Assembly (NCBI GenBank): GCA_030390025.1
Contig: CM059431.1
Location: forward strand, 135,658,001 to 135,722,000
Direction: 5' to 3'
Origin: Squalus acanthias
Lineage: Eukaryota
DNA: 64,000 bases
Shown here piece after piece: positions 1 through 64,000 of the stretch. A program made the translations under genes and the position numbers. The notes under the pieces were generated by a model. The model was not told where the DNA came from. It saw nothing but the letters and a program-made list of their open reading frames with translations, and did no database searches. The first letter of the stretch is position 1. Every line of letters begins with the position of its first letter.

Positions 1-46
1 GAGTGCACAGTGCGTACTCTCCCGTATTCGGCCGAATTTCTGGGCC
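1..46 (-). mobile_element. Terminus of a hairpin-rich Harbinger-type MITE (same family as 29928-30693), cut by the window edge
   Basis: Reverse complement GGCCCAGAAATTCGGCCGAATACGGGAGAGTACGCACTGTGCACTC aligns with the start of 29928 (GGGCCAAAAATTCGGCACTTGCCGGGTGAGTACGCGCTGTGTACTC). Confidence 0.7.
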
Positions 47-772
47 ATTAACTCCCAGGTCCCTCTGTCCTTGCACACTCTTTAAAACTGTGCCATTAAG
101 TGTATATTGCCTCTCCCTGTTCCTTCTGCCAAAATACATCACCTCACACTTCTCTGTATTAAATTCCACCTGCCACTTGTCTGCCCATTCTGCTAGCTTT
201 TCTATGTCCTGTTGCAGTCGATTGGTATCATCATCACTGTTTGCCACACCCCCAAGTTTGGTGTCATTGGCAAATTTAAAAATTCTACTCTGTATTGCAA
301 TATCCAGGTCATTTATATATATGAAAAAAGCAGTGGCCCCAGCACTGACCCTTGGGGAACACCACTGTCTACCATCCTCCAGTCTGAAACACAGCCATTT
401 ACCACAACTTGCTGTTTTCTGTCCTTAAGCCAATTCCTTATCCAAGCTGCCACTGTCCCACCTATTCCATGAGCCTCAATGTTGTTAACCAGCCTTCTAT
501 GTGGTACTTTGCCAAATGCCTTCTGAAAATCCATGTAGACAACATCCATTGCATTCCCTTCATCAATCCTCTCTGTTACTGCATCAACAAATCCATGTTG
601 GCTCTCCTTAGTTAGCTTAAACCTCTCCAAGTGCCCATTAATTTTTTCCTTGATTATTGTTTCTAAAACTTTACCCACCACTGATGTTAAACTGACCGGC
701 CTGTAGTTACTAGGATTGTCCTTACACCCTTTCTTGAACAATGGTGTCACATTTGCCACTTTCCAATCCTCA
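47..772 (-). mobile_element. CR1 LINE fragment (ORF2 reverse transcriptase region)
   Basis: ORF 313-843(-): PEDWKVANVTPLFKKG..NYRPVSLTS..YMDFQKAF..GVPQGSVLGPLLF. Confidence 0.95.
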
Positions 773-778
773 GGCGTC

Positions 779-1627
779 CTCAAGGTCACCGCAGCCCTCA
801 ATTTCTTCACCAGCAGATCCTTCCAGTCTGCAGCAGGAGACATCTCTCAGTTCACTGTCCATCGCTGCATCCGGGAGATCACAGAGGCTCTCTAATCCAG
901 GAAAAGGAACGTCATTGTCTTCTCTCTGAAAAGAGAAAGCAGGAGAAATGCGCATGTGTCTTTGCTAGGATAGCAGGCTTCCCCATGGTGCAGGGCACCA
1001 TCGACTGCACAGACGTGGCTTTGCGGGCACCATATACTAATCCTGAGATGTTCTGCAACTGCAAAGTTTACCACTCACTTAATGTGCAATTGTTGTGCGA
1101 CCACGTCCAGCGCATCATGATGGTGAATGCCCTCTATCCTTGCAGCAGTCATGATGCCTTCATCCTGCACCAGTCCGGTGTGCCAGCAATCTTCCAGCCA
1201 TCACGCCATGGTGGCTGCTCGGAGACTAGGGCTATCCGTGTGCACCTGGCTGATGACTTCTATCCGCAACCCCACCACTTGTGGCCAGCACTCACATAAT
1301 GACAGCCATGCTGTCACCAGGAACGTCATTAAGCAGACTATCGGGGCGGGGGGGTGGGGGCTCAAGCAATGGTTTTGCTGCCTTGACTGCTCGGGAGGAG
1401 CCCTCCAGTCCACACCGGAGTGGGCGTCCCATTTTGTGGTGGTCAGCTGCATGGTCCACAACTTGGCCATCATGAAGACTCAGCCCTTGCCACCAGGGGT
1501 TGCGGGACCACTGGAGGAGGAAGAGGAAGAGGAAAAGGAGGAGGAAGAGGAAGGGAAGAGGCAGGCAGCAAATCCCTGTTTCGGACAGGCTGCTTGTGAG
1601 TGCCTCATCAGACTCCGATTCGACTGA
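779..1627 (+). pseudogene. Harbinger (HARBI1-like DDE) transposase fragment, frameshifted
   Basis: KVTAALNFF, GFPMVQGTIDCT, YHSLNVQLLCD, YPCSSHDAFIL, RNVIKQTIG..LKQWFCCLD, CMVHNLAI and an acidic tail; homologous to 21548-22748. Confidence 0.9.
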
Positions 1628-1799
1628 ATGAAACCTCAGATCTCCATTGCTCGCCACTTCCACATCATACCATTCCTCTGTCACATAACATCACAGTGTC
1701 CTCCTCGGCACAAAGCTGAAATGAGAGCCAACACAAAACATAAATTCCAAACAAAATTCATAAATTTATCAAAATCCAATCTCAATTACAATCTCAACT

Positions 1800-2190
1800 A
1801 TTCAGCCCTGTGCATTCCCTTAGTGTCTGTCTTTCTTGTGCCTTTACCTACTCTAGTGCTCCTACACAGTGCTCCCCCAGGTTCCAGCTCCACAGAGGGC
1901 AAGTTTGCACATGAGTTCTGCTCCACAGGACTCATATGATGACCTCAATGGGGCGGCCTTCAGAAGAAGGGTGATGGGCATGCACATGGAAATACTAGGT
2001 GCAATGGCAAGCCTGCCAGAGAGCCTCTTGTCAGTGTCAAGGAGCACGGAGGAGTCCGGCTCCAAATTTGCATGGGGCTTTGCGCAGAGCTTGGAGCCCG
2101 TGATTTCCAGGATGGAAATGATGGAGAACTCCAGGAGAGACCTTGTGGACCCATGGATGATGCTGGGTGTGATGGGCGATCTTGTGCTTG
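1800..2190. mobile_element. Fragments of the Harbinger Myb/SANT partner gene 3' exon, with an internal inversion near 1879
   Basis: 1800-1878 is the reverse complement of the 42256-42335 homologue; 1879-2190 is the sense homologue of 41472-41770 (SSAPQDS..MLGAMASLPESL..FAQSLEP). Confidence 0.8.
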
Positions 2191-2691
2191 TGCCCACTTT
2201 GACCCTGCTCCCTCTCTGAACCTCCATGGCTCTTTATTTCTACTTAGGTTTTCCTCTCTCTCTGGTTCATATCCATTCATCCATCCAACTCTACACCTCT
2301 GCATTTATATTTATTACAAACCTCTACCTACACCCTTCCTCATCAACTCCTCCTTTCACCACTATCCACTACCCCATCAATACACATATATCAACTGTCT
2401 CCCCAGTAATCACTGTCCATCTCCAAACTATTTCCTTTCCCCTGCTACCCACTGACCCTAAGTACCCCACCCCTCACCCCAAAAGCTTGTTAGCCACCAT
2501 CCAAAGCTCTTACTTCTTCCTCAGCTCTCCTCTTCCCAGTACTCACTACCACTCTCCTCAATTACTCATTTGGCTATAGCCACCACCCTTCCCCACATTC
2601 CCAGTTACTAATTTCCCATAAGCATATCCTTCCTGCTTCACACCTCTTCACCTTCAATTCCCTCAAATACTCATTACCCACAGTACTCCAG

Positions 2692-3140
2692 CTGTGGCTC
2701 AGTGGGCAGCACGTTTGCCTCTAGGTCAGAAAGTCATAGGTTCAAGTCCCATTCCAGAGACTTGAACACCAAATCTGTGTTGATATTCCAGTGCAGTGCT
2801 GAGGGAGTGCTCCATTGTTGGAGTTGTCATCTTTTGGATGAGACGTTAAAGCTCTCAGGTGCATATAAAAGATCCCATGGCACTATTTCGAAGAAGAGCA
2901 GGGGAGTTCTCCCCAGTGGCCTGACCAATATTTATCTCTCAACCAACACCACTAAACAACAGATGACCTGGTCATTATCACATTGCTGTTTGTGGGACTT
3001 TGCTATGTGCAATTTGGCTGCCGTGTTTCCTACATTATAACAGTAACTACACTTCAAAAAGTATTTAATTGGCTGTAAAGCACATTAGGACATCCTGAGG
3101 TCATGAAAGGCGCTTGAGAAATGTAAGTTCTTTCTTTCTT
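2692..3140 (+). mobile_element. tRNA-derived DeuSINE (SacSINE1-like)
   Basis: A box TGGCTCAGTGG, B box GGTTCAAGTCC, Deu-domain-like TAAAAGATCCCATGGCACTATTTCGAAGAAGAGCAGGGG, 3' tail ..GAAAGGCGC..AAATGTAAGTTCTTTC. Confidence 0.85.
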
Positions 3141-3574
3141 TCCAACTACTCACTATCCCCATCTCTTTACAGCTCATTACTCCACCTCAAATACCTTCCT
3201 CCAATTCACAATACTTTCACCCCCAACGACTCACTACCTTCCCCAAATGACTTAATACCTCACAGTCTGCCTCACCTACCTGGACCCCCAAGCTATTGGT
3301 CGCTAACAAATTTTCCCCCCTAAATGTCTTATGTATAGTGCACACATCCTGTTAGTGTCACACCTACTTCCTGCAACACTTTTCCCATCACACCTAGTTA
3401 ATAACACTCCGATTGTTAGAAAGAAAAGTATCCTCTGACTCCGTATGAATACGACATCGGATATTTTCTTGTTGCTTATGGAAATATTTTACGAGAGAAT
3501 ATGTCTAGATTATTCTTTTTAAATCTAAATATCAGATCTGCACATCTTTCTCGTTTACTTTTGTAAGTGACATT

Positions 3575-3670
3575 GGGGTAGATTTTCAATCTGCGACTCG
3601 GGTATTAAACTGGCATTGCAAATTGGCCGCCCGTTATACAACCTGTTCGATTTTCATTTCCACTGTTTTC
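3575..3670 (+). mobile_element. Half of an old palindromic MITE (related to 54840-54980)
   Basis: Starts GGGGTAGATTTTCAA; internal CGCCCGTTATAC resembles the reverse complement of the 54840-54980 interior. Confidence 0.45.
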
Positions 3671-4555
3671 AGGATTAGATTGAATAGGTGGATGAGGGGA
3701 TATGGGAACAGGATAGGGTGATTAGGACTTTTTGCTCGCCTGGAGAGTAAATGCCAACATGTAATAATTGAGCCAAATGGCCTGTTTCCATGTTGTAACT
3801 TCCCTGTATTACTATGTACTAATTTACTTATTTGTTTTCTTTTAATCTCCCCATGCTTCCTACCATTGCCTTTGCATCTCTTTTGACGTCCACTTGATGT
3901 CTTCTGTTGGATTTATATTTGTTTGTGACAATGAACATCACTATTCAGGTAAGACACTGGCATTATAATTTCTCCAAGATGTTCTTTTTGTATTATTCAG
4001 TCAGGTTATGATCAATGTCAAACCTATGGAGCAAATGCCTCCTATACACTGCAGGCTCTTATGAAATTACTTTCAGTTTTCTCTGAATACAATTTATTAA
4101 GCTGAACAGCTATAAATCATTCTCCCTGATCTTTTACCAGTGAATGTGTTAACACTAATTAAAAAAACAAAATTTATGTTCCAATTTAATAAAGGAACTG
4201 CTTTTTTGATGTTAGAGTTTCCTCAGCTGAAGCAAAATCACACTAACATCAAGCCAGTAGTCAGGTATCTGGTGTTAACATGGATGATGCAATGCACATG
4301 AATCATAAAGACTTTTTAAGGCTGCATATAGTGGCACCACTATTTCAGGCCAGAATGGAGATGATTGGGTAATTCCCCTGCGAATTACGCCTGGGGACTG
4401 CACTACTGTAAGTGACTGGGATTGCTTTTATGCACATAATTTGTATTCTGTAACTACCCTCCACTCACTGCATTTTGCTGGAGAAATACCTTGCTTTTAT
4501 TGGGAAATTGGGAAATGTTGCTGTATGAGTTTTGTTTGTTCATAGAGATTCTTTT

Positions 4556-4935
4556 TAAATAGTCTCTTTGTTGAGTAAATAGACTGCTGTAATGCCCTGT
4601 TTCAATAGACTCTGCTGATTAAATAGACTGCTGTACTGCCCTGTTTCAATAGACTCTGCTGATTAAATAGACTGCTGTAGTGCCCTGTTTCAATAGACTC
4701 TGCTGATTAAATAGACTGCTGTAGTGCCCTGTTTCAATAGACTCTGTTTGCTGAGTAAATAGACTGCAGTAGTGCCCTGTTTCAATAGACTCTGTTTGCT
4801 GAGTAAATAGACTGCTGTAATGCCCTGTTTCAATAGACTCTGCTGATTAAATAGACTGCTGTAGTGCCCTGTTTCAATAGACTCTGTTTGCTGATTAAAT
4901 AGGCATTGTCTGCTGTAAAATAGACTGCTGTCAGT
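4556..4935. repeat. Minisatellite, 44/48-bp unit, about 7-8 copies
   Basis: Unit CAATAGACTCTG(TTTG)CTGA(T/G)TAAATAGACTGCTGTA(G/A/C)TGCCCTGTTT; unit starts at 4603, 4647, 4691, 4735, 4783, 4831, 4875. Confidence 0.95.
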
Positions 4936-6125
4936 CCTGCTGTAAGTCCCACACCACCTCCAACTCATTGGCTGACACAGTGGTGTCAATAGACACTTTG
5001 GCCCGACAGACTTATGTAAAACAAATATTCATAACGCATAGAAAAAGGAATAATAAAGTAGGAGTTGACCAAATTAAATTTGTTTGTTGGTGCTAAGTGC
5101 TGTGCTTAAATCAATTTTAAATGGAACGTAATGATAGATGATAAATTATGTCTTATAATGAAATTTCAGTCTGGAATTAGAGGGAAATTCTCTCCACAGA
5201 ACAGGTTCATTTCAGCGGTTGCTACACCTCCAGAGAAGGAACAAAAATACAAATTTTGAAGTAAAAATAAATGAACAATAAATGAGTGCTTTTACCCACT
5301 TCTAAATAGGAATAGAATAACTTGTTGCATTCTGTGTCACCGCTAACTGCACATATGTTTTAGGTTAATATGAATTGATAACAGAGTACCAAATTAACTG
5401 GTTTAAAAGGACACAATCTTCATGAGAAAGAATTTGACAAACTGTTCCTTTTTTGTGGAAGGGAACAAGCCAGGAGAGTGGTGCATCATTTTAATCATGA
5501 TGATGCTATCTACAAGGGATGTTCTCTTGGTTTAAATAAGATTTAGCCCTGATTGAGCTAGGTTCTACTGGTGATGCAGACCCTCACTAGGGATACTTGC
5601 AGATGGCAAAATTGAGCATGCAGATGTGTGTGTATTTCACCGCGAAAATGTAACAGTGACCAGCACGAGCATATTTAGATCTTCAAAAATTATTCAAATG
5701 AGTCCCATACTGGATTCAGTGGCTTTCTTGACGGCTCCTCACCAATAGCACTACAGTTTGTGGATGGCCTGGAGCAGGCTTCTTAAAACGGAATATCACT
5801 TTTTATAGATCGGTGTAAAGTTAGAATTTTTATAATCTTTTACCAGCATTTTGTTTAGGATATCAATTTTTGTTGCTATTTAGGTCTGATTTTTTTTTCC
5901 ATTGCAAGACTTTCATTTCCAAGATCATTACTTACAACAGCCTTTCTTCAGCAGTTATTTCACTTGCAGCAACCAAAGTGGATTAGATTGGAATTCCTCT
6001 GCAGCTTCTAATATTCCCTAATTTGGAAGAGGAACAGCAATTCTTGAGGGGTCATGAAAGTCAGGTCCATCTATGTCTCATGTGGTCATATACACACCTT
6101 CCCTGGCCCCGGGATTCATACTTAC

Positions 6126-6278
6126 TGGTCCACATAGTCCTTTCTTGACATGTATTAAATATAATTCCACCCAATCCTTCCAAGGCATCAAATGGCAAAA
6201 CAATCAATTGGCTGTCCACAGATACATCAAGCAATTGACCAAGGCTTTTTTTGCAAGGAAAGACTTGCACATTGTTTC
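6126..6278 (-). CDS. Candidate coding exon of an unidentified host gene (153 nt, phase 1-1): GNNVQVFPCKKSLGQLLDVSVDSQLIVLPFDALEGLGGIIFNTCQERTMWT
   Basis: Acceptor CCTCCTTTCCCCAG|, donor CA|GTAAGT, length divisible by 3, open frame (inside ORF 6061-6498), non-repetitive context. Confidence 0.4.
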
Positions 6279-6825
6279 CTGGGGAAAGGAGGCAGCAGCT
6301 TGACAGGGCACAGAACTTGTCCCAGGTGGCAAGGATCACAAAACTGGAGATCATCATAAATAAAACCCATGTACTTTTCAGACCATTGCGTCTGGCCACC
6401 ACCTCCAGGCACATTTTACTCCTGTCCTTCTGGGAAGGTGCTCTGGAATGCCAAACCCTTCTTGGACCCATTTCATGCAGCAGCACTTTGCCAGTCATGA
6501 AACAGGAGGGCAGTTACTGCAATGCTCTGCTATTTGTCCACATACTCCGTTTCATGCCGCCATGTTAGATTTTCTTTCATTTTTGTCCAGAACTTTTCTT
6601 CATTTCTGTACCTCCCCTCCGCAGTCTTGGCCAAGGCTGACAAATATTCAAAATTCATTTTGAGCTGAAACAACATTTGCCCTTGTGTATGGCCGTATTT
6701 GAGCTACGAGCCAGATAGTCCCAATTCTCCATTAGGTTCAGCCAAATGATTGAAATGAGCTGACCTTGCATACAAGATCACAAGATAATTACAGGTAAGG
6801 AAGGCCATTCAGCCCATCTTAAGAC

Positions 6826-6955
6826 TTCACCTGATGAAGGAGCAGCGCTCCGAAAGCTTGTGATTTCAAATAAAACTGCTGGATTATAACCTGGTGTTGT
6901 GCGACTTCTCACTTTTGTCCACCCCAGTCCAACACCGGCATCTCCGCATCATGGC
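6826..6955 (+). mobile_element. Penelope-like element terminal fragment (second subfamily)
   Basis: Hammerhead motif followed by AAATAAA..GGATTATAACCTGGTGTTGTG..CCCCAGTCCAACACCGGCATCTCC, the typical shark Penelope pseudo-LTR end. Confidence 0.75.
6827..6863 (+). ncRNA. Minimal type I hammerhead ribozyme
   Basis: TCAC-CTGATGA-A-GGAGC-AGC-GCTCC-GAAA-GC-TT-GTGA: stem I TCAC/GTGA, intact CUGAUGA and GAAA core, 5-bp stem II, palindromic AAGCTT stem III. Confidence 0.8.
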
Positions 6956-7299
6956 CACCCGATTGTAGCATCCAACTGTTTCTGAAATGATTTCAGGGTT
7001 TTTGCTTCCACTGCTCTGGAAGTTTATTTCATATATTGATCACTGTTTGTGTGAAGAAGAATTTCCTGATATCTGTCCAAAAATTACCCTTCTCTAGTTT
7101 GAACCTGTATCCCCTAATTCTACTCCAGCAGTTTAATTTAAAGTAATATTCTGAGTTAACTTTCTATACCCTTAACAATCTTAGACACTTTTATAAGATC
7201 ACTGATCAAAAGCCTCCTTTACAGACTGAAAAGACCAATTCTCTCCATTCCTTCCTCATAACATAGACCTCTTACACCATGACATCTGTACATTTGGGT

Positions 7300-7445
7300 C
7301 TGCATTGATTCGTTTGACCACCTCCTGCATTGCTTGGTGCACATTGGCTTTCGTTGGAGATTTCCCCTCAGCCCCAAAAATGATCACTTTCCTTTGCATC
7401 CATTCCTCCAGTAGGACCTCGAGGTATCTCTTCAGTGAAGAGGGC
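7300..7445 (-). pseudogene. Myb/SANT-like DNA-binding domain remnant of an older Harbinger element
   Basis: Manual translation FTEE/(frameshift)LEVLLEEWMQRKVIIFGAEGKSPTKANVHQAMQEVVKRINA fits the Myb/SANT pattern of the Harbinger partner proteins. The element end appears to resume after the CR1 at 11701-11791 (..AATTGCCCC). Confidence 0.6.
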
Positions 7446-9030
7446 TGTTGTTACTGTTCATACAGACATCTTCACTTAACCATCAATAAGCATTTATAAA
7501 AAAAAAAGCTGCTGCCTCTCTTCAAGTGCAGCAGCCCTTTAAGAGCTTGGATTCTTTGTGCACCCCCAGCTCACTGCATACCCTGTATCCAAAACATGCT
7601 GGGAGCGTGTTCAAATGATCTAAATCAGCTGACCCTACCAGAATTAATGATGACCTAAGTTCAGGAAACCAGGATGTAGAAGCGGTTTGGGTAGAGATGA
7701 GAAATAATAAAGGCAAGAAGTCACTTGTGGGAGTGGTGTACAGGCCCCCTAACAGTAACCACATGCTAGGATGGAGTATAAAGGAAGAAATAATGGGAGC
7801 TTGTCAGAAGGGTACGGCAATAATCATGGGGGATTTTAATTTGCATATAGACTGGAAAAATCAGATGGGCAAAGGTAGCATAGATGAGGAGTTCATGGAA
7901 TGTTTTCAGGATAGTTTCTTACAACAGCACGTTCTGGAGCCAACCAGAGAGCAGGCTATACTAGACCTGGTATTGTGCAACGAGATAGGATTAATTAATG
8001 ACCTCATAGTGAAGGCGCCCCTAGGTAGCAGCGATCATAATATGATTGAATTTTACATTCAGTTTGAGAGAGAAGAGTGGATCCAAGACTAATATTTTAA
8101 ACTTAAATAAGGGCAATTATGAGGGCATGAAAGCAGAGCTAGCTAAAGTGAACTGGCAAATTAGGTTAAGGGATAGGTCAATAGAGTTGCAGTGGCAGAC
8201 ATTTAAGGGGATATTTCAAAATACACAGAATATATACATTCCAACAAGAAAGAAAAATTCCAAGGGGAGGACCCACCATCCGTGGTTAACTAAAAAAGTT
8301 AAAGATAGTATTAAACTTAAAGAAAAAGCATATATTGCGCAAAGATGGGTGGCAGGTCAGAAGATTGGACAGAATATAAAAAACAGCAAAGAATGACTAA
8401 AAGATTAATAATGAGAGAAAAATTAGAGTACGACAGAAAGCTAGCTAGAAATATAAAAACAGATAGTAAGAGTTTCTATAGATATTTTTAAAAGAAAAGA
8501 GTTAACAAAGTGAGCGTTGGTCCTATAAAAAGTGAGTCTGGGGAATTAATAATGGAAAATGAGATGACAGTTGAATTGAACAGGTATTTTGCATCGCTCT
8601 TCACTATAGAGGATATAAGTAACATCCCAGAAATAGCTGTAAATCAGGAAATGGAAGGGAGGGAGAAACTCAAGAAAATTATAATCACCAGGGAAGTGGT
8701 ACTGAGCAAATTGTTGGAGCTGCGGGCTGACAAGTCCCCGGGTCCTGATGGACTTCATCCTAGGGTCTTAAAAGAAGTGGCTAGTGAGATAGTTAGATAG
8801 TTGATGCGTTGGTTTTAATTTTCCAAAATTCCCTAGATTCGGGGAAGGTTCCATTAGATTGGAAAATAATGAATGTAACTCCTTTATTCAAAAAGGGAGG
8901 GAGACAGAATGCAGGGAACTACAGGCCAGTTAGCTTAACATCTGTCATAGGGAAGATGTTAGAAGCTATTATTAAAGACGTTACAGCAGGGCATTTAGAA
9001 AAGTTCAAAGTAATCAGGCAGAGTCAACAT

Positions 9031-9293
9031 TAGGTTGATTTGGCTATGATAAATTGACCCTTAGTGTTAGGGGGGGGATTAAATATGTGGGGTTATGGGG
9101 ATAGGATGGGATATGTTAGGGGGAATTAAATACGTGGGGTTACAGGGGTAGGGTGGGATATCTGTACTGTGGGGATTAAAGCAGGGACAGGGTACTGGAT
9201 TTGGATGATCAGCCATGATCGTATTGAATGGTGGAGCAGGCTCGACGGGCCGAATGGCCTACTTCTGCTCCTAGATTCTATGTTTCTATGTTT
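9031..9293 (+). mobile_element. 5'-truncated HE1-like V-SINE
   Basis: Matches the 3' half of 43901-44352 and 51824-52120; CR1-type tail; AACAT duplicated at 9026-9030 and 9294-9298. Confidence 0.85.
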
Positions 9294-9521
9294 AACATGG
9301 TTTTGTGCAAGGGAAATCATGTTTAACCAATTTATTGGAGTTCTTTGAGGAAGTAACATGTGCTGTGGATAAAGGGGAACCGGTGGATGTACTGTACTTG
9401 GATTTCCAGAAGGCGTTTGATAAGGTGCCACATCAAAGGTTATTGCAGAAAATAAAAGCTCATGGTGTAGGGGGTAACATATTGGTATGGATAGAATATT
9501 GGCTAGTGAACAGGAAACAGA

Positions 9522-10416
9522 GGGGTAAAAATTCACTTGGTTGCGCCACCCGTTAGCGCCTTAAGAGGGCGCTAATGGGGCGCAAAGCCGCTAACGCCCG
9601 GGCGCAGCGATGTTTGCGCCGCTCGAGAACTTAACTTGAGATTGTGCGGCGGCGCTAAAACTTACCGCTGCGACCACCTGCGCGCGCAGATTGTGACGTC
9701 ATTCCATGGTGCAACGCCCTTGGGGCGTCCCGTAGCGGAAATTGAGTGGCGCCCCCTGCCTTACCGCCTGGCGCATCCAACGACCAGAAGACTGGAATGC
9801 TATCAATCGCTGTGGGGCTGGGGGGGGGGCGCTATTTAAAGGGGGCCTCTTCCTGTCTTTTATTGTTGGTGGCATTTTTGAACTACGCATTCTGAGAGAG
9901 AGAGGGAGAGACTTCTGGAGAGATTCAACGTTGTGTGAAGGAGTTTTGGGTACTGAGCAGCACTTTGCAGGTTCATTTTGATTTGCCATTCCTTGTATCG
10001 ATTTAGCAGAGACCGTGGGAGCTGCACTCTGAGCTCTTTGCCTGGTGCTCTCCATTGTTCTTTCCAGCACATTTGATGTGCAAGTCTCTCCAGGCCGAGA
10101 TTCAAGGCAGCAATGAACAGGATGTGGATGGAAAGCAAGATTAACCATCCCCTTTAAGAACTGGCCCGTGCCATTGTGTGTGTGTTCCATTGCTGACTGA
10201 CATTACATGAGCTTCGCCAGCGCTCCGAGTTAGCGCCTCACTGCTCGGCCTTTGCGCCTTAAGAGAGGTGTGCAGCGCCTGCTTTAGCGCTCCACTCACC
10301 TCCCGGGGCGGTAAAAGTGAAGTTTCCCGTCAGTGCCGATAATTAGCGCCAGGCGCTAATATTTGCGTCCGGACGATATTTGCGCCCCAAATGGGGCGCG
10401 ACCTAATTTCTACCCC
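9522..10416 (+). mobile_element. Non-autonomous Harbinger-type MITE, family 1 (895 bp)
   Basis: TIRs GGGGTAAAAATT / AATTTCTACCCC, TSD AGA, interrupts the CR1 codons RKQ|RVGING; homologous to 47544-48444 and 56210-57084. Confidence 0.9.
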
Positions 10417-11129
10417 AGAGAGTTGGCATAAATGGGTCATTTTCTGATTGGCAAGATGTAACAAGTAGTGTGTCACAGGGATCAGTGCTGGGGCCTCAAC
10501 TTTTTACAATTTATATAATGACTTGGATGAAGGGACCGAAGGTATGGTTGCTAAATTTGCTGATGACACAAAGATAGATAGGAAAGTAAATTGTGAAGAG
10601 GATATAAGGAGGCTACAAAGGGATATAGATAAGTTAAGTGAGTGGGCAAAGATCTGGCAAATGGAGTATAATGTGGGAAAATGTGAAGTTGTCCATTTTG
10701 GCAGGAAGAATAAAAAAGAAGCATATTATCTAAATGGTGAGAGATTGCAGAGCTCTGAGATGCAGAGGGATCTGGGTGTCCTAGTGCATGAATCACAAAA
10801 GGTTACTATGCAGGTACAGCAAGTAATTAGGAAAACTAATAGAATGTTATCGTTTATTGCGAGGGGAATTGAATACAAAAGTGGGGAGGTTATGCTTCAG
10901 TTATACAGGGCATTGGTGAGACCACATCTGGAGTACTGTGTACAGTATTGGTCTTCTTATTTAAGGAAGGATGTAAATGCATTGGAAGCAGTTCAGAGAA
11001 GGTTTACTAGACTAATACCTGGAATGGGCGGGTTGTCTTATGAGGAAAGGTTGGACAGGCTAGGCTTGTATCCGCTGGAGTTTAGAAGAATAAGAGATGA
11101 CTTGATTGAAACATATAAGATCCTGAGGG

Positions 11130-11320
11130 AACAACAGAAAACGCTGGAAAAACTCAGCAGGCCAGGCAGCATCCGTGGAGAGAGAAAGAGAGTTAACGTT
11201 TCAGGTCATCGACCTGAAACGTTAACTCTCTTTCTCTCTCCACGGATGCTGCCTGGCCTGCTGAGTTTTTTCAGCGTTTTCTGTTGTTATTTCGGATTTC
11301 CAGCATCCGCAGTATTTTGC
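11130..11320. mobile_element. Fold-back (palindromic) Penelope-like fragment
   Basis: 78-bp arms 11130-11207 and 11211-11288 with 1 mismatch; 16-bp TSD TATAAGATCCTGAGGG at 11114-11129 and 11321-11336. Confidence 0.9.
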
Positions 11321-14300
11321 TATAAGATCCTGAGGGGTTTGGACAGGGTGGATGTGGAGAGGATGTTTCCTCTTGTGGGAGAATCTAGAACTAGGGGTCA
11401 CTGTTTAAAAATAAGGGGTCACCCATTTAAGACAGAGATGAGGAGAAATTTTCTCACAGAGGGTCATGAGTCTTTGGAACTCTCTTCCTCAGAGGGCGGT
11501 GGAAGCAGAGTCTTTGAATATTTTTAAGGCAGAGGTAGATAGATTCTTTGTAAGCAAGGGGGTGAAAAGTTATCGGGGGTAGGCGGGAATGTGGAGTAAT
11601 CAGATCAGCCATGATCTTATTGAATGGCGGAGCAGGCTCGAAGGGCCGAGTGGCCTACTCCTGCTCCTAATTTGTATGTTCATATGTTCGTATGTAGAAT
11701 ATGGCAGGGTTAGCCAAGAACTGAAATTGTGTAGAAGTGCCTACATGTGCCAAGAGCATGGCCATTTTAGGCCTGATTGTAGAATTGCCCCTTGTATGTC
11801 AATCTCCTTTAATGTATCCTCAGATCTGCCTGTAGAGTCCCATGAGTCCCATGTGAAAATCGGACCCTTCACCCAAAAGATTTTCCTGCTGCCTTTTCCA
11901 CCCTCCATGCTGAGCACTAATGATCTTTCCCTTCCATCTCCCTGATGCCCATCTGCCACAGAAAAGCCCACTGGTGTGTTCCCAGGTACCACGTGCGAAC
12001 AATGTTTAAGTACTTTAAAGTGCTTACTTGGCCTTTATTAAGATAATTAAAGTGCAGTGAGTACTTTAAAAAAAATTAAACAGGCAAGAATACAATGAAA
12101 GGGCTTTTCTATGAGTGAGTGCATTCACACAAATTGCTTTGTCAGCACTCAGCTAGGAGCATGTCTTAGTTATTTAAAGAACATGGTGCACTTATACTGT
12201 ATTTTTTGGCATAGTTTAAGACCACTAAGTGCTTTAAATAACTAAGGCAATATTCCCATCTCAGTGCTGGTAAACCATTATTCTAAAACTCTGGGAGGAG
12301 TGAAATTCATGAAGGTTTACATCCTTTATTCTCCTTTACTGCCCCAAAAATGTTATTCCCATTCCACCCAAATACTGTTACATCGATGCCCTCCCCCAAT
12401 AATTCCAGGCTATACCCTTCTCAATCCTTCCAGACTCAAATATTCCTCTCTCCAATCATCTCAGACCTTTGCATCTTTTCCTCAATAGCTCCACAGTACG
12501 AACACCCTCTACCAATGGTTCCAGACTTGCAGCAATCCCTTCCCAGTAGACCCACACACTCCTTTCCCAATGCTCCCAGTATCCAGCTTCCCATCTGCTG
12601 TTCCCGAACACAACAACAATCTCACATTGCTTCCAGACCTCCAATACCTGCAGGATTCCCTTTGCAGTACTCCTGCACCCAGAAACCTCTCCCCAATGCA
12701 CCCACCCTCACCAAAAATCATTTTTGGGAGTTAACAAAACGTGCAAGTTCCAAAAGACATTCAGCACTTAAAAGGGTTAATCTGTACCGTTTCATTTCAG
12801 TGATACGTGCCAGTGGCAAAACACTTGGTTTAGCTGTTTTTTTATTGCAGTGCACTGTTGTTGCAACTAGTTTACTTTGAACATTCTTCCTTCTGGTGAA
12901 TCTGATTGCATGTCAGCTAATCAAGAAGTGGAACGTGCAGGGCCTTCCCCTTCTCAATGACTCTAGATTCAAATCAAAGGGCTGGAGCATGGCGGGAAAG
13001 AGAAGTAGACAGGTATGAAAGGAGAGATAAACAAGCAGCAAACCCAGTTAACACCATAGTGGAGTATCGTAACTCAAGGTAGCATCACCCCAAGGCAACA
13101 CCTAGATCTGCTTGTGCAAATCCCAGCCCAATTTCTTATTCCACATGACCATGGAGAAACAAAATACCTCTTCATTCCCAAAGTCGAATACAACCACGTC
13201 AACAATGCACTAATGTAACTGTCTACAAATAGCATGTGAACAAAATATATACATTGATTCAACCATGTATCCAAGTTTTTAAAACGAGCATATGCAATTT
13301 AAGCAGAGAAAGTAGTCCCTCCTTGAAAAAGATCCTGTTTAGGAGGCCACTCTGACTTTCCTCTGCTCATCAAACCTTTCTCTAGTGGAAGTAAATGTTA
13401 TTATATTCCGACAGCATAAAGCTCTATGAACATTGCATACTAGGAGTTATTTTACAATTCAGCACCTCCAGTATAGAGCTATGTTCACACAGAGAGCAGC
13501 ATTGCTTGTGGTGAGTTAGAGAACATTTTTCTATGCTGCGCTACATACAATATAATATCAGGGTCATTGATTAATGATAATTGAATAAGTGGACTTGTGT
13601 TTTTATTACAATGTATTATGGGAGTTTTGGTGATATTTTTGAGTTCAAATTATTGGATTATGCCCACGGAAATTGTAAATCAGTGGCCTTGATTCTTAAT
13701 ATTTGGTTGCTTAGCTACATACTCAATTTTATGTGATAGTTTTATTTTAAAGTGGAGTGAAGGATACACAGGAAGATGGTAGAAAAGGTGTTCCAGGTTG
13801 TATGTAGGTAGGAAGTATGTAGCAGTATAGAGAGGGAAAATATCACATGGTCTGGTTGTGTTGGGAAGGTGATCCCTGAATCGGGACTTGTGTGGGAAGA
13901 GCAGGGGGATGTTGACATTCTGGACCATTGGAGAGGGGCTCCTTGGGTTGGAGAGTAGTGGGAGGTGGGTCTTGGTTACTGGAATTTTTGTGGTGTGAGT
14001 ATGGAAGTGGTCTTGGAGTTTGATATCACTGGTGATGGCAATGATGGAGGATGGGGGTGGGGGGTGGTTTTCATGTGAGTGTCATATTGTGCAGGATTTC
14101 TAAGAAGGGGGTCCAAATTGCCCGGTATTTGCTCGGCTCCAGGCCAAGGCTGAACATCAGTGTTTGCACGCTCTCCACACGCATCTTATTTATGTTTGTT
14201 GTAGGGAGCAATGTGTTTAGATACAGCAAGAGGATGCACCCCTTATTGCTAGAAACTCTTATGTGCTAGCCTGCATGCTATTGCTGCAGGGCGGCCCTTG

Positions 14301-14638
14301 ATCTCATTAGGTATGCTTTCCAGCAGCCTGTAAAAGATTCTTGTGCTTTCCTGCAAAGGTGAGTTGGAAACAAGAAAATATGAAGTCAATCGCTGAAAAT
14401 TTCCTTGGGAATTCTGCCAATTGGATGCCATGAATTCTGTCTATAGTATTTCAGAATTTGTGAAGCTGATTGTGATATTTTTGGCCTCCTGGACAAATGT
14501 TCAGAATGATGGAATGCGAGGCATGACCAGAATGCATGTTGGAACTCATTCAGTGTTCACCTGTCGAGCAAGGGTGGAGTAAATTCAGTGAATGATTTTG
14601 AGTTGATCCTCCTACATTCCTCTGCACCTGAAGGCAAT

Positions 14639-15005
14639 GAGCTAGAAATTCGGGTGCGCCCATTTACAATCCCTGAGCCTGAATGGTGTGGCCTGATGTA
14701 CATTCGATGTTTCCATGAAGCAGGCGAGCTGCGGAGAGTAAGAGAGAAAGGGGGTAAATTGAGTCGTGCCCCCTTTGGGGCGCTAACTTCACCGGGGCGC
14801 TATTTTTAGCGCCCCTAAAAAATTAGCATCGCCGCCAAAATTTACCGGTAGCACCCCAAGAGGGAAGCGGGGTGGTACTGGAAGCGCCCCACCTCCCACT
14901 TGGGGCGCTGCGAGTGAATATCGTGGCGCGATGTGCTGTGGTACTGCAGGCCTTCCTCCCCCTATTAAAGGGGAGGGGCCTTGCGCAGCATGACTGGGGC
15001 CGGGG
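14639..15005. mobile_element. Two partial Harbinger-type MITE ends
   Basis: GAGCTAGAAATTCGG at 14639 and GGGGGTAAATTG near 14750, followed by GC-rich GGCGCTAA/TTAGCGCC subterminal motifs like family 1. Confidence 0.6.
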
Positions 15006-15791
15006 TATATTTTGAACAAGAGGTCCAGTGATTATGGAGATTGAAAATCACACAGGAAAAGTCTGCTACTCCAGCACTATATTGGAAAAAAGACTATCTG
15101 CTTGTGTGAAACAGGTTGAAGGTTCACGAGTTAAATGGCTTCATAGCTCATGTTCAAATGTGAAAAGGGCACATGAGCAAATGGCTTCTGATTCCCACTA
15201 TCACGATTGACCCATTTAACACATGCACATTATTCTTTTCAAGTACCCAGTCTGGCTTTGAACTGAACAACAGCTGGTCATCTCTCTCCAAAGTGTTGTT
15301 CATGCTGTGCAAATGTAGGTTAATGCTGAATTGAAGACTACAGTTCAAGAAGTAAATATGAGAGATGAGATGTCTCTGCAATGGCTGTGCTATTGCATAG
15401 AAGGTGTATTTTAGAATAAATATAATTTTAATACGGAATCAGTACATGCCCATGGCTTTCTTCCTGTAGTTTGCTATTACTATATCCTAGGGTTTGGCAT
15501 TAACACCTGACATTGGTAAATGAAATGTGATACGTGTATAATGTTTCAGTTTCTGCTCAGTCAAGGTATTCAAGTAGGTGAGTGTTAATTGTTTTTCCAT
15601 GCATCACAGAGAATCAGTGAATTGGAAATCAAACATTTTGAGGGAAAGTTCTGATTTAAATGGCAATCATTAATCTTGTGAAGTTTGTATTCTTTTTCCA
15701 CACTGAGCAGAATTTGTGCTGTGATTTTATCAATGACAATTAAACACTAGTCACTTAATCATTGCACTAAACAGATTGATAGAGTTAAGTT

Positions 15792-16132
15792 GGCAGCCTT
15801 GACTCAGTGGTAGTACTCTCACCTCTGAATCTGAAGGTCGTGGATTCAAGCCCCACTCCAGGGACTTGGGCACATAATTAAGGCTGGCACTTCAGTGCGG
15901 TACTGAAGGAATGCTGCACTGTCAAAAGTGCTGTCTTTCAGATGAGACTTTAAACCTGCCCACCTCTCAGGTGAATGTAAAAGTTTCCATGGCACTATTC
16001 GAAGAAGAGCAGGGGAGTTTTCCCGGTTTCCTGGCCAATATTTATCTTTCACCCAATACCTAAAACAGATAATCTGATAAATTATTACATTGCTGTTTAT
16101 AGGACCTTGCTGTGTTTTTATTTGGCTGTCAT
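15792..16132 (+). mobile_element. DeuSINE (SacSINE1-like), 3'-truncated
   Basis: A/B boxes and CCATGGCACTATTCGAAGAAGAGCAGGGG core; homologous to 2692-3140. Confidence 0.8.
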
Positions 16133-16225
16133 GTGTTGGACTGCTTTCTTGTTCTTTTCTGTTTGTTACACTTTAAATGCCAGATTACACACACACTCAG
16201 TTGTAGTAATGCAGGATCAGGTCTT

Positions 16226-18072
16226 CATAGAAGCATAGAAGCATAGAAGATAGGAGCAGGAGTAGGCCATTCGGCCCCTCGAGCCTGCTCCGCCATTTAA
16301 TGAGATCATGGCTGATCATCCAAATTCAGTACCCTGGCCCTGCTTTCTCCCCATATCCCTTGATCCCTTTAGCCTTAAGAAATATATCTATCTCCTTCTT
16401 GAATATATTTAATGAATTGGCCTCAACTGCCGTCTGTGGTAGAGAATTCCACAGGTTCACCACTCTCTGGGTGAAGAAATTCTTCCTCATTTCTGTCCTA
16501 AATGGCTTACCCCTTATCCTTAGATTATGACCCCTGGTTCTGGACTCTCCGACCATCGGGAACTTCCTTCCTGCATCTAGTCTGTCTAGTCCTGTCAGAA
16601 TTTTATAAGTTTCAATGAGATCCCCTCTCATTCATCTAAACTCTAGCGAATATAAGCCTAATTGACCCAATCTCTCTTCATACGTCATTCCTGCCATCCC
16701 AGGTATCAGTCTGGTAAATCTTTGCTGCACTCCCTCCATGGCAAGAACATCCTTCCTCAGATAAGGTGACCAAAACTGCACACAATACTCAAGGTGTGGT
16801 CTCACCAAGGCCCTGTACAACTGCAGCAAGACAACCTTGCTCCTGTACTCGAATCCTCTCGCTATGAAGGCCAACATACCATTTGCCTTCTTAACCGCCT
16901 GCTGCACCTGCATGCTTACCTTCAGCGACTGGTGCACAAGGACTCCCAGATCTCGTTGCACTTCCCCCTTCTCCCAATTTATTGCCATTCAGATAATAAT
17001 CTGCCTTCCTGTTTTTGCCACCAAAGTGGATAAGCTCGCATTTATCCACATTATACTGCATCTGCCATGCATCTGCCCAATCACCCAACCTGTCCAAATC
17101 ATACTGGAGTTTCTCTGCATCCTCCTCACAGCACACACGCCCACCCAGCTTTGTGTCGTCTGCAAACTTAGAGATATTACATCTAGTTCCCTCGTCTAGA
17201 TCATTAAATTATATTGTGAATAGCTGGGGTCCAAGGACCGATCCCTGCGGTACCCCACTAGTCACTGCCTGCCACTCGGAAAAAGACCCATTTATTCCAA
17301 CTCTTTGCTTCCTGTCTGCCAACCAGTTCTCTATCCAAGTCAGTACCTTACCCCCAATCCCATGTGCTTTAACTTTGCACGCTAATCTCTTATGCGGGAC
17401 CTTATCGAAAGCCTTCTGAAAGTCCAAATACACCACATCCACTGTTTCTCCCTTATCTATTCTACCAGTTACATCCTCAAAAAATTCCAGTAGTTTAGTC
17501 AGGCATGATTTCCCTTTTGTAAATCCATGTTGATTTTGTCCGATCCTGTCACTGTTTTCCAAGTGCTCTGCTATTACATCTTTTATAATGGACTCTAGCA
17601 TTTTCCCCACTACCGATGTCAGGCTTACCAGTCTATAATTCCCCGTTTTTTCTCTACCACCTTTTTTAAATAGTGGGGTTACATTAGCTACCCTCCAATT
17701 CATGGGAACTGTTCCAGAGTCTATAGAATTTTGAAAGATGACCAGCAATGCATCTACTATTTCTAGGGCCACTTCCTTAAGTACCCTAGGATGTAGATTA
17801 TCAGGCCCTGGGGATTTATCGGCCTTCAATCCCGTCAATTTCCCTAACACCATTTCCCTACAAATACTGATTTCATTCAATTCCTCCCTCATTAGACCCT
17901 ATGTTCCCCGACATCTCTGGGAGGTTATTTGTGTCCTCCTTTGTGAAGACAGAACCAAAGTATGTATTTAATTCGTCAGCCATTTCTTTGTTCCCCATTA
18001 TAAATTCCCCTGATTCTGACTGCAAGGGACCTATGCTTGACTTCACCAATCTTTTTCTCTTCACATATCTAT
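16226..18072 (-). mobile_element. CR1 (HER1-like) LINE 3' portion
   Basis: ORFs 17209-17892, 16632-16988 and 16326-16631 encode RT and C-terminus; 3' UTR shared with the HE1 SINE tail; CTATGCTT-type tail. Confidence 0.95.
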
Positions 18073-18669
18073 ATTCATTGAAACCTCATACTATCCACAA
18101 CCAGCGTGAGTGCACATGTGTTTTCATACTACACAAAACCAGTATGAGAGCTCAGGTCTTTCCAAAATACGCCATTGTAGTATGAGCACCAGCTGCTGTT
18201 GAGACATCACACTATCCACAATTCCAGTTTGAGCCACTAAACAATGTTCCCTTACATTTCTTATACTAATTTTCACCTTTGATCACTACATTCCATGCAT
18301 ACTACATCATGGAATCATGGTACATCAAAGATACATACAAATGCCAACAGAACAACAACATAAACCCAACAAACATGCACTTAACAGTCCCAATTATTTT
18401 ATTACTGTAATAAAACTCTTCTCTTCCATTTTATTACTGTAAACACAAGTGACCAAGCTGGCAAATTCCAGACCATTAGATATGGCTGACTGACTTTTAG
18501 ACATTCTACTATTTTCTTTCCTGTGAATATATCCTTACTTTAAAATTCTCTTACTCAATTTATAACCCATGCTCAGCAGAAAGCTGTTTTAGCTTTTAAC
18601 TCATCATGTGCTGGTCTCATAGATTGCACAGAAAGAATAGCGAGGTATTCAGATAATACAGACTTTCAC

Positions 18670-18792
18670 TCCCACATTGTTTTCTACATTACCACAGTGT
18701 CGACATTGCATAAGTATTTAATTGACGGTAAAGCACTTTGAGATGTCCTGAGGTTGTGAAAGATGCTATATAACTGCAAGTTCTTTCTTTCT
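18670..18792 (+). mobile_element. DeuSINE 3' tail fragment
   Basis: ..GTAAAGCACTTTGAGATGTCCTGAGG..GCTATATAACTGCAAGTTCTTTC matches 3030-3140. Confidence 0.65.
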
Positions 18793-19184
18793 GTCACTCG
18801 ATTGTTGCCTATATAACAATCTGGATCCCCTTTATCAGCAATGTTGTCACACTCTAATAAAATTCTTGGGCTAAAAATTTGTTAGCCCCCGAAAACGGGT
18901 GCAGGGATCGCTATGCACGATCAACCCACACCCGTTCAAAGTAATGCAGGCAGCACACTAACTTTGTGCTGCCTGCTAATTAACCTGATTGTGGCATTCA
19001 GCCCAGCACTGTATGCGCTGTTGAGTGGCGGACCATTCAGCAGGGTGCCCAAGTTCATGTGAGGCAATTAAAACTAGCCTGCACTTCTTAATGGCAGTCT
19101 GTACCTCTGAAAGGGGAGGTGCATTCTGCCTGCAGCAGCTCAGTCAACTGGCTGGGGAAGAGAGTGAGAAAGGAAAAAAAAACG

Positions 19185-21000
19185 ATGTCGTGCTCCAAGG
19201 TTCTCTGATGCAGCACTGGAGGCCTTGGTTCAGGTGGTGAACATGAGGAGAGAGGTGCTGTTTCTACATGGGGCCGTGGTCCTTCCAGGCAAATGCGTAA
19301 AATCCATAGCTGCAGATACAACAGCAGTATAGCTCCAAGGACCTGGACGCAGTGCAGGAAGAAGTTTAATGACCTCACATGAGTGGTTAACGACAGTGAA
19401 TTCATCTTCAAATGCCATATCCCACCATCTGCCCCATTAGCCCTGCACACTGCTCAATGCACCACACCACCATCACTCACCTACCAACAATCTCTACCAA
19501 ACATAACTCATACTCACATTCATAGCTTTACCTCACCCTCATACACTTACCACTGCTGGAAGCCACACACCCACATCTCAAAGCTAGCATGCACTGTCAG
19601 CTATTCAACCATGACAGGCATATCACCCAAACACATTGCGCCACACTCACGGACACACTTCCCTTTCTCTTACAGGACAAGTTGGCTCACAAGCGGCACC
19701 AGCAGGACCTAACCGGCGGGGGACAGGCGCACCTGCATAACTTGACCCCGAAGGAGGAGATGGTGCTGGCCATTATTGGGAGGGCCATCGCTCAGCCCGT
19801 GGTCAGCGACAGGGCTGAAAGAATACAAGATGCTGGTATCTTTATACGTAATCCTCCTTCTCACATCCCAGTTCCCCCTCATCCCACAATCTCTTCTGAT
19901 TTACAAGCTGCACATGGTGTAAGCATGCACCTCTTGCTTTCGCCCCCTCCCCTCATCACAACCTTACCCTTGTGTCTTTCTCCTTTCAGATAGCCAAGAA
20001 CTGACACCTGGCCAGGCACTGGTGAAGGAGCACGAAATAGAAGAACACCAAGGCACTGATGATGAAGACACAGCACCGTCACTCAATTTCACACTCATAG
20101 CCACCAGCTCAGCTATTGACAATCTGCATAGTTTAGAGGATAGGTTGAAGTGGAATCTGCACGTCGGGGGAAAGGGTAGCGCAGATGCCAGCTCCATGGA
20201 GGGCGAGGTCGTACTCGAGTTCAGCTGCACAGGGCTCAGATGAGGACTTCAATGGGGAGGTCTACAGAAGAAGGCTGATGGGTATGCACAACAAAATGCT
20301 TGGTGCATTGCCAAAAATCCTGAGTGCAATGTCAAGCAGCATGGAGGATTCCAGCACCAACCTTGCACATGGCTTTGTGAAGAGCTTGGAGCCCATGGAA
20401 GTGATGGGTAACTCCATTAGTGCACTTGTGGACCCAACCATGATGCAGCGTCTGATGGCTGATGTCTCTGCTTCCATTGCAGCACAAGCAGAAGCCACCC
20501 AATGTCTGAGTGCTGCTGTGGAAGCTCAGACTTCTGTTATGCAAGCTCAAACTGCTCTCATCGTGTCTGCATTTACCAGTGTGGAAAGGGGCCTGCAGGG
20601 TATAACAGCAGTCCAGCAATCTGTCGACCAACAGTTTACTAGGACTGCGGAGGGGCCACCCCAGGGGAGTTGCAGTGGCTCCGTGGAACACAAACCTCTC
20701 TCAGGATGACAGCATTCATCCTCCCACCACTGCCACTCCGCCAGTGCCCTTGCTGTTGCCTGTCAGCCAGCCAGCCCAGACTGCTGCCACCCATGCCGAG
20801 GTGGTGCAATCCGCAACCGGGCCTTCTAGACCCAGAGCTGCTCAAGGTCATCCTGCAAGGCCATCTGCAGTCTCCTCCACTGAAAGTCGGTAGCCTTCCA
20901 CCAGCCATGCTGCAGCTATTGGAGTAGAACTTTGTAGGAGCACTAGGACAGGCAAAAGCACACGAAGACGGGCATTAAGGGAATGCACAAGGAGGATTAG
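19185..21000 (+). pseudogene. Harbinger Myb/SANT DNA-binding protein gene, three exons, decayed
   Basis: RAPRFSDAALEALVQ..RTWTQCRKKFNDLTR; acceptors TTACAG|19676 and TTTCAG|19990, donor 19835|GTATC; coiled-coil-like third exon. Confidence 0.85.
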
Positions 21001-21076
21001 TTGACTTTATTATGTTATATTCGATGGATTGATGTATAAAGTTGGATTGGAATGTCCCTTTTGTGGTCACTTTTAT

Positions 21077-21538
21077 CGATCAGCTCCGATGGACGACCAC
21101 ATCGTCCGCATGCCCGATATGAGACTCCCAAAACAAGCGCTCTACTCGGAGCTCCGACACGGCAAGAGAACCCCAGGTGGGCAGAGGAAACGCTTCAAGG
21201 ACACCCTCAAAGTCTCCTTGAAAAAGTGCAACATCCCCACCGACACCTGGGAATCCCTGGCCCAAGTCCGCACAAAATGGAGGAGAAGCATCCGGGAAGG
21301 CGCCGAACACCTCGAGTCTCTTCACCGGGAGCAAGCGGAAGCCAAGCGCAAACAGCGGAAGGAGTGCACGTCAACCCAAGCACCCCACCCACCCGCCCCT
21401 TCAACCACCGTCTGCCCCACCTGTGACAGAGACTGTAGGTCCCGCATTGGACTCATCAGTCACCTGAGAACTCATTTTTAGTGTGGAAGACAGTCATCCT
21501 CGGTTCCGAGGGACTGCCTAAGAGAGAAGAGAAAAGAG
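21077..21538 (+). mobile_element. RTE-clade LINE 3' fragment
   Basis: HIVRMPD.RLPKQ.LYSEL..GGQRKRFKD..CPTCDRDCRSRIGLISHLRTH; AG-rich tail; TSD ACTTTTAT. Confidence 0.9.
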
Positions 21539-21547
21539 ACTTTTATT

Positions 21548-22748
21548 TCAGCATTGTGGCCAAGAGGGAAGGTAAGTTATGGGACTATTCTTGAATAGGG
21601 AATTGGGGTTGCGTTCACTGGTACTGCAGTTGGATGAGTTGATCACGGACAGCCCGGGCAGGAAGGGGCTCTCTGGGTTGCTTCCTCCTCTTCCGCTTCC
21701 TCCTCTTTCTTCTTCCTCCTCTTCCTCCTTCTCCCATTCCTCTTCCTCCTCCTTCTCCTCCTTCTCAGCTTGTCGCCGTATGCCTGCTGGCAAGGGCTGT
21801 GCCCTCATGATGGCAAGGTTTTGGAGCATGCAGCAGACCACGATGAATCTTGAGATGCGCTCTGCTGAGTACTGCAGGGCTCCTTCAGAGCGGTCCAGGT
21901 AGCATAATCATTGTTTAAGGATGCCAATGGTCTGCTCTATCAGATTCCATGTGGCGGAATGGCATTGGTTATATGCCTGCTGCCCACGTGTGGTTGGGTT
22001 GGGGAGCGGAGTCATGAGCCAGGTGGTCAGTGGATAGCCCTTGTCGCCCAGTAGCCACCCTCTGGTTTGTCGTGGTAGCTCAAAGACTGAGGGAACAGCG
22101 GACTGACGCAGAACAAAAGCAACATGATGTGCTGAGCATGGTCGCACACCAACTGCACATTCAGTGAGTGGCAACCTTTGCGGTTGCGGTACATCTCAGC
22201 ATTTAGATGCGTCGCCCGCAAAACCATATGCACGCAGTCAATGCCACCCTGCACCATGGGGAAGCCCGTTTTTCCTGGCAAAGCCACGTCAGAGAGAAGA
22301 CAATGAAGTCCCCTCTTCTGGCATAAAGAGCATCTGTCACCTCTCTTGTGCAGCAGTGGACCGCGAACTGGGAGATGTTACAGATGTTACTTGCTCCAGC
22401 CTGGAAGGATCCCGACACGAGGAAATTCAGGGCCACGGTCATTCTCACAGCCACTGACAGCGCTGTCCTTGCCCTGATGTGAGGCTGCAAGTCTGGTTGC
22501 AAGAGCTGGCAGTGTTCAGTGAGCAACTCCTTCATAAAGCACAGAAACCTCACACACTGCTCCTGGCTCCGGCTCAGGTAAGAGAATTGCTTTCGGAAGA
22601 CCCTAGGTGGGTAAGGCCTCCTGCTGAGAGCCCTTCTCCCCCTCCCCCTCCTCCTCCCTCTGCGAGCAGCTTGTTCTCTTCTTCACTGCCTCTGCTCCAT
22701 CTCCCTGTCATGCTGCAGACCAAGGGAGATGAGAACTAGAGCACCCAT
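21548..22748 (-). pseudogene. Harbinger (HARBI1-like) transposase, decayed
   Basis: ATG at 22748; ALNFLVSGSFQ, GFPMVQGGIDC, RKGCHSLNVQLVCD, WLLGDKGYPL, NLIEQTIGILKQ, CCMLQNLAI and a poly-Glu tail. Confidence 0.92.
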
Positions 22749-23597
22749 GACTGGGAGCAAGCGGTCTCCACTTGTAGCACCACTCCCTGTCACCTCACCA
22801 ACTTTAAACAACTCTAGAAAGTTCCAAACACTTCCACAAACTTACACAGAGCCAGTAGAAATTAATCAGTAACTAACCTGAGAGTGGTTGCGAATCTCTT
22901 TAAATAGCGCTGGTGGGGGGGTCCTTGCTGCTGCTGAACACATGTTCAGCTGTGCGAGGTTAAGACAGGGCATTAGCTCCAGCGTTGAGGACGAAAATGA
23001 CAGCTCTGGCGTCAAATCAGCGTTGCACGCTGATTGACGTCACGGTCTGCTCACTCAACGTACTTCCAGCGCACACTCAACGCCCGCCCTACCGCCCTCA
23101 CTAAGATGACGTCTGGCATGGCCCGCACCAGAAGTGCACACGTGCAGTGAGGACGCTATTTTCAGTACAAAACAGCACCCATAGCCAAAAAATCGGGCGC
23201 TACGGAGCCGAATTTCGAGCCCTTTAACTCTTGCATGTGAAAGCTTGTCAGCATTGAAATAACAAATCTCATAAATTGTTGTATTATTATATATTTTCAG
23301 AAAATTTTGTTAATTATATTGAGATATGTTTGCTTGTAAAAATTCAAATCATAAGACAGTAATTCCACCAAGGAATTGAGATGATATCATAAACTACAAA
23401 ACCCAAGCAATTTATGTTCATCAATTTTAACATGTATTGCTTAATCTCAATGTGCCTCATGAAACATATTTTATTTTATGTTGTAGGACATGAATGTACT
23501 GGGTCTTATACTAAGATCTGCAATAGTAGCAGATCCACAGATCAGAAATAAGTAAGTTGCAATTATATGGCACCTTTCATATCTGCAGGGTGTTTTA

Positions 23598-25285
23598 CAT
23601 AGGAATATAGGGACAGGAGTAGGCCATTCAGCCCCTTGAGCCTGTTCTGTCATTCAATTAGATCATGGCTGATCTGTATCTTATCTCCATCTATCCAACT
23701 TGGTTCTGTAATCCATAATACCCTTGCTTACAAAAATCTATCAATCTCTCTTTAGAAATTTTCAATTGACTTAGCCTCAACAGCTTTTTGGGGGAGAGTG
23801 TTCCAGATTTCCATTATCCTGTGTGTGAAAAAGTGCTTCCTGACATCACATATGAATGGCCTAGCTCTAATTTTAAGGTTATTTCCTCTTCTTCTGGACT
23901 CCCCCACCAGAGGAAATAGCTTCTCTCTATCTACCCTATCGACTCCTTTAATCATCTTAAACACCTGAATTAGTTCACGCCATAATTTTCTATACTCAAG
24001 GGAATACACACCTAGTCGATACAACCTGCCTCATAATTTAACCCTTTTAGCCCCAGTATCATTCTGTGAATCTGCGCTGCACCCCATTCAAGGCCACTAT
24101 ACTGAACTCAATACTCTAAATGGGGGTTGAACCAGAGCTTTATATAACTGTAACATGATTTCCAGCTCTTTGTATTCCGGCCCCCTTGAGATAAAGGCCA
24201 ACATTCCATTAGACTTCTTAATTTTTTTTGTACCGCTCCACTAGCATTTAGTGATTTCTGCACTTGGACCCCTAAATCTCTGCTCATCACAGTTCCTAGC
24301 TGCTCACCATTCATAAAATACCCGATCTATCTTTCTTGGGTCCAAAGTGGATGACTTCACACTTCTCCACGTGGAACTCTATCTGCCACAGTTTTGCCCA
24401 CTCGCTTAATCTATCAATGTCCCTTTGCAACTTTCTACTCCCATCTACACTATTTACTGTGCCACCTAACTGGGTGTCATCAGCAAACTTGGATATATGG
24501 CACTATATTCCTTCATCTAAGTCCTTTTATAAATATAGTGAAAAACTGTGGTTCCAGTACAGATTCCTGGGGTCACCACTCATCACATTCTGCCAATATG
24601 AGGGCCTATCCATTATCCCACCCCCTAACCAATTCCCTACCCAAGTCAAAAGGTTGCCTCCAATTCCATGTGCTCTCATTTTTGTTATGAGGAACCTTAT
24701 CAAAAGTCTCCTGGAAGTCTATATAAATAACATTCATAGACACTTCCTTAGCTACTACATTAGTTACCTCCTCAAAAGTTTCAACTAGCTTCATTAGACA
24801 TGACTTACTCTTTACAAATCCATGCTGGCTCTCTGATTAGTTCATATTTGTCCAAGTGCTCAGTCACTCTGTCCCTAATAACAGATTCTAGCAACTTCCC
24901 CACCACAGGCGTTAGACTAATAGGCTTAGAATTTCCTAGTTTATCTTTCCTACCCTTCTTAAATAATGGGGTGACATTGATAGTTTTCCAATCCAAGAGA
25001 CAATTCCTGAATCAAGAGAGTTTTGGAAGATCATGACCTGTGCATCTACAATTTCCTCGCCTACTTCTTTTCATTCCCTGTGGTGGAAACCATAGGATCC
25101 TGGAGATTTGTCTATCTTCCATCTCATTATATTTTCCATGAACAATTTTTTAACTTATATTAAATCAATAATTTCCTCCCCTTGATTTATTTGATTTTTT
25201 TTGTATCACTGGTCCTTTATTCTAATCCTCTGCTGTGAAGACCAATACAAAGTAAGTATTTAGCAAGACTACCATTTCCTGATTT
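23598..25285 (-). mobile_element. Older CR1 LINE 3' portion
   Basis: ORF fragments 24805-24996, 24606-24794, 24108-24314, 23752-24024; CR1 3' UTR. Confidence 0.9.
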
Positions 25286-25289
25286 TCAA

Positions 25290-25500
25290 GAATTCCTTTA
25301 ATTTTGAAGTGTAATCACTGTTATATAGGCAAATGTAGCAGCAATTTGTCCAGACAAAGGTCCCAGCACAGCAAATTAATCAATTGACAGTTCATTTGTT
25401 TTTAGTGGTATTGAGAGAGGAATATTGAAGGACACCAGAAGAACATACTTTTCACCCATGGGATCTTTCAAGTATGTCTAAGTGGGTTGCAGGACCTTGT
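25290..25500 (-). mobile_element. Degenerate DeuSINE fragment
   Basis: TTTTGAAGTGTAATCACTGTT..GCAGCAATTTG..CCATGGGATCTTT matches the reverse complement of 2692-3140. Confidence 0.55.
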
Positions 25501-26085
25501 TTTAATGTCTCCCTCCAGAATGTCCATTCACTTGTGAACAAGGCCCTTGCCATCCATGACCTTATCGTGGATTATTGCATCAACATCATGGCCTTGAAGG
25601 AAACCTTGCTTAGGGGTGATAACACCTTACCCCTAAATGAAGCCTCCCCGCCTGGCTATACCGCCCAGACCATCGCGATGGTGGTGTGGCTCTTATTACC
25701 AAATCACACATTGGTCTGACGAAGGGTTTCGACCTGAAACGTTAACTCTGTTTCTCTCTCCACGGATGTTGTCTGGCCTGCTGAGTTTTTCCAGCGTTTT
25801 CTGTTGTTGTTTCACACATTGGTCTATCCCCCTACTCCTCTGGAACTTTCTCCTCCTTTGAGCATCTCACCTTGTTCCACCCCTCTAACCACTCATTTAA
25901 AATCCTCGTTCTCTACCACCCACCCAAGTACCATAAAAATGTTCTCACCGAGATGTCGTCACTGCTTTCCTTCCTCAGCCTTTGTACCGAGCGACTTCTC
26001 ATCCTCGGTGATTTCAACCTCCATCTCAATTCATCATGCTCTCTCTGCTCTGAGTTCACTGCCATCCAATCCTCCCTTAATCCCT
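25501..26085 (+). mobile_element. L2-clade LINE ORF2 endonuclease region (5' piece)
   Basis: LQNVHSLVNKA..ALKETLL..PPGY; VLYHPPK..LLILGDFNLHLN; pyrimidine-rich sense strand typical of L2. Confidence 0.8.
25718..25811 (+). mobile_element. Penelope-like fragment starting within the hammerhead core
   Basis: (CT)GACGAAGGGTTTCGACCTGAAACGTTAACT..; 14-bp TSD TCACACATTGGTCT at 25704-25717 and 25812-25825. Confidence 0.85.
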
Positions 26086-26089
26086 TAAG

Positions 26090-28445
26090 GGGGAAAGTTA
26101 TCTGGACACTTTGATCCAGGAGGCAGTCACATTCCTTAGGTTAAGTAGTGGTATAGGTCTGGTTAGTGGTCAGGGACAGAAGGGTGTGACTGCAACTCAG
26201 GCAGGTAAGGGGACCCCAGGTGCATTGCTGGAGTAGCCTCGGCCTTTGTCCTTATCCAACAGATATGAGGTTCTTGTTGCCTGTGTGGATGAGGGCAAAG
26301 TCTGCAGGGTGAATGAGCAAACTGACCACGGCACCATAGTACAGGAGGCCATTCAAGTGGGGGGAGTGAGAAAGAATGTTGTAGTGGTAGGGGATAGTAT
26401 AGTCAGGGGGATAGATAATGTTCTTTGTAGCCGCAACAGGGCGTTCCGAAGACTGTGTTGCCTGCCCGGTGCCAGGGTTAAGGATATCTCCTCGCGGCTG
26501 GAGGAGAATTTGGAGTGGGAGGGGGATGATCCAGTTGTCGTGGATCATGTAAGAACCAGCAACATAGGTAGAACCAGGAAAGAGGTTCTGCTGAGAGAGT
26601 TTGAGGAGCTAGGGTCCAAATTAAAAAGTAGAACCTCAAAGGTAATAATCTTTGGCTTGTTACCTGAGCCACGTGCAAATTAACATAGGGACAAGCAGAT
26701 CAGAGAGTTAAATGTGTGGCATAAAGAGTGGCATGAGAGGAAGGGGTTTCGATTTATACTGGCACCAGCACTGGGGATAGAGGGAGCTGTTCCAATGGGA
26801 AGAATTCAACTTAAACTGGGCTGGGACCTGGCGAATCAAATAGCTAGGGCTGTAGATGGGGCTTTAAACTAAAAAGGGTGGGAGGGGTCAGGTGAGGGGA
26901 AATTTAGAAATGTAAAGAGAAAAGTCAAGGCAATGGAGCAGTGTAGCGATTTGGGTAAAGATAAGCAGAGTGTGACATAAGAACATAAGAAATAGGAGCA
27001 GGAGTAGGCCATTCGGCCCTTCGAGCCTGCTCCGCCATTCAATGAGATCATGCCTCAACTCCATTCACCGGCCCTATCGCCATAGCCCTTACTAGTCAGA
27101 AATCTATCGATTTCTGGTTTGAATATACCCAATGACTGAGCCTCCACAGCCCTCTGTTGTAGAGAATTCCAAAGATTCACCACCCTCTGTGTGAAGAAAT
27201 TTCTTCTCATCTCAGTCCTGAATGGCCTACCCTTTATCCTGAGGCTGTGGCCCCTGGTTCTAGACTCCTCAGCCAAGGGAAACATTCTCCCAACATCCAC
27301 CCTATCAAGCCCTGTAATAATTTTGTATGCTTCAATGATATCCCGTCTCATTCTTCTGAATTCAAGAGAATACAGGCCTAGTTTACTCAATCTCTTCTCA
27401 TACGACAGTCCCGCCATCCCAGGAATCAATCTCGTGAACTTTCGTTGCACTCCCTCTATGGCAAGTATATCCTTCCTTAGGTAAGGAGACCAAAATTGTA
27501 CACAGTACTCCAGGTGTGGTCTCACCAAGGCCCTATATAATTGGAGTAAGACTTCTTTACTCCTGCACTCAAATCCTCTTGTAATGAAGGCCAGCATACC
27601 ATTTGCCTTCCTAATGGTTCGCTGCACCTGCACATTCACTTTCAGTTACTCATGTACAAGGACACCCAGGTCCCTTTGAGCATCTGCATTCCTCAATCTT
27701 TCACCATTTAGGAAATACTCTGCCTTTCTGTTTTTTCTACCAAAGTGGATAACTTCACATTTATCCACATTATATTCCATCTGCCAAGTTCTCACCCACT
27801 CACTGAGCCTGTCGAGATCCCCTTGAAGCCTCTTCACATCCTCTTCACAACTGACATTGACACCTAGGTTTGTATCATCAGCAAATTTGGAAATGTTACA
27901 TTTAATCCCCTCATCCAAATCATTGATGTAGATTGTGAATAGCTGGGGCCCAAGCACCGATCCTTGCAGTACCCCACTAGTCACAGCCTGCCATCCTGAA
28001 AAAGACCCGTTTATCCCTACTCTTTGTTTTCTGTCTGTTAACCAATTCTCAATCCATGCTAGTATATTAGCCCCAATTCCATGTGCCATAATTTTGTTCA
28101 CCGACCTCTTGTGTGGGACTTTCTCGAAGGCCTTCTGAAAATCCAAATACACCACATCTACCGGTTCCCCTTTGTCTACTCCATTAGTTACATCCTCAAA
28201 GAACTCCAATAGGTTTGTTAAACAGGATTTCCCTTTCATAAATCCATATTGACTCTGCCCAATCTTACTATTAGTTTCTAAGTGCCCAGTTATTGCATCC
28301 TTTATAATAGATTCCAGCATTTTCCCAACTACTGATGTGACAGGAAGGGACAGAGAATTTAACGGTAATAGTGCATCAGTGAATAAGATGAAAGTGGGGA
28401 ATAATGGTTAAAAAGTTAAAATTAACGGCTCTTTATCTGAATGCA
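26090..28445 (+). mobile_element. CR1 LINE 5' part: ORF1 SGNH-esterase-like domain and start of ORF2
   Basis: LSNRYEVL..VVGDSIVRG..CCLPGARVKD (26246-26683); LYLNAQSIHNK near 28425; split by the 26978-28335 insertion. Confidence 0.9.
26978..28335 (-). mobile_element. 5'-truncated CR1 LINE
   Basis: ORFs 27646-28320 and 27055-27639; TSD TGTGACA at 26971-26977 and 28336-28342. Confidence 0.95.
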
Positions 28446-28857
28446 CAAAGCATTCATAACAAGGGATCTACAAGAAATGAAACCAGCCTAAATATAAATG
28501 AAACAGGAAAGGATAGCATAGGAAAGACTAAACTAAGGGAGGACATAGATGGCCAGGGAATAAATAGAGTTATAGAACTGGAATGTAAAAAGGTGGTTAA
28601 AAATAAAGTGAGATGAACTGCTATTAAAAATGAGTTATACTGTCTGTACAGCAATGCACACAGTGTCTGTAATAAAACAGGGGAACTGGAGGCAATAATA
28701 CGTTGCGAGGAACCAGATATAGTAGGGATTACTAAGACATGACTGCAGAAAAATCAGGACTGGGAATTAAACATTGCAGGGTACAATATATTTAGAAAAG
28801 ATAGAGAGGGAAAAGGGGAAGTGGAGTAGCTGTACTTATTAGGGATAACATAATGGC

Positions 28858-28998
28858 ATATCATATAGAATCATAGAAATTTACAACACAGAGGGAGGCC
28901 ATTCGGCCCATCTTGTCTATGCTGTCCGAAAAACATCTATCCAGCCTAATCCCACTTTTCAGCTCTTGGTCTGTAGCCTTGTAGGTTACAGCACTAGA
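28858..28998 (-). mobile_element. Short CR1 3'-end fragment
   Basis: CATAGAA tail and GGCCATTCGGCCCA 3' UTR motif in reverse orientation inside the host CR1. Confidence 0.7.
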
Positions 28999-29927
28999 AG
29001 GCAGTAGAAAAAAGTGGCGCAGATATCAGTAAGACAGAAATAGAATTCATGTGGATAGAGATAAAAGATAATAAAGGATCAATCACACTAATAAGGGTAG
29101 TCTACAAACCACCTAATAGTGGAAGTGAGGTGGAGGAAGAAATATGCAAACAAATTAGGGAAATGAGTAAAAAACATAGAATAATAATCATGGGGGATTT
29201 CAACTACCCTAAAATTAATTGGTCAGATGAGGTAGGTAAAGGGGATAAGGGAATAGTGTTCCTATAATGTTTGCAGGACTCCTTTCTAACCCAATATGTA
29301 AGAAGCCCAAAAAGGGAGGATTCGCTACTGGATATAGTAATGGAGAATAAACCAGAGCAGATAAGAGAATTAAAAGATGGGGAACATCTAGGCAGTAGCA
29401 CCATAATATAATACGCTTTAAGATAATAATTGAGAAGGACATAAGTATGATGAAGACCAGGGTAATAGACAAGGGAGAAAAGCCAATTTTGATGGGCTGA
29501 GAATAGAACTTGGGAAAATAAAATGGACAGCAATATTTGCAAACAATGATGTAGAACATTTAAAACATTTAAAATATATTCCATTAAAAACAAGAACAAG
29601 CTAAACACTAATGAGATACCATGGATGAATAAAGACATAAGGGAAAAATTGAGGGTAAGGAAAGAGGTATACACTAAATACATGGACAGAAGGGGAGAGC
29701 ATGATAAGGGAGAATATGAAGAAATTAGGAGAGAAGTCAATAAAACAATTAGGAAGGTAAAGAGGAACTATGAAATTAAATTATCAAGGAACATAAAACA
29801 AAATAGTAAAATATTCTACAGGCACATAAATAAAAAAGCGAAAGTCAGGATGGGAATAGAGCCACTAAGGGATGTTCAGGATAAAATTACAGGTAGCAAC
29901 AGCGAAATGGCAGAAATATTAAATAAT

Positions 29928-30693
29928 GGGCCAAAAATTCGGCACTTGCCGGGTGAGTACGCGCTGTGTACTCACCCGTAAGGCCTCCTGAAGTGCTGGT
30001 TTCCTGCATGCACTGCGCATGCGCGGGAAACCGGAACTTCCGGTCTCGTGAAGGGAGGGGTTGAGAGGTGAACCGCGTGCGCGGGAGAGGCTGCGCGCAC
30101 GCAGCGAACTTATGTTTTTTTTCAGGTTTCTCTGGGAAGGTAAGTATGGAAGAAGCTGCGCTTTTAAAAAGGAGGCGCAAGACCCGTTTTTAACAAGGTA
30201 AGTGGTTAATTAATTACAATTAAAAAAAAATTTCAACAGGTTTATCTTTTTTAGATACTTTAAAGAAAGGTAAGTTTATTTTTAGCACTGTTAAAAAGTA
30301 TTTTAATTTTTTCAAAAATGTTTATTTTTGTTTAAAGCAGTTAATTTATTTAACTTATAGTTATTTTAAAAATGTGATGGTTTTTTTTTAAATTTATTTG
30401 AAGTTTAGGTGTTGTTTTGGGGCCGATTTCAATTCATAGATTTGACAGGTCTTCCTGTCAAATCTATGAATGAAAGATGGTCTGCTGCCATTGGCTCTCC
30501 ATGGCCCACGTGATCCCAGGGGACGCATCGCACTAACTACGCCCCTGGGATACACAAGCACTGCGCACCGGCAGCTGCAGGAGGCCCAGGAGCTGAAGTC
30601 CCCGTGGGCCCAGAGGTCAACGGCAGGCGCGGTAGGTAGGTGCGCGCGGGATCCTTGCACTCGCGGGAAGCCAGGGAGCCTAATTTCTGGGCC
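29928..30693 (+). mobile_element. Hairpin-rich Harbinger-type MITE, family 2 (766 bp)
   Basis: TIRs GGGCCAAAAATTCGG / CCTAATTTCTGGGCC; interrupts the CR1 codons EILNN|.FASLF; several internal hairpins; homologous to 47076-49472. Confidence 0.85.
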
Positions 30694-32042
30694 ATAGACT
30701 TTGCTTCATTATTTACCAGGGTGACATATCAGGTGGACATGACCTCAGAAGATGAGATTAGAAATTATATAACAGCATTTAACATAAAAAGAGGAGAAAT
30801 ATTGAATAAACTAATCAAACTCAAAGAGGATAAAACCCCTGGTCCAGACGGATTACATCTGTGCATTTTAAAACAATCTAGAAAAGAGACAGCAGAGGCA
30901 CTATTACATATATTTAATCATTCATTCGAGGACTGGCGGACAGCTAACATAATACCTATATTTAAGAAGGGAGATAAAACATGTCCATGGAAGTTTAGAC
31001 CAGTCAGCTTAACATCGGTGAAAGGAAAAATAATGGAATCTCTACAGAGGAAAGAATAGAAGAACATCTAGAAACCAAAAATATAATAATGAATAGTAAG
31101 CATGGATTTCAAAATGGAAACTCTTTCTTGACCAACCTCATTGAATTATTTGAAGAGGTAACAGAGAGAGTGGACAAGGCTAATGCAGTAGAAGTAATGT
31201 ATCTAGATTTCCAAAGGGCTTCAATAAGGTACCACATAATAGACTAGTGCAAAAGGTCAGAGAATGTAGAGTCAGGGGAAAAGTAGCAGAATGGATAGCC
31301 AGCTGGCTTCAAGACAGAAAGCAGAGAGTAGGGGTTAAGGGTAGCTATTCACAGTGGCAGAAGGTGGAAAGTGGTGTCCCACAATGATCAGTGCTGGGAC
31401 CACTGTTGTTCACAATTTATATTAATGATTTAGACTTTTGCAATCAAGAACACAATTTTTAAATTTGCTGATGACACCAAATTGGGGGGGATAGTCAATA
31501 CTGAGGAGGACTGCAACAAATTATAGGAAGACATTAATAAACTTGCAGAATGGCATATAATTGGCAAATGAAATTCAACACAGATACATGTGAGCTATTA
31601 CACTTTGGTAAGAAAAATAAGGAGCTCACATATTACTTGGAAAATAAGAATCTAAATGGGGTAGAGGAGCAAAGGGATCTCAGAGTACAAATACACAAAT
31701 CACTAAAAGTAGTGACGCAGGTTAATAAGGCCATTAAAAAAGTAAACCAAGCACTGGGGTTTATTTCTAGAGGGATAGAATTGAAAAGTAGAGAAGTTAT
31801 GCTGAACTTGTATCAAACCTTGGTTAGACCACACTTGGAATACTGTGTACAATTTTGGTTGCCATATTATAAAAAGGATATAGAGACACTGGAGAGGGTG
31901 CAGAGAAGATTTACAAGGATGATACCAGAAATGCGAGGTTATACCAATCAGAAAAGGATGAACAGGATGAAAAGGGAATGCTGAGGGGTGACCTAATAGA
32001 GGTCTTTAAAATTATGAAAGGTTTTGATAGAGTAAACACAGA

Positions 32043-32792
32043 GAGCTGGATTTTGTCTTGGGGTCGGGTTGGGGTCGTGTAATCCGCATTTCGTGTTTCC
32101 CCCCCCCGACTCCAGATTAATGTGGATGCCTGATGCAATTTTCACTTAATTGGGCAATTGAGTTGCAGCATGTGGGAACCCATGAACTAATTAGTGTTTT
32201 CAGTCTGAAAGTCGCCTCTGATGATGTCATCATTGCTGACTGCCTGCTCTCAGAGATTGTCTGGCTAGTGGTGAGAGAGGACCTGTCTGCATTACTTCTG
32301 ATGTGAATGAATGAATGAATGAATAAGAGAGAGAGAGAGAGAGAATTTTTTGCATCCAAGTCCTCTTACACCAAATGCCATGACATTGAATGTAGCAGTA
32401 TCAGAGGCGACTTTCACACCTAATACTACTACTACCTTCATCACATTTCCGTTGTAATAGTGGACCTGCAGCCGATAGTCAGCTATCCACTTGTGCTCCT
32501 GCCAGGTTTCATTGGAGTGTTTCACACCAGGCGTGCTTCACGTCAGAAAAGGGTTAAACTAGCTACAACGTTTCAAAATAGCATTACAGAGCCAATTTAG
32601 GGCTTGTTAAGGGCTTTAATGGCCTCTCCCGCCTCTTGGAGGCGGGACGGAGTCAGGAACCTCGCGACTGATTTTGTCAAAATTGCGTGGAGGTGGGATG
32701 GAGTCGGGATGGGGTCGGAAACCCCGACCCCGCAAATTTAACCCCCCACACGCCTCCAAACCCGACTCCATGGGTCATTCAAAATCCAGCCC
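32043..32792. mobile_element. Harbinger-type MITE, family 3 (750 bp)
   Basis: TIRs GAGCTGGATTTT / AAAATCCAGCCC, TSD AGA, interrupts CR1 ORF2; GGGTCGGG/CCCGAC subterminal repeats; internal (GAAT)n(GA)n. Confidence 0.85.
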
Positions 32793-33114
32793 AGAGTGTT
32801 TCCACTTGTGGGGAAGAGCAAAACTAGAGACCAGCCATATAAGATAGTCACCATGATATCAAATAGGGAATTCAGAAGAAACTCCTTTACCCAGAGAGTG
32901 GTGAGAATGTGGAACTCGCTACCACAGGGAGTGGTTGAAGCGAATAGTATAGATGCATTTAACGGGAGGCTAGATAAGCATGTAAGGAGAAGGGAATAGA
33001 GGGTTATGCTGGTAGATTTAGATGAGGAAAGATGGGAGGAGGCTCGAGTGGAGCATAAATGCCGTCGTGGACAGGTTGGGCCGAATGGCCTGTTTCTGTG
33101 CCGTATATCCTATG

Positions 33115-34159
33115 TGTTTTTGTGACTGGAAGGCTGTTTCCAGTGGGGTTCCGCAGGGCTCAGTACTAGGTCCCTTGCTTTTCGTGGTATATATCAACGA
33201 ACTTGACTTGAATATAGGGGGTATGATTAAGAAGTTTGCAGATGATACTAAAATCGGCTGTGTGGTTGATACTGAAGAAGGAAGCTGTAGACTGCAGGAA
33301 GATATCAATAAATTGGTCAGGTGGGCAGAACAGTGGCAAATGGAATTCAATCCGGAGAAGTGTGAGGTAATGCATTTTGGGGAGGGCTAACAAGGAAAGG
33401 GAATACACATTAAATGGTCGGACACTGAGTAGTGTAGAGGAACAAAGGGACCTTGGAGTGCATGTCCACAGAGCCCTGAAGGTAGCAGGCCAGGTAGATA
33501 AGGTGGTTAAGAAGGCATACGGAATGCTTGCCTTTATTAGCCGTGGCATAGAATACAAGAGCAGGGGGGTTATGCTTCAACTGTATAAAACACTAGTTAG
33601 GCCTCAGCTAGAGTATTGCGTGCAGTTCTGGTCACCATATTACAGGAAAGATGTGATTGCACTAGAGAGGGTACAGAGGAGATTTACAAGGATGTTGCCG
33701 GGAGTAGAGAATCTTAGCTATGAGCAAAGACTGGATAGGCTGGGTCTGTTTTCCTTGGAACAGAGGAGGCTGAGGGGAGACCTTATTGAGGTGTATAAAA
33801 TTATGAGGGGCATAGATAAAGTGGATAGAAAGGACCTATTTCCCTTAGCAGAGGGATCAAAAACCAGGGGGCACAGATTTAAAGTAATTGGTGGAAGGTT
33901 TAGAGGGGATTTGAGGGGAAATTTCTTCACCCAGAGGGTTGTAGGGGTCTGGAACTCACTGCCTGAAAGGGTGGTAGAGGCAGGAACCCTAACCACATTT
34001 AAAAAGTACTTGGATGTCCACTTGGGATGCTCTAACCTGCAGGGCTACGGACCAAGAGCTGGGAAGTGGGATTAGGCTGGATAGCTCTTTGTTGGCCGGC
34101 GCAGACACGATGGGCCGAAATGGCTTCCTTTTGTGCTGTAACTTTCTATGATTCTATGT
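33115..34159 (+). mobile_element. Young 5'-truncated CR1 LINE
   Basis: ORFs 33022-33390 and 33377-34075; TTCTATGATTCTATG tail; nearly identical to 63460-64000. Confidence 0.95.
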
Positions 34160-35120
34160 AATCTCTCTCTCTATGTAAACTCCCCAACTCATATTCCGGG
34201 CCACCCATCATGTCAATCATAGATAAGGCTATCTCTGACCACTTCTTGTATTGCTCTCCACTCACATCCCCCTTCCCCCCCCCGCATCCCTACTTCCTTC
34301 TGTGTCCGCCCCTGGAAAAAGTTCTCCCCCAACTCACTTACAACTGCACTTACAAAATCCCAACTCTCTAACCTTTGGCCCTCCATTCACCACAACATTT
34401 CTGCAGCTACTAATCTGCTCAACCACACCCTCACCAACACCTTTGATGCCCTAGTCCCATTAAAATCTCTCTCACCCTAGCTGTTCCCCCTGGGACGGCC
34501 CTCATCTCCGCTCCCTTAAGTCCAAGGGACACAGACTTGAATGGATATGGCGAACAACTGGTTTAGCCAGAAAGAACTATCGGGTTCTGCTCTCATCTGC
34601 TAAAACTGCTCAATATTCCTTGGTCATTCTGGAATACAAAGATAACCCCTGGCTTCTTATCTCTACTGCGAACCATCTTCTTACACCCATCTTCCCTGTC
34701 TCCACCACCCTCACCTCCAATAACAAGTGCGAGGAGCTCATGGACTTCTTTGTCTCAAAGATTGAGACCACCCGATCAACTGCCACTGCCACTTACTTTC
34801 CTTTGCCGAGCCTACTTGGCCAAACTTCCTGTAAGCTTCCCCCCCGCCCTAGCCCTGAACTCACATCTTTCTACAGTTTCTCTCTGAGTTCTCCTCATGC
34901 CCACTCCAAGCAGATCTTGTCCATGAGACCCACTTCCTGCTCCCTCGAACTTATTCCTACTAAACTGCAGACCACCCAACTTCCTCTTCTGGCTACCATG
35001 TTAGCTGATATAGTTAACAGGTCACTCTCCTCAGGTACTAGCTCCCTCTCCTTCAAATCTGCCATCATCACCTCTCTCCTCAAAAAACCAACCCTTGACC
35101 ACTCCATCCTTGCAAAATAC
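34160..35120 (+). mobile_element. L2-clade LINE ORF2 (continuation of 25501-26085)
   Basis: VNSPTH..ISDHF; ELMDFFVSKIETTRS; PTSCSLELIPTKL; IVNRSLSSG..FKSAIITSLLKKPTLD. Confidence 0.8.
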
Positions 35121-35384
35121 CCCCCACCCCCGAAACCCAGAGCGCGAGCTCATCCAGCTGACGACACTTCCTGCACACATGGTTGTCCAGGACACGAGAA
35201 GCATCCTGGACTTCCCACATGGCACATGATGTGCATTCGATGGGACTGAGGTGCCCTGCCTACCTCTTTTTATGAATCTACTAACTAAACTTCTTAGTTT
35301 AACCCACTGCCCTAACTTAGAGAGAAAAAAGACAAAATTATTTACTTAATTTTAAGAAGAATGATTGAGATACTATAACATAAA

Positions 35385-37013
35385 GGGGGAGAAATTCGGC
35401 ATGTTAGCTCTCCCCAGTTAGCACCTGGCGGGGGTGCTAAAGGGGTGCTCAGGCAGTGGCGCCTGGCGGGGGTGCTAACGGGGTGCTCAGGCAGTGGCGG
35501 GGCGAATCCCGTGCACCGGCCCCGTAGCGCCAGCGATAACAGTGAGCACCTCGGCACCTTTCACCATGCAGATCGTGATGTCAACAAGCGTGCAGTGCTC
35601 ACTGGGCGCCCGATCTGCAAACTTCAGTAGCACCCCCCCCCACCGCCTTACCGCCTCACGCCGACAGCGCCAGGGAGCGCAGGTGTGAACCAGCCGGCTA
35701 GCGGCTGGAAGGCCGCTACTTAAAGGGATGTGTCCCAGCCATCAAGGAACTTCTGTTCCAAAGGTCAGTTATGAGTGACAGAGAGCACAGGATGTGCCTG
35801 CAGCTAAATAAAGGCTGCTTAGTCCCCGGAGTGTTGCGGCTGTCAAAGGACTTTGCATTTCATCCCACAGCATATCGCCGTTCTGCAGTCCCCGGATCAT
35901 TGGAGGCTGGTGTGCAAACTCCAATGACCCTCCACTTTAATGGCTGGAAGACGCCTTCGCCAATGCTCACTCCCGATTACACAACATCTCATATTCGCTA
36001 TCGCTTGCAGCCTAATGCCACGACAAGGCCTTGGACAACGTGGACCACTTTCCATACCTCGGGAGCCTACTGTCAACAACGGCAGACATTGATGACGAAG
36101 TCCAACACCGCCTTCAGTGTGCCACTGCAGCCTTCGATCGCCTGAGGAAGAGAGTGTTTGAAGACCATGACCTCAAACCCAGCACCAAGCTCATGGTCTA
36201 CAGAGCAGTAGTGATAACTGCCCTGCTTTATGCCTCAGAGCTATGGATCATGTACAGCAGGCACCTCAAAGCACTGGAGAGGTACCACCAATGATGCCTC
36301 CGCAAGATCCTGCAAATCCATTGGCAGGATAGGCGCACCAACGTCAGTGTTCTCGCTCAGGCCAACATCCCCAGTATCGAAGCTTTGACCACGCTCGATC
36401 AGCTCCGATGGATGGGTCACATCGTCCGCATGCCCGATACGAGACTCCCAAAACAAACGCTCTACTCGGAGCTCCGACACGGCAAGAGAGCCCCAGGTGG
36501 GCAGAGGAAAATCTTCAAGGACACCCTCAAAGCCTCCTTGAAAAAGTGCAACATCCCCACTGACACCTGGGAATCCCTGGCCCAAGACCGCACAAAGTGG
36601 AGGAGAAGCATCCGGGAAGGCGCCGAACACCTCGAGTCTCTTCGCCGGGAGCAAGCGGAAGCCAAGCACAAGCAGCGCAAGGAGTGCACGTCAACCCAAG
36701 CACCCCACCCACCCACCCCTTCAACCACCGTCTACCCCACCTGTGACAGAGACTGTAGGTCCCGCATTGGACTCATCAGTCACCTGAGAACTCATTTTTA
36801 ATGTGGAAGCAAGTCATCCTCGGTCCCGAGGGACTGCCGAAGAAGAAGAATGCCACTCACCTATGCCATTAGCACCCGATTTAGTGCTCCCCTACATTCT
36901 TTGACCGCTGAGACTGAAATTAGTGGGCAGTGAGATTGATTAGCGCCTTGCGCTAAACTTCCAACTTCTCAAAAGTTAGCACCCCAACCAGGGCGATACC
37001 GAATCTCTAGCCC
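35385..37013. mobile_element. Harbinger-type MITE with a nested RTE fragment
   Basis: TIRs GGGGGAGAAATTCGG / CCGAATCTCTAGCCC; GCGCC/GCTAA subterminal motifs; internal tandem duplication near 35424-35500. Confidence 0.8.
36022..36848 (+). mobile_element. RTE-clade LINE 3' fragment
   Basis: VDHFPYLGS..STKLMVYRAVV..LLYASE.W..RIGLISHLRTH; (GAA)n tail; TSD AATGCCAC. Confidence 0.92.
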
Positions 37014-37194
37014 TTTAAAGAACCTAAATATTAAATATCTAGATATTTAACTTGGAGTCCTCCTTTTGAGTTGGATGTGAGAAACCGCCTTCCTGCTCTC
37101 CACCGAATTCCTACTACCACCAAATTCTTCCACCCTGCTTGCGATCCACTCCGATTGCGATTCACCCAGCTCTGTCTCCAAGCTCTGTGCTCAA

Positions 37195-38675
37195 GCTATG
37201 ACCTCTAGTTATTGACTCACTCGCTAGACGGAATAATTTTTCTCTATCTACTTTATCAAAACCTGTCATCATCTTGAAAACCTCTATTAGGCTACCACAA
37301 CCTCTCCTCATAACTGAAGTCCCATATCCCTGGTAACACCCTTTCTAAGGATTTTACACCTTTTCTGAAGTGTGGTGCCCAGAATTGTCCACAATACTCC
37401 AGCTGAGGCCTAACCAGTGATTTATAAAGTTCTAGCATGATCTCTTTGCTTTTATATTCTATTCCTCTATTTATAAACCCAAGTAACCCATATGCTTTTT
37501 TAACCACCTGATCAACTTACCCTGCCACTTTTAAGGATTTGTGCATATGGCATATGGACATCAAGGTTGCTCTGCTCATCTACTCCTTTCAAAATCGTGC
37601 CATTTATAGTATACTGTCTTTCCATATTAGTCCTCCCAAAATGCATCACTTCACACTTCTCTGCACTGAACTCTATTTGCCATGCTTCTGCCCATTTCAC
37701 CATCCTGTCTATGTCATCCTGAAGTCTACAACTATCCTCATCACTATCTACTACTTTGCCAAGTTTCATATCATCTGCAAACTTTATAATGCTGCTCCCT
37801 ACACCCGAGTCTAGGTCGTTCATAAAAATCGAAAAGAGTAATGGACCCAAAACTGCAAACCACCTCTCAGTTTGAAAAACATCCATCCATCACCATCCTT
37901 TGCTTCCTGTCACTGGGCCAATTTTATATCTATACCACCATTTTCCCCTTAATTCCATGGGCTTCCATCTTCTTAACAAGTCTCCTGTGTGGTACTTTGT
38001 CGAATGCCTTCCAAAAGTCCAGACATACAACATCTACTGCATTACCTTGATCAACCTTCTCTGTTACCTCATCAAAGAATTCAATCAAGTTAGTCAGACA
38101 CGATATACCTTTAACAAATCCCTCCTTGATTAACCCACGTCTTTCCAAATGAAAGTTTATTTTGTCCCTGATAATGGTTTCCAATAACTTCCCCACCACC
38201 AATGTTAGTCTGACTGGCCTGTAGTTTCCCAATTTTATCCCTCTCCCATTTCCTGAATAGTGGTATAACATTAGAAATCCTCCAGTCCTCCGGCACTACT
38301 CCTGTATCCAATGAGGATTGAAAGATTGAGATCAATGCCTCTGCTATTTCTACCTTTGCTTCTTTCAGCAACCTAGGATGCATTCCATCCAGACCAGGTG
38401 ACTTACCAACTTTCAACAATGCTAATCTTTTTCATATTCTCTATCTCTTACAATCCTGTCCGTAACTTCCCTCTCTTTTAGTGTAACCTTCACATCATCT
38501 GCTTCCTTTGTGAAGACAGATGCAAAGTACTCATTTAATACTTCAGCCATGTCCTCTGCCTCTACATGAAGATTTCCCTTTGGATCCTTAATAGGCCCAA
38601 CTTTTTCCCTAGCTAATTGCTTACACTTCATATGTTTATAAAAATGTTTTAGGGTTCACTTAAATGTTGCTTGCT
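37195..38675 (-). mobile_element. CR1 LINE ORF2 fragment
   Basis: ORFs 38422-38631, 38111-38419, 37930-38271, 37512-37886, 37292-37507. Confidence 0.92.
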
Positions 38676-38944
38676 AATACTGAAATATATTTGGTTTCAA
38701 ACAACAAATTACTCTATAATATTCTTCATTATTACTCTGTTGTTCATAGTAGAAGTTTAGAAGAGATCCTATATTCAGGGCAGAATTTTATTCACTCCCA
38801 ATACATCATGTGTCACGGTGCCTATTTGACCATACTTGTACAAAGAGTAATTTGGAGCACCAAATAAATATTGATGTTGTAATTATGAGCATGTGTGACA
38901 AAAGTGGTTTACAATGAGGCAATCAATATCTATATTAGCAATAC

Positions 38945-39924
38945 TGTGGCGGATCGCCACCTAAACGGGCGCAATTCACTTTTCCGTCCGTGGACAATAA
39001 ATCAGGCACCTTGCCTTTAAGGCGCATGCTGCCTTTAAGGCATGAAAAAAGGAGTGGGCGTGGCCTCAGGGTTTTGCAGAAAAATGTTGTAGCAGCCATT
39101 TTACCAAGGAGATGTAATTAAAAGCTATGTGCTCCACATATTGACTCGGCCTCAATTCATGTTTTGCGGCAGCCACAACATTGGTGACCCCGACGCTCAG
39201 AACGTATTCCGAGCACTGCAATGGCGGACATGAATGCAGTTTCCGTGAAACTGCCGGAGTTTTGGGAAAACCAGCCCGAAGCCTGGTTCCTCTAAGCCGA
39301 GTCCCGATTCCGGCTGCGACACATCACCACAGATGGGACGAAGTACGACTACCTCGTCACATCACTCGGTAGCTCCACAGTTACGAAGGTCTGGACAGCG
39401 CTGCAGAACCCACCAGAGGAGGGCAAGTATGCACATCTTAAGGCCGCGCTCCTTTAAAATTTACGGCCTCGGCATACCAGCGAAACTGCCACCTCCTCGA
39501 CCTTCCAGGCCTCGGTGATGCCTCACCGTCAGACCTCCTCGCCCACATGCCCTCAAGCCAGTTCACCCGGCTGCTCCACGCCCGGCCGTTCCACGTCCAC
39601 CGGCGTCCTACAAGAGCCGCTCCGGCCGGCCCATCAGACCGCCGCACCATCTCGTCCACACCTCCTAAGCGGATTCTGGGGGGAGCTGTGTGGCGGATCG
39701 CCACCTAAACAGGCGCAATCCACTTTTCCGTCCGTGGACAATAAATCGGGCACCTTGCCTTTAAGGCGCATGCTGCCTTTAAGGCATGAAAAAAGGAGTG
39801 GGTGTGGCCTCAGGGTTTTGCAGAGAAATGTTGTAGCAGCCATTTTACCAAGGAGATGTAATTAAAAGCTATGTGCTCCACATATTGACTCGGCCTCAAT
39901 TCGTGTTTCGCAGCAGCCACAACA
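38945..39924 (+). mobile_element. Miniature, internally deleted Gypsy LTR retrotransposon (980 bp)
   Basis: 236-bp TG..CA LTRs at 38945-39180 and 39689-39924; PBS TGGTGACCCCGACG (tRNA-Trp) at 39182; PPT GGGGGGAG; TSD ATAC. Confidence 0.95.
39221..39668 (+). pseudogene. Gypsy gag N-terminus fused to the pol C-terminal tail
   Basis: MADMNAVSVKLPEFWENQPEAWFL*AESRFRLRHITTDGTKYDYLVTSL..KYAHLKAALL; LGDASPSDLL; ends ..SRSGRPIRPP.. Confidence 0.8.
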
Positions 39925-40329
39925 ATACCACTAAATTTCAATATGATGTTGAGGAAATAGCTTTGTATGATGCTGTGCAGGTCATTGTGACTATTATTCT
40001 GCTAATAAAACTTTGAGGCCTAGAAATTCATTTGCCCCCGAAAATGGGCCGTGGGGATCATGACGTGCGATCACCCCGCGCCCGTTCAAAGGATAGCAGG
40101 CAGCACACGATCTTCGTACTGCCTGCTGATTAGCATGATTGTGGCGTTTAGCCCAGTGCTGAACACGCTGCTTAGTGGCTGAATGGTCAGCAGGGGGCCC
40201 AAGATTGTGCAAGCCGAGCACTAATGAGAGTTAGCTTGCACTTCTTAAAGGCAGCCTGCAACTCTCAAAGGGGAGGTGCATTCAGTCTGCAGCAGCTGGG
40301 GAAGAGAGTGAGAGGAGGAAAAAACAAAA

Positions 40330-42338
40330 ATGATGTCACAACAGGGAAGAGAGCATGTGCCAAGGTTCTCCAATGCAGCACTGGAGGTCTTGGTGCAGGA
40401 TATCAACTTGAGAAGAGAGGTGCTATTTTAACAGGGGGCCAGGAAGCCCTCCAGGCAAATGTGTAAAGTCCATTGGGAGCCGATAGCCGCTGTGGTGAAT
40501 GCCAGCAGTTTAGTCCTGAGGACCTGGACACAGTGCAGGAAGAAGTTTAATGACCTCACACGAGTGGCCAAGGTCAGTGAATTCATCTTCCATATCCCAC
40601 CATCTGCATCACTAGCCTCACACACTGCTCAATACACCACACCCCCATCACTCACCTAACAATAATCTCTACTAAACACGACTCATACCTTACATTCATA
40701 GCTTCACCTCACCCTCACACATTTACCACTGCTGCAAGCCTCACACCCACATCTCACAGCTTTCACACACTGTCAGCTATTCAATCATGACAGGCATATC
40801 ACCCAAACACATCGCCCCACACTCAATGACACACTTCCCTTTCTCTTGCAGGGCAAGTTGGCTCACAACTGACGCCAGCAGGACCGAACCGGTGGTGGAC
40901 AGGTGCGCCTGCATAACCTGACCCCGATAGAGGATATGATGCTGGCCATTCTTGGGAGGGGCATATTGCTGAGCCTGTGGCCAGCAGCAGGGCTGAAAGA
41001 AGACAAAATGACGATTTCTTCATACGTAATCCTCCTTCTCACATCCCACTTCCCTCTCATCCCAAAATCTCTTCTGATTTACAACCTCCACATGGTGTAA
41101 GCATGCACCTCTTGCTTTCCCCCCTCTCCTCACCACAACCCTACACTTGTGCCTTTCTGATTTACAACCTCCACATGGTGTAAGCATGCACCTCTTGCTT
41201 TCCCCCCTCTCCTCACCACAACCCTACACTTGTGCCTTTCTGATTTCAGCGACCCAAGAAAACCAACCTGGCCAGCAGTGATGCAAGAAGAAGTGGGAGA
41301 GGAGAGTGACGATGAAGAAGAAACACTGTCACTTGATCTGACACTCACAGCCACCAGCTCAGATGCTGGCACTGTGAAGAGCTTAGAGGGTGGCTTAGAG
41401 GCAGGATCTGCACGTGGTGAGTCACCGGGCACTAGTGGGCTGTAGCCAGGGCGGAGGGAAAGGATAGCACAGGTGCCAGCTCCACAGAGAGTGAGGTCGC
41501 ACATGTGTTTTGTTGCACAGGACTCAGATGAGGACTTCGATGATGCGGCCTACAGAAGGATACTGATGGGTATGTACAATGAAATGCTTGGTGCAATGGC
41601 AGGGCTGCCAGAAAGCCTGAGTGCAATGTCAAGGAGCATGGAGGAGTCCGGCACCAACATTGCACAGGGATTTGCGCAGAGCTTGGAGCCCATGATTTCC
41701 AGCATGGAAGTGATGGGCAGATCCATTACCACAATTGTGGACCCAATTATGATGCAGAGTCTAATGGCTGTTGTCTCTGCTTCCATTGTAGCACAAGCAG
41801 AAGCGACCCAGTGTCCGAGTGCTGCAGTGGACGCTCAGACTTCTATCATGCAGGCTCAGCTTGCTGCCACGCAAGCTCAGACTGCTGCCATTGTGGCTGA
41901 ATTTACCAGTGTGGAAAGGGGCTTGCAGGGTGTCAGAGCAGTCCAGCAATCTGTCCTCCAACAGATGGCTAGCAATGCTGAGGTGCCGGCCTGGGGGAGT
42001 GGCAGTGGCTCCGTGGAGTAAGCACTTACCGTCCTCTCTCAGGGTGACAGCATTCATCATCCCACCACTGCCACTCCACCAGTGCCCTTGCTGTTGCCTG
42101 TCAGCCAGCCAGCCCAGACTGCTGCCGCCCATGCCAAGGTAGCGCCGTCCGCAACCAGGTCTTCTAGACCCAGAGCTGCTCAAAGTCATCTGCAAGACCA
42201 TCTGCAGCCTCGCCCACTGAAAGTCAGCAGCCTTTCACCAGCTATGCTGCAGCCACTGGGGTAGCACTTCGTACGAGCACTGGGACAGGCAAAGGCACTC
42301 TGAAGACAGGGACTAAGGGAATGCACAAGGGTGATTAG
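40330..42338 (+). pseudogene. Harbinger Myb/SANT protein gene, three exons, decayed
   Basis: MSQQGREHVPRFSNAALEVLVQ..HWEPIAAVVNA..RTWTQCRKKFNDLTRVAK|GTCAGT; acceptors at 40851 and 41249; 83-bp tandem duplication in intron 2 (41072-41237). Confidence 0.87.
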
Positions 42339-42447
42339 TTGACTTTGGATTGATGTATAAAGTTGGATTGTAAAGTTTCTTTTGTGGTTGCTTTTATTTC
42401 AGCATTGTGGCCAAGAGGATGCTGTAATAGTCAGTAACAGAGGGAAA

Positions 42448-43296
42448 CTAAGGTGTGGGACTATTATTGAACGGGGAATTGGGGTTGCGTTCACTGGTAA
42501 GCAGTTGGCTGGGTTGATCACGGACTGCCCAGTCAGAAAGGGACTGTCTGGTTTGCCTCCTCCCTTCTGCTTCCTCCTCCTCTTCCTCCTCCTCCTCCTC
42601 TTCAGCTGGCCACCGTATGCCTGCTGGCAAGGGCTGTGCCCTCATCATGGCTAGGTCGTGGAGCATGCAGCAGACCACGATGAACCTTGAGATGCGCTCT
42701 GATGAGTACTGCAGGGCTCCTCCAGAGTGGTCCAGGCAGCGGAAGCATTGTTTAAGCACGGCAATAATCTTTTCTATCAGATTCCATGTAGCAGCATGGC
42801 TGTCATTGTACGCACGCTTTCCACATGTGGTTGGGTTGCGGAGCAGAGTCATGAGCCAGGTGGGTCAACGGATAGCCCTTGTCGCCCAGTAGCCAGCCTC
42901 TGGTTTGTCATGCTGGCTCAAATACTGAAGGAAGAGCAGACTGGTGCAAAATAAAAGCATCCTGACTGCTGCCAGGATACCGGGCATCATGATGTGCTGA
43001 GCACGATCGGACACCAACTGCACATTCAGCGAGTGGTAACCTTCTTGTTGCAAGAGGTGACAGAGTTCAGTGAGCACCTCCTTTGTAAAGCACAGTCACC
43101 TCACACACTGCTCCTGGCTCAGGCTGAGGTAAGTGAATTGCTCTCGGAAGACCCTAGATGGGTAAGGCCTCCTGCTGAGAGCCCTTCTCCCCCTCCTCCT
43201 CCTCCCTCTGCGAGCAGCTTGTCCTCTTCTTTGCTGCCTTTGCTCCATCTCCCTGTCATGCTACAGGCCAAGAGGGATGACAACTAGAGCACCCAT
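42448..43296 (-). pseudogene. Harbinger transposase, decayed, with an internal deletion
   Basis: ATG at 43296; LTELCHLLQ joined directly to EGYHSLNVQ (the segment with the first catalytic Asp is lost); WNLIEKIIAVLKQCFRCLD; poly-Glu tail. Confidence 0.9.
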
Positions 43297-43900
43297 GACT
43301 GGGAGCAAGCGGTCTGAAGTCAGAAGCAAGACCTTCTCCACTTGCAGCATCACTCCCTGTCACTTCACCAACTTTAAACAACTCTGGAAAGCAGCAAACA
43401 CTTCCACAAACTTACACAGAGTCAGTAGAAATTAATCAGCAACTGACCTGAGAGTGGTTGCTGATCCCTTTAAATATCGCTGGTGGAGCTCCTTGCTACT
43501 GCTGCATCTTCAGCTGTGTGAGGTTAAGACAGGGTTTTAGCTCCAGATTTGGGGATGAAAATGGCAGCATTGCACGCTGATTGATGTCACAATCTGCCAA
43601 CTCAACATACTTCCAGCGCACGCTCCTAATATTCGCCCTACCACCCTCAGCAAAATGGTGTCCAGCGCAGTACACACCAGAAGTGTGCACACACGGTGCG
43701 GACGCCATTTACGTCACAAAATGGCACCCATAGCATCAAAAAATTGGGTGCTACGGAGCTGAATTTCTAGCCCCAAATGTTTTTAAATAGAAAACCATTG
43801 GTAGAATCATGCTATGCCTGAATCAGTAGTACAGATTGTAGGCTTCATCCTTTATCTCTTCAAGGTTGCAATGTTTAGCGCTTTCATCATTATACTTCAG

Positions 43901-44352
43901 CATAGAAACATAGAAACTAGGAGCAGGAGTAGGCCATTCGGCCCGTCGAGCCTGCTCCACCATTCAATACGATCATGGCTGATCATCCAAATCCAGTACC
44001 CTGTCCCTGCTTCCTCACACAGAATCCCCATTGAGCCTGCACCGACACATATCCCACCCTATCCCCGTAACCCCACGCATTTAATTCCCCCTAACATATC
44101 CCATCCTATCCCCGTAACCCCACATATTTAATCCCCCCCTAACACTAAGGGTCAATTTGTCATAGCCAAATCAACCTAACCCGCACATTTTTGGACTGTG
44201 GGAGGAAACCGGAGCACCCGGAGGAAACCCACGCAGACACGGGGAGAATGTGCAAACTCCACACAGACAGTCACCCGAGGCCAGATTCGAACCCGGGTCC
44301 CTGGCGCTGTGAGGCACCAGTGCTAACCACTATGCCACCGTGTTGCCACCGT
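43901..44352 (-). mobile_element. Full-length HE1-like V-SINE
   Basis: tRNA-like head (GGTGGCATAGTGG, GGTTCGAATC), V-domain GTGTGGAGTTTGCACATTCTCCCCGTGTCTGCGTGGGTTTCCTCCGGG, tandem unit, CR1 tail. Confidence 0.92.
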
Positions 44353-45199
44353 GTTGCATCCATGGTAACCTCGCTTAACTATTTAAATTTTATACACTCC
44401 TAAAGTCACATGATATATTTCTCATCTAAGGGTCTATTGTCTACAGAAATACAATTAATTCCTACACCAGCTATCTTATCTTGCTCAGGCTACTTATTCT
44501 GCAAAGTGATATTTTAGACACATTCTATACTAGTTTGCATTCTGCTCATGTCAAGTCATCCTAATACCTAATTTTTCTACAATTACCCCTAAAACCTAAC
44601 GCCACACTTCTACATCTCAGAAATAATGCAAAATATCTCTAATTATTTGCCCAAATGCACTAAAACTGTTGTAAATTATGATAGAAGTTCAGTTATGTGC
44701 CATACAGCCATAATAAGGTGTAGCCTACAGCACTTTAAGAATATAATATGCTTAGACTATGAGCAGTAAGACAGCTGTCAATTTTATTAAATGCCACTAC
44801 AACTTGATGCAACTATACCACACATCCTATTGAAAGGACTGGCCGGAGAATTTCAGAGATAACTCCAGTGAGGGCTGTAAATATCACATGTCAAACAATA
44901 GTGATTGTTATGTGGTGAGAAGTGCCAATTGTGAAAGCAGACAAGCACCTTAATACCTCATGACAGAGATAACAGACAGTTGACAGGACCAAAGCGGCAG
45001 AGCTAATGCAGAAATGTTGAAAGGCCTCACGCTTTCAAAGCAAGCAGAAGTTTCTCACTTTCTTTTGAGCTGGTATTGAAAAAAGTGCATAAATCTTCAG
45101 CTTTCTTGATCATAACAGAAGACCTTTTCATGGTTGCAACTCCAAATATGTACTTTTTAATTAATCGTTAGTGCAGTTATTTAAAAAATTATATATAAA

Positions 45200-46950
45200 A
45201 TCACAGAATCATAGAATGGTTACAGCACAGAAGATGGCCATTCGGCCCGTCGCGCCCGTGCCGGCTCTCTGCAAGAGCACTTCAGCTAGTCCCACTCTCC
45301 TGCTCTTTCCCCGTAGCCTTGCAAATGTTTTTCTTTCAGGTACTTATCCAACTCCCTTTTGAAAGCAGTGATTGAGTCTGCTTCCACCACCCTTTCAGGC
45401 AGTGCATTCCAGATCCTAACCACTAGCTGAGTAAAAAAATGTATTCTTATGTCGCCTTTGGTTCTTTTGGCAATCACCTTAAATCTGTGTCCTCTGGTTC
45501 TCGACCCTTCTGCCAATGGGAACAGTTTTTCTCTATCTACTCTGTCCAGACAGCTTATGATTTTGACACCTCTATCAAATCTCCTTTCAATCTTCTATGC
45601 TCTAAGGAGAACAACCCCAGCTTATCCAGTCTATCCACGTAACTGAAGTCCCTCATCCATGGAATCATTCTTGTAAATCTTTTCTGCACCCTCTCTAAGG
45701 CCTTCACATCCTTCCTGAAGTATGATGCCCAGAATTGGACACAATACTCCAGTTGAGGCCAAACCAGTGTTTTATACAGGTTCATCTAATTTCCACGCTT
45801 TTGTACTCTCTGCCTCTATTCATGAAGCCCAGGATCCCGTAATCTTTAGTAACTGCTTTCTCAACCTGCCCTGTCACCTTCAACGATTTGTGCACATATA
45901 CCCCCAGGTCTCTCTGTTCATGCACCCCCGTTAGGATTGTACCCTTTAGTTTATATTTTCTCTTCTCATTCTTCCTACCAAAATGTATCACTTTGCACTT
46001 TTCTGCATTAAATTTCATCTGCCACGTGTCCGACCATTCCACCAGCCTGTCTATGTCCTCTTGAAGTCTATCACTATCCTCCTCACTGTTCACTATACTT
46101 CCAAGTTTTGCATCATCTGCAAATTTTGAAATTGTGTCCTGTACACCCACATCCAAGTCATATATCAAGAAAAGCAGTGGTCCTAGTACCGACCGCTAGG
46201 GAACACCACTGTATACCTTCCTCCAGTCTGAAAAACAACCGTTCATCATTACTCTCTGTTTCCTGTCACTTAGCCAATTTCATATCCATGCTGCCACTGT
46301 CCATTTTATTCCATGGGCTTCAACTTTGCTGGCAAGCCTATTATGTGGCACTTTATCAAATGCCTTTTGGAAGTCCATGTACACCACATCAACCACATTG
46401 CCCTCATCAACCCTCTCTGTTACCTCATTAAAAAACTCGATCAAGTTAGTTAAATACGATTTGCCTTTAACAAATCCGTGCTGGCTTCCCTTAATTAACC
46501 CACACTTGTCTAAGTGACTGTTAACTTTGTCCTGATTATTGTTTCTAAAATCTTCCCCACTACCGAGGTTAAACTGACCAGCCTATAATTGCTGGGTTTT
46601 TTCTTTGCACCCTTTTTTGAACAAGGGTGTTAACATTTGCAATTCTCCTGTTTTTTTTTCCTTCACTTCCCTCAGCATCCTAGGATGCATCCCATCCGGT
46701 CCTGGTTACTTATCTACTTTAAGTACAGCCAGTCTTTCTAGTACCTCGTCTTTATCAATTCTTATCCCATGCAGTAGCTCCTCTACCTCCTCCCTTATTA
46801 TGTCTGTGGCAGCATCCTATTCCTTGATGAAGACAGATGCAAAGTACTCATTTAGTACTTCAGCCGTACCCTCTGCCTCCATGCGTAGGTCTCCTTTTTG
46901 GTCCCTAATCGGCCCCACCCCCACTCTTACTACCCATTTACTATATATGT
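45200..46950 (-). mobile_element. CR1 LINE 3' portion
   Basis: ORFs 45782-46168, 45555-45785, 45286-45516; ATTCTATG-type tail. Confidence 0.93.
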
Positions 46951-47543
46951 GGCACATCAACAATTAATTTGCACAGTGGTTATCTTAATCTGGACAGAAT
47001 TATAAGGGGTGGCCTTGGAGTGTCTGTTCAGGTATATTTGAAAGTATTGCAGCATTTCTTTTCACAGATGATATTGCCCTGGAAATTGCAGTCAGAGGCT
47101 TTCCGCCCGCGTACGCCTCTGAACTGCAAGAAAAGTAAGTACTTACCTTTTGTCTCCGGAGCTTCGGACTCTTGCGGTCCTGGGCCTGCAGGCATATGCC
47201 TGCTTAAAGGCCCATGGATCCCAGGGGCGCATGCGGTTCACAAGCGTCCCTGGGATCACGTGGGCCAGGCCAACCAATGACACCTGTTATGCTTATGTGT
47301 ACGGAATTTCCATAAGCATAATAGAAATCATCTAATAAATACAATTTCACAACACTGAAATAAAAATAAATGATCACAGGTTCAAAATTAATTAAAATAC
47401 CACTTAAGTAAACAATTAAAATAAAAATGTAATTTTTTGAAAAATGAATTTAAATATTTTTAACCGGGGCAAAATTGAACTAAACTAATTTTAAATTTTA
47501 AATGAATGCTTAAATCATTTTAAAAAATTTATTTAAACACTTA

Positions 47544-48444
47544 GGGGGAAAAATTCAGTTGGTTGCGCCTCCCGTTAGCGCCTTAAGAGGGCGCTAATGG
47601 GGCGCAAATCATCTAGCGCCCAGGCACGGCGAAGTTTGCGCCGCTCGCGAAATTAACTAGAAATTTTGCAGCGGCGCTAAACACTACCGCCACGATCTCC
47701 TGCGCCCGCAGATCGTGACATCAGTCGAGTGCGCAACGCCCCGGTATCGCCCCGGAGCGGATATTGAGTGGCGCCCCCTGCCTTACCGCCTGACGCTAGC
47801 AACGACAGGTTGAGGGGAGCGTTCTGCAGTCATGAAGGGAAAGGGGGAGCGCTATTTAAAGGTGACCGCTTCCTGCCTTTTATTGTTGGTGCCATTTTTG
47901 AACTACGCATTCTGAGAGAGAGAGAGAGAGAGAGAGAGACTTCTGGAGAGATTCAACGTTGTGTGAAGGAGTTTTGGGTACTGAGCAGCACTTTGCAGGT
48001 TCATTTTGATTTGCCCTTCCTTGTATCGATTTAGAAGAGACTGTGGGGGCTGCACTCTGAGCTCTTTGCCTGGTACTCTCCATTGTTCTTTCCAGCAGAT
48101 TTGATGTGCAGGTCTCTCCAGGCCGAGATTCAAGGCTGCAATGAGCAGGATGTGGATGGAAAGCAAGATTAACCATCCCCTTAAAGAACTGGCCCATGCC
48201 ATTGTGTGTGTGTTCCATTGCTGACTGACATTACATGAGCTTCGCCAGCGCTCTGAGGTAGCGCCTCGCTCCTCGGCCTTTGCACCTTAAGACAGGTGTG
48301 AAGCGCCTGATTTAGCGCTCCAATCACCTCCAGGGGCGATAAAAGTCAAGTTTGCAGTCGGTGGTGATAATTAGCGCCAGGCGCTAATCTTTGCGCCCGG
48401 CCGATAATTGCGCCCCAAATGGGGCGATACTGAATTTCTCCCCC
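47544..48444 (+). mobile_element. Harbinger-type MITE, family 1 (901 bp)
   Basis: TIRs GGGGGAAAAATTCAG / CTGAATTTCTCCCCC; TSD TTA. Confidence 0.93.
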
Positions 48445-48709
48445 TTACACTGGTAAAAGAAGGCCTTACACCTGCTTTTACCAGGTGTAAGGGTTTTGTG
48501 GGTATTTGCTGAGCAGGAGTTGGGCAAATAGCGCAACTCTGCACCAGCAAAGTGAATTTGTAGCGGATGGGTACGATCTGTCAAGGCAAACCTTAACATA
48601 GCGCAAGTTCCGGGTTTTCGCGCATGCGCATCACATGCAGAAACCCAGAACTTGTGGGGCAATCATGACAGCGTACGCTGTGCATACGCTGTCATAGGCC
48701 CTGTAAAAT

Positions 48710-49461
48710 AGAAACATAGGAACATAGGAACAGGAGTAGGCCATTGAGCCCCTAGAGCTTATTCCGTCATTCAATGAAATCACGGTTGATCTGCAACCTA
48801 ACTCCATGTACCCGCCTTTGGCCCATATCCCTTAATACCTTTGGTTAACAAAAATCTATCAATCTCAGATTTAAAATTAACAATTGATCTAGCATCAATT
48901 CCCATTTGTGGAAGAGAGTTCCAAACTTCTATCACCCTTTGTGTGTAGAAGTGTTTCTTAATTTCACTCCAGAAAGGTCTGGCTCTAATTTTTAGACTAT
49001 GCCCCCTAGTCCTAGACTCCCCAACCAGCAGAAATAGTTTCTCTCTGTCTACCCTATCTGTTCCCCTTAATACCTTGAAAACTTCGATCAGATCACCCCT
49101 TAACCTTCTAAATTCTAGGGAATACAACCCTAATTTGTGTAATCTCTCCTCGTAACTCATAACTGGATCCTTGGAGTCCAGGTATCATTCTGGTAAACCT
49201 ACGCTGCACTCCCTCCAAGGCCTTCCTAAGGTGTGGTGCCCAGAACTGCTCACAGTACTCCAGGTGTGGTCTAACCAGGGCTTTGTATAGCTGCAGCATA
49301 ACTTCTACCCCCTTGTATTCTAGTCCTCTAGATATAAAGGCCAGCATTCCATTAGCCTTTTTGATTATTTTCTCTACCTGTTCATGACATTTTAATTATC
49401 TATGTACCTGGACCCCCAAGTCTCTTTGGACCTCCACTGTTTTTAGCTTTTCACCATGTAG
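48710..49461 (-). mobile_element. 5'-truncated CR1 LINE
   Basis: ORFs 49108-49347 and 48798-49160; 3' UTR; inserted about 7 bp from the end of the host MITE. Confidence 0.92.
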
Positions 49462-49558
49462 AAATCCAGGCCATTATGTTGTTGACAGACACACATGGAG
49501 ATCTAGATCATTATACTCATGCCTTGAACAATAGATTAAATAGTAGGATAGGCTGATT

Positions 49559-49687
49559 CAAAAGCAAAATACTGCGGATGCTGGAAATCTGAAATAAAAA
49601 CAGAAAATGCTGGAAATACTCAGCAGGTCAGGCAGCATCTGTGGAGAGAGAAACAGAGTTAACGTTTCAGGTCGATGACCCTTCGTC
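49559..49687 (-). mobile_element. Penelope-like fragment starting within the hammerhead core
   Basis: Reverse complement GACGAAGGGTCATCGACCTGAAACGTTAACT..; 13-bp TSD GGATAGG(C/G)TGATT at 49546-49558 and 49688-49700. Confidence 0.85.
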
Positions 49688-50869
49688 GGATAGGGTGATT
49701 GCTGCCCAAGTATGGTGTTGATGGATTTTTGTGGCGCAAGAGACAATCTGAAAGGTGCTGATTGGAAGATACAAAGGGGATGTGCCCCAATTGTTGATTC
49801 AAGTTAGTACCTGAGGGATGCCAACTTCCGCCAGGACACGGGCCTTTAAGACTACACTGAGAACATGAAAAAGTGCCATTTTGGTCTTTTTCATCTTTCT
49901 TCAATGACAGTAAAGTCCTTATGCAGGTTAAGCTTTGACATATAAAATATGGCCCTAAAATGGCTTAACCATTCCAGTAAATTCCAGCCATAACTCCAAT
50001 GGCAGTCTGGTGGAACAGCTGCAAACTCCGCTGGGACACAGAAATGGCAGGCCTCTGCCTTATACTGAAATTTCCAGTGCCCTTGTATAGGGGAGGAGCA
50101 TCCACCAGCCCCAGCCAAGCCCACTGACGCTAGGAAGGCAGAGTTTGTGGTGGGTGTTCCTGACACAGGAAGTTTTCACTTCCCTGGGAAGGGACCCAGT
50201 GTAACTTTGGAGGCTGGTAGGTGAGATGAGGCATACTGGATTTTTGAAGAGTAGAACTGTGCCACTGTGGGTTCAGGGAGATTGAAGGAGAAATTTTTCT
50301 TTTAAATATTTAAAGAGATTTTGCCCCCTGTCAGGGGACCATTGGGGCCACAATCAGTCACTTTTTTGGGGGGACCGACACTCCCACTGAGCCCTCTTCC
50401 CTCCGCCTGCATTTTGAGGTTTTCAGAGCGGGAGGCTATAAATGCGCCCCACATCACTTAAGGCCCACTCCTGGAGGCCTCACCCTGGGCTCACTACCTT
50501 CAGTGAGGTCAGTGGTGGAGGTCCTAGGCATGCAGCAGAAAGGCTTCCCAGATTTGAGATCCAGGGTCAAGCTAGGAATTTAACTTGTTACAAAAAAGTG
50601 AAATGGCAACAGGCAGGAAGGGCTATAAACTACAACAGCCAAGTGCCTGGGTGTGGGGTGGTTAGCCTCACAATGGGCATCTTTCTTTGTCAAACTCGTA
50701 AGGACATGGATTAATCAGGTGGTGATGAGTAAGCCTGATGCACTGCATTGGACTTGGACAGATAAAACATCAAGGTGCCTGGCACACTGCAAGCTGCCAT
50801 GTGGAAGTCCTTGTACCATGCAGGAAGATATGCAGCGTATTGCCAATGAGGAAACTTTGAGATTTGGAA

Positions 50870-51100
50870 GGTGTTACCAGGGAGTTTGGATATGAGAACA
50901 CATGCTCAAATATTCAGGGTTCGGCATTTAACGTGATTGGATTGCAGAGTGACAAGCAGCTGCTGCTCAAGTTCTGTATATTTACTGTTTGGCAGGGTAT
51001 GGGATCTGTCCATGCTGTGGTCAGGAGGATGAGGACAATAAACATACACATTTCATGATGAGTTGTGCTGTTCACCATACTGCTTGTGTAAAGCTGCTAA
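50870..51100 (+). pseudogene. Possible ancient non-LTR retrotransposon C-terminal CCHC motif
   Basis: Manual translation GYGICPCCGQEDEDNKHTHFMMSCAVHH resembles CxxC..ED..HF..C; heavily decayed. Confidence 0.3.
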
Positions 51101-51823
51101 TTTCTATTGTTTGCCTTACAAGGGCTCAGAACTGTACTTATCCAATGTCTAGTTAGTTACTAAATAGTTACTAATTGAGATTTACACTAATTAGTAACTA
51201 TCCTTCTTAAGTAGAAAATAGTTGGGGTCTTCTTGGGCGGATGTTGCTCCATGATAACATGTCAGGTGATGGACGTTGGAATCAAGAGCCAGTAATCTGA
51301 TGTCTGAGCTAAGCATATGTGCAGAGTGTACTCCATATTGAGCAAATATAAATCCTAGCTGCGTAGATATTTTTACACCTTGGCTTCAAGACTCTTGAAT
51401 ATGGTGATGCCTCTCTGTATGTGTCAGGTACCTGGACAACCAAAAAAAAAAGGTTACCTTAAGCAACATAATAGCTAGCTTACATTTAAATGTCTGTGTT
51501 GTTTTGTATTAAAATCCTTTCCGTTCCAGAATTCAAAATTTCTTATTGGTCAAAGTGCTACTACCCTATCTAAAAAGGCAATGAAGAGACCCTTTCCAGG
51601 TATATTCCAATGCTGTTTTGAGCCGGGGAGTTTGGCTGATAATCTAGAATGTAAGAAATTTGAAAAATTAGTGTTAATGGTTATTGTTTGTTAATTGCTT
51701 GTTAAGCAGAAATTAATGAGAAACATGTAAATGTATTCAGGATTTACTTCACACATCATGCTAATTTTTTCACAATTGAAGCTAGTTTTATAACATCAGT
51801 GAGAACAAGCAAAGTTCAAGCAA

Positions 51824-52120
51824 AGGGCAACACGGTGGCATAGTGGTTAGCACTGGTGCCTCACAGCACCAGAGACCCGGGTTCGAATCTGACCTCGGGT
51901 GACTGTCTGTGTGGAGTTTGCACATTCTCCCCGTGTCTGCGTGGGTTTCCTCCGGGTGCTCCGGTTTCCTCCCGCAGTCCAAAAATGTGCAGGGTAGGTT
52001 GATTTGGCTATGATAAATTGACCCTTAATGTTAGGGGGGGATTAAATATGTGGGGTTATGGGGATAGGATGGGATATGTTAGGGGGAATTAAATATGTGG
52101 GGTTACGGGGGTAGGGTGGG
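51824..52120 (+). mobile_element. HE1-like V-SINE, 3'-truncated
   Basis: Same head and V-domain as 43901-44352. Confidence 0.9.
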
Positions 52121-52221
52121 AAGGGTGAGCAGAGCAGAAGACTCGTTCTGTGAACACAGCAGCAAGCATGTAGCATCAAGTCTCTCTTTGCTAGGCACTT
52201 TGTAGGATGTGCACAAACATT

Positions 52222-53005
52222 CAAGAGGTCTTTACAATTATGAAGGGGTTCGATAGGGTAGATGTAGAGAAGATGTTTCCACTTGTGGCCATATATATCA
52301 TAGCCACTACTAAATCCAATAAGAAATTCAGGAGAAACTTCTTTACTCAGAGAGTGGTGAGAATGTGGAATTCGCTACCACAGGGAGTGGTTGAGGCAAA
52401 TAGCGTAGCATTTAAGGGAAAGCTAGATAAGTACATGACTTGCATTTATATAGCGCCTGTCATGACCACTGGACGTGCCAAAGCACTTTACAGCAAATGA
52501 AATACTTTATTTTTTAAGTGTAGTCACTGTTGTAATGTAGGAAATGTGGCAGCCAATTTGCACACAGCAAGCTCCCACAAACAGCAATGTGATAATGACC
52601 AGATAATCTGGTTTTTTTGATTGAGGGATAAATATTAGCCAGGACACCGGAGATAACTCCCCTGCTCTTCTTCGAAATAGTGCCATGGGATCTTTTACAT
52701 CCACCTGAGAGCAGACGGGACCTCGGTTTAACATCTTATCTGAAAGACGGCACCTCAGACAGTGCAGCACTCCCTCAGCACTGGAATGTCAGCCTAGATT
52801 TTTTGTGCTCAAATCTCTGGAGTGGGACTTGAACCCACAACAATTCTGACTCAGAGGCGAGGGTGCTACCAACTGAGCCACTGGCTGACAATGAGAAAGA
52901 ATAGAGGATAGGGTGAGAGGAGGTAAGGTGGGAAGAGACTCGTTTGGAGCATAAACACTGGCATAGATCTGTTGGGCCTGTTTCTGTGCTGTTAAATTCT
53001 ATGTA
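52222..53005 (+). mobile_element. CR1 3' fragment interrupted by a DeuSINE
   Basis: MKGFDRVDVEKMFPLV..RRNFFTQRVVRMWNSLP; resumes at 52891. Confidence 0.85.
52439..52890 (-). mobile_element. Full-length DeuSINE (SacSINE1-like)
   Basis: Reverse complement of the 2692-3140 family; ATGA duplicated at both ends. Confidence 0.88.
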
Positions 53006-53504
53006 GGAGCATAGGAGGAAGGTCTTGAGCTCCATTGCTAATTACTGCAGTACAGTCACTTACTTGGACCTCAGTGCCAAACAGTCTGTACGAAGGATGA
53101 CAATTTTCAGGGTTATGATGAATTTTTGTAGCAATCTCAGGAATTTAGAATTCACTGTACCCAAGGTGCAGTGTATTAGACATTCATTTTTCATCTTTGA
53201 GATTTGGAATACAAATCCAGCCCAGACTGATGGGGTAAACTGTTCCTCTGTCTGCTAGTTGTAATCTTGTTGTCTTAATCAAGTGTGCACAACTCCATAG
53301 AACAAAACTCAATTTGTCATTCATTGTCACTAAATCAACAATCTCTCTTAGAGAGGCCAATGTGTGATAGCTGATGCAGGATCAAAAATATTACATCGCT
53401 GAGGTAGGGCTCAGGCGGAAGGAGGTTTGGAGGTTTATTCTGCATCTAACCATGCTAGAGCTGACAGGCGATGATCAACATGTTTTACACATTTCTCAGC
53501 ACGA

Positions 53505-53920
53505 ACAGTTTTACTCAGTTGTGAGCACTCCTGCCTCTGAGTCAGAAGGTTGTTCGTTCAAGCTTGGACTTGAGCAAGTAATCTAGGTTAACACCAATGT
53601 TCCCCTAATTATTTTTGGGTGCACAGCCATTCAAAGTTTCATGTTGATTAACACTCCAGTGCAGTACTGAGAGAGTTGACAGATTTCAGGTGAAATAAAG
53701 TTTCTTCTGTCTGTTCCATTGGTTCAAGTTAGCTTTAAAAATCGCACTATGTTAAGTAGAGCAGGGAGTTCCCCCAATGAACTGGGCACCAGCCCTTCCT
53801 CTTGTGTGCAAAATGGCTGCAGTGTTTGACCACATACTTCAAAGTTATCATTGTATGTGAAGTGCTTTGAGACATTTCCTAGAGACATGATAAGGTGCTA
53901 AATAAATGCAAGATGTTCTT
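53505..53920 (+). mobile_element. Degenerate DeuSINE
   Basis: GCCTCTGAGTCAGAAGGTTG..GAGCAGGGAGTT..AAATGGCTGC..GCTAAATAAATGCAAG. Confidence 0.6.
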
Positions 53921-54097
53921 TGCCACCCCTTGTGTTTATGAATATAAAAATATTCATACAAAAGAAACATTTAAAAATTGGGCCATGATTACTTAAACTT
54001 ATTTCAGTTAGAACCTTTATAGCCATGGTGAAAGAGTTCACCCGAGGTCAAAGGTTGATTTAAAAAAAAGTAAACTTAGCTTTAAAAGTAAACTTAG

Positions 54098-54172
54098 CTG
54101 ACCTGCTGAGTATTTCCAGCATTTTCTGTTTTTATTTCAGATTTCCAGCATCCGCAGTATTTTGATTTTGCT
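54098..54172 (+). mobile_element. Short Penelope-like terminal fragment
   Basis: CTGACCTGCTGAGTATTTCCAGCATTTTCTG..CAGCATCCGCAGTATTTTG matches 49559-49632 in reverse. Confidence 0.8.
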
Positions 54173-54839
54173 TTATTGTTGACAGCAGCTGCTGTCGAGC
54201 CAACTGCTATGGCATTGAGAATCTAATATGTAAAGTGGCAGCACACATGCACAGTATCCATAAATGTAGTAAATTTGCAGAGCACACAAAATGGTAACAT
54301 AGATGCTCAGCACCTGAATTGGACTAAATTTGGTTATTTGCTCAAATTCTTTTGCATCAGGGTTCATAATGTGGTTGACTGATCATATTAACAGTACAGT
54401 ACTTTGTTTTTGTATTATCCATTTCACCTCAAGAATTGTGAAAATTCAATTGGGCACTGTAATTCTCAAGCAAAGTTCAATATGCAGAATATACTGCTAC
54501 TTTAAAAGTAGGACAGTATTATTGTTATGTAACTTGTGTGGGTTATTTAAAAGTTAGGTATTATTATGTGTGTTTATCAAGAAAGCTGTAGCATGGCAAA
54601 AAATGTTTTCACAGTAAAAGCAATCGATCTACTTTGAATGGGTTACTGAAAAATTGATAAAGTGAGATCTTCACTTGCCTCTGTTGTGGAGGGTAAATGG
54701 ACAATATCATTGGCTGATGCTGTTTTCCCCAACTGGCCTGGTACCTTGGTGTCAATGTTCACTCTGAGGATTGCATTGGATTTGTCAGTGGCTTATCTAC
54801 ATCATTGTAGACTTGGTGTGGGGGGTGGGGGGTGTGGGG

Positions 54840-54980
54840 AGGGCAATTATAACTTTGGGCGATGGTGTAAAATGGGTGATATCGAATTAGCTTTCCACTG
54901 AAGTAAATGGAGGGGTGTATAATGGGCGATTAATTAGATATTACCTATTTTAGACCATCGCCCAAAGTTAAAACTACCCC
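54840..54980. mobile_element. Short palindromic MITE
   Basis: About 45-bp imperfect inverted arms (TAACTTTGGGCGATGGT / ACCATCGCCCAAAGTTA) ending AAAACTACCCC. Confidence 0.75.
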
Positions 54981-55111
54981 TATGGAATGAGATTTTCAAA
55001 ACTGTTAACCGTCTGTAGTTGTTTACAATGAATCTGCTAAATATACTGGGGATAAAGAAGAAGCGGTTGTTAATGAGCCTGGAGGATGTTGGGGTGATCA
55101 GGCAGGTTTAC

Positions 55112-55170
55112 CTTTAATGATCAGTCCTTTGGGAGCTGGATTTATCTTTGCCACAGCAGCCTTTAGGTAC
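55112..55170 (-). CDS. Candidate host exon (59 nt, phase 2-1): (W)YLKAAVAKINPAPKGLIIK
   Basis: Acceptor TCCTATCTCACTCAG|, donor AAG|GTAAAC; in frame with 55264-55315 across a 93-nt intron. Confidence 0.35.
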
Positions 55171-55263
55171 CTGAGTGAGATAGGAATCCAGCTATGTTTC
55201 CAATTGGCAACATGTGATCAAAATAATAAAGTGCTTCATTTAAAAAAAAACAACAAAACTCAC

Positions 55264-55315
55264 CATTTAAAAAAAAGACTGAACACCCGGCAGCCTGGTG
55301 AGCAGATACTGTACG
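55264..55315 (-). CDS. Candidate host exon (52 nt, phase 1-2): YSICSPGCRVFSLFFKW
   Basis: Acceptor TTTTCTCTCCCTCCACTAG|, donor ATG|GTGAGT. Confidence 0.38.
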
Positions 55316-56209
55316 CTAGTGGAGGGAGAGAAAAATAGGCATTGCAGAGTGTAAAACTCACTATGATAAGATCAGAATAGTTGAACTTTAGATTTATTGC
55401 CAGGGGGGATGGGGAGGGGGTGCGGAAATTGGACTTTAGGCCTTTGCTGCCTGCAGTAAATACACTGCACACTGTTGGGAATTCTGTGGTCCTTGTGCCT
55501 AATTTTTAAACTTTTAAGTAGTATTACTTTAGTCAGATATGGTATGTTGCCTGCCTGGTTCCAGGGTCAAGGATGTCACTGAACGGCTGCAGGGCATTCT
55601 GAGGGGGGAGGGTGAACAGCCAGAGGTCGTGGTCCATATCGGTACCAACCACATAGTTAGGAAGAGGGATGAGGACGTGCAGGCAGAGTTTAGGGAGCTA
55701 GGAGTCAGATTAAAAAGCAGGACCTCAAAGGTAGTAATCCCCGGATTACTACCAGTGCCATGTACTAGTGAGTACAGAAATAGGAAGATAGAGCAGATGA
55801 ATGTGTGGCTGGAGTGATGGTGTAGGAGGGAGGGCTTTAGATTCCTGAGGAATTGGAACCGTTTCTAGGGGAGGTGGGACCTCTACAAGCCAGACGGGTT
55901 GCACCTCAACGGGAATGGAACCAATATCCTCACGGGAGGGTTTGCTAGTGCTGTTGGGGAGGGTTTAAACTAGCTTGGCAGGGGGATGGGAGCCTAAGTA
56001 TAGAGTCAATAGGGAGGGAAGAAAAACTGGAATTGGAAAACAAAAATGTAGAAAGTAAATTGGAACGACAGAGGAATCAAGGGCTAGATAGCAGTCAACA
56101 AGGAGGTTTGCCTATACTAAATGGTATATACTTCGATACAAGGAGTATAGCGAACATAGCAGATGAGCTGAGGGCACAGGTAGATACTTGGGACTATGAT
56201 AGAGTCATA

Positions 56210-57084
56210 GGGGGAAAAATTCAGTATCGCCCTGTTTCGGGCGCAATTATCGGCCGGGCGCAAAGATTAGCGCCTGGCGCTAATTATCGCCTCCGACTGC
56301 AAACTTGACTTTTATCGCCCCTGGAGGTGATTGGAGCGCTAAATCAGGCGCTACACATCTGTCTTAAGGCGCAAAGGCCGAGGAGCGAGGCGCTAACTCA
56401 GAGCGCTGGCGAAGCTCATGTGATGTCAGTCAGCAATGGAACACAGACACAATGGCGCCGGCCAGTTCTTAAAGGGGAGGGTTGATCTTACATTCCATCC
56501 ACATCCTGCTCATTGCAGCCTTGAATCTCGGTCTGGAGAGACCTGTACATCAAATCTGCTGGAAAGAACAATGGAGAGCCCCAGGGAAAGAGCTCAGAGT
56601 CTCTTCTAAATCAATACAAGGAAGGGCAAATCAAAATGAACCTGCAAAGTGCTGCCCAGTACCCAAAACTCCTTCACACAGCGTTGAATCTCTCCAGAAG
56701 TCTCTCTCTCTCTCAGAATGCGTGGTTCAAAAATGTCGGCAACAAAAAAAGTCAGGAAGCGGTCGCCTTTAAATAGCGCTCCCCCAGTCCCTTCCTGACT
56801 GCAAAACGCTCCCCTCAACCTGTCGTTGCTAGCGGCAGGCGGTAAGGCAGGGGGCGCCACTCAATATCCGCTCCGGGGTGCTACCGGGGCGTTGCGCACT
56901 CGACTGACGTCATGATCTGCCGGCGCAGGAGATCGTGGCGGTACTGTTTAGCGCCGCCGCAAAATGTCTAGTTAATTTCGCGAGCGGCGCAAACATCGCC
57001 GCGCCCGGGCGCTAGTTGCTTTGCACCCCATTAGCGCCCTCTTAAGGCGCTAACGGGAGGTGCAACCAACTGAATTTTTCCCCC
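56210..57084 (-). mobile_element. Harbinger-type MITE, family 1 (875 bp), inverted relative to the other two copies
   Basis: TIRs GGGGGAAAAATTCAG / CTGAATTTTTCCCCC; TSD ATA. Confidence 0.93.
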
Positions 57085-57541
57085 ATAGAGTTATACAGCA
57101 CAGAAAGAGGCCCTTCGGCCCACCGTGTCCGCACCGGCCATCAAGCCCTGTCTATTATAATCCCATTTTCCAGCACTTGGTCCATAGCCTTGTATGCTAT
57201 GGCATTTCAAGTGCGCATCTAAATGCTTCTTGAATGTTGTGAGGGTTCCATCCTCTACCACCCTTTCAGGCAGTGAGTTCCAGATTCCAACCACCCTCTG
57301 GGTGAAAAAGTTTTTCCTCAAATCCCCTCTAAACCTCCTGCCCCTTACCTTGAAACTATGCCCCCTGGTTATTGACCCCACTACTAAGGGCAAAAGTTCC
57401 TTTCTATCTACCCTATCTATGCCCCTCATAATTTTGTACACCTCAACCAGGTTATAGAGTCATAGAGTCATAGAGTTATACAGCACAGAAAGAGGCCTTT
57501 CGGCCCATCGTGTCCGCGCCGGCCATCAAGCCCTGTCTATT

Positions 57542-60450
57542 CTAATCCCATTTTCCAGCACTTGGTCTGTAGCCTTGTATGCTATGGTGTTTCAAGTGCT
57601 CATCTAAATGCTTCTTGAATGTTGTGAGGGTTCCTGCCTCTACCACCCTTTCAGGCAGTGAGTTCCAGATTCCAACCACCCTCTGGGTGAAAAAGTTTTT
57701 CCTCAAATCCCCTCTAAACCTCCTGCCCCTTACCTTGAAACTATGCCCCCTGGTTATTGACCGCTCTACTAAGGGGAAAAGTTCCTTTCTATCTACCCTA
57801 TCTATGCCCCTCATAATTTTGTACACCTCAATCAGGTCCCCCCTCAGCCTTCTCTGCTCTAAGGAAAACAACCCCAGCCTGTCCAGTCTCTCTTCATAGC
57901 TGAAGCGCTGCAGCCCAGGTAACATCCTGATGAATCTCCTCTGCACCCTCTCCAATGCAATCACATCCTTCCTATAGTGTGGCGACCAGAACTGCACACA
58001 GTATTCCAGCTGTGCCCTAACTAGCGTTTTATACAGCACCTGCTCTTATATTCAATGCTCGGCTAATGAAGGCAAGTATCCCATATGCCTTTTTAACCAC
58101 CTTATCTACCTGTCCTGCTGCCTTCAGGGATCTATGTGCATGCACACCAAGGTCCCTCTGATCCTCTGTCCTTCCTAGGGTCCTACCATTCATTGTGTAT
58201 TCCTTTGCCTTGTTAGTCCTGCCAAAATGCCTCACCTCACACTTTTCAGGGTTAAATTCCATTTGCCACTGTTCTGCCCATCTAACCAACCCATCTATAT
58301 CGTCCTGTAGCTTGAGGCTTCCCTCCTTGCTATTTACCACTCCACCAATTTTCGTGTCATCTGCGAATTTACTGATCATACCTCCTACATTCATATCTAA
58401 ATCATTAATGTACACTACAAACAGCAAAGGACCCAGCACCAATCCCTGCAGTACACCACTGGACACAGGCTTCCAGTCACAAAAACAACCTTCGACCATC
58501 ACCCTCTGCCTCCTGCCACTAAGCCAATTTTGGATCCAATGTGCCAAGTTGCCCTGGATCCCATGGGCTCTTACCTTCTTGACCAGTCTCCCATGCGGGA
58601 CTTTGTCAAAAGCCTTACTGAAGTCCATGTAGACCACATCAACTGCACTACCCTCATCCACACACCTAGTCACCCCCTCGAAAAATTCAATCAAATTGGT
58701 CAGACATGATCTCCCCCTGACAAAGCCATGCTGACTATCCTTGATTAATCCTTGCCTCTCCAAGTGAAGACTAATTCTGTCCCTCAGAATTTTTTCCAAT
58801 AATTTCCCTACCACTGATGTTAGGCTCACTGGCCTGTAATTCCCTGGTTTATCCCTACTACTCTTCTTGAATAATGGTACTATATTAGCTGTTCTCCAGT
58901 CCTCTGGCACCTCCCTGTGGCCAGAGAGGTTCTGAAAATTTGTGTCAGAGCCCCTGCAATCTCCTCCCTTGCCTCACACAGCAGCCTGGGATACATCTTG
59001 TCTGGGCCTGGGGATTTATCCACTTTTAAGCCCGCTAAAACCGCTAGTACCTCCTCTCTCTCAATACTCATTTGTTCAAGTATATCACAATCCCCGTGCC
59101 TGATTTCTATGCCTACATCGTCCTTCTCCATAGTGAACACAGATGCAAAATATTCATTTAAAACCCCACCTACATTTTCCGGCTCTACACACAGATTGCC
59201 ACTTTGGTCCCTAATGGGCCCTACTCTTTCCCTGGTTATCCTCTTGCCCTTAATATACTTATAAAATACCTTGGGATTTTCCTTTATTTTGCCCGCCAGT
59301 GTTATTTCATGCCCCCTCTTCGCTATCCTAATTTCTTTTTTAAGTAGCCCCCTGCACTTTCTATACTCCTCTCGGGCTTCCACTGTTTTTAGTCCTCTGC
59401 CAAAAGCCTCCCTTTTTTTCCTAATCCATTTTCGTATATCCCTTGACATCCAGGGTTCCCTGGGCTTGTTGGTCCCAGCCTTGACCTTTACGGGAACATG
59501 TTGCCATTGTACTCTCTCTATTTCCTTTCTGAAAGACTCCCACTGCTCTGATGTGGATTTTCCTACAAGTAGCTGATCCCAGTCCACTTTGGCCAGATCC
59601 TGCCTTATCATATTAAAATCGGCCTTCCCCCAATTTAGAACCTTTATTTCCGGTCCATCTTTGTCGTTTTCCATGACTACCTTAAATCTCACCGAATTAT
59701 GGTCACTGTCACCAAAATGCTCTCCTACTAACACTTCTACCACTTGCCCGGCTACATTCCCTAGAATTAGGTCCAGTACGGCCCCCTCTCTTGTAGGACT
59801 TTCTACATGCTGGCTCAAAAAGCTCTCCTGGATGCACTTTAAGAATTCCGCCCCTCTAAGCATTTCACACTCTGACTATCCTAGTTAATATTGGGGAATT
59901 TGAAATCCCCTACTATTATTACCCTATTATTTCTACACTTCTCTGAGATTTGCCTACATATCTGTTCCTCTATCTCCCCCTGACTGTTTGGGGGCCTATA
60001 GTACACTCCCAGCAAAGTGCTTGCCCCCTTTTTGTTTTTAAGTTCTACCCATATGGCCTCATTAGAGTAACCTGCTAAGATATCATCCCTCCTTACAGCA
60101 GTAATTGACTCCTTGATTAATATTGCGACACTCCCTCCTCTTTTACACCCCCCTCTGTCTCGCCTGAAGATTCTGTACCCCGGAATATTGAGCTGCCAGT
60201 CCTGCCCCTCCCTCAACCATGTCTCTGTGATAGCAACAATATCATACTCCCATGTGTTCATCAACACCTTCAATTCATCTGCCTTACTTGCAAGACTCCT
60301 TGCATTAAAATAAATGCCATCCAGCCTTGCCATACTCCCTTGTGCCGTTACATATTTGCTCTGCCTTCCCGGCTGACTTGTTTTTTCCTCTATATTTGGC
60401 TGTGCATCACCCCCTACTATAGCTCCACTCCGTATCCCATCCCCTGCCAA
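57542..60450 (-). pseudogene. CR1 ORF2 (APE endonuclease plus reverse transcriptase), broken by a few stops and frameshifts
   Basis: YFNARSL, AITETWL, GDSDHN, DKSPGPD, DFSKAFDKV, KFADDTK motifs in four consecutive ORFs. Confidence 0.95.
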
Positions 60451-60456
60451 GTTAGT

Positions 60457-61218
60457 TTAAACCCCCCTCCCAACAGTACTAGCATACCTCCCCGCAAGGA
60501 TGTTGGTCCCGTTCCGTTTCAGGTGTAAACCGTCCGACTTGTACAGGTCCCACCTTCCCCAGAAGTAGACCCAGTGATCCAGGAAACTAAAGCCCTCCCT
60601 CCTGCACCAACCCTTTAGCCACGCATTCATCTGCTCTATCCTCCTATTCCTATACTCACTAGCACGTGGCACTGGGAGTAATCCAGAGATTACAACCTTT
60701 GAGGTCCTGCTTTTTAATCTGCTACCTAGCTCCCTAAATTCTTGTTGCAGGACCTCATCCCTCTTTCTACCCATGTCGTTGGTACCAATGTGAACCACGA
60801 CCTCTGACTGTTCGCCGTCCCCCTTCAGAATGCCCTGCAGCCGTTCAGTGACATCCTTGACCCTGGCACCAGGGAGGCAACATACCATCCTGGAGTTACG
60901 TCTGCGGCCACAGATACTTCTATCTGTTCCCCTTACGATAGAATCCCCTATCACTATTGCTCTCCCATTCTTTTTCCTCCCCTGCTGTGCAGCTGAGCCA
61001 CTCGTAGTGCCACGGACTTGGCTCTTGCTGCATTCCCCTGAGAAACCATCTCCCCCATCAGTATCCAAAATGGAAAATCTGTTGGAGAGGGAGATGGACC
61101 CAGGGGACTCCTGCACTACCTTCCTAGTTCTTTTACTCTGTCTGGCGGTCACCCATTCCCTGTCTGCCTGTGCACTCTTTACCTGCAGTGTGACCACCTC
61201 GTTAAACGTGCTATCCAC
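60457..61218 (-). pseudogene. CR1 ORF1 SGNH-esterase-like protein lacking the N-terminal zinc finger
   Basis: VIGDSIVRG, HIGTND, DGLHL blocks in an open frame. Confidence 0.88.
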
Positions 61219-62308
61219 GAAGATCTAAACGAGAGACCTTACTTTTACTTTAACGACTGGAATGTAGAAATACTGTAGAAATACTCACCGCTGGTTCTCT
61301 GTCCCCTCTTCTGCAGCTTTTTAGCTCCTGCTCTCCTGGAAGCTGACAAAGATAGAAAAAGAAAGAGACACCTCCCTCCCCGAACTCCCTCGCTCACCAA
61401 ACTCGCAGCTTAACACTCTGTTCCGATCTGCAATCCGTTCAGTGATATTATAGCTATTACAGAGATGTGGCTGACAGAGGGGCAGGTATGGCAGCTCAAC
61501 ATTCCTGGTTACAGGATTTTCAGACGGGATAGAGAGGGAGGTAAAAAGGGAGGGAGTCCGCAGTATTGATTAAAGAAACTATTATAGCTGTGAGGAAGGA
61601 TGATATGTTGGAGGGATCATCAAACGAGGCCATATGGGTCGAACTGAAAAACAAAAAAGGGACGATCACACTGTTGGGAGTGTACTACAGACCCCCAAAC
61701 AGTGAGATGGAGATAGAAGAGCAAATATGTAGACAAATTTCTGAGAAGTGCAAAAACTATAGGGCAGTAATAGTAGGGGATTTCAACTACCCCAATATTA
61801 ACTGGGATAAAATTAGTGTGAAGGGTATAGAGGGTGCGGAATTCCTAAAAATGCATCCAGGAGAACTTTTTTAGGCAGTATGTAGCAAGCCCAACAAATA
61901 AGGGGGTGGTTCTGGACTTAGTTTTAGGGAATGAGGCTGGGCAGGTAGAAGCCGTATCAGTGGGGGTGAATTTTGGTGCTAGTGACCATAATTCTGTTAA
62001 ATTTAAGATAGTTATGGAAAAGGACAATGATAGACCTGGAATAAAAATTCTAAATTGGGGAAAAGCAAATTTTGCTAAGCTCAGAGGGGATTTAGCCATA
62101 GTGGACTGGAAACAGCTACTTGAAGGTAAATCAGTGTCAGAGCAGTGGGAGACATTCAAGGAGGAGATCCGGAGGGTTCAGACCAAATATGTGCCCTTAA
62201 AGAAAAAAGGTGGGACTAGCAAATCTAGAGCCCCCTGGATGTCTAGAGACATACAGGGTAGGATAAAGAAAAAAAGGGAGGCGTATGACAGATACCGAGG
62301 ACTAAATA

Positions 62309-62559
62309 CAGTAAACTCTTTCGTATCCGGCACCTACAGGACCAGGATGGTGCCAGTTGATGAAAAATTCTGGATAACAGAGAGGTAGGCAATTTTTAAC
62401 ACAAAAAAAATAAAAACCACTGACTAACTCGGCCACCGGGGGAAACTCGGATTCGGAAAAACGAAAAATGGATGGATTCGGCAAGATTACCGGTTATCTA
62501 TTTTGCCGGTTATTAAAGAATTTCAGATGATGAAGTGCTGTTTAAACAAGAGTTTACTG
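62309..62559. mobile_element. Tc1/mariner-pogo (Tigger-like) MITE, 251 bp
   Basis: TIRs CAGTAAACTCTT / AAGAGTTTACTG; TA TSD; removing it restores the CR1 reading GLNTPESLEEYRK. Confidence 0.92.
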
Positions 62560-64000
62560 TACTCCAGAATCTTTAGAGGAGTACAGAAAGTACAGGGGTG
62601 CAATTAAAAAGGATATTAGGAAAGCAAAGAGAGAGCATGAAAAATTCTCGGCAAGTAAAATCAAGGAAAACCCAAAGATGTTTTATAAATATATTAAGAG
62701 TAAGAGGATAACTAAAGAAAGGGTAGGGCCTATTAGAGATCATGAGGGTAATCTGTGTGTGGAGGTGGAAGACGTCGGTAGGGTTCTTAATGAATACTTT
62801 GCGTCTGTTTTCACAAAGGAGAGGGATGAAACAGACATTGCTATCAGGGGGGAGGAGTGTGAAATATCAGATGAATTAACATAGTGAGAGAGGAAGTATT
62901 AAGGGGTTTAGCAGCTTTAAAAGTGGATAAATCCCCAGGCCCGGATGAAATGTATCCCAGGCTGTTAAGCGAAGCAAAAGAGGAAATAGCAGAGGCCCTG
63001 ACCATCATTTTTCAATCCTCTCTGGCTTCAGGTGTGGTGCCGGAGGACTGGAGGACTGCTAATGTGGTACCCTTGTTTAAAAAGGGAGAAAAGGATAGAC
63101 CAAGTAATTACAGGCCAGTCAGCCTAACCTCGGTCGTGGGAAAATTATTGGAAAGAATTCTGAAGGACAGGATAAATCTTCATTTAGAAAGACACAGATT
63201 AATCAAGGATAGTCAGCACGGATTTGTTAAGGGAAGGTCGTGTCTGACAAACTTGATTGAATTTTTTGAGGAGGTAACAAGGAGGGTAGATGAGGGTAGT
63301 GCGTTTGATGTAGTGTATATGGACTTTAGCAAGGGTTTTGATAAGGTTCCACATGGCAGACTGGTCATGAAGTTAAAAGCCCATGGGATCCAGGGCAAAG
63401 TGTCAAGTTGGATTCAAAACTGGCTCGGAGACAGGAAGCAGAGGGCAATGGTTGATGGGTGGTTTTGTGACTGGAAGGCTGTTTCCAGTGGGGTTCCACA
63501 GGGCTCAGTACTAGGTCCCTTGCTTTTTGTGGTATATATCAATGATCTAGACTTGAATATAGGGGGTATGATTAAGAAGTTTGCAGATGATACTAAAATC
63601 GGCTGTGTGGTTGATACTGAAGAAGAAAGCTGTAGACTGCAGGAAGATATCAATAAATTGGTCAGGTGGGCAGAACATTGGCAAATGGAATTCAATCCGA
63701 AGAAGTGTGAGGTAATGCATTTGCGGAGGGCTAACAAGGAAAGGGAATACACGTTTAATGGTAGGACACTGAGTAGTGTAGAGGAACAAAGGGACCTTGG
63801 ACTGCATGTCCACAGACCCCTGAAGGTAGCAGGCCAGGTAGATAAGGTGGTTAAGAAGGCATACGGAATGCTTGCCTTTATTAACCGTGGCATAGAATAC
63901 AAGAGCAGGGGGGTTATGCTTCAACTGTATAAAACACTAGTTAAGCCTCAGCTGGAGTACTGCGTGCAGTTCTGGTCACACATTACAGGAAAGATGTGAT

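What the first reader, a model, noticed from the sequence alone, without database searches (positions are those of the whole stretch)
29928..30693. MITE family that keeps a chain of hairpins and a pseudoknot through compensatory sequence change
Seen: this 766-bp element (A) and the inverted copy at 47076-49472 (B, ~740 bp once two nested insertions are removed) keep the same order of stems while the stem sequences differ. H1 is CGGGTGAGTAC/GTACTCACCCG in A (29950-29978) and ATGACAGCGTA/TACGCTGTCAT in B. H2 is GAAGT..GGTTTCC/GGAAACC..ACTTC in A and CAAGTT..GGGTTT/AAACCC..AACTTG in B, both around TGCGCATGCGC. H3 is a hairpin whose loop can also pair downstream: TTACACCTG/CAGGTGTAA plus CTGGTAAAAG/CTTTTACCAG in B, and TGCGCTTTT/GGAGGCGCA plus TTAAAAA/TTTTTAA in A. 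H4 is a perfect 18-bp stem in A (30432-30471) and an unrelated 11-bp stem in B (47287-47321). H5 is ATCCCAGGG/CCCTGGGAT in both. A third end sits at 1-46. Established: MITEs need only TIRs and subterminal binding sites. Inference: structure kept without sequence suggests a functional structured RNA or ssDNA cargo carried by Harbinger-type ends. Palindrome-templated repair is the main alternative.
Basis: partly seen in the sequence, partly recalled or inferred. Interest (0 to 1): 0.72.

Follow-up and report, generated by a model that had tools for sequence, protein, structure and literature searches.

The report
Harbinger MITE with co-changing DNA palindromes
This is a very abundant, gene-less cut-and-paste jumping element whose internal mirror-image stretches change in matched pairs between its lineages, likely because symmetric DNA sites help the element get moved, not because it carries a folded RNA.

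Summary
The stems are real and covary more than chance allows (21.8 same-branch double changes, null 5.3). A functional RNA cargo is not supported.

A, B and the end at 1-46 are three subfamilies of one PIF/Harbinger-type MITE family with over 20,000 copies. I found its autonomous partners: 4.5 kb, DDE transposase plus Myb/SANT gene, same TIRs. H1 and H2 also sit, and covary, in their left ends.

Mismatches show no G-U strand bias (16 vs 19). Resting copies decay neutrally (813 broken pairs, 31 compensated, 28.1 expected). Variants shared by several copies are about halved in stems, and are low in the promoter-like motifs too. The H3 'pseudoknot' is one long hairpin, decayed in A. Lineages swap segments with autonomous elements, and some hairpins are lost.

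Best reading: symmetric DNA modules under weak selection for mobility, with occasional template switching. Side finding: 28 of 62 young copies have non-identical 3-bp flanks, which fits carry-over of a donor overhang. The scan reported this family before on other DNA.

The parts
29928..30693 (+). MITE copy A, young subfamily, inserted in a CR1-like LINE fragment
   Evidence: 40 of 40 scored hits near full length, 96-100% identical; the flanks translate as RT-LINE-like protein (CR1 label recalled); joints that skip the element
29925..29927 (+). Left 3-bp flank AAT; equals the pre-insertion target
   Evidence: 2 of 2 empty paralogous sites read AAT; joints agree
30694..30696 (+). Right 3-bp flank ATA; differs from the target, possibly donor-derived
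29928..29939 (+). Left TIR, shared with autonomous 4.5-kb elements
29950..29978 (.). H1: subterminal inverted pair with invariant GTAC core; also in autonomous left ends in a second, fully compensated state; loop inverted in F and several E copies
29990..30040 (.). H2: inverted pair around a conserved loop; also in autonomous left ends
30014..30024 (.). GCGCATGCGC motif in the H2 loop (NRF1-like; label recalled); among the invariant columns
   Evidence: (16 of 18 consensuses)
30075..30102 (.). H2d: hairpin of A-type lineages only, in the segment that matches the autonomous left end
30139..30275 (+). Three GGTAAGT splice-donor-like sites (30139, 30197, 30269); the first aligns with a donor-like site upstream of the autonomous transposase ORF
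   Evidence: use as splice sites in the MITE not shown
30157..30179 (.). H3 remnant, decayed in A; no pseudoknot support
30432..30471 (.). H4: 18-bp perfect stem, extendable to about 30 bp; inner arm drifts at background rate but stays paired
30490..30512 (-). CCAAT box plus CACGTG E-box at fixed spacing (NF-Y/USF-like; label recalled); no shared variants
30513..30551 (.). H5: inverted pair, the most conserved helix
30619..30693 (+). Right end with right TIR, homologous to the autonomous right end
47076..47542 (-). MITE copy B, 3' part (H4 47287-47321, H5 47218-47256, right TIR)
47543..48444 (.). Nested TAA-flanked Harbinger-type MITE of another family
48445..48709 (-). MITE copy B, 5' part (H1 48665-48695, H2 48604-48654, H3 48450-48490)
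48710..49461 (-). CR1-like LINE fragment inserted into the left TIR of B
49462..49472 (-). First 11 bp of the left TIR of B; flanks AAT/AAT
1..46 (-). 5' end of MITE copy C (whole copy 764 bp, G000:C7:135657283-135658046)

Best explanation
The element is a non-autonomous PIF/Harbinger-type MITE that shares its ends with autonomous transposase+Myb elements of the same genome, and its covarying palindromes are likely symmetric double-stranded DNA modules kept by weak selection among the copies that go on to transpose. SHOWN: shared TIRs and ends; covariation between lineages; neutral decay in resting copies; fewer shared variants in stems and in promoter-like motifs; no wobble strand bias; segment swaps with autonomous elements. 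INFERRED: (1) H1, H2, H5 and the conserved loop motifs act as binding sites for the Myb/transposase complex or for host promoter factors that keep the element accessible. (2) Copies with intact modules are mobilised more often. (3) Double changes arise by second-site mutation and now and then by arm-to-arm template switching during gap repair, the process that would also explain the mosaics and the inverted H1 loop.
For: Autonomous partners: 4.5-kb elements with the same TIRs, DDE_Tnp_4 (E 2e-43) and Myb_DNA-bind_5 (E 4e-14). MITE positions 1-248 and 692-766 match their ends. H1/H2 covary in them too (43 double-change cells vs 15.8 shuffled, 0/500; slid registers 2-11). Covariation on the tree of 18 lineages: 21.8 same-branch doubles vs 5.3, maximum 11 in 500. 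Internal mismatches in lineages: 16 G-T, 19 A-C, 32 other, p = 0.74. In 126 copies: 263 G-T vs 294 A-C, 813 one-sided breaks, 31 compensated vs 28.1 expected. Shared vs singleton variants: stems 25/206, GC-rich background 125/532, odds ratio 0.52, p = 0.004; NRF1-like loop 3/29; CCAAT/E-box 0/19; none of the 25 compensated. H1, H2, H5 change at 0.5-1.0 per site vs 1.7-2.0 background. Mosaic: lineage J is 91-92% identical to autonomous L139/L144 but 42% to sister D3 in columns 131-250, and 79-90% to D3 in five of the other six segments (68% at the right end). Internal sequence alters mobility of the Harbinger MITE mPing (PMC9921582, passages). [quoted passage not shown]
Against: No binding or transposition assay was run. 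The palindromes have at least six unrelated sequences, too many for one protein. The inner arm of H4 changes at background rate (1.72 per site) yet stays paired, and the long H3 hairpin has three compensations in lineage N: this looks like structure without sequence. 17 shared variants break pairs, and mismatched states (C H1, A H2) amplified widely, so the constraint is weak. Non-CpG compensations in copies are 12 vs 6.3 expected, a mild excess. The H4/CCAAT/H5 module (about positions 450-660) was not found as part of an autonomous element in 20 transposase loci or 30 Myb loci. 12 of 18 lineage consensuses rest on 2-7 copies, and mosaicism blurs the tree.
Confidence: 0.55

Rival explanations
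1. No selection: arm-to-arm template switching during transposition-linked gap repair perfects and extends any palindrome in the master lineages, so covariation is a mutational by-product.
For: Segment swaps show ectopic templating in master lineages. The H1 loop occurs as its exact reverse complement in 4 F/E copies, with 8 more F/E copies 1-2 changes away; loop inversion is a template-switch footprint (PMC8794818, section 7). Lineage-specific stem extensions (C H1, J H4 24 bp). H4 inner arm at neutral rate. Template switching in gap repair is proposed for MITE birth (PMC3814204, passages).
Against: Resting copies show no repair: 813 breaks vs 31 compensated, 28.1 expected; 4 of 382 mutation clusters fit a reverse-complement copy. 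Unbiased repair predicts compensated shared variants, but 0 of 25 are; about 17 pairs were expected in the cruder test. It does not explain the constraint on loop motifs.
Confidence: 0.2
2. Selection acts on folded DNA (hairpins or cruciforms extruded at the element) rather than on protein-read sequence, for example to exclude nucleosomes or bend the element for end pairing.
For: H4 (about 30 bp) and the long H3 hairpin drift in sequence yet stay paired. No strand bias, as expected for a cruciform. Shared variants are low in H4 and H3 too (6/40 and 1/17 vs 125/532, small numbers).
Against: H2 and H5 have loops of 19-25 nt, which disfavours extrusion (established knowledge). H3, H2b, H2c and H6 are lost in the young A-type lineages. 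No structural data.
Confidence: 0.17
3. The element carries a functional structured RNA: a transcript from the retained left promoter whose stems, H4 above all, are selected as RNA.
For: Strong folding and real covariation. Promoter-like motifs and GGTAAGT sites lie on the + strand. H4 has pre-miRNA-like length and folds better on + in all 18 lineages. Autonomous relatives appear spliced in runs guessed to be RNA (CT..AC joint 6903-7237 in 4 of 4 runs).
Against: No Rfam match. G-T vs A-C 16:19 overall and 4:3 in H4; non-wobble mismatches are the most common class. Both strands fold about equally far above shuffles. The pseudoknot fails. Copies are unconstrained once inserted. The element moves as DNA (TIRs, 3-bp flanks), so there is no evident route for RNA-level selection. 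H1/H2 likely lie upstream of the transposase start site (inference).
Confidence: 0.08

Closest known systems
Tourist-like MITEs and other non-autonomous PIF/Harbinger elements, e.g. rice mPing (PMC2836001 passages; PMC9921582 passages; PMC4561436 abstract and sections 7-8)
   Same: Short TIRs, 3-bp AT-rich flanks, no ORF, high copy number, two-gene autonomous partner (DDE + Myb/SANT); internal sequence matters for mobility.
   Different: Target is AWT/ANT, not TWA; about 760 bp; row of covarying palindromes; end swaps with the partner; many copies have non-identical flanks.
Pangu group of the PHIS superfamily (PMC4482050, passages and section 6)
   Same: ANT target duplication; TIR starts with GG; two ORFs.
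   Different: Pangu's second ORF has no known motif and no vertebrate host is listed; here the second ORF has a Myb/SANT domain. No transposase tree against Pangu was made.
Template-switch maintenance of hairpins (PMC8794818, abstract, start of the text and section 7)
   Same: Compensated stems, loop inversion and stem extension can arise at DNA level.
   Different: Here no repair is detectable in resting copies; compensation is confined to lineages that transpose.
piggyBac seamless excision with donor-derived TTAA overhangs (PMC7351741, passages)
   Same: Staggered cut through the duplicated target; the element can carry donor flank as an overhang.
   Different: Different superfamily and a 4-nt overhang; carry-over here is inferred from flank mismatches only.

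Membership tests
PIF/Harbinger (PHIS) MITE | Short TIRs, no coding capacity, high copy number, uniform length | tested here: met
   20,825 exact core hits, control 0; 162 distinct full copies of 640-800 bp; no ORF search was run on the MITE itself, lack of coding is read from its length and
PIF/Harbinger (PHIS) MITE | Autonomous partner with the same TIRs, a DDE_Tnp_4 transposase and a Myb/SANT protein | tested here: met
PIF/Harbinger (PHIS) MITE | 3-bp target site duplication | tested here: met
   55 of 91 young copies have identical 3-bp flanks; empty paralogs match both flanks in 14 of 17 concordant cases
PIF/Harbinger in the strict sense | TWA target | tested here: not met
   flanks are mainly AAT/ATT
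Pangu | ANT target | tested here: met
   against PMC4482050 section 6
Pangu | Second ORF without a known motif | tested here: not met
   Myb_DNA-bind_5, E 3.8e-14
Pangu | Transposase falls in the Pangu clade | not tested
   no reference Pangu transposases fetched
Structured non-coding RNA | Significant covariation | tested here: met
Structured non-coding RNA | G-U tolerated over A-C on one strand | tested here: not met
   16:19; 263:294
Structured non-coding RNA | Match to a known family | tested here: not met
Structured non-coding RNA | Discrete stranded transcript | not testable with these tools
   only contigs of runs guessed to be RNA
H-type pseudoknot or ribozyme | Two compatible, conserved, covarying stems | tested here: not met
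   stems overlap, only one covaries, region decayed in A-type lineages

The most novel reading that the evidence does not exclude
MITE master lineages are selected for sequence-independent DNA hairpins or cruciforms (H4, H3) as a folded cis-element of transposition, renew their ends from the autonomous partner, and carry the donor's 3-nt overhang into the new site, leaving a genomic record of Harbinger cleavage chemistry in tens of thousands of copies.
Probability: 0.17. Interest if true: 0.62.

Novelty: new variant of a known kind. Interest (0 to 1): 0.33.

Why it matters
It is a clean case in which significant covariation does not point to an RNA, which is a useful warning for covariation screens. 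It offers a natural experiment on which internal sequences make a MITE successful, with thousands of copies and apparently intact autonomous partners that could be assayed. The flank mismatches could test how Harbinger-type transposases cut and join, which was inferred for mPing only from excision sites (PMC4561436).

Tried and rejected
- Rfam: 7 weak matches on A, all far below their gathering scores; 0 on 5 loci of other subfamilies.
- Expression: no RNA holder is on record. Contigs of four runs laid on A show no common start or end and no GT..AG joint among the 14 listed. I do not use this as evidence either way.
- Pseudoknot: rejected. One of the four stretches folded (L170) was misplaced and is not used.
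- General palindrome repair in resting copies: rejected.
- defined stems from each subfamily's own consensus, which inflates the depletion; (fixed helix columns) replaces it.
- One search had H2 two columns out of register; one search is the corrected count.
- An autonomous source for positions 450-660, or for D/B-type ends, was not found in 20 transposase loci, 30 Myb loci or 36 H2b loci. The sample is small against 63,886 transposase candidates, so absence is not shown.
- One repeated motif (G.GTA[AC]G) explaining all stems: strong only in B (12 vs 0.6 expected), 1-5 elsewhere; insufficient.
- GCGTACGC in B (48671-48678, 47109-47116) resembles, from recall only, the Myb site of zebrafish Harbinger3_DR. 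That paper is not held, and the 15 listed of 67 hits of a text search were unrelated by title.
- Papers describing this family or such covariation in a MITE: none seen. Dfam and Repbase could not be searched, so the family may already be catalogued there.

Full report
1. Observation. B is interrupted by a CR1-like LINE fragment inside its left TIR and by a 902-bp TAA-flanked MITE; the remainder is about 740 bp. The end at 1-46 belongs to a complete 764-bp copy, C, 81% identical to A. Perfect stems of 8 bp or more number 4 in A (0.6 in shuffles) and 4-11 in each of 14 subfamily consensuses (0.2-0.5 in shuffles). The unrelated nested MITE is also palindrome-rich (6 stems of 8 bp vs 0.4), so this is not unique to the family.

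2. What it is. The window lies in a 3.7-Gb genome; 'shark-like' is my inference from its LINE content. A 30-nt core pattern has 20,825 exact hits and its reversed control none; a second hairpin pattern has about 7,900. From the best BLAST hits and from pattern hits in the first 27 Mb of one contig I extracted 162 distinct full-length copies and grouped 153 of them into 18 lineages. In an earlier set of 14 consensuses, pairwise identity ran from 56 to 93%. Flanks are 3 bp, mainly AAT or ATT, the ANT type given for Pangu elements (PMC4482050, passages and section 6).

A search for DDE_Tnp_4 gave 63,886 candidates, 150 scored. Of 20 loci fetched at 10 kb, 12 carry end sequence of this family; several are complete elements of about 4.5 kb. 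They encode a transposase in an open frame of 384-391 codons and, on the other strand, a Myb/SANT protein. MITE positions 1-248 and 692-766 match their ends. A minus-strand intron of the Myb gene is skipped in 4 of 4 runs guessed to be RNA, so autonomous relatives appear to be expressed in related samples. The source of the H4/CCAAT/H5 module was not found.

3. Covariation is real. Four helices (46 pairs) are shared by all 18 lineages; 17 pairs show more than one Watson-Crick type, and 760 of 820 ungapped cells pair. On the tree, both sides of a pair change on the same branch 21.8 times (16 from pair to pair), against 5.3 for re-paired columns, maximum 11 in 500. On 20 natural sequences that include autonomous ends, H1+H2 have 43 double-change cells vs 15.8 shuffled and 2-11 in slid registers. 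Caveats: helices were chosen for being paired, 12 of 18 consensuses rest on 2-7 copies, and lineages are mosaic.

4. It does not look like RNA. Distinct internal mismatches in the lineages are 16 G-T, 19 A-C and 32 others; a selected RNA strand should favour one wobble class (established knowledge). Both strands fold far above shuffles. Rfam has nothing. The H3 'pseudoknot' consists of overlapping helices. The long one folds in B and in all 10 D/K/B/M/N lineages, and only it has compensations. In A-type lineages the region has decayed. The invariant columns are GTAC in H1, GCATGC and GCGCATGCGC in the H2 loop, and CCCAC.TGATCCCAG. These look like double-stranded promoter or binding motifs (NRF1-like, CCAAT plus E-box; names recalled). 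H1 and H2 lie at the very left end of the autonomous element, about 700 bp before the transposase ORF. Direct expression evidence for the MITE is unavailable.

5. Where the pairing is maintained. In 126 copies of 8 subfamilies, pairs break on one side 813 times and are compensated 31 times, with 28.1 expected from independent changes. Non-CpG cases are 12 vs 6.3, a mild excess. Private substitution rates in stems and outside are alike. So neither selection nor templated repair acts visibly on resting copies; this contradicts the scan's earlier notes where they imply that copies mend themselves. Variants shared by several copies, which arose in copies that transposed again, are depleted in stems relative to singletons (25/206 vs 125/532, odds ratio 0.52, p = 0.004) and also in the loop motifs (3/29, 0/19). 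Of the 25, 17 break a pair, 6 restore one, 2 are neutral and none is a compensated double. That fits weak purifying selection among master copies better than unbiased repair. Two classes of helix emerge: H1, H2 and H5 are constrained in sequence (0.5-1.0 changes per site), while the inner arm of H4 changes at background rate (1.72) yet stays paired. Template-driven change also occurs in masters. Lineage J took columns 131-250 from an autonomous element (91-92% vs 42% to D3), replacing two hairpins. H is 76-84% like A in its 5' part and 96-98% in its 3' part. The H1 loop is inverted in F and several E copies, probably one event.

6. Mechanism. The MITE keeps the ends and promoter-like modules of its partner and is moved in trans (inferred from shared ends). 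Copies with intact symmetric modules likely transpose more often, so stems persist only along master lineages. Second-site mutation and occasional template switching in gap repair would supply the double changes. Internal sequence affects mPing mobility (PMC9921582, passages); the Myb partner binds terminal or subterminal DNA (PMC13668399, PMC9392472, passages citing Sinzelle 2008, which I could not read); template switching can create and mend stems (PMC8794818, abstract, start of the text and section 7) and is proposed in MITE birth (PMC3814204, passages). I put 0.55 on this, 0.20 on neutral template switching alone, 0.17 on selection for folded DNA and 0.08 on an RNA cargo.

7. Side finding. 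In subfamilies A and C (about 4% pairwise divergence), 28 of 62 copies with clean ends have non-identical 3-bp flanks, 14 of them AAT against ATT. Point mutation should give under about 10% (my estimate). For 7 discordant copies with empty paralogous sites, one flank matches the target in 6. Three of these are clear (L001 = A itself, L007, L021); the others could be point mutations or rest on few sites. mPing is proposed to be cut in a staggered way through its TSD (PMC4561436, section 7), and piggyBac carries donor overhangs (PMC7351741, passages). Carry-over of a donor overhang is my inference.

8. Verdict. A real, well-supported DNA-level pattern in a new variant of a known kind of element; not a structured RNA on present evidence. 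The scan found the family many times before on other DNA (unreviewed notes, not used as evidence; one of them gave the lead to PMC4561436). No supplementary files were read; Dfam and Repbase were not available. Interest 0.33.

Noticed in passing
window 29925-29927 and 30694-30696; subfamilies A and C genome-wide: 28 of 62 young copies have non-identical 3-bp flanks (14 AAT vs ATT); where empty sites exist, one flank matches the target and the other is often foreign, as if a donor overhang were carried along.
   Followed up: partly
window 47543-48444, 9521-10416, 56209-57092; L146, L148-L153, L156: A second Harbinger-type MITE family (G-rich TIR, TAA flanks in the nested copy, about 900 bp), with 4-kb transposase elements that share its TIR; also rich in 8-bp palindromes.
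   Followed up: partly
L139:3422-7947, L137:3463-7975: Autonomous elements with open transposase frames and convergent transposase and Myb genes; 63,886 transposase and 58,164 Myb candidates in the genome; Myb intron skipped in runs guessed to be RNA. The L139 Myb exon looks frameshifted.
   Followed up: partly
cons. alignment columns 131-250 (window about 30040-30150): A-type lineages replaced two D-type hairpins with a segment from the autonomous left end, which brought a splice-donor-like site.
   Followed up: yes
D-type lineages, e.g. L170: The motif TTGACAG occurs as an inverted pair twice (H2b and inner H4), whereas K/B/M have a different inner H4; the H4 core may have been overwritten from H2b.
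   Followed up: no
L106-L109; L022/L027 and three more hits at G000:C10:95.11-95.16 Mb; L074/L076: Near-identical copies with identical flanks, i.e. tandem or segmental duplications rather than independent insertions; they slightly inflate shared-variant counts.
   Followed up: no
window 18868, 40017, 43773, 32792: Further TIR-like ends of other GG-starting elements in the window.
   Followed up: no
window 4569-4946: Tandem repeat with 44/48-bp period.
   Followed up: no
Parts of element A are held by runs of six coded organisms, five with a word share of 0.28-0.43, so the family is probably shared with related species.
   Followed up: no
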